Source: a virus | Taxonomy: Duplodnaviria; Heunggongvirae; Uroviricota; Caudoviricetes | Direction: 5' to 3' (one strand) | DNA: 5,747 nucleotides | IMG/VR virus record: IMGVR_UViG_2671180577_000020 | Part shown: piece by piece, positions 1 through 5,747 of the stretch | How positions within the stretch are numbered: position 1 is the first letter of the stretch | Layout of the letters: the number at the start of each line of letters is the position of its first letter | Made by a program: the position numbers and the translations under genes | The notes under the pieces: generated by a model | Databases searched by the model: none | What the model saw: the letters and a program-made list of their open reading frames with translations, nothing else | Told to the model about the DNA's origin: nothing

Positions 1-102
1 GTGAACTTTAAAAAGATGAGTGCTGAACTTATTCGGGCAATGGCATTTGCCATTCGTATTGTGGCCATTGCTGTTCTGGTCTGGGCAATCCGTTGGTGGT
101 GA
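1..102 (+). CDS. 3' end of an upstream gene (partial, start lies outside the window); possibly the endolysin by synteny, but the hydrophobic C-terminus is atypical
   Basis: Frame 1 is open from base 1 to TGA at 100-102, 2 nt before the Rz ATG at 104. Translation ends ...[25 protein letters not shown], a hydrophobic segment. It does not end like lambda R as I recall it. Product not identifiable from 33 codons. Confidence 0.4.
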
Positions 103-103
103 A

Positions 104-598
104 ATGAACCGCGTTCTGTGTGTGGTCATCATTGCTCTGCTGGTGGCCTGTGGTGCGCTTAGTCTGGGGCTGAATCATTACCGCGATAACGCCATCACTT
201 ACAAAGCGCAGCGCGATAAAAAAGCCAGTGAACTGAAGCTGGCGAACGCAACCATTACTGATATGCAGGTGCGCCAGCGCGATGTTGCTGCGCTCGATGC
301 AAAATACTCGAGGGAATTAGCCGATGCGAGAGCTGAAAATGAAACTCTGCGTGCTGATGTTGCCGCTGGTCGTAAGCGCCTGCGGATCAACGCCACCTGC
401 TCCGGTACCGTGCGTGAAGCCACCGGCACCTCCGGCGTGGATAATGCAACCGGCCCCCGACTGGCAGACACCGCTGAACGGGATTATTTCATCCTCAGAG
501 AACGGTTGATGACAATGCAGAAGCAGCTGGAAGGGGCGCAGGAATATATCCGCACTCAGTGCACTAAGCTGGCTTTTTATTATCCGGAGGATATATGA
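104..598 (+). CDS. Rz: Rz-type i-spanin (inner-membrane spanin subunit)
   Basis: Protein from the ATG at 104 ([39 protein letters not shown]...VAALDAKY...VAAGRKRL...[11 protein letters not shown]...[12 protein letters not shown]) is near-collinear with lambda Rz as I recall it: N-terminal TM helix, then a coiled-coil periplasmic domain. The track ORF starts at 20, but homology begins at the ATG at 104, which sits just after the upstream stop with GGTGGTGA as a weak SD. Confidence 0.9.
324..509 (+). CDS. Rz1: Rz1-type o-spanin (outer-membrane lipoprotein spanin subunit), embedded in the +1 frame of Rz
   Basis: 61 aa, [61 protein letters not shown]. Signal peptide plus lipobox (LVVSAC), proline-rich mature part, and the conserved [20 protein letters not shown] block of lambda Rz1. 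GAGGGA lies 8 nt upstream of the ATG. It lies entirely inside Rz in another frame, the classic arrangement. Confidence 0.85.
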
Positions 599-819
599 AG
601 AAATTACTGGTAACCGTAAAGCCTTTTCAGGGAACAATTCTGTTCCGTATTTTGCAGCGTGGTCGTGTTCTTGTTGAAGGTTCGTTCAGTGGTAAATGTA
701 CGCAATTACACTCCCGGACCTTTCAGGTGAATGCCACGAATGAAGAGCTAACCGTTGAGTGTACGATGAATGCCGCTAAATGCCGCATGGTATCCGCTGC
801 ATTACAGCCAGTGTGTTGA
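595..819 (+). CDS. hypothetical small protein (74 aa), translationally coupled to Rz; function unknown
   Basis: Its ATG at 595-597 overlaps the Rz stop at 596-598 (ATATGA), with GGAGGA 6-11 nt upstream. Same strand as the late operon. No signal peptide or TM; three Cys in the C-terminal third. No family recognised. Confidence 0.5.
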
Positions 820-1094
820 GCGACCTTATTATCCATGCGCGGTATTGTCGCCGTATTCCCGCATTAACAGAGACCGCAGCCCGACCGGGAGACTCCTCTT
901 CGCGAGTGTGCGGGGATAATCAAAAACGATACACACCGGGGTTTACCGCGTTAACGGAGCGCGGCGTTGCCCCTCATAGTCGCCTGTCCGGTGCGATGGT
1001 GGAAGAAGCCGGACGATGTGTTACCTCGCAAGCCCTGTTATGTGTCTGATTTGTGATTTAAGTCGGATAATTGTCGTTGCCATCAAGCAGAGGA

Positions 1095-1137
1095 TTGATG
1101 ACCGACAGGGTGGCATTGTTAGAATAAGACTTATTCT
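1095..1137 (+). promoter_or_regulatory. candidate sigma70 promoter with an overlapping palindromic operator-like site upstream of the TonB-CTD lipoprotein gene
   Basis: TTGATG (1095-1100) and TAGAAT (1120-1125) with a 19 nt spacer, longer than optimal. Overlapping the -10 is the dyad AGAATAAG-A-CTTATTCT (1121-1137), 8 bp arms. An AT-rich GATAAT-type tract at 1064-1082 (GATAATTGTCGTTGCCATC) is loosely Fur-box-like. Pattern-based only. Confidence 0.3.
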
Positions 1138-1151
1138 TATCTGTGCCGGGA

Positions 1152-1484
1152 ATGAAAATGAAAAGAAATCTTCCGTTAATTATTTTGTTGTCTTCTCTGG
1201 TTATGGGCTGTACGCAACATAAAACAGATATGCCCCGACAGTTGGTTAAGGCATTACCACAATATCCGGCCTATGCAGCGGCAAATTATATAAAGGGACG
1301 GGTTGATGTGAAGTTTGATATTGGTGCTGATGGTACTGTCACCCGAATTGAGTTTATCCGTTCAGAGCCGCACCATCTGTTTGATGAGCAGGTTGTAAAG
1401 GCGATGGCAAAATGGCGATTTGAGAAGGACAGGCCGCGTAAAGGCGTGAAGAAAACGTTTATCTTTAGTCCTTCTGCACCCTGA
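1152..1484 (+). CDS. lipoprotein with a TonB C-terminal domain (TonB-CTD-like, lipid-anchored); accessory (moron) gene
   Basis: MKMKRNLPLIILLSSLVMGC-TQHK is a signal peptide with lipobox (VMGC) and Thr at +2. The mature part (PQYPAYAAANYIKGRVDVKFDIGADGTVTRIEFIRSEPHHLFDEQVVKAMAKWRFEKDRP) carries the hallmark TonB C-terminal motif (P.YP..A...EG.V.V.F.V..DG.V..V.......FD..V..A...W.F). Start is ambiguous: GTG 1143, ATG 1152 or ATG 1158; 1152 chosen. Stop TGA at 1482-1484. Confidence 0.8.
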   Translation: MKMKRNLPLIILLSSLVMGCTQHKTDMPRQLVKALPQYPAYAAANYIKGRVDVKFDIGADGTVTRIEFIRSEPHHLFDEQVVKAMAKWRFEKDRPRKGVKKTFIFSPSAP

Positions 1485-1615
1485 TTATTTCATCAGAAAT
1501 TAATTATCACTCTGTTGTTATTCTGTACATTCCGGCTGGGTAAGTCTTGTTCCGCCGGATATGAAGATGAAATATTGTTGGAGGACAGTGGGTGCCTGCT
1601 CCTGTAACCGAACGT

Positions 1616-1816
1616 TCATTTCTCGTTATTTGTCATGCTGGCCGGACGCAGATGCGTTGCATCTGTTGCCAGCCTTCTCCTGCAGGCTTCAATAACCCAC
1701 GCTGAAAAGTTACCGGACCCTTTATGCTCAAGGGCGATGTTGATCTGTTCAATCATGTGATTGGGGAAACGGATATTGCGGGTTGTGGTTCTGCGGGTCC
1801 GGTTTTTCGATGACAT
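1616..1816 (-). CDS. small ribbon-helix-helix-like protein resembling the YlcI/YnfO (DUF3950) family of lambdoid prophages; antisense to the late operon
   Basis: Minus-strand ORF of 66 aa from the ATG at 1816-1814: MSSKNRTRRTTTRNIRFPNHMIEQINIALEHKGSGNFSAWVIEACRRRLATDATHLRPASMTNNEK. Strong SD (TAAAGGAAATAAAT-ATG). The track ORF extends 20 codons upstream, but the internal ATG has the RBS and matches the family N-terminus as I remember it. The family sits just upstream of the terminase region in E. coli cryptic prophages, as here. Family recall is from memory, not a search. Confidence 0.75.
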   Translation of the reverse strand: MSSKNRTRRTTTRNIRFPNHMIEQINIALEHKGSGNFSAWVIEACRRRLATDATHLRPASMTNNEK

Positions 1817-1857
1817 ATTTATTTCCTTTACTGATTGCCATATGACGGGGATTTTAC

Positions 1858-2223
1858 ATGGCTGAGCTTCGTACACTCCAGAGCAGAATCAAAACTCTGA
1901 ACACCCGACGGGTGAATATTCTGAAGGGGGAACAGCGTCGTGTCAGTGGCAGTGCACGTGTTTCCCTCAAGCGTCATATCTGGCTCAGGGATGCCGGGCA
2001 GTGCTGTCTCTGTGGTCGTGTGGTTGACCTCTGTGACAGTGAACTCGATCACCGCATTGCACTTCAGTTCGGTGGTGGTAATGAGGAGACGAATCTCTGG
2101 ACGCTCTGTACCGAATGCCATCGCCAGAAGTCAGTCAGTGAAACGGCGAGTGGTATGCCGGACCCGACGCTGCCGGAGGTGTCCGGAGGTCATGGCAGGG
2201 CAGACGATATCATCGGACTGTGA
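1858..2223 (+). CDS. HNH endonuclease (phage packaging-associated HNH, HK97 gp74-like)
   Basis: 121 aa with the canonical HNH/zinc-finger signature: CxxC (CCLCGR) ... DHRIALQFGGGNEETNLWTLCTECHRQK (D-H ... N ... C..C-H). Sits immediately upstream of the cos-like region and the terminase genes, the conserved position for HNH packaging cofactors. Confidence 0.9.
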   Translation: MAELRTLQSRIKTLNTRRVNILKGEQRRVSGSARVSLKRHIWLRDAGQCCLCGRVVDLCDSELDHRIALQFGGGNEETNLWTLCTECHRQKSVSETASGMPDPTLPEVSGGHGRADDIIGL

Positions 2224-2282
2224 TCCGCCCCGGGGGGGGATCATCCGGCGAAAAAAACGATCGCCCCGGACACCGCCCCCCG
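2224..2282. other. GC-rich dyad-symmetric element, candidate cosN (terminase nicking site)
   Basis: CCGCCCC-GGGGGGGG-ATC (G8 at 2232-2239) ... GATCGCCCCGG ... CACCGCCCCCCG (C6 at 2276-2281). Imperfect inverted repeat CCGGGGGGGGATC / GATCGCCCCGG centred near 2250, between the HNH stop and the TerS start, about 260 bp upstream of TerS. Positional analogy to lambda cosN; the ends are not proven. Confidence 0.3.
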
Positions 2283-2312
2283 TCTCATGCAGAGAAAAAA
2301 TTCCCGTTTCAG

Positions 2313-2440
2313 GCCAGTTAACATGTTAACTGGCTGTTCGGCCTTTTTTCTGTTTTTATCTTTATTATTCAGTTTGTTGTGCGAAAAAAATGTTAACTGG
2401 CTTTTTCAGCAAATGTTAACCAGGCAGCAGTTAACATTTG
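2313..2440. repeat. array of five TGTTAAC/GTTAACA motifs including a perfect 22-bp palindrome, separated by an AT-rich phased T-tract; candidate cosB-like terminase small-subunit binding sites
   Basis: Perfect palindrome GCCAGTTAACATGTTAACTGGC at 2313-2334. AAAAAAATGTTAACTGGC at 2384-2401. Inverted pair AAATGTTAAC (2411-2420) / GTTAACATTT (2430-2439) with a 9 bp spacer. AT-rich tract 2341-2390 (TTTTTTCTGTTTTTATCTTTATTATTC...) could be an IHF or intrinsic bend site. The layout resembles lambda cosB (R sites flanking I1). Confidence 0.45.
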
Positions 2441-2511
2441 CGGCATGAGACGCCGGGAAAAATGGGCTGAACCATACCCGGCTGAGTGCGTTATGGACCC
2501 GGGAGGAGGCT

Positions 2512-3075
2512 GTGCTGACAACGCAAAAACGAAAATTTGCGCTGGCGCTCATGTCCGGGAAAAACAAAACAGCGTCAGCCCTTGCCGCCGGTTATTCGGC
2601 GAAGACAGCCAGGGTTAAAGGCTCGCAGCTGGCAAAAGATCCGGAGGTGCTTGCGTTTATAGCCCGTAAACAGTGCGAGACGGTGGAGGTGGATGAGGTT
2701 CCTGTTTACCGGCAGAAAAAATCAGAGCCGGAGGATAAACCCCGTCGCCGTGAGGCGGCTGCAATACCACAGCCGGACGAAACAAATCCGGAGATGCCAC
2801 CGCCCGTGGTGATATCTCCTGGTATTGAGTATATGGAGGACGGTCTTCCCGATCCGGTGAAAGCGATGGGGCGTCTTCTGGTGGAGAACATTAATACCGA
2901 CCCCAGGCTGGCGCTGGATGCGGCTTATAAGCTGGCGCAGTTCACGCACCACAAAAAAGGGGATGCCGGTAAAAAATCGGCAAAAGGTGACGCGGCGAAA
3001 AAAGCGGCTAACCGTTTTGCGGTGCCACCACCACCCCGCCTGGTGGTGAATAATGATAATGAGGGCAACGGATGA
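2512..3075 (+). CDS. terminase small subunit (TerS; Terminase_2/P27-like HTH type)
   Basis: 187 aa from GTG 2512, preceded by a strong SD GGGAGGAGG (2501-2509). The N-terminus QKRKFALALMSGKNKTASALAAGYSAKTARVKGSQLAKDPEV is the typical TerS HTH region; lysine-rich basic C-terminus. Stop overlaps the TerL start (ATGA at 3072-3075). Confidence 0.85.
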   Translation: MLTTQKRKFALALMSGKNKTASALAAGYSAKTARVKGSQLAKDPEVLAFIARKQCETVEVDEVPVYRQKKSEPEDKPRRREAAAIPQPDETNPEMPPPVVISPGIEYMEDGLPDPVKAMGRLLVENINTDPRLALDAAYKLAQFTHHKKGDAGKKSAKGDAAKKAANRFAVPPPPRLVVNNDNEGNG

Positions 3076-4733
3076 TACCTGTGTGGAGCACGGCATGTCC
3101 GGACTGGGCAGAGCGCCTGAAAAAGGGGCTGTCGATTATTCCGGCTCCGATTTATCCGGACCAGGCTGCACATGCACTGGCGATTTTTAAACAACTGCGG
3201 ATTGTGGATGCACCGGGTAGCCCGACATTCGGGGAGTCCTGTGCACCGTGGGTGTTTGACCTGGTGGCGGCCCTGTTTGGCTCCTACGATGCGCAGACCG
3301 GTGTTCGCCATATCAAGGAAGTGTTTATCCTTATCCCCAAGAAAAACAGTAAGTCCACGCTGGCCGCGGGGATCATGATGACGGCGCTGTTACTGAACTG
3401 GCGGCAGGCGGCGGGCTACACCATTCTGGCCCCGACCGTGGAGGTGGCGGCTAACGCCTTCAACCCTGCCAGGGATATGGTACGACGGGACGATGATCTG
3501 GATGACCTCTGTCAGGTGCAGACACATATCCGGACCATCACCCATCGGGTGACGGACACCACCCTGAAGGTGGTGGCAGCCGATCCGAATACGGTGTCCG
3601 GTATCAAGTCCGTGGGGACACTGATTGATGAACTGTGGCTGTTTGGCAAGCAGTACAAAGCGGAAGACATGCTACGTGAAGCCATCGGCGGGCTGGCTTC
3701 ACGTCCGGAAGGGTTTGTGGTGTACACAACCACCCAGTCGAATGAACCGCCTGCCGGGGTGTTCAGGCAGAAACTGCAGTACGCCCGGGATGTCCGTGAC
3801 GGCAAAATTCATGATCCGCACTTTCTGCCGGTGATATTTGAGCATCCTCCTGAAATGGTGGAAAGCGGGGCTCACCTGCTGATGGAAAACCTCGCCATGG
3901 TTAACCCGAATCTCGGTTATTCGGTGGATGAGGCCTTTCTGTACCGGGAGTATCGTAAAGCCCGGGAAGCCGGGGAAGAGACTTTCCGCGGTTTCATGTC
4001 AAAACACGCCAATGTGGAAATCGGTCTTGCCCTGCGTTCTGACCGCTGGGCGGGCGCGGATTTCTGGGAGCAGCAGGGCAGGCGCGTCAGCCTGGACGAT
4101 ATCCTGCAGCGCGCTGATGTGGTGACGGTGGGGATTGACGGCGGGGGCCTGGATGATCTGCTGGGAATGTACGTGACTGGCCGTGACAGGGAAACCCGCG
4201 AATGGCTGGGCTGGGGCCATGCCTGGGTGCATGAAACCGCGGTGGTCAGACGGAAGAGTGAGGCATCCCGGTTTCAGGATTTTGTGGCCTGTGGAGACAT
4301 GACGATTGTCCGTCGGGTCGGGGATGACACGGCGGAAGTGGCGGAGTATGTGCGTCGTATTCATGAGGCTGAGTTACTGGATCATATCGGTATTGACCCG
4401 TCAGGTGTGGGGCAGATTCTGGATTCACTGGCGGAAGCCGGGATCCCCGATGAGAGTGTGGTGGGGATAAGCCAGGGCTGGAAGCTGGGCGGGGCCATCA
4501 AAACCACCGAGCGCAAACTGGCTGAGGGAGTGCTGGTGCATGGTGGTCAGCCACTGATGGCCTGGTGCGTTGGCAATGCCCGGGTGGAGCCTAAAGGTAA
4601 CGCCATTCTTATCACCAAACAGGCCAGCGGACGGGGAAAAATTGACCCTCTGATGGCGCTCTTCAATGCGGTGTCCCTGATGTCCCTGAATCCGGAACCG
4701 AAAAAGAAAGCGTATGAGGTTTTTTTCATATAA
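3072..4733 (+). CDS. terminase large subunit (TerL; HK97/Terminase_1 family ATPase-nuclease)
   Basis: 553 aa. Deviant Walker A typical of Terminase_1 large subunits (LIPKKNSKST; compare PRKNGKS). The length and the acidic C-terminal half are compatible with a nuclease domain (inference). ATG overlaps the TerS stop (translational coupling). Ends TAA at 4731-4733. Confidence 0.93.
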   Translation: MIPVWSTACPDWAERLKKGLSIIPAPIYPDQAAHALAIFKQLRIVDAPGSPTFGESCAPWVFDLVAALFGSYDAQTGVRHIKEVFILIPKKNSKSTLAAGIMMTALLLNWRQAAGYTILAPTVEVAANAFNPARDMVRRDDDLDDLCQVQTHIRTITHRVTDTTLKVVAADPNTVSGIKSVGTLIDELWLFGKQYKAEDMLREAIGGLASRPEGFVVYTTTQSNEPPAGVFRQKLQYARDVRDGKIHDPHFLPVIFEHPPEMVESGAHLLMENLAMVNPNLGYSVDEAFLYREYRKAREAGEETFRGFMSKHANVEIGLALRSDRWAGADFWEQQGRRVSLDDILQRADVVTVGIDGGGLDDLLGMYVTGRDRETREWLGWGHAWVHETAVVRRKSEASRFQDFVACGDMTIVRRVGDDTAEVAEYVRRIHEAELLDHIGIDPSGVGQILDSLAEAGIPDESVVGISQGWKLGGAIKTTERKLAEGVLVHGGQPLMAWCVGNARVEPKGNAILITKQASGRGKIDPLMALFNAVSLMSLNPEPKKKAYEVFFI

Positions 4734-4758
4734 CCCTGCTCACCCTGTAACCATCATG

Positions 4759-4786
4759 AACCGCTGCGGCGGTTTTTTTATTTTCA
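4759..4786 (+). terminator. candidate intrinsic terminator or RNA-stabilising hairpin between TerL and the protease gene
   Basis: AACCGC-TGCG-GCGGTT (6 bp GC-rich stem, 4 nt loop; 4759-4774) followed by TTTTTTATTTTC. It lies inside the late operon, so it would have to be read through, for example by Q antitermination. Confidence 0.45.
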
Positions 4787-4796
4787 GGAGGCTGAT

Positions 4797-5747: not shown

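What the first reader, a model, noticed from the sequence alone, without database searches (positions are those of the whole stretch)
595..819. Unrecognised 74-aa ORF start-stop coupled to Rz at the end of the lysis cassette
Seen in sequence: the ATG overlaps the Rz stop (ATATGA) with a GGAGGA SD, which argues for real co-translation with the spanins. The protein has no signal peptide or TM segment and I could not place it in a family. Inference: genes coupled to the end of lysis cassettes may be lysis accessory factors or moron cargo.
Basis: partly seen in the sequence, partly recalled or inferred. Interest (0 to 1): 0.4.

Follow-up and report, generated by a model that had tools for sequence, protein, structure and literature searches.

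The report
Conserved small cargo gene after Rz
The 74-codon ORF is a real, conserved phage gene of unknown function, carried as optional cargo beside the lysis genes of lambda-like prophages; its overlap with the spanin gene Rz is a recent by-product of Rz losing its own stop codon, so it is an ordinary hypothetical gene, not a demonstrated lysis factor.

Summary
ORF 595-819 exists, its ATG (595-597) overlaps the Rz stop (596-598), GGAGGA lies at 586-591, and there is no TM segment or signal peptide.

It is a genuine gene:
- It is intact in all 93 loci examined.
- pN/pS is 0.34-0.60 between diverged lineages.
- The AlphaFold model is a confident all-beta sandwich (pLDDT 89.7).
- Homologues of 71-84 aa reach down to about 26% identity.

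It is already catalogued. RefSeq lists it as hypothetical protein WP_000735655.1, it occurs in 1244 of 5426 complete E. coli genomes, and it belongs to PHROG 2571 (function unknown). It matches only the central domain of that family's 286-aa proteins.

The ATGA overlap is derived. In 69 of 91 loci Rz stops at a TAG 23 nt upstream; here that codon is CTG.

The evidence favours mobile late-operon cargo over a lysis component:
- It is absent from most Rz loci and has low GC.
- It sits next to unrelated holin, endolysin and terminase types.
- Distant members lie between Q and the holin, or among tail genes.
- It is often paired with a second small gene (PHROG 4280) that this window lacks.

The function remains unknown. 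My best guess is a cytoplasmic binding module at a phage-host or phage-phage interface.

The parts
595..819 (+). 74-aa ORF (8.2 kDa, pI 9.7): a stand-alone beta-sandwich protein belonging to PHROG 2571 (central domain only); RefSeq WP_000735655.1 'hypothetical protein'
586..591 (+). Shine-Dalgarno GGAGGA. The GGAG core at -9 to -6 is kept in most upstream variants but is weaker or shifted in some (GGGGG in L084, -11 to -8 in L093)
595..598 (+). ATGA: the ORF start codon overlapping the Rz stop codon
   Evidence: lineage-specific
569..571 (+). CTG sense codon at the position of the ancestral Rz stop (TAG in 69 of 91 related loci). Its loss extends Rz by 9 residues (LAFYYPEDI) and creates the overlap
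104..598 (+). Rz i-spanin gene (164 aa, C-terminally extended), the upstream neighbour in the late operon
324..509 (+). Rz1 o-spanin gene embedded in Rz
   Evidence: Pfam Rz1, E=1.7e-21
577..585 (+). TTATTATCC, left copy of a 9-bp direct repeat flanking the ORF cassette
   Evidence: alignment with VT2-Sakai, which lacks the ORF
826..834 (+). TTATTATCC, right copy of the 9-bp direct repeat. It lies just before the conserved non-coding block that directly follows Rz in phages lacking the ORF

Best explanation
Shown: this is a genuine protein-coding gene for a soluble, cytoplasmic, single-domain beta-sandwich protein. It is a stand-alone copy of the central domain of the 280-286-aa PHROG 2571 proteins. 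Inferred from anatomy: it is transcribed on the Q-dependent late transcript immediately after Rz/Rz1 and translated from its own Shine-Dalgarno sequence. Shown: it is optional, mobile cargo in the variable slots of the late operon of lambdoid phages, not part of the holin-endolysin-spanin machinery. The ATGA overlap with Rz is a secondary result of Rz losing its stop codon. Inferred, and the weakest step: the protein most likely works as a small stoichiometric binding module acting on a host or competing-phage component, in an anti-defence, exclusion or host-takeover type of role. In many relatives it is accompanied by a 68-aa partner protein (PHROG 4280) that this prophage lacks.
For: Real gene:
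- The ORF is intact in 93 of 93 loci.
- pN/pS is 0.34-0.60 with Fisher p from 6e-5 to 0.04 between diverged lineages.
- Within the window-type clade there is an excess of synonymous polymorphism (9 non-synonymous: 9 synonymous, binomial p=0.013).
- The AF2 model has pLDDT 89.7 and pTM 0.75, all-beta.
- A search of 1.84 billion representative proteins gave 47 homologues, mostly stand-alone proteins of 71-84 aa at 26-40% identity.

Domain relationship:
- The PHROG 2571 match covers profile positions 100-172 of 291.
- hhalign against the 286-aa protein gives 97.5% probability, E=8e-12, aligning its residues 101-169.

Cargo:
- The ORF is present in 1244 of 5426 E. coli genomes, whereas 4532 genomes match some part of window 1-1600, most of them only part of it.
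- GC is 45.8%, against 54.6% for Rz and 55-58% for the terminase genes.
- VT2-Sakai has Rz followed directly by the conserved block, without the ORF.
- The gene is found beside Nu1/GpA, Terminase_2+HNH and Terminase_4 packaging modules, and beside several holin and endolysin types.
- In L136 it lies between Q and the holin. In L137/L138 it lies after the tail tube and chaperone genes, together with the partner gene.

Derived overlap.

Conflict-type evolution: between the two E. coli clades there are 13 non-synonymous and 2 synonymous fixed differences, against 9:9 polymorphic (MK-type Fisher p=0.034).

Cytoplasmic: no TM segment or signal peptide.
Against: - In E. coli, Salmonella and Klebsiella phages the gene is nearly always just after Rz. 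This leaves room for a lysis-linked role.
- No promoter or terminator of its own was detected, so it is not a classical autonomous moron.
- Late expression is atypical for anti-defence proteins.
- The MK-type test rests on small counts and on a single sequence for one clade.
- No expression data were found.
Confidence: 0.55

Rival explanations
1. Lysis accessory factor: a small cytoplasmic regulator of lysis timing. It would bind a cytoplasmic part of the holin, or hold back lysis, by analogy with T4 RIII, and be made in fixed ratio with the spanins through translational coupling.
For: It lies immediately downstream of Rz/Rz1 in E. coli, Salmonella and Klebsiella-type lambdoid phages. It is on the same late transcript with no terminator in between. 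ATGA coupling is present in this window and in 17 of 91 relatives. T4 RIII is a precedent for a small cytoplasmic lysis regulator (own knowledge).
Against: It is absent from most lambdoid lysis cassettes, including lambda and VT2-Sakai. The overlap is derived. It is found with unrelated holins (Phage_holin_2_1, 2_3 and others), endolysins (lysozyme, a different endolysin in L114/L124 that was not family-scanned, M15 peptidase) and spanin types, so a co-evolving partner in the cassette is unlikely. Distant members sit after tail genes, or 440-800 nt away from Rz. It has no route to the periplasm.
Confidence: 0.12
2. Morphogenesis or packaging helper, or a virion-associated Ig/FN3-like module: a late protein that decorates or assists assembly of the particle.
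Confidence: 0.1
3. Decaying relic: a leftover of the two-gene cassette (PHROG 2571 + PHROG 4280) or of the 286-aa three-domain protein, still open only because it is young, with no present function.
For: The partner gene is missing here, and in E. coli it is found in only 34 of 5426 genomes against 1244 for the ORF. In L085 the partner is 5'-truncated. Window-type against P0017-type gives pN/pS 2.5, not different from neutrality (p=0.25).
Against: The ORF is intact in 93 of 93 loci, with 25 distinct DNA sequences. Within the partner-less clade there is an excess of synonymous polymorphism. No remnants of the long protein's other domains or of the partner are present in the window. Stand-alone forms of about 75 aa are the commonest architecture across the whole family.
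Confidence: 0.08

Closest known systems
PHROG 2571 long proteins (e.g. Escherichia phage PhiR46_1 XSB42772.1, 286 aa; P0061-P0069)
   Same: Homologous beta-sandwich domain (hhalign 97.5%, about 31-38% identity). Same genomic slot between Rz and the terminase. Function unknown.
   Different: The long proteins add an N-terminal helical region (1-94) and a C-terminal alpha/beta domain (199-280). The window protein is the central domain alone, starting exactly at the domain boundary, and no remnants of the other parts are present.
Enterobacteria phage mEp237 gp60 + gp61 (PHROG 2571 short form + PHROG 4280)
   Same: gp60 is an 81-aa stand-alone homologue placed after the Rz-like spanin on the late strand.
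   Different: In mEp237, Salmonella L083, L114-L125 and L138 the gene is followed 39-70 nt later by a conserved 68-73-aa partner. The window and about 97% of E. coli copies have no partner.
Lambda Bor and other 'moron' cargo between Rz and the packaging genes
   Same: Optional gene in the same variable slot. Lower GC than the neighbouring core genes. Present or absent among otherwise similar phages.
   Different: Bor is an outer-membrane lipoprotein on the opposite strand with its own promoter, expressed in lysogens. This ORF is cytoplasmic, lies on the late strand, and has no detectable promoter or terminator of its own.
T4 RIII (small cytoplasmic co-antiholin)
   Same: A small soluble cytoplasmic phage protein. 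This is the only known kind of lysis factor that an ORF without TM or signal sequence could resemble in mode of action.
   Different: No sequence or fold relationship was tested or found. RIII acts with a specific holin, whereas this family is found with many unrelated holins.
Generic small beta-sandwich / jelly-roll binding modules (CBM6/35/36, PNGase F domain, hemocyanin C-terminal domain, lambda J FNIII-A, PBSX XepA)

Membership tests
PHROG 2571 (unknown function) | Significant match to the family HMM | tested here: met
   E=1.6e-27, 97.5 bits. Distant short homologues P0088, P0093 and P0098 also match.
PHROG 2571 (unknown function) | Full-length architecture (about 286 aa: helical N-domain, beta domain, alpha/beta C-domain) | tested here: not met
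   Only profile positions 100-172 of 291 are covered. tblastn with the long proteins matches only window 598-756.
Phage lysis proteins (holin, antiholin, endolysin, spanin) | Transmembrane segment, SAR or signal sequence, or lipobox | tested here: not met
   Maximum Kyte-Doolittle 19-residue mean is 0.82; no Cys lipobox; AF2 predicts a beta-strand from residue 2.
Phage lysis proteins (holin, antiholin, endolysin, spanin) | Match to a lysis family profile | tested here: not met
   No Pfam or NCBIfam hit. The only PHROG is of unknown function.
Phage lysis proteins (holin, antiholin, endolysin, spanin) | Constant linkage to the lysis cassette across the family | tested here: not met
   It follows Rz in enterobacterial lambdoids, but lies between Q and the holin in L136 and after tail genes in L137/L138. 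It is absent from lambda and VT2-Sakai.
Phage lysis proteins (holin, antiholin, endolysin, spanin) | Effect on lysis timing or completeness | not testable with these tools
   Needs a deletion or overexpression experiment in an inducible lysogen.
Translationally coupled gene pair (Rz-ORF) | Stop/start overlap with an upstream Shine-Dalgarno sequence | tested here: met
   ATGA at 595-598, GGAGGA at 586-591.
Translationally coupled gene pair (Rz-ORF) | Overlap conserved among relatives | tested here: not met
   69 of 91 loci have Rz stopping at TAG 23 nt upstream. 17 of 91 have the read-through form.
Moron (Hendrix/Juhala sense) | Presence/absence polymorphism between related phages and atypical base composition | tested here: met
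   The ORF is in 1244 of 5426 genomes, against 4532 genomes matching some part of window 1-1600. It is an insertion of about 270 nt relative to VT2-Sakai. GC is 45.8% against 54.6%.
Moron (Hendrix/Juhala sense) | Own promoter and terminator, expression from the prophage | tested here: not met
   No sigma-70-like site upstream and no terminator downstream; site counts are not above shuffles. Expression in lysogens was not testable.
Known anti-phage defence or solved anti-defence proteins | Profile or sequence match | tested here: not met
   PADLOC gave nothing for the ORF or the long form. PDB sequences gave nothing below E=1.4.

The most novel reading that the evidence does not exclude
The PHROG 2571 beta-sandwich, alone or with its PHROG 4280 partner, could be a new family of late-expressed phage inhibitors acting at a conflict interface. 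Examples would be neutralising a host defence or a competing prophage, or protecting progeny. Episodic adaptive change between clades would fit this. The most novel variant is a new kind of soluble lysis-timing regulator in Shiga-toxin phages, which would bear on toxin release.
Probability: 0.15. Interest if true: 0.6.

Novelty: already known. Interest (0 to 1): 0.25.

Why it matters
The gene is carried by about a quarter of complete E. coli genomes, including many Shiga-toxin and O157 prophages, and sits on the transcript that also drives toxin release and lysis. Any function would therefore be of practical interest. At present, though, it is simply one more conserved hypothetical phage gene. 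This analysis contributes four things:
- The Rz overlap is removed as an argument for function.
- The protein is shown to be a stand-alone domain of a longer family.
- A frequent partner gene has been found.
- A testable shortlist of roles is given.

Tried and rejected
- Pfam, NCBIfam and PADLOC scans of the ORF, and Pfam scans of 26 family members, gave nothing.
- A PDB sequence search with the family profile gave nothing below E=1.4.
- Foldseek against BFVD gave nothing significant. The afdb50 library was unavailable.
- Remnant hypothesis: tblastn with the long proteins and with the partner found no traces elsewhere in the window.
- The alternative ORF 780-1049 (+2 frame, 89 aa) overlapping the 3' end is broken by stops and frameshifts in relatives, so it is not coding.
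- No Rfam family matches anywhere in the window.
- The 83-aa ORF upstream of the partner's Pseudomonas-phage homologue is unrelated to this family.
- JLK-2012, examined as an ORF-less comparator for the insertion junction, was uninformative because its upstream context differs.
- Literature: there were no hits for the RefSeq accession. A survey of Stx-phage lysis cassettes does not mention the gene. The prophage sRNA papers (Pas, AgvB, AsxR) concern other loci.
- Alignments A3 and A4 were too diverse for the search for related loci.

Full report
**Context.** The window is the late region of an E. coli lambdoid (Stx-type) prophage.
- Rz lies at 104-598 (Pfam Phage_lysis, E=4e-50), with Rz1 embedded at 324-509.
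- The target ORF follows at 595-819, then a 330-nt gap.
- Next come a TonB_C lipoprotein gene (1152-1484), a YlcI/YnfO gene on the minus strand, and HNH (1858-2223).
- The small terminase subunit lies at 2512-3075 and the large subunit at 3072-4733.
- The ORF is 100% identical to a locus in E. coli O157:H16 98-3133.

**Checking the observation.**
- The ORF, the ATGA start/stop overlap (595-598) and GGAGGA (586-591) are all exactly as described.
- The protein is 8.2 kDa with pI 9.7. Its most hydrophobic 19-residue window averages only 0.82 on the Kyte-Doolittle scale, and it has no lipobox. A soluble cytoplasmic location is therefore the reading the sequence supports.
- Pfam and NCBIfam give nothing.
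- The ORF is not unknown to databases, however. PGAP annotates it as hypothetical protein WP_000735655.1, and it matches PHROG 2571 (unknown function) at E=1.6e-27.
- In many of the 28 matching GenBank phage records the position is unannotated or lies under an Rz/endopeptidase feature.

**Is it a real gene?** Yes, on four lines of evidence.
- It is present in 1244 of 5426 complete E. coli genomes (1630 copies), annotated as a hypothetical protein in all the rows listed.
- In 93 loci collected from IMG/VR, NCBI and Logan assemblies it is intact every time, with 25 distinct DNA sequences.
- Between diverged lineages (59-80% protein identity) pN/pS is 0.34-0.60, with Fisher p from 6e-5 to 0.04.
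- AlphaFold2 on a 23-sequence alignment gives a confident all-beta model: pLDDT 89.7, pTM 0.75, six strands and a short helix.

An exhaustive profile search of 1.84 billion representative proteins found only 47 relatives. Most are stand-alone proteins of 71-84 aa at 26-40% identity, sharing the pattern MK.L.VT...F.V.Q.G.VL.ED..SGK...Y.R.Y.VDA.D..L.VEH.

**What it is related to.** The PHROG match covers only profile positions 100-172 of 291.
- The full-length family is a 280-286-aa protein of E. coli phages such as PhiR46_1, and it also lies between Rz and the terminase.
- hhalign places the 74-aa family on residues 101-169 of that protein, at 97.5% probability and E=8e-12.
- A low-confidence model of the long protein shows a helical N-region, the beta domain, a linker and an alpha/beta C-domain.
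- The window holds no trace of the other two domains, so the ORF is a stand-alone domain and not a visible fragment.
- PADLOC and PDB sequence searches are empty.
- Function therefore cannot be read from homology.

**The overlap with Rz is derived.** I compared the 45 nt upstream of the start codon in 91 loci.
- 69 loci have Rz ending ...QCIK* or ...QCIN* at a TAG, followed by a 23-nt spacer that carries the GGAG.
- 17 loci, including this window, have a sense codon at that position (CTG, CCG or TTG). Rz then reads on for nine codons (LAFYYPEDI) until the TGA that happens to sit in ATG-AAG.
- The ATGA is thus present in every copy and becomes a stop/start overlap only where Rz lost its own stop.
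- The overlap cannot be used as evidence of a selected coupling with the spanins. Close spacing and possible re-initiation remain true in all the post-Rz copies.

**Cargo, not cassette.**
- Relative to VT2-Sakai, the ORF with its 23-nt leader and 15-nt trailer is an insertion of about 270 nt. It lies between the Rz stop and a conserved non-coding block, and it is flanked by a 9-bp direct repeat, TTATTATCC, at 577-585 and 826-834.
- Its GC content is 45.8% (GC3 44.6%), against 54.6% for Rz and 55-58% for the terminase genes.
- It occurs with Terminase_2+HNH (this window, L088), Nu1/GpA (Salmonella L083, L085, L092) and Terminase_4 (L090) packaging modules. It also occurs with different holins, endolysins and spanins.
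- In Klebsiella-type and IMG/VR relatives it is still between the lysis and packaging genes, sometimes with other small ORFs in between.
- In L136 it lies between the Q antiterminator and DUF1327/holin. In L137/L138 it follows the tail terminator, the tail tube and DUF6246.
- No promoter or terminator of its own was detected, so in this window it should be expressed as part of the late transcript. This last point is an inference.

**A partner gene.**
- In Salmonella L083/L084, in L114-L125, in phage mEp237 (gp60/gp61) and in L137/L138, the homologue is followed 39-70 nt later by a conserved 68-73-aa gene. Its pattern is MFV..L..D.DN.GWV.GW.VVR..PWHLVGVYAT...YGSHR..SDDF, and it belongs to PHROG 4280, function unknown.
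- The pair travels together even into the tail-gene context, which suggests the two proteins work together.
- The partner is 5'-truncated in L085 and absent from the window.
- In E. coli the partner is found in only 34 of 5426 genomes, so most E. coli copies are solo.

**Evolutionary pattern.**
- Within the solo window-type clade, polymorphisms are 9 non-synonymous to 9 synonymous. This is an excess of synonymous changes (binomial p=0.013) and is consistent with constraint.
- Fixed differences from the P0017-type clade are 13 non-synonymous to 2 synonymous (MK-type Fisher p=0.034). The pairwise pN/pS is 2.5, which on its own is not significant.
- Net charge is not conserved: pI is 9.7 here and 4.8-5.7 in most relatives.
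- This is the pattern expected of an accessory protein at an interaction interface. The counts are small, however, and recombination was not modelled.

**Most likely mechanism.**
- Shown: a real, soluble, single-domain beta-sandwich protein; optional and mobile; an overlap that is secondary.
- Inferred: late co-transcription with the lysis genes and translation from its own Shine-Dalgarno sequence.
- Inferred and weakest: it acts as a small binding module on a host or competing-phage component, and in other phages it acts together with the PHROG 4280 protein.
- Rivals: a cytoplasmic lysis-timing regulator (about 0.12), a morphogenesis or virion-associated module (about 0.10), and a functionless relic (about 0.08).

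**Novelty.** The gene and its family are already catalogued as being of unknown function. Nothing here departs from the ordinary behaviour of phage accessory genes, so interest is low to moderate.

Noticed in passing
window 835-1013 (+); also L129:1501-1680 (lambda, after bor), L130:1501-1681 (VT2-Sakai, directly after Rz), L131:601-767 (ES18): A non-coding block of about 180 nt just downstream of the ORF is conserved at 75-94% identity in 398 phage records, including lambda itself. A 9-sequence alignment supports a structure of 41 pairs. It has a long hairpin (GTATCGT..TATTCCCGCAT pairing with GTGCGGGGATA..ACGATAC) and a 3' hairpin in which 5 of 8 pairs show compensatory changes. 96.4% of cells are paired, against 35-60% when partners are slid, and 0 of 500 shuffles reach the observed values. 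Conserved G-U pairs favour an RNA on the late-transcript strand. There is no Rfam match. The single-sequence fold z-score is unremarkable (-0.5). Its function is unknown.
   Followed up: partly
window 569-598: Rz carries a 9-residue C-terminal extension (LAFYYPEDI) because its ancestral TAG stop is CTG here. Sister lineages have CCG or TTG. Whether the extension affects the Rz-Rz1 interaction was not examined.
   Followed up: partly
L083:4265-4471, L114:5306-5515, L127:3239-3460 (mEp237 gp61), L138:4294-4515: A conserved 68-73-aa gene (PHROG 4280; weak sub-threshold Pfam DUF7457 hit) follows homologues of the ORF in several distant lineages, and moves with it into a tail-gene context. It is absent from the window and rare in E. 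coli, at 34 of 5426 genomes. Homologues in Pseudomonas phages are not preceded by a PHROG 2571 gene.
   Followed up: partly
window 1152-1484 (+), promoter-like site 1098-1125: A lipoprotein gene (lipobox LVMGC) with a TonB C-terminal domain (Pfam TonB_C, E=5.5e-15) and low GC (43.5%), preceded by a weak extended -10 promoter-like site. PHROGs labels the family 'Rz-like spanin' (phrog_1267), which looks like a misnomer. It may be a second cargo gene, for example one interfering with TonB-dependent uptake.
   Followed up: no
window 1-102 (+), PGAP: A very small hydrophobic ORF (28-33 aa, [28 protein letters not shown]) ends 1 nt before the Rz start codon. PGAP annotates it as a hypothetical protein and it matches phrog_4493, function unknown.
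   Followed up: no
window 577-585 and 826-834: A 9-bp direct repeat, TTATTATCC, brackets the ORF cassette. This fits gain or loss of the cassette by short-homology recombination. No locus with the exact deletion product was found.
   Followed up: partly
L130:1479-1739 (VT2-Sakai orf48), L134:1176-1421 (phi345): ORFs annotated 'Rz-like spanin' in these phage records overlie the conserved non-coding block. The corresponding frame is broken by stops and frameshifts in relatives, so these are probably mis-annotations.
   Followed up: partly
L002:3109-3420 (PhiR46_1): In the phage that carries the 286-aa long form, the gene between Rz and the long form encodes a DUF4406 / nucleoside 2-deoxyribosyltransferase-like protein (Pfam E=3.7e-34). 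This is another accessory gene in the same slot.
   Followed up: no

What the first reader, a model, noticed from the sequence alone, without database searches (positions are those of the whole stretch)
1064..1140. Operator-like palindrome overlapping a candidate promoter for the TonB-CTD gene, with an AT-rich Fur-box-like tract
Seen in sequence: a perfect 8 bp-arm dyad AGAATAAG-A-CTTATTCT (1121-1137) overlapping a TAGAAT -10 candidate, with TTGATG 19 bp upstream, and a GATAAT-rich tract at 1064-1082. Established knowledge: genes of the TonB system are commonly Fur-repressed in Enterobacteriaceae. Inference: the accessory gene may be transcribed on its own in the lysogen and could be iron-regulated. 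The Fur resemblance is only partial and may be chance in AT-rich DNA.
Basis: partly seen in the sequence, partly recalled or inferred. Interest (0 to 1): 0.45.

Follow-up and report, generated by a model that had tools for sequence, protein, structure and literature searches.

The report
Promoter dyad of a prophage TonB-like gene
The palindrome is real and sits on the likely promoter of a small accessory gene carried by E. coli prophages, but it occurs in only one of three versions of that gene and is not a convincing iron (Fur) switch, so it is a fairly ordinary regulatory feature.

Summary
AGAATAAG-A-CTTATTCT lies at 1121-1137, overlapping TAGAAT (1120-1125), with TTGATG 19 nt upstream.

They lie in the 5' non-coding part of a ~600-bp AT-rich accessory ("moron") cassette (about 1008-1605). 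The cassette sits at a cargo hotspot between the lysis genes and ynfO/HNH/terminase. It carries a 108-aa lipoprotein that is a stand-alone TonB C-terminal domain (start ATG 1158).

Three diverged cassette alleles keep a -10-like hexamer at this position: TAGAAT, CAGAAT and TAAAAT. That supports a cassette promoter with an extended -10, TGtTAGAAT.

The full dyad exists only in allele A. Allele B, about equally common, lacks the right arm through a 13-nt gap. The single allele C contig keeps a 6/8 dyad at the same centre with different bases.

The dyad itself is weakly Fur-like (8.8 bits, 13/19 to consensus), a score that 6% of comparable AT-rich prophage windows reach.

Chromosomal orthologues in Klebsiella and Raoultella carry a canonical Fur box (14.5-18.2 bits) at the equivalent place.

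Verdict: a promoter is likely, an operator is possible, and Fur control is at most weak. No transcription start data could be obtained.

The parts
1008..1605 (+). Accessory ('moron') cassette of about 600 bp. The boundaries are ambiguous by 8 nt because of an imperfect flanking repeat, GCCGGACG / ACCGAACG.
   Evidence: Absent from otherwise collinear prophages: window 1-1015 joins directly to 1606 onward in L002 and L006. A different cargo sits at the same junction in L003. G+C is 44% against 52-54% in the flanks.
1049..1071 (+). Conserved upstream island 1, ATTTGTGATTTAAGTCGGATAAT.
   Evidence: This is the best-conserved upstream block in alleles A, B and C. Fur PWM is 2.0 bits. The CRP core matches 8/10 in all three alleles. 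The natural-DNA null is 4.3% per 142-nt window.
1095..1103 (+). Candidate -35 elements: TTGATG (1095-1100, 19-nt spacer) and ATGACC (1098-1103, 16-nt spacer).
   Evidence: TTGATGA is kept in allele C, where the tool calls ATGAGA-16-TAAAAT. It is not kept in allele B. Positions 1101 and 1102 are polymorphic within allele A.
1117..1125 (+). Extended -10 candidate TGtTAGAAT. The inferred transcription start is near 1132.
   Evidence: TG present. The hexamer at the aligned position is TAGAAT (A), CAGAAT (B) and TAAAAT (C). The block ATTGTyAGAATAAGAC was identical in every sequence variant listed among 126 loci retrieved with a CDS anchor. The start position is inferred, not measured.
1121..1137 (.). 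Perfect 8-1-8 dyad AGAATAAG-A-CTTATTCT, specific to allele A.
   Evidence: The right arm is missing in allele B (13-nt gap). Allele C has AAAATAGA-G-CCTGTTTT, 6/8 complementary at the same centre, with two pairs changed on both sides. As RNA the hairpin is only -2.8 kcal/mol, z = -0.5.
1123..1141 (-). Best match to the 19-bp Fur consensus. The minus strand reads GATAAG-AATAAG-T-CTTATT-T, 13/19.
   Evidence: PWM scores are 7.4 bits here and 8.8 bits at 1120-1138. The training sites score 10.5-22.8 bits.
1148..1152 (+). Shine-Dalgarno-like GGGAA, 5 nt before the start codon.
   Evidence: Sequence. The equivalent is AGGAA in allele B.
1158..1484 (+). 108-aa lipoprotein consisting of a stand-alone TonB C-terminal domain.
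   Evidence: Pfam TonB_C 5.5e-15. It aligns to E. coli TonB C-terminal-domain structures at 3e-16. PGAP places the start here. The upstream ATG at 1152 is ATA in alleles B and C and in 13 allele-A loci. The signal peptide ends in a lipobox, LVMGC (by inspection).
1541..1572 (+). Degenerate copy of the segment 1124-1163 (right arm, ribosome-binding site, start codon) at the 3' end of the cassette.
   Evidence: (D1 at 84% identity, I3) and the local alignment.

Best explanation
The dyad lies on the core of the cassette's own sigma-70 promoter.

Shown:
- Positions 1008-1605 are an AT-rich cassette inserted at a cargo hotspot of lambdoid E. coli prophages.
- The cassette encodes a stand-alone TonB C-terminal-domain lipoprotein (1158-1484).
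- The left arm of the dyad plus 5 nt upstream (ATTGTyAGAATAAGAC) is a conserved island in an otherwise diverged leader.
- A -10-like hexamer is kept at that position in all three alleles.

Inferred:
- RNA polymerase starts near 1132 from the extended -10 TGtTAGAAT. This would give expression in the lysogen that does not depend on the late transcript, which also reads through the gene during lytic growth.
- The symmetric right arm is a lineage feature. It is perfect in allele A, 6/8 in allele C, and removed by a 13-nt gap in allele B. It is therefore not required for the gene.
- If the dyad has a function, it is to let a dimeric repressor occlude the -10 and start site in allele A.
- Fur is the only regulator with any sequence support, and that support is weak. 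Any iron control of the phage copy is at best a vestige of the strong Fur box carried by the chromosomal orthologues.
For: - Cassette presence/absence and composition.
- Promoter-like match with TG. The homologous site is called independently in allele C.
- Conserved islands in the three-allele alignment.
- ATTGTyAGAATAAGAC was identical in every variant listed among 126 CDS-anchored loci.
- Allele frequencies were about 66 A to 55 B, and the right arm is absent in B.
- Fur PWM was trained on 13 K-12 Fur promoters (10.5-22.8 bits).
- Chromosomal orthologues score 14.5-18.2 bits.
- Natural-DNA null: 6.3% of windows reach 8.8 bits and 0.45% reach 14.5 bits.
Against: - No transcription start data exist for this site. 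The only usable start-site supplement was truncated.
- The promoter match is 9/12, and such matches are not enriched over shuffles.
- Allele B has a weak hexamer (CAGAAT) and no -35.
- No intrinsic terminator was found behind the gene.
- A perfect 8-1-8 dyad in a 142-nt leader is unlikely by chance (P = 0.005).
- Allele C keeps dyad symmetry at the same centre with two pairs changed on both sides (P about 0.01). This argues that the symmetry itself may be selected. That evidence rests on a single contig.
Confidence: 0.5

Rival explanations
1. The dyad is a working, if weak, Fur operator. Fe-Fur binds across the -10 and start site, so allele A is derepressed in low iron. On this reading it descends from the Fur box of the chromosomal gene family.
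For: - There is a 13/19 match to GATAATGATAATCATTATC, in the classical hexamer-hexamer-1 nt-inverted hexamer layout, at 1123-1141.
- Two overlapping PWM hits lie 3 bp apart, 8.8 and 7.4 bits.
- P = 0.037 against dinucleotide shuffles of the leader. The cassette holds 5 positions at 7.4 bits or more, against 0.5 expected.
- Klebsiella and Raoultella orthologues carry a perfect 8-1-8 Fur box, TTGATAAT-T-ATTATCAA, close to the same position (centre -21 against -29 from the ATG).
Against: - The score is below all 13 training sites and only matches the two weakest leave-one-out values.
- 6.3% of natural AT-rich prophage windows do as well.
- All three hexamers read NATAAG, with G where Fur sites have a near-invariant T (PWM -3.8 bits).
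- When centred, the half-sites sit 1 bp further out than in the Fur 7-1-7 motif (by inspection).
- Alleles B and C have no Fur-like site at the promoter.
Confidence: 0.13
2. The dyad is the operator of another dimeric regulator, host or phage encoded, that represses the promoter in alleles A and C.
For: - The 17-bp 8-1-8 architecture sits exactly over the -10 and start site.
- It is locally improbable by chance.
- Symmetry is retained in allele C.
Against: - No further copy with 3 or fewer mismatches exists in about 1.5 Mb of flanking prophage DNA.
- The only other exact copies in viral contigs lie in what reads as coding sequence (my translation) in an unrelated phage family.
- The cassette sits in prophages with different neighbouring genes, presumably of different immunity types, which argues against a phage-specific repressor.
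- Half-site bases differ between A and C, which a sequence-specific protein would not tolerate easily.
- Allele B works without it.
Confidence: 0.15
3. There is no promoter here. The gene is expressed only on the late read-through transcript, and the dyad acts as an RNA stem-loop in the leader (stability, processing or translation).
For: - The gene is co-oriented with the lysis and packaging genes.
- The A-to-C differences look like compensatory pair changes, plus one change that would still pair as G-U in RNA.
- The C-to-T variant at 1136 also stays wobble-compatible.
Against: - The hairpin is very weak (-2.8 kcal/mol, z = -0.5, 51 of 200 shuffles fold as well).
- Rfam finds nothing.
- Allele B has no hairpin.
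- The hexamer stays -10-like in all alleles although the surrounding sequence drifts.
Confidence: 0.1
4. As an adjunct to the promoter model, the promoter is a class I CRP-activated promoter, and island 1 is the CRP site.
For: - The core TGTGA-N6-TCGGA (A and C) or TGTAA-N6-TCAGA (B) matches 8/10 at aligned positions in all three alleles.
- It is centred at -72.5 from the inferred start, against the known class I position of -71.5 (established knowledge).
- Only 4.3% of natural windows hold an 8/10 core.
Against: - Only a consensus count was used, not a calibrated CRP model.
- The second half-site is poor.
- The start site is inferred, so the spacing argument is soft.
Confidence: 0.15

Closest known systems
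Lambdoid-phage morons such as lambda bor and lom (Hendrix/Juhala concept; own knowledge)
   Same: A single small envelope-protein gene of deviant base composition, inserted between genes that are adjacent in related phages. The locus between Rz and the packaging genes is where lambda carries bor. A promoter of its own next to the gene is predicted.
   Different: The gene points the same way as the late operon, whereas bor is opposite. No terminator was found. Expression in the lysogen is not shown. The cargo is a TonB C-terminal domain, not a Bor or Lom protein.
Fur boxes of E. coli iron-uptake promoters (tonB, exbB, fhuA, fepA and others)
   Same: An AT-rich dyad overlapping the -10 and start site, with hexamers in the direct-direct-inverted layout, and 13/19 identity to the consensus.
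   Different: The PWM score is below every training site. The hexamers end in G instead of T. The half-site spacing is off by 1 bp on each side. The site is not conserved in the sister alleles.
Predicted Fur-controlled chromosomal orthologues in Klebsiella and Raoultella (P0029, P0034, P0035, P0036)
   Same: The same protein family (45-47% identity, lipobox plus TonB_C). An 8-1-8 dyad lies immediately upstream of the gene.
   Different: There the dyad is a canonical Fur box (TTGATAAT-T-ATTATCAA, or GAGAAT variants, 14.5-18.2 bits). The genes sit at a fixed chromosomal locus, not in a prophage.
Extended -10 (TGn) sigma-70 promoters
   Same: TGtTAGAAT has A at -11 and T at -7. The -35 is weak or variable, as is typical for this class.
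   Different: Allele C lacks the TG and allele B has C at -12. No start-site mapping exists.

Membership tests
Fur box (E. coli Fur operator) | PWM or consensus similarity within the range of validated sites | tested here: not met
The consensus match is 13/19. In natural AT-rich windows, P(8.8 bits or more) = 0.063.
Fur box (E. coli Fur operator) | Overlap with the promoter -10/-35 so that binding occludes RNA polymerase | tested here: met
   The candidate site at 1120-1141 covers the -10 at 1120-1125 and the inferred start near 1132.
Fur box (E. coli Fur operator) | Conservation at the homologous promoters | tested here: not met
   Alleles B and C score 1.4 bits or less at the promoter. Only the chromosomal orthologues have strong boxes.
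Fur box (E. coli Fur operator) | Iron- and Fur-dependent expression, and Fur binding in vitro | not testable with these tools
   This needs a reporter in a fur mutant with and without chelator, plus a gel shift or footprint.
Phage moron | Present or absent between otherwise collinear phage genomes | tested here: met
   Empty sites in L002 and L006, and other cargo in L003.
Phage moron | Base composition different from the neighbours | tested here: met
   44% G+C against 52-54%.
Phage moron | Own promoter | tested here: inconclusive
   A sequence match of 9/12 plus TG, and a -10-like hexamer conserved in three alleles. No start-site data.
Phage moron | Own terminator | tested here: not met
   No terminator-like site in 1485-1615. 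The fold of that region is not unusual on the + strand (z = -1.3).
Phage moron | Expression from the repressed prophage | not testable with these tools
   A literature search gave no usable data.
Extended -10 sigma-70 promoter | TGn immediately upstream of a hexamer with A-11 and T-7 | tested here: met
   TGTTAGAAT at 1117-1125. Allele B has TGTCAGAAT. Allele C has TAAAAT without the TG.
TonB_C domain protein / bacterial lipoprotein | TonB C-terminal domain above the family threshold, and a signal peptide ending in a lipobox cysteine | tested here: met
   Pfam PF03544 at 56 bits against a cut-off of 24.6. TIGR01352 at 56.5 bits against 27.1. PDB TonB C-terminal domains at 3e-16. LVMGC, LAVGC and LLSAC are seen in the sequences. 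No lipoprotein predictor was run.
Class I CRP site | TGTGA-N6-TCACA core centred near -61.5, -71.5 or -82.5 | tested here: inconclusive
   The core is 8/10 in all alleles, centred at -72.5 from an inferred start. The null is 4.3%.

The most novel reading that the evidence does not exclude
The cassette encodes an outer-membrane-anchored decoy of the TonB C-terminal domain. The decoy would occupy the TonB boxes of outer-membrane transporters. That would protect the lysogen from TonB-dependent phages and colicins, or modulate iron uptake.

When the gene moved from an enterobacterial chromosome to phages, its strong Fur box would have been rewired into a different or vestigial dyad (alleles A and C), or deleted (allele B), uncoupling it from iron.

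This rests on four things: the domain assignment, the lipobox with a non-Asp +2 residue, the Fur boxes of the orthologues, and the published observation that periplasmic TonB fragments inhibit FhuA and FecA transport (Howard et al. 2001, J Bacteriol 183:5885; own knowledge). No function was tested here.
Probability: 0.25. Interest if true: 0.6.

Novelty: new member of a known kind. Interest (0 to 1): 0.3.

Why it matters
The cassette is common. It was found with at least 80% coverage in 414 of 5,426 complete E. coli genomes, including Stx1a phages and O157, O111 and O103 strains.

If it has its own promoter, a TonB-domain lipoprotein is made in lysogens of important pathogens. That protein could affect iron uptake and sensitivity to phages and colicins.

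Two comparisons give ready-made natural experiments for testing what the dyad does. One is the strongly Fur-boxed chromosomal orthologues against the phage copies. The other is allele A (with dyad) against allele B (without).

The regulatory element itself is an ordinary kind of feature.

Tried and rejected
- Rfam scan of the whole window found nothing relevant.
- RNA hairpin reading of the dyad was rejected as weak: -2.8 kcal/mol, z = -0.5.
- No intrinsic terminator was found behind the gene.
- Search for a regulon. The exact dyad elsewhere in viral contigs occurs only within apparent coding sequence (my reading of the frame) of an unrelated phage family. There is no extra copy with 3 or fewer mismatches in 1.5 Mb of flanking prophage DNA.
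- From memory I compared the dyad with ArgR, Lrp, RcsB, PmrA and LexA consensus sites. Half-sites resemble the Lrp and RcsB half-sites, but the spacing is wrong by 4-7 bp, so these were not pursued.
- Experimental start sites. The EDL933 Cappable-seq supplement is truncated and has no row for this gene. The literature held nothing on a phage TonB-like gene.
- HnrS, a multicopy prophage sRNA (PMC13502914), was considered for the conserved 820-1015 segment. The paper text gives no sequence. The strain distribution does not fit, because the segment also occurs in UPEC/ABU strains. I saw no terminator-ended unit of about 66 nt that fits.
- More copies of allele C were sought in viral and metagenome contigs without success.
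- The genome-contig scan returned only two loci, one a 418-bp contig labelled Modestobacter whose label I suspect is contamination.
- Within-allele-A diversity has too little power to show constraint on the right arm. One of its 7 non-anchored positions varies, against about 30% in neighbouring leader segments.

Full report
**Context**

The window is the late region of a lambdoid E. coli prophage. It holds, in order:
- Rz spanin (104-598)
- a 74-aa ORF (595-819)
- a non-coding stretch
- a TonB_C gene
- ynfO/DUF3950 (1616-1819, minus strand)
- HNH endonuclease (1858-2223)
- small and large terminase subunits
- a large ORF that I take, by position only, to be the prohead protease
- the start of the major capsid gene

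The stretch 820-1520 is 100% identical to a prophage in E. coli strain PRO_A-1443-6M-A_ESBL. The wider window region matches that locus at 96-99%. The TonB region is about 96% identical to phage JLK-2012, phage Lys8385Vzw and several Stx1a-converting phages.

**The observation**

The dyad, the TAGAAT, the TTGATG and their spacing are exactly as described. The scan tool reports ATGACC-16-TAGAAT with a TG motif, 9/12 matches. Promoter-like hits are not enriched over shuffles: 3 found against 1.8 +/- 1.3.

A perfect 8-bp-arm dyad with a short spacer is unremarkable across the whole window (P = 0.28). It is unusual within the 142-nt leader (P = 0.005). The tract at 1064-1082 has one GATAAT and is 47% G+C, so 'GATAAT-rich' and 'AT-rich' are overstated.

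**What the region is**

Prophages that lack the TonB gene join window position about 1015 directly to about 1606 (L002 and L006). Phage PPyecE_EH1910 has a different AT-rich cargo at the same junction (L003).

So about 1008-1605 is a cassette at a cargo hotspot. It is flanked by an imperfect 8-nt repeat (GCCGGACG / ACCGAACG). Its G+C is 44%, against 52-54% in the flanks.

The cassette was found with at least 80% coverage in 414 of 5,426 complete E. coli genomes. The upstream 820-1015 segment occurs in 1,607 of them.

**The gene**

- The product is a TonB C-terminal domain (Pfam 5.5e-15).
- It aligns to solved E. coli TonB C-terminal domains at 3e-16.
- It sits behind a signal peptide that ends in a lipobox.
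- The true start is ATG 1158. PGAP uses it. The ATG at 1152 is ATA in alleles B and C and in 13 allele-A loci.

**Comparative footprint**

Three alleles exist:
- Allele A is the window type.
- Allele B is about 70% identical in protein (L007, L010, L011).
- Allele C is a single contig (L260, P0007).

Their leaders are largely diverged but share two islands.

| Island | Sequence and position | Behaviour across alleles |
|---|---|---|
| 1 | TTTGTGATTyAAGTCGGATAAT, 1050-1071 | Conserved in A, B and C |
| 2 | ATTGTyAGAATAAGAC, 1115-1130 | Hexamer reads TAGAAT (A), CAGAAT (B), TAAAAT (C) |

Island 2 contains the proposed -10. The promoter scan independently calls the homologous site in allele C (ATGAGA-16-TAAAAT). 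It does not call allele B. I retrieved 126 loci with an anchor inside the coding sequence. Every sequence variant listed among them carries island 2 unchanged; five loci could not be classified.

This is the main support for a promoter. It remains a prediction.

**The dyad across alleles**

- Allele A: about 66 loci, 65 of them with an intact dyad.
- Allele B: about 55 loci, which lack the right arm because 13 nt are missing.
- The distance from the hexamer to the ATG is 32 nt in A, 33 nt in C and 19 nt in B. That suggests a deletion in B.
- Allele C has AAAATAGA-G-CCTGTTTT at exactly the same centre. Six of 8 pairs are complementary. Two pairs are changed on both sides relative to A, and one is changed to T/G.
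- Only 0.8% of natural AT-rich 17-mers reach 6/8.

So dyad symmetry may be selected in the A and C lineages. This rests on one contig. It is also partly an A-run facing a T-run. More copies of allele C could not be found.

**Fur**

I built a 19-bp symmetric PWM from 13 Fur-controlled K-12 promoter regions.

| Site | Score (bits) |
|---|---|
| 13 training sites | 10.5-22.8 |
| Training sites, leave-one-out | 7.5-21.3 |
| Dyad, position 1120 | 8.8 |
| Dyad, position 1123 | 7.4 |
| Ribosome-binding site / start codon, position 1154 | 12.0 |
| Within the coding sequence, position 1451 | 10.0 |
| Just after the stop codon, position 1496 | 12.0 |
| Alleles B and C at the promoter | 1.4 or less |
| Klebsiella / Raoultella orthologues | 14.5-18.2 |

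Significance of the dyad score:
- Against dinucleotide shuffles of the leader, P = 0.037.
- The cassette has 5 positions at 7.4 bits or more, against 0.5 expected.
- Against natural AT-rich prophage windows, 6.3% reach 8.8 bits and 0.45% reach 14.5 bits.

The best consensus match is 13/19 at 1123-1141. On the minus strand it reads GATAAG-AATAAG-T-CTTATT-T. All three hexamers end in G, where Fur sites almost always have T.

The chromosomal orthologues lie at one syntenic locus in Klebsiella and Raoultella. They carry a canonical Fur box at about -35 to -7 from the annotated ATG. In Klebsiella it is a perfect 8-1-8 dyad, TTGATAAT-T-ATTATCAA. Two Salmonella-type homologues have none.

The gene family is therefore predicted to be Fur-controlled on some chromosomes. 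The phage copies are not convincingly so.

**Other readings tested**

- As RNA the dyad is a -2.8 kcal/mol hairpin with z = -0.5. Rfam finds nothing.
- No second copy of the dyad occurs in about 1.5 Mb of flanking prophage DNA.
- Exact copies elsewhere in viral contigs lie within what reads as an open frame (my translation) in an unrelated phage family.
- Island 1 contains a CRP-like core (8/10 in all alleles). It is centred at -72.5 from the inferred start. The null is 4.3%. This is a lead only.

**Conclusion**

The most likely reading (about 0.5) is a cassette promoter whose core is the left arm of the dyad. The symmetric right arm is a lineage-specific and dispensable feature.

An operator role is possible: Fur about 0.13, another regulator about 0.15. 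An RNA role is unlikely (about 0.1).

No start-site or iron-response data could be obtained. The decisive tests are experimental and are listed under next steps.

Noticed in passing
L012 2967-2992; L151, L145-L147 and L149-L150 at about -35 to -7 from the annotated ATG (gene start 2501): Chromosomal TonB_C-lipoprotein orthologues in Klebsiella and Raoultella carry a canonical Fur box immediately upstream of the start codon. It is a perfect TTGATAAT-T-ATTATCAA in Klebsiella, and it scores 14.5-18.2 bits. All lie at one syntenic locus, next to lacI and a Rick_17kDa-type lipoprotein gene.
   Followed up: yes
window 820-1015: This non-coding segment is conserved in 1,607 of 5,426 complete E. coli genomes, with up to 9 copies per genome, and occurs with or without the TonB cassette. 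It has no annotated feature, no Rfam hit and no unusual fold (z = +0.3 and +1.6). Its variable sites show no clear codon periodicity (19/17/26).
   Followed up: partly
window 1285-1312 (minus strand): A strong antisense promoter-like motif, TTCACA-16-TATAAT (11/12), lies inside the TonB_C coding sequence. The equivalent motif (TTAACC-16-TATAAT with TG, 10/12) is present in alleles B and C. It may simply follow from the conserved N-Y-I codons.
   Followed up: partly
window 1541-1572 compared with 1124-1163: The 3' end of the cassette holds a degenerate copy of the right arm, ribosome-binding site and start-codon segment (TAAGTCTTGTTC..GCCGGATATGAAGATGAAA). This suggests a past tandem duplication or recombination at this sequence.
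   Followed up: partly
window 1052-1067: A CRP-like core, TGTGA-N6-TCGGA, is kept at 8/10 in all three alleles. It is centred about 72.5 nt upstream of the inferred start site.
   Followed up: partly
window 1154-1172 and 1496-1514: The two highest Fur-PWM scores in the whole window (12.0 bits each) lie over the ribosome-binding site and start codon, and just after the stop codon of the TonB_C gene. The first drops to 6.6 bits in strain CB9615. Both are absent in allele B.
   Followed up: partly
window 2313-2334, 2383-2437: A 22-bp perfect palindrome, GCCAGTTAACATGTTAACTGGC, and further repeats containing GTTAAC lie between HNH and the small terminase subunit. I guess this is the cos / terminase-binding region.
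   Followed up: no
window 4758-4783: A terminator-like hairpin, GAACCGCTGCGGCGGTTT, followed by a T-run lies directly after the large terminase subunit gene and before the next large ORF, which I take to be the prohead protease.
   Followed up: no
L003 1441-1900: A different AT-rich cargo occupies the same insertion hotspot in phage PPyecE_EH1910, starting right after GGAAGAAGCCGGATG.
   Followed up: no
L144 2369-2756 (K-12 Qin prophage, upstream of nohA): A strong Fur box (GATAATGATTATCATCTAC, 20.1 bits) lies between nohA and ynfO in Qin. It is a known site (PMC2189734). It is a precedent for Fur sites in this part of lambdoid prophages. The corresponding ynfO-to-terminase region of the window has no comparable site.
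   Followed up: partly
window 1158-1484: PHROGs assigns this protein to phrog_1267, 'Rz-like spanin' (2.6e-42). The protein is clearly a TonB C-terminal domain, so the label looks like an annotation carried over from neighbouring genes.
   Followed up: no

What the first reader, a model, noticed from the sequence alone, without database searches (positions are those of the whole stretch)
1152..1484. Prophage-encoded lipoprotein made of a TonB C-terminal domain: candidate decoy against TonB-dependent uptake
Seen in sequence: a 110 aa protein with a lipoprotein signal peptide (LVMGC, Thr at +2) directly followed by a complete TonB C-terminal-domain signature, and no proline-rich spacer or N-terminal ExbB/D-interacting TM helix. 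Established knowledge: TonB's C-terminal domain binds the TonB box of outer-membrane transporters (FhuA, BtuB, FepA and others); T1 and phi80 infection and group B colicins need TonB; lambdoid phages carry superinfection-exclusion lipoproteins such as Cor that block FhuA. Inference: a lipid-anchored, energy-uncoupled TonB-CTD would bind TonB boxes without transducing energy and act as a dominant-negative, giving exclusion of TonB-dependent phages or colicins, or altering iron uptake in the lysogen. It sits antisense-flanked in the classic moron slot between the lysis and packaging modules and may have its own promoter.
Basis: partly seen in the sequence, partly recalled or inferred. Interest (0 to 1): 0.78.

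Follow-up and report, generated by a model that had tools for sequence, protein, structure and literature searches.

The report
Prophage lipoprotein made of TonB's C-terminal domain
A 590-base single-gene insert in an E. coli prophage encodes a small outer-membrane lipoprotein that is just the receptor-binding end of the energy transducer TonB. It belongs to an uncharacterised, mostly iron-regulated family that may act as a brake or decoy on TonB-dependent entry of phages, toxins and iron, but its function is untested.

Summary
ORF 1152/1158-1484 (+) encodes a 108-110 aa precursor: a lipoprotein signal peptide (lipobox LVMGC, Thr at +2), a 7-residue tether, then a complete TonB C-terminal domain. 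It aligns without gaps to E. coli TonB 153-231. Pfam TonB_C scores E 5.5e-15, and the AlphaFold model lies 0.8-1.1 Å from solved TonB CTDs. There is no transmembrane helix and no proline-rich spacer.

New findings:
- The gene is a discrete 590-bp cassette (1016-1605), absent from a 95%-identical phage.
- Homologues occur in about 30% of complete E. coli genomes and in classic phage 21.
- dN/dS between the two E. coli prophage subfamilies is 0.12.
- The same lysis-to-terminase slot is used in at least six phage backbones.
- Relatives also sit in non-prophage chromosomal and plasmid-like contexts in other Enterobacterales.
- About 10 independent lineages carry a strong Fur box just upstream. The E. 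coli copies do not: the window has a 13/19 match overlapping a perfect 17-bp palindrome on an extended -10.

No functional study was found. The decoy idea is plausible, since periplasmic TonB fragments are reported to inhibit uptake, but it is unproven. Fur control and the chromosomal members leave a positive iron-uptake role open.

The parts
1016..1605 (+). Single-gene moron cassette (~590 bp): promoter region, TonB_C lipoprotein gene and 3' tail
   Evidence: Window 1-1015 and 1606-2600 align contiguously (95% identity) to phage vB_EcoS-569R3, which lacks this stretch. Stx2_EH2201 has a different AT-rich insert at the same point.
1006..1015 (.). Left copy of the imperfect direct repeat (AAGCCGGACG) at the cassette junction
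   Evidence: Read from the sequence. The cassette-free phage has a single GAAGAAACCGAACG at the junction.
1606..1614 (.). Right copy of the imperfect direct repeat (AACCGAACG) at the cassette junction
1098..1125 (+). Sigma-70-like promoter candidate: ATGACC, 16-nt spacer, TAGAAT, with an extended -10 TG (TGtTAGAAT, 1117-1125)
   Evidence: Consensus scan, 9/12 matches plus TG. TGtCAGAAT is conserved at the same place in phage 21. Function not shown.
1121..1137 (.). Perfect 17-bp palindrome AGAATAAG-A-CTTATTCT, an operator-like site overlapping the -10 and likely start site; a 13/19 Fur-box-like match lies at 1123-1141
   Evidence: Read from the sequence. Fur match scored. It lies where homologues carry 14-17/19 Fur boxes. 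The right half is absent in phage 21. Inconclusive as a Fur site.
1158..1484 (+). TonB_C lipoprotein gene (108 aa from ATG 1158; alternative ATG 1152 gives 110 aa; stop TGA 1482-1484)
   Evidence: dN/dS is 0.12 against the phage 21 copy.
1158..1211 (+). Lipoprotein signal peptide with lipobox LVMGC (1197-1211; Cys codon TGT 1209-1211)
   Evidence: PROSITE-type lipobox regex. Lipobox and non-Asp +2 residue in 15 of 16 family members checked.
1212..1232 (+). Seven-residue tether (TQHKTDM) between the lipidated Cys and the domain
   Evidence: Alignment to TonB. Low pLDDT. Tether is 7-8 residues in most family members.
1233..1475 (+). TonB C-terminal domain (window residues 28-108 = TonB 153-233), including the PQYP motif and the beta3 strand (residues 96-106 in the model)
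104..598 (+). Rz i-spanin (context: end of the lysis cassette)
   Evidence: Pfam Phage_lysis, E 6.8e-50. RefSeq calls it 'lysis protein'.
324..509 (+). Rz1 o-spanin embedded in Rz (context)
   Evidence: Pfam Rz1, E 1.7e-21.
1616..1816 (-). YlcI/YnfO (DUF3950) gene, convergent with the cassette; part of the phage backbone, not of the cassette
   Evidence: Present in the cassette-free phage.
1858..2223 (+). HNH endonuclease preceding TerS/TerL (context: start of the packaging module)

Best explanation
Window 1016-1605 is a self-contained moron. [quoted passage not shown] The whole mature part is a TonB C-terminal domain held on a ~7-residue tether.

The protein lacks TonB's transmembrane helix and spacer, so it cannot receive energy from ExbB/ExbD. 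The most likely mechanism is that it uses the conserved TonB-CTD surface (the PxYP segment plus the free edge of strand beta3) to bind TonB-box strands at the periplasmic face of the outer membrane. These strands could belong to TonB-dependent transporters or to incoming TonB-box-bearing colicins. It might instead bind TonB's own CTD. Either way it would compete with host TonB and damp TonB-dependent entry of phages, colicins or microcins, at some cost to siderophore and B12 uptake.

Shown here: domain identity, fold, lipobox, cassette structure, purifying selection, distribution, and Fur boxes in homologues. Inferred: outer-membrane localisation, TonB-box binding, competition with TonB, and the resulting phenotype.
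For: - Complete TonB CTD by sequence and fold, closest to enterobacterial TonB and to the TonB conformer seen in the BtuB complex.
- The YP motif, the aromatic core and the alpha2 helix are conserved. The YP motif is described as the universally conserved TonB feature.
- A lipobox and a non-Asp +2 residue are conserved down to 33% identity.
- The gene is kept under purifying selection (dN/dS 0.12). It is present in 1618 of 5426 complete E. coli genomes.
- The insertion slot downstream of the lysis genes is the same in at least six different phage backbones, next to known lysogenic-conversion genes such as bor in phage 21.
- It is a discrete cassette with its own promoter-like site.
- Precedent: over-expressed periplasmic TonB domain inhibits TBDT iron import, and TonB-box peptides inhibit colicin killing and phi80 infection (citing Howard 2001 and Tuckman & Osburne 1992).
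- A Fur box upstream of most homologues would match the protein's expression to that of the Fur-derepressed transporters.
Against: - No binding, localisation or phenotype was tested.
- Fur-controlled and chromosomal family members would be induced when TonB-dependent uptake is most needed. That is awkward for a general inhibitor.
- TonB R166, which I recall from memory as contacting FhuA, is Tyr here. Q160 is Leu in this copy and Tyr in the phage-21 type.
- Whether a 7-residue tether is geometrically compatible with the docked pose of TonB under a barrel was not checked.
- The E. coli copies have no clear Fur box and no recognisable terminator, so when the gene is expressed is unknown.
- The gene is absent from PADLOC.
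Confidence: 0.42

Rival explanations
1. Positive accessory factor for iron acquisition. The protein would be a Fur-induced, outer-membrane-anchored TonB-CTD paralogue that helps TonB-dependent uptake. It might dock TonB's CTD or periplasmic binding proteins (FhuD, BtuF) near transporters, or hold TonB boxes ready for TonB. Phages would carry it as a fitness moron for iron-limited hosts, like sitABCD.
For: - Fur-box matches of 14-17/19 lie within 100 nt upstream in about 10 independent lineages and are nearly the only such matches in those loci.
- Family members sit in chromosomal, non-prophage contexts.
- Phage 21 carries this gene together with the iron/manganese importer sitABCD.
- From memory, not checked here: TonB CTD has been reported to bind FhuD and to dimerise.
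Against: - No energy source is available to a lipoprotein, and extra CTD is reported to be inhibitory.
- The gene is never found next to a transporter or siderophore gene in the loci examined.
- The E. coli prophage copies lack a clear Fur box.
Confidence: 0.2
2. An envelope protein whose TonB_C fold has been re-purposed for a ligand other than TonB boxes. Candidates are peptidoglycan, another outer-membrane protein, or a host-derived molecule. The effect would be on envelope stability, serum resistance or colonisation, as with Bor or Lom.
For: - TonB_C domains occur in many architectures unrelated to energy transduction: tandem-repeat proteins such as P0034, and the AgmX/PglI and MxcH matches.
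- The gene sits beside bor in phage 21.
- Some TonB residues implicated in receptor contact are not conserved.
Against: - The domain scores best against bona fide enterobacterial TonB models and structures, not against divergent TonB_C proteins.
- The PxYP segment and beta3 are retained.
- Fur control points to iron or TBDT biology.
Confidence: 0.15
3. A late-expressed lysis or exit accessory protein, as the PHROG label 'Rz-like spanin' implies. It would be an outer-membrane lipoprotein acting with the spanins, or protecting progeny at lysis.
For: - phrog_1267 ('Rz-like spanin') matches the full length at E 1.9e-42.
- The gene lies directly downstream of the lysis cassette, in the same orientation as the late operon.
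Against: - A complete Rz/Rz1 pair is already present.
- The protein has a globular TonB fold, not a short Pro-rich o-spanin, and has no C-terminal TM helix as u-spanins do.
- Closely related phages do without it.
- Homologues live in non-phage chromosomal loci under Fur boxes.
- The PHROG label is most simply an annotation carried over from its position.
Confidence: 0.05
4. A non-functional captured fragment of a host tonB gene.
For: - Old annotations call it a 'partial tonB-like membrane protein' or 'TonB fragment'.
- Frameshifted or truncated alleles exist among the homologues retrieved, mostly in the phage-21-type subfamily.
Against: - It has acquired a lipoprotein signal peptide that is conserved across the family.
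- dN/dS is 0.12 with dS about 1.5.
- It is only 36% identical to E. coli TonB, so this is not a recent capture.
- The upstream Fur boxes are conserved in homologues.
Confidence: 0.03

Closest known systems
TonB (energy transducer of the Ton system, E. coli P02929), C-terminal domain 150-239
   Same: Same fold (0.8-1.1 Å) and a gapless 79-81-residue alignment. The YP motif, W213, F230 and helix alpha2 are conserved. It scores best against enterobacterial TonB models.
   Different: No N-terminal TM helix (the ExbB/D coupling element) and no Pro-rich spacer. A cleavable lipoprotein signal peptide and a 7-residue tether take their place, so the polarity is reversed: anchored in the outer rather than the inner membrane. 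Only 36% identical. Q160 is Leu and R166 is Tyr.
Engineered periplasmic TonB fragments (Howard, Herrmann, Stratilo & Braun 2001)
   Same: A TonB periplasmic or C-terminal domain placed in the periplasm without energy coupling. Reported to inhibit FecA- and FhuA-dependent transport (cited).
   Different: These are artificial, soluble and over-expressed. The window protein is natural, lipid-anchored and of unknown expression level. The original paper is not held in the library.
Cor (phi80, N15, HK022) and Llp (T5): superinfection-exclusion lipoproteins
   Same: Small phage-encoded outer-membrane lipoproteins that act from the periplasmic side on a TonB-dependent transporter (FhuA).
   Different: Unrelated fold and sequence: there is no BFVD structural match to this model. 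Cor and Llp target one receptor allosterically, and usually the phage's own receptor. This protein would act on the shared TonB box, and its carrier phage 21 uses LamB.
Bor, Lom and SitABCD: lambdoid lysogenic-conversion morons
   Same: Same genomic neighbourhood (bor is adjacent in phage 21). A single-gene cassette inserted into a conserved backbone.
   Different: Different protein families. Bor is transcribed antisense to the late operon, whereas this gene is in the sense orientation.
Rz1-type o-spanins (the PHROG 1267 label)
   Same: An outer-membrane lipoprotein encoded next to lysis genes.
   Different: Globular TonB_C domain. A true Rz/Rz1 pair is already present. Not essential to closely related phages.

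Membership tests
TonB_C domain proteins (Pfam PF03544 / TIGR01352) | Significant match to the domain model above the curated cut-off | tested here: met
   PF03544: 56 bits against 24.6. TIGR01352: 56.5 bits against 27.1.
TonB_C domain proteins (Pfam PF03544 / TIGR01352) | TonB CTD fold (alpha-beta-beta-alpha-beta) and the YP motif | tested here: met
   pLDDT above 90. RMSD 0.8 Å to 1u07 and 1.1 Å to 2gsk_B. Y38-P39 = Y163-P164.
TonB energy transducer (functional TonB / NCBIfam PRK10819 equivalogs) | N-terminal transmembrane helix that couples to ExbB/ExbD | tested here: not met
   Residues 1-20 are a lipoprotein signal peptide ending in LVMGC. The equivalog models match only their last ~80 positions, at 49-73 bits against cut-offs of 265-448.
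TonB energy transducer (functional TonB / NCBIfam PRK10819 equivalogs) | Periplasm-spanning proline-rich spacer | tested here: not met
   Only 7 residues (TQHKTDM) lie between the Cys and the domain.
TonB energy transducer (functional TonB / NCBIfam PRK10819 equivalogs) | Binds the TonB box of transporters by beta-strand addition to beta3 | not testable with these tools
   The beta3 strand and F230 equivalent are present.
Bacterial lipoproteins (Lgt/LspA/Lnt substrates, Lol-sorted) | Positive n-region, hydrophobic h-region and a lipobox [LVI][ASTVI][GAS]C | tested here: met
   MKRNLPLIILLSSLVMG|C matches the PROSITE-type pattern. A lipobox is present in 15 of 16 family members checked (14 by the regex; P0041's LSAC was read by eye; P0106 has none).
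Bacterial lipoproteins (Lgt/LspA/Lnt substrates, Lol-sorted) | No Asp at +2, which means outer-membrane sorting in Enterobacterales | tested here: met
   +2 is Thr, and Ser/Thr/Ala in the rest of the family. Actual lipidation and localisation are not testable here.
Cor/Llp superinfection-exclusion lipoproteins | Cor/Llp sequence family or fold | tested here: not met
   Pfam and PHROG give no Cor or Llp hit. No BFVD structural match at E <= 0.001.
Cor/Llp superinfection-exclusion lipoproteins | Blocks infection through a TonB-dependent receptor | not testable with these tools
   Needs plating assays.
Moron (Juhala/Hendrix sense: autonomous extra gene in a phage backbone) | Discrete insertion, absent from otherwise collinear relatives | tested here: met
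   A 590-bp indel with a junction repeat, and another insert at the same site in Stx2_EH2201.
Moron (Juhala/Hendrix sense: autonomous extra gene in a phage backbone) | Own promoter and terminator; expressed from the prophage | tested here: inconclusive
   An extended -10 promoter-like site at 1098-1125, conserved in phage 21. No terminator-like site, and the 3' fold is not better than shuffles. Expression not testable.
Spanins (PHROG 1267 label 'Rz-like spanin') | An o-spanin paired with or embedded in an i-spanin gene, or a u-spanin with a C-terminal TM helix | tested here: not met
   Rz (104-598) and embedded Rz1 (324-509) are already present. This protein is a globular TonB_C domain without a C-terminal TM helix.
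Fur regulon | Fur box overlapping the promoter | tested here: inconclusive
   Window: 13/19 at 1123-1141, not above background on its own. Homologues: 14-17/19, including perfect 7-1-7 TGATAATtATTATCA sites, 23-91 nt upstream in about 10 lineages.
Known anti-phage defence systems (PADLOC-DB) | Match to a defence-system protein model | tested here: not met
   No hit at E <= 0.01.

The most novel reading that the evidence does not exclude
An Enterobacterales-wide family of outer-membrane-tethered TonB-CTD lipoproteins, usually Fur-controlled, acts as a natural TonB-box decoy. It would be switched on together with the iron-starvation transporters and intercept TonB-box-bearing invaders (group B colicins, microcin and phage entry through TBDTs) at the periplasmic mouth of the receptors. 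Temperate phages have repeatedly captured it as a broad-spectrum exclusion or immunity moron. The E. coli prophage copies have swapped the Fur box for another operator.
Probability: 0.3. Interest if true: 0.8.

Novelty: new variant of a known kind. Interest (0 to 1): 0.62.

Why it matters
TonB-dependent transporters are the entry gate for many phages, group B colicins, siderophore-microcins and siderophore-antibiotic conjugates. A natural, genetically mobile inhibitor or modulator that targets the shared TonB box, rather than one receptor, would be a new class of superinfection-exclusion or bacteriocin-resistance factor.

The gene is present in roughly a third of complete E. coli genomes, including Stx1a-converting phages, so any effect could bear on phage therapy, on cefiderocol-type drugs and on iron physiology. 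It would also give TonB researchers a natural energy-uncoupled CTD, in reversed topology, as a probe of the mechanism. If the family instead helps iron uptake, it is an unrecognised component of the Fur regulon in Klebsiella, Raoultella, Serratia and Erwinia.

Tried and rejected
- Spanin reading (PHROG 1267 label): rejected. Rz/Rz1 are already present, the protein has a globular TonB fold, and the gene is dispensable in a 95%-identical phage.
- Relation to Cor/Llp: no sequence or fold similarity.
- Known defence system: no PADLOC hit.
- Self-exclusion at the phage's own receptor: unlikely. Phage 21 uses LamB, and JLK-2012 has lom but no cor.
- Structured RNA or riboswitch in the leader: no credible Rfam hit. 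The only hit is a sub-threshold snoRNA chance match elsewhere in the window. Folds of the 5' and 3' regions are not better than shuffles.
- Intrinsic terminator after the gene: none found.
- Clear Fur box in the E. coli copies: not found. The window scores 13/19 and phage 21 scores 10-11/19.
The phage 21 genome announcement only mentions morons generically. Howard et al. 2001 is not held, so it is cited second-hand.
- The first genome-wide locus search, using a 13-sequence alignment, failed for lack of a conserved stretch. It was repeated with 6 sequences.

Full report
**1. What is in the window**

The 5.7-kb window is the late region of a lambdoid, HK97-headed E. coli prophage. The genes, in order, are:
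- Rz (104-598) with embedded Rz1 (324-509);
- a 74-aa ORF (595-819);
- the ORF in question (1152/1158-1484, +);
- a convergent YlcI/YnfO (DUF3950) gene (1616-1816, -);
- an HNH endonuclease (1858-2223);
- TerS (2512-3075) and TerL (3072-4733);
- a prohead-protease/capsid gene (from 4797).

Whole-window matches at 95-97% identity exist in over a thousand complete E. coli genomes and in Stx-converting phages.

**2.

- The product matches Pfam TonB_C at E 5.5e-15 and TIGR01352. It also matches the C-terminal ~80 positions of the enterobacterial TonB equivalog models, far below their full-length cut-offs.
- Against PDB sequences it aligns without a single gap to E. coli and Salmonella TonB 153-231. 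Window residue n corresponds to TonB residue n+125.
- Identity to E. coli TonB is 31/85. The YP motif, F180, G186, F202, W213, E216 and F230 are kept. Q160 is Leu and R166 is Tyr.
- An AlphaFold2 model built on a 7-sequence family alignment is confident (pLDDT above 90) for residues ~30-108. Foldseek places it 0.8 Å from 1u07 and 1.1 Å from TonB in the BtuB complex. All top hits are TonB CTDs, and TolA appears only marginally.
- The N-terminus (MK)MKRNLPLIILLSSLVMG|C satisfies the lipobox pattern, with Thr at +2.
- Only seven residues separate the Cys from the equivalent of TonB P153. There is therefore no TM anchor and no spacer.
- Two small corrections. The conserved start is ATG 1158, because ATG 1152 reads ATA in 14 related loci and in phage 21 (RefSeq also starts there). 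Only the downstream neighbour is antisense.

**3. It is a discrete moron cassette**

- Phage vB_EcoS-569R3 is 95% identical on both sides but lacks window 1016-1605.
- The junction carries an imperfect direct repeat: AAGCCGGACG at 1006-1015 and AACCGAACG at 1606-1614.
- Stx2_EH2201 has an unrelated AT-rich insert at the same point.
- The cassette holds a promoter-like site with an extended -10 (ATGACC, 16 nt, TGtTAGAAT; 1098-1125). The extended -10 is conserved as TGtCAGAAT in phage 21.
- A perfect 17-bp palindrome (1121-1137) overlaps the -10.
- No terminator is evident.
- The gene lies in the sense orientation downstream of the late operon. From lambda biology (an inference), it should also be read by late transcripts.

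**4. Distribution and selection**

- Homologous DNA is found in 1618 of 5426 complete E. coli genomes. About 416 are at 95% or more (this type) and about 1200 are at roughly 74% (the second type).
- The second type is carried by classic phage 21, where the depositors annotated it 'TonB C-terminal domain protein'. It lies between bor and cos.
- Other names in records include 'TonB family protein', 'tonB-like membrane protein encoded within prophage CP-933N' and 'TonB fragment'. No member carries a gene name.
- dN/dS between the two E. coli types is 0.19/1.51 = 0.12.

**5. The family is wider than E. coli prophages**

A profile search and locus retrieval found ~110-130-aa relatives at 33-51% identity. 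A lipobox and a non-Asp +2 residue are present in 15 of the 16 family members checked.

Prophage copies occupy the same slot, between the lysis cassette and the terminase genes, in at least six backbones:
- this HNH/TerS/TerL type;
- lambda-like phage 21;
- Klebsiella phage ST13-OXA48phi12.4;
- a Sodalis prophage;
- L108/L109;
- L112.

Other members are in ordinary chromosomal contexts:
- Raoultella and Klebsiella, between lacZ-lacI and DUF1440/MlrA;
- Serratia, near nhaB, and Erwinia, near panE;
- one next to ahpCF.

One further member lies next to ParM/StbB partition genes and Qat defence genes.

**6. Fur boxes**

I scanned whole loci for the 19-bp Fur consensus.
- In Raoultella, Klebsiella, Serratia, Sodalis, Erwinia and several metagenomic loci, the best site lies 23-91 nt upstream of the gene, and it is usually the only site at 14/19 or better.
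- These sites score 14-17/19 and include perfect 7-1-7 TGATAATtATTATCA motifs.
- Elsewhere, such matches occur about once per 19 kb in the ~210 kb scanned. About 10 independent lineages with a site in a 100-nt window is therefore far beyond chance.
- The E. coli copies, L107 and L108 lack such a site.
- The window's palindrome gives only 13/19, which is not significant alone, although it sits at the homologous position.

The family is therefore, as a rule, predicted to be iron-starvation-induced. The regulation of this particular copy is open.

**7. Mechanism**

What can be said firmly: the cell would place an energy-uncoupled TonB CTD on a very short leash at the inner face of the outer membrane. 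That is where the TonB boxes of transporters, and of translocating group B colicins, appear.

Reported precedent shows that extra periplasmic TonB domain, or free TonB-box peptide, inhibits TonB-dependent uptake, colicin killing and phi80 infection (citing Howard 2001 and Tuckman & Osburne 1992). I therefore rank competitive binding (decoy or brake) first, at about 0.4.

Fur control fits this in one way: the inhibitor would be co-expressed with the derepressed receptors. It argues against it in another way: uptake would be blocked when it is most needed. A helper or scaffold role therefore stays a serious rival (0.2), followed by a re-purposed ligand (0.15).

The spanin label and the 'dead fragment' reading are rejected on the evidence above. 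Homotypic exclusion is unlikely because phage 21 uses LamB and JLK-2012 has no cor.

**8. Comparison with the known**

- The protein contains a bona fide TonB_C domain but fails the defining features of a TonB energy transducer (TM helix and spacer).
- It resembles Cor and Llp only in being a phage outer-membrane lipoprotein aimed at TBDT biology. The fold is unrelated.
- It is absent from PADLOC.
- Ten literature searches found no functional study. The phage 21 genome paper does not discuss it.
- I therefore classify it as a new architectural variant of a known domain family, already annotated but uncharacterised.

**9. Verdict**

- The added value here is the cassette boundaries, the breadth of the family, the strong purifying selection, and the unexpected Fur-box association.
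- Interest 0.62.

Noticed in passing
L086-L092, L094-L096, L101, L104-L106, L110-L112 (23-91 nt upstream of the TonB_C lipoprotein gene): Strong Fur-box matches (14-17/19, some perfect 7-1-7 TGATAATtATTATCA) lie just upstream of most non-E. coli family members, and they are nearly the only such sites in those loci. This implies an unrecognised Fur-regulon lipoprotein in Klebsiella, Raoultella, Serratia, Erwinia and Sodalis.
   Followed up: partly
window 835-1013: A ~180-nt non-coding element is conserved at 78-96% in about 400 lambdoid and Stx phage records, whether or not they carry the TonB_C gene. Between this window and phage 21 it is better conserved than the coding sequence next to it. 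It contains inverted repeats (CCCGCA...TGCGGG, CACCGG...CCGGTG). Function unknown, and no Rfam match.
   Followed up: partly
window 1015/1606 junction; L100 1435-1680: The cassette junction is an insertion hot spot. Stx2_EH2201 carries an unrelated ~250-nt AT-rich insert at the same position, and vB_EcoS-569R3 has nothing there.
   Followed up: partly
window 1121-1137: A perfect 17-bp palindrome, AGAATAAG-A-CTTATTCT, overlaps the extended -10 of the gene's promoter-like site. It is embedded in a longer imperfect inverted repeat (GGCA...TGCC, 1112-1147). It looks like an operator for an unidentified dimeric regulator, or a degenerate Fur box.
   Followed up: partly
window 2313-2441: Five copies, in both orientations, of ATGTTAAC(T/C)(G/A)G lie between the HNH gene and TerS. 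They are preceded by a G/C run (CCGCCCCGGGGGGGG, 2225-2238). They are probably terminase (TerS) recognition or cos-region repeats of this HNH-dependent packaging system.
   Followed up: partly
L085 (phage 21, OL657228) 21967-24502 and onward: Phage 21 carries sitABCD (an iron/manganese ABC importer that does not need TonB at the outer membrane) as a moron, in the same genome as the TonB-CTD lipoprotein and bor. There may be a functional link, with one compensating for damped TonB-dependent uptake.
   Followed up: no
L095 (Sodalis prophage) 7665-7689: A second strong Fur-box match (16/19) lies about 1.7 kb downstream of the lipoprotein gene, just upstream of the DUF1441 terminase-small-subunit gene.
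   Followed up: no
L107 4001-4390: A family member (35% identity, no Fur box) sits on a plasmid-like contig directly after ParM/StbA-StbB partition genes. A DUF6694 gene follows it, and then a KAP NTPase and QatB (Qat anti-phage system).
   Followed up: no
P0034, P0038, P0039 and many others: Many long proteins (300-1000 aa) consist of 3-6 tandem TonB_C domains. They score as high as the lipoprotein family itself against its profile. This is an architecture I could not place.
   Followed up: no
PHROGs phrog_1267: The PHROG that corresponds to this family is labelled 'Rz-like spanin' (category lysis). This is almost certainly a positional mis-annotation, and it propagates into phage records.
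   Followed up: yes
L086 6744-7307 and L084 1277-1903: A DUF1440 (YagU-like) membrane-protein gene lies next to the chromosomal Raoultella and Klebsiella copies. One is also present a few kb upstream of the copy in Klebsiella phage ST13-OXA48phi12.4. This may be coincidence or a shared origin of the segment.
   Followed up: no

Follow-up and report, generated by a model that had tools for sequence, protein, structure and literature searches.

The stretch of DNA analyzed here (the window, 5,747 nucleotides in full) belongs to a lambdoid prophage, of which it forms the late region. Its genes, together with the sequence features discussed below, are listed in Table 1. Spanin genes, a small open reading frame, a TonB_C-domain lipoprotein gene and a DUF3950 gene precede an HNH endonuclease gene, whose position matches that of gp74 in HK97 and which ends with a TGA codon at 2221-2223. 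A noncoding spacer follows and leads into the small terminase gene (TerS), the large terminase gene (TerL) and an open reading frame with a prohead-protease domain. The HNH protein was 68% identical to the HNH protein of Salmonella phage FSL SP-016 and 34% identical to the gp70 HNH protein of phiE125 (E = 9e-9). TerL aligned over its full length with HK97 gp2 (BLASTP, 23% identity, E = 2e-12) and was 53% identical to TerL of the Acinetobacter phage fEg-Aba01. An order of HNH, cos and TerS/TerL is common to HK97, phiE125, D3, phiC31, and fEg-Aba01. As the gene that would lie last before the genome end, the HNH gene is presumed to encode the protein that joins terminase in cutting cos. Neither Rfam nor a tRNA scan gave a relevant match anywhere in the window.

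Using megablast, 94 phage records were found to match the region spanning HNH, spacer and TerS at 90 to 98% identity. These relatives are long-tailed Stx-converting phages, such as BP-4795, 2851, 1717, YYZ-2008, and JLK-2012, and many Stx1a, Stx2a, and Stx2c prophages were also among the matches. Identity of the window to long-tailed phages of this type was 96 to 98%. The HNH-TerS region was present in 1,249 of 5,426 complete Escherichia coli genomes, reaching up to eight copies per genome in STEC.

Table 1. Positions of genes and sequence features in the window
Feature	Position	Strand	Remarks
Rz/Rz1 spanin genes	104-598		Rz1 embedded, 324-509
Small open reading frame	595-819		
TonB_C-domain lipoprotein gene	1143-1484		
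DUF3950 gene	1616-1876	minus	
HNH endonuclease gene	1858-2223	plus	121 aa; Pfam HNH PF01844, E = 2e-6
Near-perfect palindrome TGATCCGCCCC-G-GGGGGGGATCA	2221-2243		11-nt arms, 10/11 (91%) complementary; overlaps HNH stop codon
Noncoding spacer, HNH to TerS	2224-2511		288 bp
G8 run, conserved; probable upstream cos element	2232-2239	plus	last G 44 nt before predicted top-strand cut
A7 tract	2251-2257	plus	between G run and predicted cut
GGACAC box	2268-2273	plus	abuts 5' side of predicted overhang; flanks predicted bottom-strand nick
Predicted 10-nt 3' overhang, 5'-CGCCCCCCGT-3'	2274-2283	plus	unique match in window; from homology to mapped ends
C6 run	2276-2281		
Predicted left genome end CTCATGCAGAGAAAAAATTCCCG	2284-2306	plus	A6 tract at +12 to +17; near-invariant columns in alignment A2
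Perfect 22-bp palindrome GCCAGTTAACA/TGTTAACTGGC	2313-2334		two inverted ATGTTAAC motifs
Three further ATGTTAAC motifs	2390-2397, 2413-2420, 2430-2437	plus, plus, minus	within 2387-2441
Small terminase gene, TerS	2512-3075	plus	187 aa; Terminase_2, Pfam PF03592; GTG start after GGAGG
Large terminase gene, TerL	3072-4733	plus	553 aa; HK97-type ATPase and nuclease, Pfam PF03354 and PF20441
Open reading frame with prohead-protease (S78) domain	from 4797		continues past window end

The 59 nucleotides directly 3' of the HNH stop codon (2224 to 2282) read TCCGCCCCGGGGGGGGATCATCCGGCGAAAAAAACGATCGCCCCGGACACCGCCCCCCG. Their GC content of 72.9%, compared to 54.3% for the window, falls within the top 0.26% of all 59-nt windows, and the only G or C runs of at least six in the window are those in this segment. 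An earlier note on this DNA had drawn attention to a GC-rich segment with G8 and C6 runs right after the HNH stop and upstream of TerS and TerL; the segment is real, and both its coordinates and its composition were confirmed. Apart from the palindrome that overlaps the stop codon, GGGGGGGGATC (2232 to 2242) and GATCGCCCCGG (2259 to 2269) form an imperfect inverted repeat. A run of eight G or C occurred in 49 of 200 dinucleotide shuffles, and the G8 run alone is therefore not significant. The DNA fold of 2215 to 2300 was unremarkable as well (z = -1.9). Since statistics on the single sequence are weak, the case rests on comparison with other sequences. The ~105-bp spacer between HNH and TerS was 80% identical to that of phage FSL SP-016 by local alignment. 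By global alignment, the FSL SP-016 spacer was 73% identical, compared to 62% for the HNH gene and 58% for the TerS gene at the nucleotide level, and it was the only part of this phage that was matched by blastn. Because the spacer is conserved, the GC-rich segment cannot be attributed to chance.

The position of the cut was derived from relatives whose ends have been mapped. The Stx1 phage Lys8385Vzw (MT225100) was induced, its virions were sequenced and PhageTerm was run, which assigned it to the cos class with 3' cohesive ends and located the cos sequence CGCCCCCCCT where the genome ends (Zhang et al. 2021, PMC7946995). The cos coordinates are garbled in that paper ("50,977-50,953", PMC7946995), and the ends of the deposited record were used instead. 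This record ends with ...GGACACCGCCCCCCCT and starts with CTCACGCAGAG (at greater length, ...GATCGCTCCGGACACCGCCCCCCCT and CTCACGCAGAGAAAAAATTCCCG); its first base matches position 2284 of the window, and its positions 1 to 238 align with 2284 to 2520 at 96% identity. Across the same junction, the window reads ...GATCGCCCCGGACAC CGCCCCCCGT / CTCATGCAGAGAAAAAATTCCCG. From the record ends and the alignment, the homologous overhang is therefore 2274 to 2283. The window shares the order of HNH, cos, TerS and TerL with Lys8385Vzw and with the BP-4795/2851/1717 group. It differs from Lys8385Vzw by one base in the overhang (CGCCCCCCCT versus CGCCCCCCGT), by a run of G8 rather than G7 and by a few substitutions in the spacer.

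A second set of mapped ends comes from a more distant phage. For fEg-Aba01, 10-nt 3' ends with the sequence 5'-CGCCCCCCAT-3' were established by PhageTerm and by a gel of heated and cooled DNA (Badawy et al. 2020, PMC7354433). Its record, in which the last 10 nt are annotated as a 3' cohesive end, ends with GGACAC/CGCCCCCCAT and starts with CGCACGCACAAAAAAAATTCCC, the same architecture as GGACAC/CGCCCCCCGT/CTCATGCAGAGAAAAAATTCCC in the window. The two phages belong to the same TerL clade and have in common the GGACAC box, nine of the ten overhang positions, an upstream G run (G6 in fEg-Aba01), the corresponding left end and GTTAA-type repeats ahead of TerS starting ATGGCATTAACAG. They differ in host and in the rest of the genome; fEg-Aba01 has an extra small open reading frame between HNH and cos, and its repeats are direct (AAGTTAAA), whereas those of the window are inverted (ATGTTAAC). 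The record of Pseudomonas phage D3 also ends with GGACAC, followed by CGCGCCCCCA. In addition, three IMG/VR contigs encoding TerL relatives start at the base homologous to 2284 (L057, CTCATCGAGG...; L078, CTCATTTACGG...; L084, CGCACGCAGAC...), which is what an assembly ending at a physical DNA terminus would give. A fourth contig (L023) starts 1 nt before this base. The records of vB_PR2a and r1t do not begin and end at cos and were uninformative, and the record of vB_EcoS_phi330 is not linearized at cos. A literature search with the overhang strings returned unrelated papers only.

The site lies between HNH and TerS/TerL, next to a gene for a gp2-homologous TerL, and is homologous to mapped 10-nt 3' ends, which places it among HK97-type cos sites. 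With a probability of roughly 0.88, judged from sequence comparison, the GC-rich stretch marks the end of the phage genome as the cos site of an HK97-like, HNH-assisted cos phage of the long-tailed, Stx-converting type. The proposal in the earlier note that the phage genome ends here is supported by the contig starts and by termini that were mapped experimentally in homologues, both close and distant. The predicted nicks lie between 2283 and 2284 in the top strand and between 2273 and 2274 in the bottom strand. The top-strand cut falls one base beyond the interval 2224 to 2282 that had been put forward. The designation of this interval as the nicking site cosN holds for the C6 end, which coincides with the predicted overhang, and not for the G8 palindrome.

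A genuine cos site by descent may still be out of use if the prophage copy itself is a noninducible remnant. Many lambdoid prophages are defective, STEC genomes carry multiple copies of the region and disrupted copies exist, with ISEc20 inserted in the G run of PPompW prophages and IS629 in TerL of phage 1717. Against this, HNH, TerS and TerL of the window are full length, its TerL is 97 to 100% identical to those of inducible phages and all cos blocks are intact. Moreover, the cos site of a defective prophage could be used in trans by a coresident helper. We consider it unlikely that the site is a remnant of this kind.

To describe the site beyond its cut position, 80 loci encoding TerL relatives of 66 to 99% identity were compared; phylogenetically, these relatives do not count as independent. 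In nearly all 80 loci, a profile of the cos core matched upstream of TerS. Conservation was read from a MAFFT alignment (A2) and from a position count over 52 nonredundant sequences. In 50 of these 52, a run of 5 to 11 G was found with its last G 41 to 46 nt before the cut, whereas the background of G runs of at least five in the TerL-relative loci was 0.0004 per nt. Two relatives had the run at 50 to 51 nt; in vB_Pae_CF53a, it lies 56 nt from the end. Among named phages, the run is G9 at 42 nt in HK97, G6 at 42 nt in phiE125, G6 at 45 nt in fEg-Aba01, and G7 at 44 nt in Lys8385Vzw. The G run is probably an accessory cos element, as its recurrence in the aligned sequences suggests. The ~30 nt that separate the G run from the box were poorly conserved; the A7 tract within them appeared as A6 to A8 in close relatives and was not conserved in distant ones.

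Closer to the cut, GGACAC or GAAACC was conserved across alignment A2, and the identical GGACAC stands directly before the mapped or recorded ends of fEg-Aba01 and D3. The 10-nt overhang is C rich and mostly starts with CGCC or CGAC. It varied even between close relatives, in which CGCCCCCCGT, CGCGCCCCCT, CGCCCCCCCT, and CGCTCCCCCT were found. The best-conserved cos block was the left end, C(T/C)CA(C/T)GC..AGAAAAAAT(T/C)CCC, with an A/T tract in either polarity. The G run measured 6 to 11 nt among relatives with TerL at least 89% identical and 5 to 8 nt in more distant ones, and the C run measured 2 to 7 nt across all relatives. This variation (5 to 11 for G, 2 to 7 for C) fits the suggestion that the runs are prone to slippage, homopolymer sequencing error being a possible alternative cause.

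The same alignment bears on the symmetry of the segment. One rival reading takes the G8/CCCC palindrome at 2221 to 2243, or the whole dyad from G8 to C6, as a cosN that is nicked symmetrically as in lambda. The palindrome, with 10 of 11 positions complementary, and the imperfect inverted repeat would suit such a site, and in vB_Pae_CF53a, G8 and C8 are linked by a long perfect palindrome. However, in Lys8385Vzw and fEg-Aba01 the G run precedes the mapped ends by 44 to 45 nt, and the contig starts coincide with the base homologous to 2284. A dyad test at the nick centre was negative, with 2 of 15 symmetric positions pairing, and distant relatives in A2 lack the left CCCC arm of the palindrome; the dyad is therefore not a conserved or functional feature. 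In addition, a search for a lambda cosN-like 12-mer gave matches at chance level only, and the TerL is not of the lambda gpA type. The palindrome is, on the evidence of the alignment, lineage specific and not the cut site. A dyad-symmetric, lambda-like cosN, which is also at odds with the 3' ends of the homologues, is thus very improbable.

It is equally hard to sustain that the GC-rich hairpin serves as a transcription terminator, or as an RNA stability or regulatory element, and has no connection to packaging. Its place directly after a stop codon and a possible 11-bp stem would agree with such a role. However, a T tract is absent on both strands, the sequence after the palindrome being TCCGGCGAAAAAAA, and a scan of 1800 to 2700 found no terminator, only two weak promoter-like matches on the minus strand. 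The stem partner is unconserved while the G run is conserved, the fold is unremarkable, Rfam gave no match and late transcription must continue into TerS and TerL. Finally, headful (pac) packaging, with the segment a mere conserved intergenic region, is barely credible: TerS does belong to the Terminase_2 family, which is also found in pac phages such as SPP1 and SF6, but the closely related Lys8385Vzw has 3' cos ends by PhageTerm, the cohesive ends of fEg-Aba01 were confirmed on a gel, an HK97-type TerL is accompanied by an adjacent HNH gene and several contigs start at one identical base.

The segment was also compared with HK97 itself and with similar phages. HK97 has a 10-nt 3' overhang (PMC11331095, PMC9410871). 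Its TerS binds a 15-bp site at +15 to +29, where an A tract is read by DNA shape (PMC11331095), and stalls the motor at cos (PMC11331095, PMC9410871, PMC13595911). The HNH protein gp74 is described as stimulating cos cleavage and possibly cutting one of the two strands (PMC11331095, PMC9410871, PMC13595911), and its requirement for cleavage is cited in PMC9410871 and PMC13595911. The HK97 record ends with ...CAGGGGGGGGGATCAAATCTTCAAAACCTTTGCCCCAAATGAC/CGCCGCCAAA and begins with GTTTGAATTTAACGCTAACCCGATTTTTTT. The record of phiE125, for which a 10-base 3' extension was experimentally determined (PMC2920897), ends with ...GGGGGGAGAAAAAGTCTGG...GGGAC/CGCCCGCTTC, and that of phi644-2 likewise ends with CGCCCGCTTC, with the G run 42 nt upstream. 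Both HK97 and phiE125 combine a G run 42 nt from the end with an overhang that starts with CGCC.

In the window as in HK97, HNH would be the last gene before cos, with TerS and TerL the first after it, and the 10-nt 3' overhang starts with CGCC. The two also share a G run followed by ATCA (G9 in HK97, 42 nt upstream of the end), a GCCCC motif between the run and the end and, past the cut, an A/T tract. The likeness has its limits: the TerL proteins are only 23% identical, the HNH proteins barely align (E = 0.085), the TerS families differ and the HK97 left end, GTTTGAATTTAACGC..., can be aligned only with a shift of about 9 nt. The cos profile did not detect the HK97 junction at an E value of 0.01 or less. 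Since HK97 is missed by the profile, the resemblance rests on architecture compared by eye and on one MAFFT alignment.

TerS is of the Terminase_2 family in the window and of the Terminase_4 family in phiE125, whereas HK97 gp1 gave no Pfam hit. The binding site of a TerS of the HK97 gp1 or P27 type was not recognized in the window, where the A tract lies at +12 to +17 in a different surrounding sequence. Because the TerS families differ, the HK97 TerS-DNA structure is not simply transferable to the window. These observations fit a modular cos, in which the upstream and nick part would be shared with HK97 and go with TerL and HNH, while the downstream part would go with TerS.

The downstream part of the window is marked by repeats. 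Five exact copies of ATGTTAAC lie within 2317 to 2437, compared to 0.13 expected, and this number was reached in 0 of 200 shuffles. The perfect palindrome at 2313 to 2334, which holds two of them, has a homologous counterpart in relatives, where this motif overlaps the start codon of TerS. In FSL SP-016, the ATG of ACATGTTAAC is the TerS start, and in phages of this type and in more distant relatives, GTTAA..TTAAC overlaps the start codon of a TerS beginning with MLT... or MALT... The ~190 bp of spacer that hold the three extra ATGTTAAC motifs are lacking in FSL SP-016-type relatives. The N terminus of the window TerS (MLTTQKRKF) aligned from residue 1 with that of SP-016 TerS (MLTAQKRKY), and these ~190 bp were therefore gained in the lineage of the window. 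At the equivalent position, fEg-Aba01 has three AAGTTAAA repeats. We regard the ATGTTAAC repeats at 2313 to 2441 as candidate TerS binding sites, a possible counterpart of cosB, and the conserved left-end block with its A tract (2284 to 2306) as the candidate primary TerS recognition site. An IHF consensus was absent from the spacer at 2224 to 2511, even when one mismatch was allowed.

Taken together, the conserved blocks suggest how the site could work. The terminase/HNH complex would introduce two staggered nicks, 10 bp apart, in concatemeric DNA beside the GGACAC box. The right (HNH) end of the virion DNA would then carry the 10-nt 3' overhang CGCCCCCCGT, and the left end would start with CTCATGCAGAG. 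TerS may recognize two elements immediately to the right of the cut, the block with the A tract and the GTTAAC repeats. The nuclease site may be formed by the C-rich overhang together with GGACAC, and packaging would proceed rightward, through TerS and then TerL. At the next cos, as the head fills, the motor would meet the G run about four helical turns ahead of the cut. There the run could signal termination in the manner of cosQ, or its poly(dG)-poly(dC) could help to stall or position TerL and HNH. Neither the G8/CCCC palindrome nor pairing between G8 and C6 would be necessary. The cut position and the type of end in this scheme follow from homology to mapped ends, and the roles of the sub-sites we infer.

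The arrangement recalls the tripartite logic of the lambda cos, in which a nick site has one element upstream of it and, downstream, TerS sites beside the TerS gene. Like cosQ, the G run precedes the nick by a few helical turns; according to the title of a study on lambda (Cue and Feiss 1998, cited in PMC11331095), cosQ is reportedly required for nicking of the bottom strand at termination. In lambda, the overhang is 12 nt and 5', cosN is partly dyad symmetric, the terminase consists of gpA and Nu1, cosB holds an IHF site and there is no HNH protein. In contrast, the window encodes TerL_ATPase and TerL_nuclease domains with a Terminase_2 TerS and an adjacent HNH protein, it has no IHF consensus in the spacer and its homologues have 3' ends.

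An upstream G run was seen not only in HK97, phiE125, and fEg-Aba01 but also in phi1026b, D3, phiC31, and L5. In the low-GC phages sk1 and Sfi21, the upstream tract is a C run. It is a tentative idea, on balance rather doubtful, that a G-C tract ~35 to 46 bp upstream of the top-strand cut is a general functional sub-site of HK97-type cos that has so far gone undefined. If it is general, the tract may serve as a cosQ-like signal or as a "speed bump" that slows or positions TerL and HNH, and variation of its length by slippage (G5 to G11) could tune packaging efficiency. Within the searchable literature, to which primary HK97 papers such as Juhala 2000 and Kala 2014 do not belong, no description of a G-rich upstream cos element in HK97-type phages was found. 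The occurrence of a G or C run at a fixed distance in experimentally defined 3'-cos phages of distant hosts goes modestly beyond that literature and is offered as a lead only.

Both HK97-type cos sites in general and the one of this phage lineage have been described before, and the present finding is the correct identification of a known element. Its exact position tells where the physical genome of a widespread E. coli prophage type ends and in which direction it is packaged. Such knowledge helps to reorient assemblies, to judge which prophage copies are still packageable and to predict cos-dependent mobilization between coresident Stx prophages. Wider interest lies only in the comparative anatomy of the site, that is, the G run, the GGACAC box, the CGCC-type overhang, the A-tract block and the GTTAA repeats, which are targets for mutagenesis in the HK97 in vitro packaging system.

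Between the cos cut and TerS, ATGTTAAC occurs in five exact copies, in both orientations, which are clustered at positions 2313 to 2441 (0.13 expected by chance). We regard these motifs as candidate TerS binding sites. The Acinetobacter phage fEg-Aba01 carries AAGTTAAA repeats at the equivalent position. An open reading frame of 53 amino acids crossing the repeats (2287-2448) is probably not a gene. In relatives of the type represented by Salmonella phage FSL SP-016, the start codon of TerS is an ATG within ACATGTTAAC, as seen when window positions 2335-2511 were compared with position 4097 of the FSL SP-016 locus (L001), whereas TerS of the window starts with the GTG at 2512, within a degenerate version of the motif, GTGCTGACAACG. 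Compared to the FSL SP-016 type, the window lineage contains approximately 190 bp of additional spacer. Close relatives also have an inverted repeat with one arm at the end of the HNH coding sequence and the other at the GGACAC box. Since it is absent from FSL SP-016, it is probably lineage specific or due to chance.

Coordinates of repeats and accessory genes in the window
Feature	Position	Remark
Lipoprotein gene with TonB C-terminal domain	1143-1484	Moron-like; 3' of the lysis genes
DUF3950 gene	1616-1876	On the strand opposite to the lipoprotein gene
Inverted repeat GGAGGTGTCCGG / CCGGACACCGCC	2175-2186 and 2266-2277	HNH coding end and GGACAC box
Perfect 22-bp palindrome	2313-2334	Part of the ATGTTAAC cluster

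The lipoprotein and DUF3950 genes separate the lysis cassette from HNH. Downstream of TerL, the open reading frame at 4797-5747 encodes a prohead protease (Peptidase_S78) domain first and then runs out of the window. Its counterpart in relatives is a 1.9-kb gene annotated as either "major capsid protein" or "prohead protease." Because of this annotation and the leading S78 domain, the reading frame looks, as judged from sequence, like a protease-capsid fusion. No portal gene is located between TerL and this reading frame in the window.

Among those relatives in the compared loci (L006 to L085) with a TerL at least 89% identical to that of the window, the length of the G run at 2232-2239 ranges from 6 to 11. 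The cohesive end itself (2274-2283) is also polymorphic across these loci, the variants being CGCCCCCCGT, CGCGCCCCCT, CGCCCCCCCT, CGCTCCCCCT, and CGCGCCCCGT. Variation at both sites could reflect either true slippage or homopolymer sequencing error. In prophage PPompW_132418 (L088), the IS110-family element ISEc20 occupies positions 2046-3504; one of its ends falls within the cos G run, at the homologue of window position ~2235. It is flanked by GGGGG on the cos side and by G7 on the far side, and this locus lacks the lysis and HNH genes. In these O157 prophages, ISEc20 either splits off the upstream cos element or takes its place. Four IMG/VR contigs of metagenomic and genomic origin (L057, L078, L084, and L023) begin at the homologue of window position 2284, exactly or at most 1 nt off, which is consistent with assembly halting at physical cos ends.

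Of 5,426 complete E. coli genomes, 1,249 carry the cos region (2150-2520), and a single genome can hold as many as 8 copies. None of these genomes contained a 100% identical copy; the best match reached 98.9%.

In Pseudomonas phage vB_Pae_CF53a (L090/L089), a TerL relative, a long perfect palindrome, GGTGGGGGGGGTGAAAATATCCGGCTTCGC...GCGAAGCCGGATATTTTTACCCCCCCCACC, links G8 and C8 directly before the end of the record. The G run lies 56 nt from the record end, as opposed to ~44 nt, and the record begins with CGCAC, at the homologous cut. The right ends of HK97, phiE125, fEg-Aba01, D3, sk1, phiC31, L5, Sfi21, and phi1026b (L005, L087, L094, L095, L096, L097, L098, L099, and L101, respectively) were also compared. 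Many 3'-cos phages of unrelated hosts possess a G run of at least 5, an interrupted G-rich run (as in D3, GGGGTGGGGCGGG), or a C run 35 to 45 nt from the right end. In sk1 and Sfi21, both of low GC content, the run consists of C instead of G. A G/C run at this distance from the right end may represent a general sub-site of HK97-type cos.

Follow-up and report, generated by a model that had tools for sequence, protein, structure and literature searches.

Solved TerS proteins of the Terminase_2 family are ring oligomers, and at the pac regions of SPP1 and SF6 the terS gene is flanked or overlapped by several short repeats, which are separated by bendable AT-rich DNA. In lambda, cosB (sites R3-I1-R2-R1, served by gpNu1 and IHF) lies to the right of cosN and ahead of the terS gene, on the end of the genome that is packaged first. 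Studies of lambda, phage 21 and PICIs indicate that lambda-type cosB specificity swaps independently of cosN (PMC6092414). HK97 TerS recognizes one 15-bp site (+15 to +29) by means of an N-terminal arm and a C-terminal helix (Arg7, Arg128), and the DNA enters the ring channel (PMC11331095). For phages of the BP-4795/2851 type, we found no description of cosB or of TerS sites in the literature.

The window, by which we mean the whole stretch of 5,747 nucleotides that was analysed, corresponds to the late region of an E. coli Stx lambdoid prophage of the BP-4795/2851 type, with the order Rz, DUF3950, HNH, intergenic region, TerS, TerL. Across this region 94 phage records are 91-98% identical, among them BP-4795, 2851, JLK-2012 and many Stx1a/2a/2c phages. 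The intergenic region contains an array of short repeats which, judged from comparative evidence, is probably the TerS-recognition part (the cosB equivalent) of a cos site belonging to an HNH-dependent, HK97-style packaging module of these prophages. The features on which the argument depends are the following:

1616-1876 (-): gene of the DUF3950 / YlcI-YnfO family (PF13132, 71.3 bits), the "RHH-like protein" of an earlier, sequence-only reading of this DNA
1858-2223 (+): HNH endonuclease gene, coding for the accessory nuclease that HK97-type cos modules use (PF01844, 28.3 bits against a cut-off of 21.4), annotated as HNH in BP-4795, 2851 and JLK-2012
2221-2243: G/C-rich palindrome with a G-run, TGATCCGCCCCGGGGGGGGATCA, which overlaps the HNH stop codon and lies about 40-60 bp left of the cut
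2274-2283: cosN, CGCCCCCCGT, placed from a mapped relative; it becomes the 10-nt 3' cohesive end, and the packaged left end begins at 2284
2284-2312: A-tract-containing block just after the cut, CTCATGCAGAGAAAAAATTCCCGTTTCAGG, which hardly varies between genera or in the satellites
2313-2334: sites 1 and 2, a perfect 22-bp palindrome, GCCAGTTAACATGTTAACTGGC, made of two head-to-head half-sites, +30 to +51 from the cut
2335-2387: T-rich spacer, conserved among close relatives and shared with satellite L067
2388-2401 (+): site 3, AAATGTTAACTGGC, a direct repeat of site 2 beginning 67 bp after it, at about +105 to +118
2409-2420 and 2430-2441: sites 4 and 5, a perfect 12-bp inverted repeat, GCAAATGTTAAC and GTTAACATTTGC, with a 9-nt spacer, +126 to +158
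2317-2323 (-), 2324-2330 (+), 2391-2397 (+), 2414-2420 (+) and 2430-2436 (-): the five copies of TGTTAAC
2443-2457: GCATGAGACGCCGGG, which repeats in inverted, partial form the right half of cosN, CCCCCCGTCTCATGC (2276-2290); 15 nt, 87% complementary
2512-3075 (+): terS, with a GTG start at 2512; Terminase_2 family, with an N-terminal HTH, a disordered linker and a C-terminal helical domain
3072-4733 (+): terL, with PF03354 ATPase and PF20441 nuclease domains

The placement of cosN is by proxy, resting on software analysis of the reads of phage Lys8385Vzw, which is about 96% identical to the window in the cos region and 96% identical in TerS. PhageTerm assigned this phage 3' cohesive ends with the sequence CGCCCCCCCT, found at the end of its record (PMC7946995). 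The record ends in GACACCGCCCCCCCT and begins with CTCACGCAGAGAAAAAATTCCCG, and it aligns with window positions 2269-2306 so that the junction is 2283|2284, which puts the array at +30 to +157 of the left genome end, in the interval between cosN and terS. One end of the Bcep176 record also begins exactly at the equivalent 10 nt of cosN. The array (2313-2441) is thus located downstream of the cut, 30 bp from cosN and ahead of the terS start at 2512, on the end packaged first, with its five half-sites spanning +34 to +153. Two other sources of cos information were considered and set aside: the start of the vB_CB2a record, 21 nt before terS, proved to be arbitrary rather than a genome end, and the SfI/SfV cos data belong to a different packaging module.

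The G/C-rich palindrome at 2221-2243 probably belongs to the last-packaged side of the cos site: at an equal distance from the cut, relatives in Enterobacterales, Burkholderia, Pseudomonas and Acinetobacter retain at least seven consecutive G, as do satellites. The post-cut A-tract block is common to phages and satellites whatever their type of TerS, and for this reason it is probably read by TerL or the HNH endonuclease, or serves DNA shape; because satellites with a different TerS keep it, the block probably does not set TerS specificity in the window's system. An HNH homologue was found directly upstream of terS in 33 related loci, and TerL homologues 53-87% identical to the window's come after terS in related loci.

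All five copies of TGTTAAC in the 5747-bp window fall within 2317-2436, three in plus-strand and two in minus-strand orientation, where 0.48 copies would be expected in the whole window and none of 200 dinucleotide shuffles attained five. When the AT-richer intergenic DNA (2224-2511) was shuffled alone the mean was 0.035 copies, and five were attained in 0 of 200,000 shuffles. The sequence-only reading had called this number of copies far beyond chance, and had described a perfect 22-bp palindrome at 2313-2334, the recurrence of part of it at 2391-2401 (TGTTAACTGGC) and an inverted pair; all of these were confirmed. A longer consensus, ATGTTAACTGG, matches each of the five copies with no more than two mismatches and matches nothing else in the window. 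Base 2314 is G, not C, in 48 of 67 unique relatives, making the outermost part of the palindrome peculiar to the window's variant, and the perfect palindrome core that is shared is therefore the 18 bp CAGTTAACATGTTAACTG.

The DNA that separates the sites is rich in T (38 of 76 nt in 2335-2410), as the same reading had noted, and could act as a flexible or bent linker. Its description of this tract as phased fared less well, as the T-runs are irregularly spaced (centred on 2346.5, 2355, 2362 and 2374) and TT periodicity was nominally enriched at 10.0 bp (32 of 2000 shuffles attain it) and not at 10.5 or 11 bp. The further proposal that the T-tract is an IHF site was not upheld: a search of 2224-2511 for the IHF consensus WATCAANNNNTTR, allowing up to one mismatch, returned no match.

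The TerS protein encoded after the array has a single Pfam family match, PF03592, at residues 2-57 (34.3 bits against a cut-off of 26.1). Its family profile matches the solved TerS DNA-binding domains 4zc3, 2cmp and 3zqp at E values of 2e-4 to 1e-3; the family profile was needed for this, as the sequence alone gave only marginal matches in the PDB (E 0.3-0.7). The AF2 model is confident for residues 1-55 (pLDDT above 90), which form helices 4-14, 19-25, 33-41 and 44-54, and continues into a low-confidence linker at about 59-100 in which residues 59-84, 87-89 and 93-95 fall below 50.

Compared with lambda cosB, the array has the same position relative to cosN, terS and the first-packaged end, and in both there are several copies of one short motif, in both orientations and with AT-rich DNA between them, presumably read by the HTH of the small terminase encoded just downstream. 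In both systems, too, specificity appears to be swappable independently of cosN, which is seen in lambda-type phages and, for the window's system, in the satellites described below. The two also differ. The window's TerS is of the Terminase_2 (SPP1/SF6-like) family and not the Nu1 family; its ends are 10-nt 3' overhangs (by proxy, from Lys8385Vzw), whereas those of lambda are 12-nt 5' overhangs; an HNH endonuclease gene belongs to the module; IHF consensus sequences are absent between the sites; the motif has a 6-7-bp palindromic core, GTTAAC, in contrast to the 16 bp of a lambda R site; and sites in the window's relatives lie across the terS start codon and the linker-coding part of terS.

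HK97 shares with the window the order HNH, cos, terS, terL, a TerL with PF03354 and PF20441 domains, a 10-nt 3' overhang (for the window by proxy, from the PhageTerm result for Lys8385Vzw and the record end of Bcep176), a TerS recognition site downstream of the cut (predicted in the window) and an A-tract near the cut (+9 to +19 in the window). Unlike HK97, the window has a TerS with a canonical N-terminal HTH, and five candidate half-sites spread over 125 bp. G1P of SPP1 and SF6 is of the same TerS family and has the same kind of N-terminal HTH DNA-binding domain, but those phages package by headful from pac, while the window's element is of the cos type, with defined 3' cohesive ends (in a close relative) and an HNH partner. 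By these sequence comparisons the array is most likely a cosB-like arrangement in a different, previously undescribed packaging system.

Conservation is concentrated in the repeats. Among the 67 unique variants, 1 of 35 columns in the motif cores is variable against 60 of 253 elsewhere in the intergenic region (Fisher p = 0.0016) and against 20 of 93 non-core columns within the array (p = 0.0067), p-values that are to be read as coming from loci related to one another and not as independent probabilities. The core of site 3 is invariant in this set. The same five sites persist where TerS identity has fallen to 80%, and 1242 of 5426 complete E. coli genomes contain the cos region with this array, in as many as 7 copies each. 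At one locus of the P0030 type (L154) both arms of the second pair have changed symmetrically, giving TGTTTAC-AGGGCAGCA-GTAAACA.

In most relatives there is just a single palindrome, with the terS start codon at its centre, and a second pair lies within the terS linker. The palindrome of sites 1 and 2 is homologous to the one around the terS start codon: 20 loci from more than 10 Enterobacterales genera have GT[A/T]AAC-AT-GTTAAC at the same cosN offset, with the terS ATG at its centre, and GTTAAtggcGTTAAC is found at the terS start of Pseudomonas, Burkholderia and Janthinobacterium prophages of 55-64% GC. The pair inside terS (TGTTAAT-9-GTAAACA, coding NVNTPAVN) has the same hexamer-9 nt-hexamer geometry as sites 4 and 5; the window's 9-nt spacer, CAGGCAGCA, and the relatives' intragenic spacer, ACCCCAGCG, are identical at only 4 of 9 positions by eye, and so the claim for sites 4 and 5 is one of shared geometry and not of common descent. 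Relative to these loci the array is an expansion in the window's lineage, about 190 bp with three further sites lying between the palindrome and a displaced terS start.

Motif expansions occurred independently elsewhere, in the terS linker of Proteus, the intergenic region of Schauerella and the linker of Pseudomonas. The Proteus prophage has five GTTAAC and many GTTAAT/ATTAAC in or near its terS linker (expected 0.13; 0 of 2000 shuffles), and Schauerella has three motif copies between cosN and terS, arranged, as in the GC-rich relatives, as direct repeats 9-13 nt apart. Pooled over 23 loci, GTTAA occurs at 7.5/kb from -260 to +340 around the terS start and at 1.4/kb elsewhere, an enrichment that is in part forced by coding across the family, where a Met-Leu-Thr start gives ATGTTAAC and the peptide LVKDPDVK in the HTH region adds more. 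From Enterobacterales to Pseudomonas and Burkholderia, GTTAA(C) clusters at the terS start and linker are found wherever the window-type TerS HTH occurs.

Satellite islands of E. coli provided a comparison in which TerS differs and cosN does not. Islands L063-L069 carry genes for AlpA, a primase, TerS and a capsid-like protein, and keep the helper-type cosN; HNH and TerL were sought within 2.5 kb in these islands and were absent. Their TerS proteins (P0063 and P0053) are 58-69% identical to the window's TerS in the C-terminal domain, where other phages are 35-47% identical, but 49-55% identical in the N-terminal HTH, where other phages reach 69-76%. The changes S38W, A41S/V and K42N/R map to the predicted third helix (residues 33-41) or immediately follow it. 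These satellites combine the same cosN block with AAAAGTTACAC (GTTACA) repeats, which are direct and not inverted. The repeats stand at an unchanged offset and recur in the coding sequence of the terS linker, which there encodes KVT repeats in place of VN. The sequence-only reading had suggested looking for a different repeat where the TerS HTH differs, and the satellites supply this case: the same cosN, a diverged HTH, and GTTACA at the offset of GTTAAC. As two satellite lineages share both W38 and GTTACA, the co-variation amounts essentially to one HTH switch in a single evolutionary event. Acinetobacter locus L042, with GGTAAA repeats and a different third helix, is a weak third case. The satellite repeats could in principle serve some other function, for example as replication iterons.

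The arrangement in L063-L069, of a helper-type cosN with its own TerS HTH and its own repeat, resembles that of described satellite TerS systems, in which a satellite's own TerS redirects the helper's packaging (SaPI TerS and the TerS-encoding PICIs of E. coli); the likeness concerns these related loci, the window representing the phage partner. A 2018 study found no transfer of the TerS-encoding PICIs of E. coli that it tested (PMC6092414). We suggest tentatively, at somewhat less than even confidence, that GTTAAC versus GTTACA may be a packaging-specificity code shared by a very common class of E. coli Stx/lambdoid prophages and TerS satellites. The satellites would have retained the helper's cut site and a TerS C-terminal domain compatible with the helper, while the HTH and repeats have been re-tuned so that helper TerL and HNH package satellite DNA. 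Recognition sites often fall within the codons of the disordered TerS linker, and on this view the linker peptides (VN, VK and VT repeats) may be a by-product of the DNA signal, with no selection on the protein itself.

Other explanations of the repeats have to be weighed against recognition by TerS. The palindromes might act as nucleic-acid structures, either hairpins in the late mRNA (a terminator or attenuator after HNH, or translational control ahead of terS) or DNA cruciforms at cos. RNA folding of 2284-2470 does predict two strong hairpins (-54.2 kcal/mol, z = -2.24), the first of them flanked in terminator-like fashion by an A-run (2293-2300) and a U-run (2344-2349), and the joint change of both arms at L154 keeps the pairing and would suit a hairpin as well as a symmetric protein site. 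That first hairpin has internal loops and is followed by CC and then U6. Between the perfect stem and the U-run, however, there are 9 nt, and a scan for the intrinsic terminator consensus found none at the array. Late transcription in lambdoid phages, being under Q antitermination, would not stop at such a terminator. Site 3 has no local pairing partner, being a lone direct copy, and the equivalents in satellites, in GC-rich relatives and in Schauerella are direct repeats, all of which fits poorly with structure. In most relatives the palindrome has no T-run, because there it is the terS start, and its stem of 6 AT-rich pairs with a 2-nt loop would not make a stable hairpin. We regard structure as an improbable explanation of the array.

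It seems very unlikely that the repeats are operators of another DNA-binding protein, for which the DUF3950/YlcI-family protein, the HNH endonuclease or a host factor could be proposed. Typical operators are short palindromes, the DUF3950 gene is divergently encoded about 440 bp away, and one weak promoter-like match lies within the array on the minus strand; sigma-70 matches are no commoner than in shuffles, though (2, both weak, against 1.2 expected), and the IHF consensus is absent. No homologue of DUF3950 turned up in a tblastn search of related loci, about 60 in number, in which the GTTAA(C) cluster is present, a result that led us to reject this protein as a required binder and, with it, the alternative in the sequence-only reading that the adjacent RHH-like protein binds here. 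Satellites share cosN, the host and presumably the helper's HNH and TerL, yet have a different repeat together with a different TerS HTH, which argues against the HNH endonuclease, TerL or a host factor as reader of the motif. Just as slight is the probability we give to neutral debris, by which a duplication or insertion displaced the terS start and left three functionless copies of the ancestral start-codon palindrome ATGTTAAC. The homology of the palindrome to the relatives' terS start region, the extra DNA of about 190 bp in the window's lineage, and the match by eye of site 4 and its flank, ATGTTAACCAGGCAGCAG, to the ancestral terS 5' end, ATGTTAACAGCGCAGAAG, at 15 of 18 positions all fit such an origin. 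Debris would not be expected, however, to have almost invariant cores within variable DNA, or to persist down to 80% TerS identity and in the 1242 E. coli genomes; moreover, the same motif expanded independently in Proteus, Schauerella and Pseudomonas, and satellites evolved a parallel array with a motif of their own.

Recognition by TerS, which the sequence-only reading had put forward in proposing cosB-like sites for the TerS encoded downstream, is the explanation with which the mapped cos end, the conservation of the cores and the co-variation with TerS HTH type agree, all of this from sequence and literature. That reading had pictured the binder as a dimeric HTH protein, which may not hold, as solved TerS proteins of this family are ring oligomers. 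We propose that on concatemeric DNA the N-terminal HTH domains of an oligomeric Terminase_2 TerS would bind GTTAAC-type half-sites in three places, namely the palindrome at +30 to +51, site 3 at about +105 to +118, and sites 4 and 5 at +126 to +158, with the T-rich spacer between them. Bound TerS would bring TerL and the HNH endonuclease to cosN (2274-2283), whose staggered nicking would produce the 10-nt 3' overhang, and packaging would then run rightwards through the array, terS and terL. Physical binding by TerS, its stoichiometry, any DNA wrapping or bending and the part played by each site are our inferences in this scheme.

The cos region described here serves phages that carry stx1, stx2a and stx2c. 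Knowing its recognition element would allow cos plasmids or cosmid-like reporters to be built for Stx-phage packaging, would help to predict which prophages and satellites are cross-packaged in O157-type strains with many lambdoid prophages, and may aid the design of interference with the spread of toxin phages. The system would be a worked example of an SPP1/SF6-family HTH TerS operating in a cos, HNH, 3'-overhang setting, intermediate between lambda cosB and the single site of HK97, both of them well-studied paradigms. The natural specificity swap, from GTTAAC to GTTACA with S38W and other changes, makes TerS-DNA recognition in this family directly testable.

Just upstream of the small terminase gene (terS), the window carries a cluster of repeats that is likely, judging from sequence, to be a cosB-like array for TerS recognition, part of an HNH-dependent cos site and expanded in the lineage of Stx phages. 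The genes (Pfam matches) and repeats (from a full read of the window) are as follows.

Features of the window around the cos site
20-598, Rz
1143-1484, lipoprotein with TonB_C domain (PF03544), moron-like, between the lysis genes and cos
1616-1876, minus strand, DUF3950 protein (YlcI/YnfO family)
1858-2223, HNH endonuclease
2313-2334, perfect 22-bp palindrome, GCCAGTTAACATGTTAACTGGC
2317-2323 (-), 2324-2330 (+), 2391-2397 (+), 2414-2420 (+) and 2430-2436 (-), TGTTAAC copies, sites 1 to 5
2391-2401, second occurrence of TGTTAACTGGC
2409-2420 and 2430-2441, perfect 12-bp inverted repeat, GCAAATGTTAAC / GTTAACATTTGC, spacer 9 nt
2512-3075, Terminase_2 small terminase, terS
3072-4733, large terminase, terL

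An open reading frame at 595-819, neighbouring the lipoprotein gene, had no family match. Positions 1600-3100 share 91-98% identity with 94 phage records, among them BP-4795, 2851, JLK-2012, YYZ-2008, 1717 and numerous Stx1a, Stx2a and Stx2c phages; annotation of the matching records gives the same gene order. Of 5426 complete E. coli genomes, 1242 contain the segment 2260-2515, in up to seven copies per genome. In the PPompW prophages (LC567822 and others; L153 1046-2504), the IS110-family element ISEc20 abuts the G-run at about 2235, and the order is Q and tRNA genes, then the IS directly, then cosN and terS; they lack the lysis genes and HNH and are thus probably defective in packaging.

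The five TGTTAAC copies, the palindrome and the inverted pair reported from the sequence-only reading were all confirmed. The heptamer occurs nowhere else in the 5747 bp (0.48 expected; none of 200 dinucleotide shuffles gave five or more), and when the intergenic region 2224-2511 was shuffled alone the mean was 0.035, with five never reached in 200,000 shuffles. A longer consensus, ATGTTAACTGG, matches all five copies and no other place in the window. The spacer described there as a phased T-tract is indeed T-rich, but its runs are irregularly spaced and enrichment is nominal at 10.0 bp and absent at 10.5 or 11 bp, so that phasing is weakly supported; the IHF site proposed within it found no consensus match in the region. 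At 2443-2457, GCATGAGACGCCGGG is an inverted copy (87% match) of the right half of cosN and its flank (CCCCCCGTCTCATGC, 2276-2290), so the array is bracketed by an inverted repeat of cut-site sequence. A 53-aa open reading frame (MQRKNSRF..., 2287-2448) begins just past cosN and covers the array; it is without annotation in the related records inspected and is probably spurious.

The cut site was placed by comparison with Lys8385Vzw, in which PhageTerm mapped a 10-nt 3' cohesive end (PMC7946995). That record starts 229 nt 5' of terS, ending ...GGACACCGCCCCCCCT and starting CTCACGCAGAGAAAAAATTCCCGTTTCAGGGCAGTTAACATGTTAACTGG; the equivalent overhang in the window is CGCCCCCCGT at 2274-2283, with the left genome end from 2284. 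The record of Burkholderia phage Bcep176 has one end that begins exactly at the homologous 10 nt (CGCACGTTCC|CTCACGCGCAG..., the bar marking the cut). Because the cut is aligned to the Lys8385Vzw record ends, the array has coordinates relative to the genome end: the palindrome spans +30 to +51, the last half-site ends at +153 and terS starts at +229, which puts the array on the end packaged first, as in lambda cosB. The cohesive end is polymorphic in close relatives (2277 C/G and 2282 G/C, each roughly one-third to two-thirds), so co-resident prophages may have non-identical overhangs. To the left, at 2221-2243, is a G/C palindrome that includes a G8 run and overlaps the HNH stop codon. Relatives from Enterobacterales to Acinetobacter, and also satellites, keep at least seven consecutive G at the same distance left of the cut, and the palindrome may be a cos element for the side packaged last.

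Among 67 unique intergenic sequences, drawn from 80 IMG/VR loci and phage loci, 1 of 35 core columns was variable, in one sequence only, against 60 of 253 other intergenic columns (Fisher p = 0.0016) and 20 of 93 non-core columns within the array (p = 0.0067), p-values that are rough given that the sequences are mutually related. At 2314, 48 of the 67 have G, which leaves 18 bp of palindrome common to relatives. The five-site array is unchanged beside TerS variant P0014, only 80% identical, and with the P0030 type (69% identical) the inverted pair reads TGTTTAC-AGGGCAGCA-GTAAACA, its arms altered symmetrically.

A TerS alignment was used to retrieve 57 more distant loci from one-genome-per-species data. 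The full cos block, G-run ... GGACACCGC(G)CCCCCTCTCACGCACAGAAAAAATTCCCCTCTGGAGGGTGTAAAC|ATGTTAACAGCG, is kept in Kluyvera, Atlantibacter, Erwinia, Serratia, Enterobacter, Kosakonia, Rouxiella, Phytobacter, Pantoea, Citrobacter, Buttiauxella and Salmonella phage FSL SP-016. In these relatives terS starts about 50 nt past the cut, its ATG forming the centre of GT[A/T]AAC-AT-GTTAAC, homologous to the window palindrome; the window lineage has lost the ribosome-binding site of that start, has about 190 bp extra with three more sites, and restarts terS as GTG CTG ACA at 2512. The relatives carry a second pair within terS (+205 to +227, TGTTAAT-9 nt-GTAAACA, encoding NVNTPAVN) with the hexamer-9 nt-hexamer geometry of sites 4 and 5; the window's own TerS linker has no such pair.

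Similar motifs recur farther afield. In a Proteus mirabilis prophage (L022 2700-2860) the terS linker is filled by five GTTAAC (0.13 expected; a count never attained in 2000 shuffles) and many GTTAAT/ATTAAC, giving a (K/D/E)VN-repeat peptide. Pseudomonas, Burkholderia and Janthinobacterium prophages (55-64% GC) have GTTAAtggcGTTAAC at the terS start, some with linkers of KVK/KVN repeats built on GTTAA, and in Schauerella the interval from cosN to terS contains three copies. Across 23 pooled loci, GTTAA occurs at 7.5 per kb at -260 to +340 of the terS start versus 1.4 per kb elsewhere, an enrichment that is partly coding-forced and drawn from loci that are not independent. Disordered TerS linkers made of VN, VK or VT repeats whose codons spell GTTAAC, GTTAAG or GTTACA were seen in L022, in satellite TerS variants P0063 and P0053, and in L030, L037 and L055 at +183 to +226; it appears that a DNA-level signal dictates the linker peptide sequence. 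The Janthinobacterium prophage L040 has several GCAACAT/ATGTTGC repeats at -192 to -110 from the terS start, upstream of the G-run and on the opposite side of cos from the putative TerS sites.

E. coli islands encoding TerS P0063 (L063-L066, about 2376-2733) or P0053 (L067, about 1736-2240, and L068), together with L069, resemble satellites or PICIs. All adjoin an Ag43-type autotransporter gene, and none has HNH or TerL within 2.5 kb; L067 and L068 carry AlpA, and L063-L066 a primase (D5_N/DUF5906 or AAA_25) as well as a 307-aa protein with weak similarity to major head proteins. Their cosN block is the same as in the window (e.g., GGACACCGCCCCCCGTCTCAT in L063), but at the offset of window CAGTTAAC they have AAAAGTTACAC, with more GTTACA copies, direct and inverted, in the cosN-terS interval and then in the terS linker, as a KVT-repeat peptide. 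Seven of the nine GTTACA/TGTAAC copies in 5.5 kb of L063 fall within 300 bp past cosN, a cluster absent from the window. Their TerS is 58-69% identical to the window's in the C-terminal domain and only 49-55% in the N-terminal domain, the reverse of distant phage relatives, in which the N-terminal 55 residues are best conserved (69-76% versus 35-47% for the C-terminal domain). Among solved structures, the TerS family profile hits the TerS DNA-binding domains 4zc3, 2cmp and 3zqp (E 2e-4 to 1e-3). In an AF2 model of the window TerS, the N-terminal domain has pLDDT above 90 (helices 4-14, 19-25, 33-41 and 44-54), whereas confidence is low for the linker at about residues 59-100; the satellite changes S38W, A41S/V and K42N/R lie in or just past predicted helix 33-41. 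The co-variation check suggested in the sequence-only reading came out in favour of TerS as the motif reader: the cut site is shared, while the helix-turn-helix and the repeat both differ, which makes HNH, TerL or a host factor less likely in that role. It amounts to essentially one switch, because the two satellite lineages have a single helix-turn-helix type in common. Acinetobacter L042 keeps GGACACCGCCCCCGTTCTCAT and then has GGTAAA repeats (-57 to +48 of the terS start), and its third TerS helix differs (SAGMMGSQLM); it is a weak third case and may be a third specificity class.

Other explanations fit less well. The DUF3950 protein, earlier offered as an alternative, RHH-like binder, was rejected, its gene being missing from about 60 related loci in which the motif is retained. 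Folding of the array RNA gives hairpins (z = -2.24), as a terminator or other structural role would have it; this is spoken against by a terminator scan with no hit at the array, by direct-repeat copies in the window, satellites and GC-rich relatives, and by the lack of a T-run at the palindrome in most relatives. That the repeats are neutral debris is contradicted by the cores being selectively conserved and by the motif having expanded independently elsewhere. The reading of the repeats as putative, cosB-like TerS sites is supported by their position beside cosN, core conservation and co-variation.

We found no published TerS sites for BP-4795/2851-type phages in the literature. The array would work like lambda cosB by analogy, not as a family member, differing in its TerS family, 10-nt 3' ends, HNH partner and lack of an IHF site in the window module. 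HK97 is alike in HNH, TerL type and 10-nt 3' ends, but its TerS has one 15-bp site at +15 to +29, recognized by a different structural device (PMC11331095). The window TerS groups with SPP1/SF6 G1P; the members of that family that have been studied are headful packagers. TerS-encoding E. coli PICIs have been mentioned, without a helper or packaging site (PMC6092414). BP-4795-type phages may be helpers of the L063-L069 islands.
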